From positions 391-11,305 of the forward strand of contig RDNZ01000064.1 in assembly GCA_011364905.1 (NCBI GenBank): 10,915 nt of DNA. Reading direction: 5' to 3'. A program made the translations under genes and the position numbers. The notes beneath the pieces were generated by a model. That model made no database searches, was not told the DNA's origin, and worked only from the letters and a program-made list of their open reading frames with translations. The DNA comes from Candidatus Thorarchaeota archaeon. Its GTDB lineage: Archaea > Asgardarchaeota > Thorarchaeia > Thorarchaeales > Thorarchaeaceae. Shown here piece after piece: positions 1 to 10,915 of the stretch; position 1 is the first letter of the stretch; each line of letters starts with the position of its first letter.

Positions 1-639
1 CGGATACTCAACATGATTCGGAACATCTATCTCTGGCGCAAGAATCAGGCTTATTCCAAGACTGGGAAGATCGCCAATTGTTTCTATGACTGTGGGAGGC
101 TCCTTTCTTGGTGGTCTAAGCTTGATATTGCTTAAGAAAACACGAAGGCGTCTGGACGGGTTCCCGTGTTGGTGAGCTCTAATCATGTTGATATATACAT
201 CATCAATGTCAACATGTTTGAACTCTTTCTTGATAATCTCTTTACCCCCTGCATTTAGTAGTGCAGCCACATTCTCAATGACAAAGACCTTTGGTGTCAG
301 ATCACCAATGATTCGGATGGCATCCAACACTAGCTTTGCTGAACCGGTCCCATAGACTCTCTCCGCTGCTGATCTTTCACTGGTGGGACTGGCCTTGCTA
401 AACTCCTCGCATGGAGGTGATGCGATAATGACATCTGGAGACCCCTTTAGAACCTCCTCAATTTGGATTGAGTGAAGGTCGTGAATGTCAGTCTGCCAGG
501 TCTTAGAATTCGGAAAGTTTAGCTTGTATGTGTCCAGGGCTGAAGCGTCGAAATCTATTGCAAGATGTGTGTCATCAATATAGGGCTCGAATCCGGATGA
601 AAACCCCCCTGCGCCACAGAATAAATCAAGAATCTTCAT
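1..639 (-). CDS. C5-cytosine methyltransferase (Dcm/Dnmt2-like), 3' end truncated by window edge
   Basis: Manual translation from ATG at 639, open to base 1: MKILDLFCGAGGFSSGF (motif I FxGxGG) ... DVIIASPPCEEFS (motif IV, catalytic PC) ... FVIENV (motif VI) ... GNPSRRLRVF (motif VIII RxR). Not in the supplied ORF track because it has no stop in the window. Confidence 0.93.
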   Translation of the reverse strand, partial: MKILDLFCGAGGFSSGFEPYIDDTHLAIDFDASALDTYKLNFPNSKTWQTDIHDLHSIQIEEVLKGSPDVIIASPPCEEFSKASPTSERSAAERVYGTGSAKLVLDAIRIIGDLTPKVFVIENVAALLNAGGKEIIKKEFKHVDIDDVYINMIRAHQHGNPSRRLRVFLSNIKLRPPRKEPPTVIETIGDLPSLGISLILAPEIDVPNHVEYP

Positions 640-762
640 ACACTTCTTCACAATCCATCTTAGCTTCCTTGCACATATCTCTGATTATAACAATGTCGAA
701 GGACAACTTCAAAAGCACCGCTTATCTATGGCGATTTCAAACCGTCCTGTGAGTGTGAGAGA

Positions 763-1704
763 ATGTCATCCGGTTCGGGAAAAGGCAAGACAATTCTGTT
801 TGGAGAACACTTTGTAGTGTATGGACTTCCTGCTCTTGCAGCAGGAATTGCTTCAGAAACTACAGCGAAAATCACACGCGTACGGTCCTTTGGATGGAAA
901 CTTGTCGATGATAGACCTGCTATGCCGGGTTACAAAGAGAAGAAATACGAGGAACAGAAGGTATCAATCGACAAGATGTTAGAACATCTCAACATCGATG
1001 TCACCAAGACAGGGTTTCAAATTGACCTTGGTGGTGACTTAGTATGTGCATCTGGTATTGGAGCAAGTGCAGCAAGCTGCGTTGCAATTGCAAGGGCGTT
1101 GAGTGAGGAGTATTCACTTGGATTGGATGATGAGCAGATTAACGAAACCGCCTACATTGGTGAGATGGGGTATCATGGCACTCCTTCGGGGATTGACAAC
1201 ACAGCTTCAACATATGGTGGGCTCATCTGGTATGTGCGAGATTTGAGTGGTGGTACTCCCAAGTTCGAGAAACTAAAGCTTGGAAAATCAGCAAATCTAG
1301 TCATTGCGTCTACAGGATTGACTGCTAGCACAAAGGTTGTCGTCGGTGATGTAGCGAAAAAGAAAGAGGCAGACCCTGATTGGTTCGATTCTGTATCGGA
1401 AAAGTATGTTCAGCTTGTCAATGCTGCCAGAGAGGCTCTGATTGGTCTGAAATTCAACAAAGTTGGTGAATTAATGAACAAAAATCATACTTTGTTGCAG
1501 GAGTTGACCGTTTCCTGCAAAGAGCTTGACAATCTTGTGGATATTGCTCGTGATAATGGAGCAATTGGTGCTAAGATGACTGGAACAGGCAGAGGCGGAA
1601 ACATCATAGCACTTGCACCTGATGAACCTACAACAAAGAAGATAGCTGAAGCGTTGAAGAAAGGTAGAGCAGCCGGAGTATGGACAACAACATTCGGACT
1701 TTGA
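763..1704 (+). CDS. mvk: Mevalonate kinase (GHMP family)
   Basis: GKTILFGEHFVVYG (motif I), SGIGASAA (ATP loop), HGTPSGIDN (catalytic Asp), GAKMTGTGRGG (motif III); first gene of a mevalonate-pathway cluster. Confidence 0.95.
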   Translation: MSSGSGKGKTILFGEHFVVYGLPALAAGIASETTAKITRVRSFGWKLVDDRPAMPGYKEKKYEEQKVSIDKMLEHLNIDVTKTGFQIDLGGDLVCASGIGASAASCVAIARALSEEYSLGLDDEQINETAYIGEMGYHGTPSGIDNTASTYGGLIWYVRDLSGGTPKFEKLKLGKSANLVIASTGLTASTKVVVGDVAKKKEADPDWFDSVSEKYVQLVNAAREALIGLKFNKVGELMNKNHTLLQELTVSCKELDNLVDIARDNGAIGAKMTGTGRGGNIIALAPDEPTTKKIAEALKKGRAAGVWTTTFGL

Positions 1705-1713
1705 GGTGGTCAT

Positions 1714-3021
1714 ATGATCCTTGAGGATTACATCAAAAAACTGAGAAAGAATGGAAAAATCACAACTGTCAGTAGGAGTATCTCAAAGAATCTTGAGATT
1801 GCTGGAGTCTTGAAAACTCTTGAGCCTGAGCCAGTTTTATTTGAGAATGTAAAGGAGAGCGAGTTCAGGGTAGCAGGCAATCTATTCTGTAACAAGATGC
1901 AGATATCAGACTATTTTGGAATTACGACTGAGCAGATAATTCCGACTCTTGCAAATGCGATAGAGAATCGTAGCAAACCAGAACAGACTGAGAATGCGCC
2001 ATGTCAAGAAGTGATTGAGGAGAAGGTGGACCTTGATAAGATACCTATTCTATTCCATAACAAGGTTGATGGTGGACCCTACATTTCGTCAAGTGTTGTG
2101 GTAGCAGCTGATCCAGAGTATGGACAGAATCTAGATTTTCATAGAGCAATGCAATTCAGCAAGGACAAGATGGTCACTAGAATAGTTAGAGGGAGGGACT
2201 TTCATAAGTTCTTGGAGAGAAATGGGGAAGTAGATGTAGCATTCTGTATTGGTAACACGCCGGAGGTTCTTGTCGCTGCCGCTACCTCCGTTGAAACCGG
2301 AATCAACGAACTTGAGATTGCAAATGCATTGAGCCCAATAAGGGTGACTAAAGCCAAGACCGTGGACCTTATGATTCCTGCAGATTGTGAATTTGTGTTG
2401 GAAGGGAGAGTAGTTCTCGATGAGAAGCACGATGAGGGACCTTTTATCGACCTGACTGAAACTGTGGACGTCGTAAGGCAAGAGCCAATATTTGAAGTCA
2501 AGAAAATAACTCATAGAAAGACTGCGATTTGGCAGGGGCTTTTGCCTGGACGATCAGAACACAAGATTCTGATGGGAATGCCCAGAGAACCAACTGTGTT
2601 CAAGAAGATTAAGGATCGAGGCATTGATGTTCGAGATGTATATCTCACACCAGGTGGGGCTAGCTGGTTACATGTTGCTGTGAAGATAAAGAAGAAGAAT
2701 GATGATGATGGGATCCAAGCTCTGGAGGCGGCATTTGCAGGACATAAGAGTGCAAAACACATCTGGGTCTTTGACGATGACATTGACATTTATTCAGATG
2801 AAGAACGAGAGTGGGCTATGGCCACTCGTTTCCAGGCAGACGTTGATTTGTTGATTAAGGATCCAGAGCCTGGGAGTTCTCTCGACCCAAGCGCAGAACC
2901 TGGTACCAAGATGACCACAAAATGTGGCTTTGACTGCACCAAAGTCCTTGATTCTAAGGGAAAGAGCTTCAGTAAGGCAAAGTTTCCAGAGGTTGATCTG
3001 AAGAAATTTCTGGGTGATTAA
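1714..3021 (+). CDS. UbiD-family prFMN-dependent decarboxylase; probable trans-anhydromevalonate 5-phosphate decarboxylase
   Basis: UbiD hallmarks DGGPYI, FHR, IPADCEFVLEG, DEGPFIDLT, VFDDDIDI, WAMATRFQAD, GSSLDPS. SD GAGGTGG overlaps the mvk stop. Substrate is inferred from its position between mvk and the AcnX subunits. Confidence 0.88.
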   Translation: MILEDYIKKLRKNGKITTVSRSISKNLEIAGVLKTLEPEPVLFENVKESEFRVAGNLFCNKMQISDYFGITTEQIIPTLANAIENRSKPEQTENAPCQEVIEEKVDLDKIPILFHNKVDGGPYISSSVVVAADPEYGQNLDFHRAMQFSKDKMVTRIVRGRDFHKFLERNGEVDVAFCIGNTPEVLVAAATSVETGINELEIANALSPIRVTKAKTVDLMIPADCEFVLEGRVVLDEKHDEGPFIDLTETVDVVRQEPIFEVKKITHRKTAIWQGLLPGRSEHKILMGMPREPTVFKKIKDRGIDVRDVYLTPGGASWLHVAVKIKKKNDDDGIQALEAAFAGHKSAKHIWVFDDDIDIYSDEEREWAMATRFQADVDLLIKDPEPGSSLDPSAEPGTKMTTKCGFDCTKVLDSKGKSFSKAKFPEVDLKKFLGD

Positions 3022-3022
3022 G

Positions 3023-4210
3023 ATGGGGTTAGAACTGACCAAAGAAGAGAGAGAGATGCTTGGTGGCAAGCATGGGAAAGCCACGAGGAAGGCGATGGAG
3101 ATAATCACCACTCTCGGCGAGATCTATGGTGCTGAAAGACTCATTCCTGTTTCAAGTGTACAGATTGCTGGAGTGTCATATCACAACTTGGGAGAGGCTG
3201 GTCTAGAGTATTTATCCGAAATGGCAGAGGACGGTCACGCTCGCGTATTGACCACCCTAAATCCTGCGGGCATGGATTTGGATGAGTGGAAGAAACATGG
3301 AATCAGCGAGGATTTTGCTTTAAACCAGCAGAGAGTAGTAGATGCCTTCGAGAAGATGGGCGTGATCACGACCTGTACATGCACTCCATATTTGATTGGT
3401 AATCTTCCGCACTATGGTGAACATATTGCGTGGGCCGAGTCTTCTGCTGTTTGTTTTGCAAATTCTGTGATTGGAGCACTGACTAACAGAGAGGGGGGCC
3501 CTAGCGCACTTGCTTCAGCCTTGACTGGAAGGACTGCAGAGTATGGTCTGCATCTTAAAGAAAATCGAGCGGCACAGGTGAAATATGAAGTCAAGACAAA
3601 GTTGAATCAAACAGATGATTTTGGTCTACTTGGTCATATTATAGGTGAAAGAACTGGAAAGACAATTCCATACATCACCGGTGTTAGCCACGCGACGACC
3701 GAGCAGTTGAAGTCATTCAGTGCGTCAGTGGCAACTTATGGTGGTGTAGCAATCTTCCATATGGAAGGAATCACTCCAAATAGAACCACAGTCCCAGAGA
3801 AGACGGAGGTCATTGCAGGGGAAGACTTGGACAAAGCACGGGCTACACTAGATGATGAAGGTGCAGAAATTGATTTCATTAGTGTTGGGTGTCCGCACGC
3901 TAGCATCAAGGAGATTGCCACAATAGCAAAGATGCTTGAAGGCAAACAGGTGACAGAGGGAAAAACTGTCTGGATCACAACAGCAAAACCTACCAAGGAC
4001 CTTGCAATAAAAATGGGGTTCTATGATACGATTGAGAAGGCAGGAGCATTCCTCGTTGCTGATGCGTGTTGTGCGGTAGCTCCTCTAAAGGGACGATTCA
4101 CGGGACTGATGACTGATTCAGCAAAAGCTTGTTTCTATGCCCGAGGAAAGAATAAGTTCAAGACAGAGATACGGACAGTCGAAGAGTGTCTCAAGGAGGC
4201 AGTGTCCTAA
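3023..4210 (+). CDS. Aconitase X catalytic subunit; probable phosphomevalonate dehydratase large subunit
   Basis: QIAGVSYHNLG, TTLNPAG, TCTCTPY, WAESSAV, TNREGGPSALASAL, GCPH, DACC (Fe-S cysteines). ATG 3023 follows SD GGGTGA; GTG 3014 is the alternative start. Confidence 0.88.
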   Translation: MGLELTKEEREMLGGKHGKATRKAMEIITTLGEIYGAERLIPVSSVQIAGVSYHNLGEAGLEYLSEMAEDGHARVLTTLNPAGMDLDEWKKHGISEDFALNQQRVVDAFEKMGVITTCTCTPYLIGNLPHYGEHIAWAESSAVCFANSVIGALTNREGGPSALASALTGRTAEYGLHLKENRAAQVKYEVKTKLNQTDDFGLLGHIIGERTGKTIPYITGVSHATTEQLKSFSASVATYGGVAIFHMEGITPNRTTVPEKTEVIAGEDLDKARATLDDEGAEIDFISVGCPHASIKEIATIAKMLEGKQVTEGKTVWITTAKPTKDLAIKMGFYDTIEKAGAFLVADACCAVAPLKGRFTGLMTDSAKACFYARGKNKFKTEIRTVEECLKEAVS

Positions 4211-4596
4211 TGCAAGGGAGGAAAATCTTCAAGGGAAAAGTTTCTGGAGAAGCGTTAGTGACAGGGGAGGATATTTCCTTCTATGGAGGATGCGACCCCG
4301 AAACTGGAGAGATTGTTGAGAAGGGACATCATCTTGAAGGAAAATCCGTTTCTGGAAAAATACTTGTATTCCCCACTGGAAAAGGGTCCACTGTGGGCTC
4401 TTACGTGCTTTACGCACTGAAGAAAGCAGAGAAAGCTCCACTGGCTATAATCAATAGAACAACGGATCCAGTTGTCGCTGTAGGCTGCATCATTTCTGAG
4501 ATACCTGCCATCGACCAGATTGAGATTGAAAAGATCAAAAATGGGCAGAAATTGGAAGTTGACGCCGATAATGGCGTCGTTTCCATAATTGAGTAG
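4210..4596 (+). CDS. Aconitase X swiveling-domain subunit (DUF126); probable phosphomevalonate dehydratase small subunit
   Basis: ISFYGGCDPETG, GKILVFPTGKGSTVGSYVL (catalytic Ser region), APLAII. ATG 4210 overlaps the upstream stop (TAATG) and follows GGAGG. Confidence 0.88.
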   Translation: MQGRKIFKGKVSGEALVTGEDISFYGGCDPETGEIVEKGHHLEGKSVSGKILVFPTGKGSTVGSYVLYALKKAEKAPLAIINRTTDPVVAVGCIISEIPAIDQIEIEKIKNGQKLEVDADNGVVSIIE

Positions 4597-4599
4597 GAA

Positions 4600-5235
4600 T
4601 TAGAACCGCTGGACCTGTGGCTCAAAGTCCTCAGGACTAAAGGCGGTTTCGCCATCCTCTGGCATGTCGCCTCTCTCTCGGAGGGTCTGTGATGTTAAGA
4701 GGTAGTAGACCAAGGCTAGTGATTTCCGACCACGATTGTTAGTAGGAATCACAAGGTCCACGTTTGTGGTCACATTGTCAGTGTCGCAGAGTGCGACCAC
4801 TGGAATACCAATCTTGGCCGCTTCCGAGAGCGCTTGTTGATCAGTCCTTGGGTCTGTGAGGATAACCACATCAGGTTCTATGTAGGTTCTTGGACCTGCT
4901 ATGTTTGGATTGGTGAGTGTACCTGGCACAAAGCGCTCTGTGAACGCGTTAGCCCCAATATAGTAAGCGAATGTTTCTACTGGCTTTTTACCATATACTC
5001 TCCCTGATACTATCACTATTTTGGATGCATCAAAACGGGCAAGGAACTTTGCTGCCACTCGAATCCGTTCATCGGTTTTCCGCACATCGAGGACGTAGAG
5101 ACCAATTGGTCGCTGGCGATAGACAAAGGGCTCCATGTCTTGTGTCTTGACCTGGGTCCCGATATGACAGCCTGCGGCGAGGTATTTGTCCATTGGGGTC
5201 AAGAGATCGAGATCTGTGACTTCTATCTCGCTCAT
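4600..5235 (-). CDS. rps2: 30S ribosomal protein S2 (uS2)
   Basis: [52 protein letters not shown]. True start is likely MSEIEV at 5235 (SD GGAGGT); the longer ORF overlaps rpoN. Confidence 0.97.
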
Positions 5236-5236
5236 T

Positions 5237-5452
5237 CTACTTGACCTCCGCAGTTTCAGTTGTGGCAAATGCCATGAAGCTGTCAATAATGTCAATGTGC
5301 GCAAGTAGCATCCTACGACAGCAATATCGAGTTAGTCCAAGGTTGTCAAGTACAACTGCAGGATCTTCTCCCTGTCTGACTTCTCGTTTGAACTGTTCAA
5401 ACTTGTCTGCAACTACTTTTCCGCAAGTAAAACATCGTACGGGTATAATCAT
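5237..5452 (-). CDS. rpoN: DNA-directed RNA polymerase subunit N (Rpo10)
   Basis: [12 protein letters not shown] ... [16 protein letters not shown] zinc-binding signature of Rpo10/RPB10. Confidence 0.97.
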
Positions 5453-5464
5453 TTTATTGTCGCC

Positions 5465-5863
5465 TCACCTGTATGATTTTTGATAGCGTGAACGTGCCGA
5501 AGGGCCACCGAATTTCTTTGGCTCTGTACGTCGTGGGTCTCCGACCAGCATGGTTCTGTCATGTTCAATCATCTTTGAGCGTGCCTCAAAGTCCTGGCTC
5601 ATCTGAAACAGACCTGTTGCAATTGCCATTCTTACAGCATCAGCCTGACTCATGAAACCTCCACCCTGAGTACGGACTTTGATGTCATATCTCTTCCAGC
5701 CTTCTCCAAAAAGCACCAAAGGCTCCATTATTCGCATGCGAGCAAGCTCTGGTTGTAGTACCTCAAGAGGCTGTCCGTTGATTCTTATTCGCCCATTTCC
5801 ATCTCTCACTGTGGCCTTTGCCAAGCTGGTCTTTCTCTTACCTGTAGTAACTACAACTCTCAT
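5465..5863 (-). CDS. rps9: 30S ribosomal protein S9 (uS9)
   Basis: GKRKTSLA, GNGRIRING, GGGFMSQADAVR, DPRRTEPKKFGGPSARSRYQKSYR. Confidence 0.97.
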   Translation of the reverse strand: MRVVVTTGKRKTSLAKATVRDGNGRIRINGQPLEVLQPELARMRIMEPLVLFGEGWKRYDIKVRTQGGGFMSQADAVRMAIATGLFQMSQDFEARSKMIEHDRTMLVGDPRRTEPKKFGGPSARSRYQKSYR

Positions 5864-5864
5864 T

Positions 5865-6317
5865 CTATGCTACCTCCGGGTTTCTCCAACCAAGCTCATG
5901 ACTAAGATCTCCCACCGTGATGAACTTCTGCTTCAGGCTACTGTACTTTGCACCATCAAGGACTATCTTTTCTGAGTCTGCATATTGCTTGGGAACCCCA
6001 ATGTAGACCTTGATACGTTTGTATGCTGCCTTTCCTTTTGGAGTTGGCCATGGAAGCATCCCACGAAGCATCTTTCGAACCATCTTATCAGGACGGCGCT
6101 CATGGAATGGTCCTTTTCGTGGGTTATAGGAGGTCCGAATATTATGCTTCTCCTTGAAGGCATTAATTACACTTCTGCGATTGCCTGTGATTATGGCTTT
6201 CTCTGCATTGACTATTACGACATTGTCGCCAAGTATTGCAGCCTTTGCGGCCTTTGCGCCTAGTCGACCAACCACCATGTTCTCAGCATCATAGACTTTG
6301 ACTTTCTCTGTACTCAT
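5865..6317 (-). CDS. rpl13: 50S ribosomal protein L13 (uL13)
   Basis: DAENMVVGRL, VVIVNAEKAIITG, KGPFHERRPD, RGMLP, IKVYIGVP. ATG 6317 follows SD AGGTGG. Confidence 0.96.
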   Translation of the reverse strand: MSTEKVKVYDAENMVVGRLGAKAAKAAILGDNVVIVNAEKAIITGNRRSVINAFKEKHNIRTSYNPRKGPFHERRPDKMVRKMLRGMLPWPTPKGKAAYKRIKVYIGVPKQYADSEKIVLDGAKYSSLKQKFITVGDLSHELGWRNPEVA

Positions 6318-6326
6318 CGCAACCAC

Positions 6327-6698
6327 CTACAGTATGATTGTTACTCCCTTTCCCTTTGGAATCTGAGTGAGTAACTCATTGATTGATATTAATGAACCAC
6401 CAGCCCCAATGATTACAGTTCTTGCAGAAGTGGATGCGTTGAGCGCAGCTACTGTCACCTTATGAGAGAGACTGCCGGATCCTAGTACTTTTCCTGGCAC
6501 TACAATAATATCTCCTGCTCTGGTATGGCGGTTGATTTTTCCTACATTTACTGTAGCACGTTTACGAGCAGGTCTGGCGATAAGTTCCGCAACCCGCTTC
6601 CAGATTCCCACATTATGCTTCGCAGATGTCTTTTGCAGCGCATTAATGAGTGCGCGTGTGTTGGGGTCAGTGGGTCCAGATTTAATCGATCGTTCCAT
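6327..6698 (-). CDS. rpl18e: 50S ribosomal protein L18e (eL18)
   Basis: IWKRVAELI, ATVNVGKINR, IIVVPGKVLGSG, VTVAA; position between rpoD and rpl13. ATG 6698 follows SD GAGGTG. Confidence 0.95.
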   Translation of the reverse strand: MERSIKSGPTDPNTRALINALQKTSAKHNVGIWKRVAELIARPARKRATVNVGKINRHTRAGDIIVVPGKVLGSGSLSHKVTVAALNASTSARTVIIGAGGSLISINELLTQIPKGKGVTIIL

Positions 6699-6709
6699 CT
6701 TATTACACC

Positions 6710-7510
6710 TCATAGTGAATTTGCGTAGTCAAGAGCCATCCTGATTCTCTCTTTCAGTAACTCAGAAGATTTCACAACAATCTCTTCAGGACTAAGTGCA
6801 CCCGTCGATTCCACCTTGAACAAAAAGGCGTCTTTCTTGGATTCTATTGTTATTGCGCCAGGCTCACAGACTTCAACGCATGCCTCACAGAGGCTACAGT
6901 CCAGAGTGTTTTGTGTTGAAATTGTATCACCATCGACTAGTAAGATGTTCTTAGGACAGACATCAACACAGTCTCCGCACTGGTTGCATTTTTCCTTGTT
7001 TACTTCAACAATGGGTACATACTTGTATGAAACAGTTGATACTGGCTGAAACTTAGCATTCTCTACGCCCTTACCAAGTCGGGCATAGGCCTCAATGATT
7101 AAGCGTTGGTTTGGAGCCAGTTTTACAAGGGGTATGTCTCCTGATGCTGGAACTACCTTCGGGTCCTGTGAGGTCAGGTCGCGTGAGTAGATTATTTTCT
7201 CTTCATCACCTGTTTCTTCCTCTAGAGTAAGTGTGCATTGGCAAAGACTGCATCCTTTACCCTCGCAATCACAATCCTCAGGTAAATTGTAGCTCTCCAG
7301 ATCAGTCACCAGAGGTATTAGACCTAGTCTGTGTGCAAGCATCTCATCATACATGACACTCGTATTCTCAAGAACAAGCACCTCATCTATTGCCATTGAT
7401 GGCAATCTGGTAAGCATGGTTCTGCGTAATGCATTTGCAAACGCAACATCCACTCCTTCCACGAGAAAGTGAATGATGTTGTCCTGTTTGTGGATTATCG
7501 TGATCTCCAT
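6710..7510 (-). CDS. rpoD: DNA-directed RNA polymerase subunit D (Rpo3) with ferredoxin-like insert
   Basis: FANALRRTM, ENTSVMYDEMLAHRLGLIPL, IPLVKL, AKFQP, FKVESTGAL; CxxCxxCxxxC twice; SD AGGTGA. Confidence 0.97.
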   Translation of the reverse strand: MEITIIHKQDNIIHFLVEGVDVAFANALRRTMLTRLPSMAIDEVLVLENTSVMYDEMLAHRLGLIPLVTDLESYNLPEDCDCEGKGCSLCQCTLTLEEETGDEEKIIYSRDLTSQDPKVVPASGDIPLVKLAPNQRLIIEAYARLGKGVENAKFQPVSTVSYKYVPIVEVNKEKCNQCGDCVDVCPKNILLVDGDTISTQNTLDCSLCEACVEVCEPGAITIESKKDAFLFKVESTGALSPEEIVVKSSELLKERIRMALDYANSL

Positions 7511-7620
7511 TTACTCACCTGACCGGTATTTTCAGTCCATACCCAAAAGACATTCATTCCCGGACGGACTCGCCATGAAACCTGATGTGGTCAAATGGCT
7601 CTCTCGCCCATGCCCTGGGT
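7511..7620 (-). promoter_or_regulatory. Putative structured 5' leader of the rpoD-rps2 operon
   Basis: Nested pairings on the minus strand: ACCCAGGGCAT/ATGTCTTTTGGGT, GGGC/GTCC, GCCAT/ATGGC, GACC/GGTT. The element begins ~25 nt after a TTTTATG TATA-like box. Confidence 0.55.
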
Positions 7621-7642
7621 GTCTTGGCCTGTTTTCCCTAAA

Positions 7643-7650
7643 CATAAAAG
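7643..7650 (-). promoter_or_regulatory. TATA-like box for the rpoD operon
   Basis: CTTTTATG on the minus strand; implies a TSS near 7620. Confidence 0.5.
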
Positions 7651-7690
7651 GCTTGTCCTACGGCTAGGGATTCTACTGAGTCGTGATTTC

Positions 7691-7701
7691 GGAAGGAAAA
7701 A
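7691..7701 (-). terminator. Pyrimidine-tract (archaeal-type) terminator after the small GTPase
   Basis: TTTTTCCTTCC begins 7 nt after the GTPase stop codon on the minus strand. Confidence 0.4.
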
Positions 7702-7707
7702 CGAGTA

Positions 7708-8205
7708 CTATGCGGCTACTTGAACAATATCTCTAAGCCCATTTACAATCAACTTGTATCCATTGAGCCGCTGTTTGGGATCAATAGCAACCATACCAAC
7801 AGTGGGAACTCCGAGCAAGTCTTGCACCGACTCGGGACGCATTGATCCAGGAAGATCCTGCTTGTTGGCAACGGCGATGACCTTCACACCACTTAGGTTA
7901 CTTTTGTATTTCTCAAGTAGTTGACGAGTCTTAAGAACAGCTTTTGGATTACTCTCAGTGACAACAACAACCATCTTGCTGCCTCTCATGAAGTCAGCCC
8001 ATAAGAACTCAAAGTGGGATTGACCACCCATCTCAATCAGGGAAACTTTGGTCGAGCTATCTAAGGTGATCGTTCCGCAACTCATACCAGCAGTTGGTTG
8101 ATAGTTTGCCTCCAACTTCGGTGCCCTATCAGTGAGGAGTTTAATCAGAGTGGACTTACCAGCATATCCGGATCCCATAAGGGCAACTTTGACGTACTGT
8201 GTCAT
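7708..8205 (-). CDS. Small GTPase, Arf/MglA-like (Ras superfamily)
   Basis: G1 GSGYAGKST, G2 YQPTAG, G3 EMGGQ (variant of DxxGQ), FEFLW, G4 ANKQD, G5-like MVAI. ATG 8205 has GGAG 9 nt upstream; TTG 8220 is the alternative start. Confidence 0.9.
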   Translation of the reverse strand: MTQYVKVALMGSGYAGKSTLIKLLTDRAPKLEANYQPTAGMSCGTITLDSSTKVSLIEMGGQSHFEFLWADFMRGSKMVVVVTESNPKAVLKTRQLLEKYKSNLSGVKVIAVANKQDLPGSMRPESVQDLLGVPTVGMVAIDPKQRLNGYKLIVNGLRDIVQVAA

Positions 8206-8399
8206 GTGATCTGGCTCCAAGTAGACCCCGTTTAGTTAGTGTTTAGGTTGGTGTATTTCGGGAGTAATACTCGCTGATGAAAATACGGCTCATTTGAAGC
8301 TCTACTTAAGGCTGATGAATGACCATTAGATATGTCTGTAAAGGGCGCGATAGAAGAGCTTAACAAGCAATTGGAGTTTGCCAGTTGGGAGCTGATGAA

Positions 8400-9392
8400 A
8401 TGTCCACCAAAGGTCCGGAAGTCATTGTGATTGAGGACGGAGCCTTGGATAAAATTGGACCACTAGTGAAGGACTACTCCCACCCTATCTGCGTGACTGA
8501 TAGTTTGATCCACAAGGATTATTCGCAGCATCTAGAAAATGCAATTGGAAAACCTTGCAGATGGCTAATGGCTGCCTCTTATCGAGCAAATACGAACACT
8601 GTTCTTGGTAATGTCGATATTGTTTTGGGATTTGGAGGAGGAAGTAGCTTAGATGTGGCTAAGCTGATTTCCCGTGACACTGGCATTAACTGGATTTCAG
8701 TACCTACTGCAGCATCGCATGACGGAATAGCCAGTGAAGTGGCATCTGTAAGTCACAATGGCTACAAATACTCTGAGAAGTGCAAGGGGCCGATGGCGGT
8801 GATTGCTGACACATCAATCATCTCGAGGGCACCACCTAGGCTTCGGCTTGCGGGTCTCGGAGATATAATCTGTAAAACTTCTAGTCTGGCTGAATGGAAA
8901 CTGGCTCATGAAGTAAAAGAAGAGCCATTTGATGAAGAAGTATATTCTCTAGTCAAGAAGGCGTTAGAGTCGGTACTGGCAAGTGATCGACTTGAAACTC
9001 TGATCAGCGCCGAAATTGATGCAGGTCGAGCTATGAGCATTTTCGGAAGTTCACGACCCTGTTCCGGAACTGAACATGCAATATCTCATGCAATGGACAG
9101 GATTAGTGGTGAACTTCATGGACTTCAAGTTGCATTCGCTACTCCACTTTGTCTTCATTATCTGCAAGAGGTTGGATGCTCCGAGTATAAACCGAGAAAG
9201 ATGCAGGACTTTATGGAGGACAGAGAGATGCCTACAACCCTTTCAGAGATGGCCATAAGCTCAGAGCAGTTGATTGACTGTGTCCGTCATGGCCTAAAAA
9301 TTATGGAGAAACGAAACAGATACTCTGTATTACATCATCTGAATGTGGACGATAGTTCTCTTAAGGCCACCATGATGGACCTTGGGTATTAG
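8400..9392 (+). CDS. egsA: sn-glycerol-1-phosphate dehydrogenase [NAD(P)+]
   Basis: GFGGGSSLDVAK, SVPTAASHDGIAS, PMAVIAD, AGLGD, SSRPCSGTEHAISHAMD, LHGLQVA (Zn ligands D/H/H). ATG 8400 preferred; TTG 8385 is the alternative. Confidence 0.9.
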   Translation: MSTKGPEVIVIEDGALDKIGPLVKDYSHPICVTDSLIHKDYSQHLENAIGKPCRWLMAASYRANTNTVLGNVDIVLGFGGGSSLDVAKLISRDTGINWISVPTAASHDGIASEVASVSHNGYKYSEKCKGPMAVIADTSIISRAPPRLRLAGLGDIICKTSSLAEWKLAHEVKEEPFDEEVYSLVKKALESVLASDRLETLISAEIDAGRAMSIFGSSRPCSGTEHAISHAMDRISGELHGLQVAFATPLCLHYLQEVGCSEYKPRKMQDFMEDREMPTTLSEMAISSEQLIDCVRHGLKIMEKRNRYSVLHHLNVDDSSLKATMMDLGY

Positions 9393-9413
9393 AATGTCGA
9401 CCCACTTCGACAG

Positions 9414-9421
9414 TTTTAAAA
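9414..9421 (+). promoter_or_regulatory. TATA box for the rpl7ae operon
   Basis: TTTTAAAA; implies a TSS around 9443-9446, which is where a hairpin begins. Confidence 0.55.
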
Positions 9422-9480
9422 GACGCTAGACTGACGGCGCAGGAGAGTCTGTCTATTGATAGATGGACTCAGTTAGCATA

Positions 9481-9506
9481 TACCGATGAAGAACTGAACT
9501 GAGGTA
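9481..9506 (+). promoter_or_regulatory. Kink-turn in the rpl7ae 5' UTR overlapping the Shine-Dalgarno (L7Ae autoregulatory site)
   Basis: TACC-GAT-GA-AG-AACTGAA-CT-GA-GGTA: C-stem TACC/GGTA, 3-nt bulge, tandem G.A/A.G pairs, NC stem AG/CT. The 3' strand contains SD GAGGT, 8 nt before the ATG. Confidence 0.8.
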
Positions 9507-9513
9507 GAAATCA

Positions 9514-9885
9514 ATGCCAAAGCCAAGTTTTGTAGAATGGGAGCCTACTGAGGAACTTCAGAAGAAAGCCCTAGAGGCTCTAGAAATAGCAAAGGACACA
9601 GGTCGTATCAAGAAAGGGATCAATGAAGCAACGAAGAGCATTGAGCGTGGTATTGCACGTTTGGTGATTGTTGCAGAAGATGTTGAACCCCAAGAAGTGA
9701 TTATGTATTTACCGGGTCTCTGTGATGACAAGAAGGCTCCATACATCTTTGTGAAGAGCAAAGCGGACCTTGGAAACGCTGCAGGTATCGAACGACCCAC
9801 AGCCGCTGTTGCAATCATTGTTGATGGTAAGGCTAAGGAACTAGTCGATGATCTTGTCGAGAAGATAAATGGCCTTCGAAAGTAA
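9514..9885 (+). CDS. rpl7ae: 50S ribosomal protein L7Ae (eL8)
   Basis: TGRIKKGINEATKSIERG, LVIVAEDVEPQEV, LGNAAGI. Confidence 0.97.
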   Translation: MPKPSFVEWEPTEELQKKALEALEIAKDTGRIKKGINEATKSIERGIARLVIVAEDVEPQEVIMYLPGLCDDKKAPYIFVKSKADLGNAAGIERPTAAVAIIVDGKAKELVDDLVEKINGLRK

Positions 9886-9905
9886 GACCAAGGTGATGGC
9901 CAACA

Positions 9906-10130
9906 ATGAGCAAAGAAGAAGAAGCAACTCCTTCAATCCCTGCAGAGGTCATTCAGCTCCTAGGAAGAACTGGAGTGACTGGCGAGATCACTCAAGTCCG
10001 AGTCAAGATACTGGATGGCAGGGATAAGGGTCGAGTCCTTACTCGCAATGTGAAGGGGCCTATTAGGATGGGAGATATCCTGATTCTAAGAGAAACCGAA
10101 CGTGAAGCCCGTAAGATGAGGAGGCGCTAA
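9906..10130 (+). CDS. rps28e: 30S ribosomal protein S28e (eS28)
   Basis: [37 protein letters not shown]; SD AGGTGA. Confidence 0.97.
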
Positions 10131-10136
10131 TAAAGC

Positions 10137-10337
10137 ATGGTCGGAACCCAGAAGTGCACGTTCTGTGGGAAAGATATTGAGCCTGGAACTGGTTCTGCAT
10201 TTGTACAGACCAAGGATGGAACAGTGCTTTGGTTCTGCTCTAACAAGTGTAAAACTAGCAGGCTCAAACGCCAGTTAAAACCAAGAGACACTAAATGGAC
10301 CACGGGTTATGAAAAAGGCGGAAAGACCTCTCGGTGA
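10137..10337 (+). CDS. rpl24e: 50S ribosomal protein L24e (eL24)
   Basis: CTFCGKDIEPGTG, DGTVLWFCSNKC, PRDTKWT. Confidence 0.96.
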   Translation: MVGTQKCTFCGKDIEPGTGSAFVQTKDGTVLWFCSNKCKTSRLKRQLKPRDTKWTTGYEKGGKTSR

Positions 10338-10355
10338 TTAGTGGTTACTGTAAGA

Positions 10356-10381
10356 CCAAAGGTGGAATGAACCACCTTTGG
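10356..10381. terminator. Perfect 10-bp inverted repeat between convergent rpl24e and ndk (possible bidirectional terminator or processing hairpin)
   Basis: CCAAAGGTGG-AATGAA-CCACCTTTGG. Confidence 0.6.
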
Positions 10382-10387
10382 ATTCAT

Positions 10388-10915
10388 CTATGCCTTTTCC
10401 ACTTCCTCTCGCACAAAGTCAAAGATTGCTGAAGCCAAAGCTTTGATGTCTTCAGACGCTATTCCCTTCGAGTCTTTTTCTAAGAATTGAATCAAAGATT
10501 TGAGAACATTGTCCGATAAGTCACGATTCTCAATGGCATTTTTGACAACGCTGCGAAGTACCATAGTATAGTCAGCATCGCCAACCTCATACTTCTTGAT
10601 GTATGCTTCAGCTTGGTCTTTAGCGTCCGGAGCTTCTCTGAGACCACCCTCAGTGGTCCAGAGCTTGATCTCATTATCTGCAGTTTCAGAAGCATCAGAT
10701 GCGTGTGCTATGTTTATTCCAGCCCAAATCCCATACTTTCCTCGAAGGGATGAGGGATCAGCCTTTTGTACAAAGGTTGCACCGAGAGCATCGCGGACTC
10801 CTTGGATTACGTCGTTGCCCTCAAGGATTGTTGCTAGTACCGGAGCTGAGGATATGAAATCAACCAACCACGCGAAGAATGGTTTTTCCTTATGAACATC
10901 ATAGTGCATCTTGGC
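10388..10915 (-). CDS. ndk: Nucleoside-diphosphate kinase with C-terminal extension (5' end outside window)
   Basis: HYDVHKEKPFF, ILEG, VRDALGAT, SLRGKYG, INIAHASD (phospho-His), NEIKLW; the frame stays open to the window edge. Confidence 0.9.
   Translation of the reverse strand, partial: AKMHYDVHKEKPFFAWLVDFISSAPVLATILEGNDVIQGVRDALGATFVQKADPSSLRGKYGIWAGINIAHASDASETADNEIKLWTTEGGLREAPDAKDQAEAYIKKYEVGDADYTMVLRSVVKNAIENRDLSDNVLKSLIQFLEKDSKGIASEDIKALASAIFDFVREEVEKA

Follow-up and report, generated by a model that had tools for sequence, protein, structure and literature searches.

A family-specific structured leader RNA with a k-turn-like core in front of the rpoD operon of Thorarchaeota

The stretch in front of rpoD in a Thorarchaeota genome contains an 80-nt nested hairpin that, given its conservation and covariation in relatives, is a structured RNA far beyond chance. 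This leader is specific to one Thorarchaeota family, and its core carries the sequence signature of a k-turn, in which the kink itself and the sheared geometry of the G-A pairs are putative. We favour, with moderate confidence, the explanation that the element is a protein-binding regulatory 5' leader of the rpoD-rpl18e-rpl13-rps9-rpoN-rps2 mRNA, with L7Ae as the leading candidate for the bound protein. It belongs to a known kind, namely structured 5' leaders with a k-turn-type site that precede genes of the translation or transcription machinery, while its architecture, its 4-nt bulge, its target operon and its lineage are new. To our knowledge, very few cis-regulatory RNAs have been found in archaea, and none is described for Asgard archaea in Rfam or in the literature that we searched.

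The window, by which we mean the whole 10,915-nt stretch of DNA analysed, carries on its minus strand the gene order rpoD-L18e-L13-S9-rpoN-S2, running from 7510 down to 4600 as determined from Pfam matches and ORF positions. The ORFs from rpoD to S2 abut or overlap, which indicates a single operon. The leader region is the 197-nt gap between rpoD and the GTPase ORF behind which it lies, and the genes flanking it are as follows.

9514-9885, plus strand: l7ae (L7Ae), about 2 kb from the rpoD leader
8220-7708, minus strand: ORF of an Arf-like small GTPase (Pfam), directly upstream of rpoD
7510-6710, minus strand: rpoD (Rpo3, with a 4Fe-4S domain; Pfam), the first gene of the operon

It had been proposed that rpoD, which normally follows rps11, here heads its operon, and both halves of this statement hold. 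In the loci examined from four other Asgard lineages, 17-54 nt separate rpoD from the end of an S11-type ORF in front of it. In the genome of the window the S13-S4-S11 cluster lies on a separate contig (L142, contig C50) and ends with S11, and the gene that follows S11 is a convergent one of 444 aa, which confirms the break of the ancestral S11-rpoD junction. The Arf-like GTPase adjoins rpoD upstream in all inspected loci of the family (L001-L026, L122-L141) and in the sister family, and thus occupies the slot held by rps11 in other Asgard lineages. The element sits where this lineage split rpoD from S13-S4-S11, and it may show how a control element is born when an ancient operon breaks.

Positions within the leader, all on the minus strand, are listed below from the promoter to the Shine-Dalgarno sequence (SD).

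7658-7644, minus strand: archaeal promoter, with BRE-like GGACAA at 7658-7653 and TATA box CTTTTAT at 7650-7644; conserved in leaders
7620, minus strand: predicted transcription start, a purine after a pyrimidine, from promoter geometry; the first base of P1
7620-7610, minus strand: P1 5' strand ACCCAGGGCAU (ACCCA-GGGCAU), pairing with 7553-7541; 98-99% of cells paired
7609-7606, minus strand: 5' strand GGGC of P2, the C helix, pairing with GUCC at 7569-7566; invariant, 99.5% paired
7605-7600, minus strand: bulged strand of the core, the 4-nt bulge GAGA (7605-7602) followed by G-A (7601-7600)
7599-7595, minus strand: 5' strand GCCAU of P3, the NC helix, pairing with AUGGC at 7576-7572
7592-7579, minus strand: apical hairpin P4, GACC-ACAUCA-GGUU; the sequence varies and the pairing is kept
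7578-7570, minus strand: internal-loop UC (7578-7577), P3 3' strand AUGGC (7576-7572) and non-bulged G-A (7571-7570)
7569-7566, minus strand: C-helix 3' strand GUCC, invariant except for four C-to-U changes
7565-7554, minus strand: junction strand J, GUCCGGGAAUGA (UCCGGGAA), 12-13 unpaired nt on the 3' side only
7553-7541, minus strand: P1 3' strand AUGUCU-UU-UGGGU with a conserved UU bulge; near-invariant
7540-7521, minus strand: 20-nt linker from P1 to the SD, its 5' half variable across the family
7520-7515, minus strand: SD AGGUGA, conserved in most leaders and complementary to the 16S 3' end GGAUCACCUCCU of the same genome

The TATA-like box, the outer stem, the inner motif and the GACC-ACAUCA-GGUU cap that the first-pass annotation had described were all found on the minus strand where it had placed them, the TATA-like sequence being CTTTTATG at 7650-7643. 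Across 81 distinct leaders, CTTTTAT at -30 to -24 and AA at -34/-33 are near-invariant, and T occupies both -28 and -27 in every one. A purine stands at +1 in all 81 of them and a pyrimidine at -1 in 73, and each of the 42 leaders measured has 30-32 nt between its TATA box and the outer stem's first C. By classical archaeal promoter spacing, the first transcribed base would be 7620, at the foot of P1, and we infer from the sequence that the transcript start and the first base of P1 coincide; the predicted start is well upstream of ~7560, the downstream limit that the first-pass annotation had set for a start compatible with a leader. The DNA upstream of the BRE, back to the GTPase stop codon, is unalignable among relatives. 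Conservation sets in sharply at the BRE/TATA and ends at UGGGU, beyond which lie a variable linker and then a conserved SD and start codon.

The element spans 7620-7541 on the minus strand and is ordered P1, J, P2, a k-turn-like loop, P3 and P4. RNAfold returned this nested fold from the single sequence, and RNAalifold, applied to a MAFFT alignment of 42 copies, recovered P1, the C helix, P3 and P4. Folding 7620-7541 by itself gave -30.8 kcal/mol and z = -2.34, with 4 of 200 shuffles equally good, whereas z weakened to -1.55 for 101 nt and to -0.73 for the 140-nt span (7511-7650). The expectation that the sequence would fold better than shuffled controls thus holds modestly for the 80-nt element and hardly for the longer span, and with z values this small the energy by itself is weak evidence. 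Two details of the pairing allow more than one register. The tandem GUCC-GUCC (7569-7554, minus strand) permits two C-helix registers via GGGCG, of which the single-sequence minimum-energy fold adopts the non-k-turn one and the alignment consensus the k-turn one; one subclade has AUCC as its second repeat, where most leaders have GUCC. For the U or C at the top of the P1 5' strand, two partners fit the data, namely the start of the P1 3' strand and the base after GUCC.

Comparison among relatives provides strong evidence for an RNA structure. We used two alignments, the MAFFT alignment of 42 copies and one of 55 distinct copies that was fitted to the covariance model and is hence biased towards the structure. 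In the former, 95% of cells were paired, against 20-51% in slid controls, and the covariation score was 0.28, against at most 0.11 in slid controls. In the latter, the corresponding values were 95.5% against 25-49% in slid controls, and a score of 0.30 against 0.175 in the shuffled control. None of 500 shuffles matched the observed score in either case. Compensatory changes were seen at 7-8 pairs in the MAFFT alignment and at nine pairs in the 55-copy alignment. In P1, two C-G pairs become U-A and the top pair goes from U-A to C-G, with an extra C-G to U-A change in leader L267; in P3 three of the five pairs are compensated (for example, C-G in 27 and U-A in 21), and in P4 all four, with a loop variable in both length and sequence. 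The C helix, the G-A pairs and the junction strand are invariant and so have no covariation support of their own. The structured RNA proposed by the first-pass annotation is therefore borne out as conserved and covarying, with nine compensated pairs and 95.5% of cells paired in the 55 copies, and it is kept across the family.

Some leaders depart from this pattern in P1. In genus g25 (17 species; L279-L294) the P1 3' strand reads GUGUUUUGGG in place of GUCUUUUGGG (GUGUUUU versus GUCUUUU), a change that breaks G9-C91 and leaves a G-U run; the middle of P1 thus tolerates irregular pairing. Only L054 (1392-1476) and L070 (1388-1467) carry CUC, not CCC, at the P1 5' end; both also have GAG as its P1 partner and an A at the centre of the junction GGG, a three-way coordinated change (C5-G97). 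Since the two leaders are related, it represents a single evolutionary event. Pairing between the 5' CCC and the junction GGG, considered as an alternative, has this one coordinated change in its favour but is mismatched in at least three leaders (up to seven with four mis-parsed rows).

These comparisons also bear on whether the conserved stretch acts as RNA at all. Much of the element is invariant, as a constraint on the DNA would also produce, so that an operator or other promoter-proximal DNA site could be imagined, or simple chance; with nine compensated pairs, a strand-specific stability and many G-U pairs, which are C-A mismatches on the opposite strand, we consider this reading barely credible. 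The same G-U pairs identify the strand of rpoD as the functional one. An RNA from the opposite strand was rejected because of these pairs and of z = 0.07 for the reverse strand of the 80-nt element. A small ORF, ATGGGCGAG..., was rejected as well, since it would encode 3-6 aa and loses its ATG in CAC variants, as was a SECIS-like element (AUGA/GA core), since the standard code leaves every ORF of the operon open and the element occurs only once per genome.

We compared the rpoD loci of 24 congeneric genomes and of more distant Thorarchaeota, built a covariance model from the alignment and searched Asgard genomes with it. The model matched the window's own genome exactly once and likewise each of the 26 genomes sampled from its family, whereas 124 genomes representing 26 other Asgard families gave no match. 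Extended to the whole family, the search found exactly one match in 84 of 86 genomes, covering 16 of 16 genera; both genomes without a match are 74% complete. In every inspected locus the element lies on the rpoD strand, 23-35 nt before the rpoD start. Searching the rpoD loci of the sister family and of the four other Asgard lineages with filters off yielded noise only. As the sister family has the GTPase-rpoD order without the element, the element must have arisen after that split.

That the leader RNA is undescribed, as had been suggested, agrees with a comparison of 7511-7707 with Rfam 15, which gave zero matches even at E values up to 10. A tRNA/tmRNA scan detected none, and a full-text literature search for k-turn or leader RNAs in Asgard archaea or Thorarchaeota returned nothing relevant. 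A scan of metagenomes was run with a pattern that proved too loose, and among the matches listed 0 of 80 loci fit the model. Elsewhere in the window, 2676-2728 on the plus strand gave a sub-threshold Rfam match to sR14, a C/D-box sRNA (25 bits against a gathering threshold of 38; E = 0.0024); it lies inside a long ORF, has AUGAUGA-like boxes and no clear CUGA D box, and is probably due to chance.

We then examined the internal loop against published k-turn rules. Among the 55 distinct copies, G18, G22 and A23 on the bulged strand are present in all and A19 in 52, while the two middle bulge positions vary; G68 and A69 on the non-bulged strand are likewise present in all, and the C-G pair closing the C helix and the G after the bulged-strand G-A are also invariant. 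The Watson-Crick-type helix expected 5' of the bulge is there (GGGC/GUCC, that is, C-G, G-U, G-C, G-C), as is the NC helix after the G-A pairs (P3, 5 bp). All 55 aligned copies have a bulge of 4 nt (G-A-N-N), not three. Because the k-turn bulge is described as 'most often three' nucleotides (PMC5061560), the fourth nucleotide is a deviation rather than an exclusion. The k-turn-like motif with a 4-nt bulge noticed in the single sequence thus stands, its GA/GA, C helix and first NC pairs being invariant in 55 of 55 copies. At the flanking positions, -1b:-1n is C-G and 3b:3n is G-C. A Watson-Crick pair at 3b:3n, G-C especially, prevents folding in metal ions alone (PMC5061560), so by the published folding rules the core would not be expected to kink in Mg2+ alone and would need a protein.

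Conservation in the element is centred on P1, the junction strand, the C helix and the GA/GA core. The junction strand has the consensus R-UCC-GGG-AA-NNN, its R-U-C-C-G-G-G-A-A being 75-100% conserved at each position, and is partnerless in the model. In the 55 copies neither the apical nor the inner internal loop is conserved, and the apical hairpin has only to stay helical. Conservation focused in this way is what one would expect of a protein-binding platform and not of a tertiary fold built from a loop and its receptor.

This pattern has to be weighed against a plainer function at the 5' end. Archaeal 5'-end-dependent decay involves 5'-3' exonucleases of the aRNase J / aCPSF2 type, and a hairpin at +1 could act as a constitutive 5'-terminal stabiliser that shields the operon mRNA or fixes its translation rate with no feedback. 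P1 lies at the predicted +1 in all copies, leaving no single-stranded 5' tail, the SD is not occluded, and the element is always present and single-copy, all of which such a stabiliser would share. It would have no need, however, for an invariant GA/GA loop, for the G-A that starts the bulge or for a near-invariant 9-nt junction strand; these features indicate specific recognition, and we regard pure stabilisation as unlikely.

The same junction strand could instead belong to an element that senses a ligand or RNA polymerase, either a riboswitch or an attenuation/antitermination leader, with the k-turn used for packing and the U4 run for pausing or termination. K-turns are architectural in several riboswitches (PMC4316175). 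Both the UU bulge and the junction strand show high conservation, two C-helix registers are available through GUCC-GUCC, and one three-way coordinated change couples P1 to the junction strand. Yet the element is a single unbranched hairpin whose loops are unconserved and thus offer no partner for a loop-receptor contact or pseudoknot; the U4 run, short by the standard of archaeal terminators, falls within a covarying helix; and the alternative pairing amounts to that one evolutionary event, with mismatches in at least three leaders (up to seven). We therefore consider a sensing element improbable.

The stretch from P1 to rpoD has no U-tract, and the sole U4 run is followed by further covarying pairs of P1, so the functional RNA reads through into rpoD. 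This matters for the suggestion, raised together with that of a leader, that the element is an independent RNA. Such an RNA would be an independent or processed k-turn RNP RNA of ~80-110 nt, released from the rpoD transcript and acting in trans. It would account for a promoter of its own at a fixed distance and for a compact fold with a k-turn-like site, comparable to many archaeal sRNPs, and processing might take place at the U4 run and the conserved linker. Against it, P1 is followed by no terminator-like U-tract, the element is always 23-35 nt from the rpoD start with the SD in between, and rpoD has no second promoter. Neither box C/D nor H/ACA hallmarks were detected in the element: it has no D box (GCGA occurs instead) and no conserved ACA after P1. 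Its inner region is a covarying plain hairpin with an internal loop on the 3' side only, giving a one-sided pocket, an unconserved apical loop and no evident guide. A released small RNP RNA is thus rather improbable, and the reading as a protein-binding 5' leader of the operon mRNA is the one we pursue below.

How such a leader might act on translation was addressed by examining the linker. Including the SD, the distance from P1 to the start codon is 23-35 nt across the family; in the window the SD lies 21 nt past P1 and 49 nt past the non-bulged G-A and is not inside the k-turn helices. The family consensus of the linker is ACCUCC-RC-GGUCA-GGUGAG, the window's subgroup being without ACCUCC, and 53 of 80 leaders have an anti-SD-like ACCUCC about 8 nt upstream of the SD. 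Linkers of genus g25 contain CACCUCC, identical to the 16S 3' tail. The first-pass annotation had proposed a switch in which GGUAU (7543-7539) pairs with AUACC (7529-7525) or, alternatively, UACC pairs with GGUG of the SD (7519-7516). Both complementarities are present in the window, but the hairpin is not conserved: close relatives have AUAAC, AUUAC or AUAAU, and the sequences of other genera are unrelated. In partition-function calculations on 54 leaders with 100 shuffles each, the mean unpaired probability of the SD was 0.34, compared with 0.36 for shuffled linkers, and the window's own SD gave 0.54, compared with 0.47. Linker-driven sequestration of the SD is therefore unsupported, accessibility being no lower than with shuffled linkers across the 54 leaders, and so is the switchable SD pairing, whose hairpin is confined to the window sequence. 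What remains of the earlier interpretation is an undescribed, covarying leader at the rpoD promoter, and what has to be given up is its SD switch.

As to the protein, the likeliest candidate is an L7Ae-family member, with L7Ae itself ahead of L30e. The nearby l7ae gene, which had drawn attention to L7Ae, was discarded as evidence: its proximity is ordinary synteny, and Asgard genomes that lack the element keep l7ae ~6 kb from rpoD. Each sampled Asgard genome at least 90% complete has at least two PF01248 genes (one has three), so that none of these genes tracks the element, and among them we found no family-specific L7Ae/L30e paralogue that does. The l7ae gene has a leader of its own. At 9481-9513 on the plus strand a canonical k-turn hairpin, ACC-GAU-GA-AG / loop / CU-GA-GGU, precedes its ATG (9514), and its non-bulged strand is the SD GAGGU, as in the autoregulatory sites published for L7Ae; a TTTTAAAA box stands further upstream, at ~9414-9421. 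The rpoD element is unlike this site in bulge length, in size and in its distance from the SD.

The junction strand might perhaps be read by a product of the operon, which would then bind alongside an L7Ae-family protein or in its place. The element does lie in the 5' UTR of a ribosomal-protein operon, as autoregulatory ribosomal-protein leaders do. We compared it with the 16S rRNA of its own genome and the 23S rRNA of two congeners, using k-mers, local alignment, motif scans and, for two 23S regions, Rfam structure lines. No convincing match that would suggest mimicry of 16S or 23S sequence emerged from these comparisons, in which the naive k-turn scanner was too permissive. The 16S match was a 10-mer that is absent from the other subclade. 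In the 23S rRNA, the GGCGAAGAGCC match is a pentaloop hairpin according to the Rfam structure line, and the Kt-15 region shares GCGAUGAG only.

Taken together, these features suggest a mechanism in which the transcript would begin at the foot of P1 and a protein would recognise the GA/GA core plus the junction strand, fixing the kinked fold. The bound RNP at the 5' terminus would then sit at the upstream edge of the ribosome landing zone, where it could lower initiation on rpoD, and on the downstream genes by translational coupling, or could alter mRNA stability or decay from the 5' end. The output of RNA polymerase assembly subunits and ribosomal proteins would thereby track the free RNA-binding protein. 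More speculatively, the element may be an Asgard-specific RNP switch in which free L7Ae or another k-turn reader, acting with the junction strand, locks the fold at the 5' terminus and so throttles Rpo3, Rpo10, L18e, L13, S9 and S2 jointly, a proposal that we offer tentatively and think doubtful as it stands. Such a switch might use a relay linking three GGU segments (P1 3' end, linker and SD) with two CC-rich ones (the 5' end and ACCUCC). If true, it would be the first archaeal feedback tying synthesis of the transcription machinery to the status of ribosome or sRNP assembly. The 4-nt-bulge GA/GA core beside a conserved single strand is in any case a natural k-turn variant of interest for protein specificity, and the element is a short, single-copy and testable candidate with promoter, fold and operon defined. 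Since these organisms are uncultured, its function can be tested only in vitro or in heterologous systems.

Among known systems, the closest are the L7Ae-controlled mRNAs. L7Ae represses mRNAs via k-turns in their 5' UTRs, and its known operators are small hairpins with a GAU bulge and with the SD inside or next to the helices (PMC5539422, PMC6298567). Like the autoregulatory k-turns of Sulfolobus acidocaldarius and Archaeoglobus fulgidus, the rpoD element lies in an archaeal 5' UTR before genes of the translation machinery, has a purine-rich bulge followed by tandem G-A/A-G and a C-G pair at -1b:-1n, and has a Watson-Crick pair at 3b:3n, which predicts protein-dependent folding. In contrast to those sites, which are small and unstable, have a 3-nt GAU bulge and stand before l7ae, the element stands before rpoD, and its 4-nt bulge is part of a stable fold of 80 nt that includes a long P1 and the conserved junction strand. 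The L7Ae-responsive translational operators (Daume 2017; Huang 2019) have the SD or start codon in the hairpin or next to it, where the bound protein covers it, whereas the SD of the rpoD leader is 21 nt away.

With the bacterial S4 leader of the alpha operon and the L13 leader of rplM-rpsI, the element shares a structured 5' leader at the head of an operon, a mixture of an RNA polymerase assembly subunit (the homologues RpoA and RpoD) with ribosomal proteins including L13 and S9, and a lineage-restricted, single-copy occurrence. It has no sequence or Rfam kinship with them and is a k-turn-type hairpin, not a pseudoknot.

The k-turn sites of yeast RPL30 pre-mRNA, the U4 5' stem-loop and box C/D RNAs are bound by L7Ae-family proteins. 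The element resembles them in its asymmetric purine-rich loop with tandem G-A pairs, and its bulged strand, R-U-G-A-G in most copies, recalls box C (RUGA) and the AAUGAG found in U4. It differs from these sites in having one extra bulge nucleotide, G-C instead of U-U at 3b:3n, GCGA rather than the CUGA of box D, no guide regions and a cis-regulatory context.
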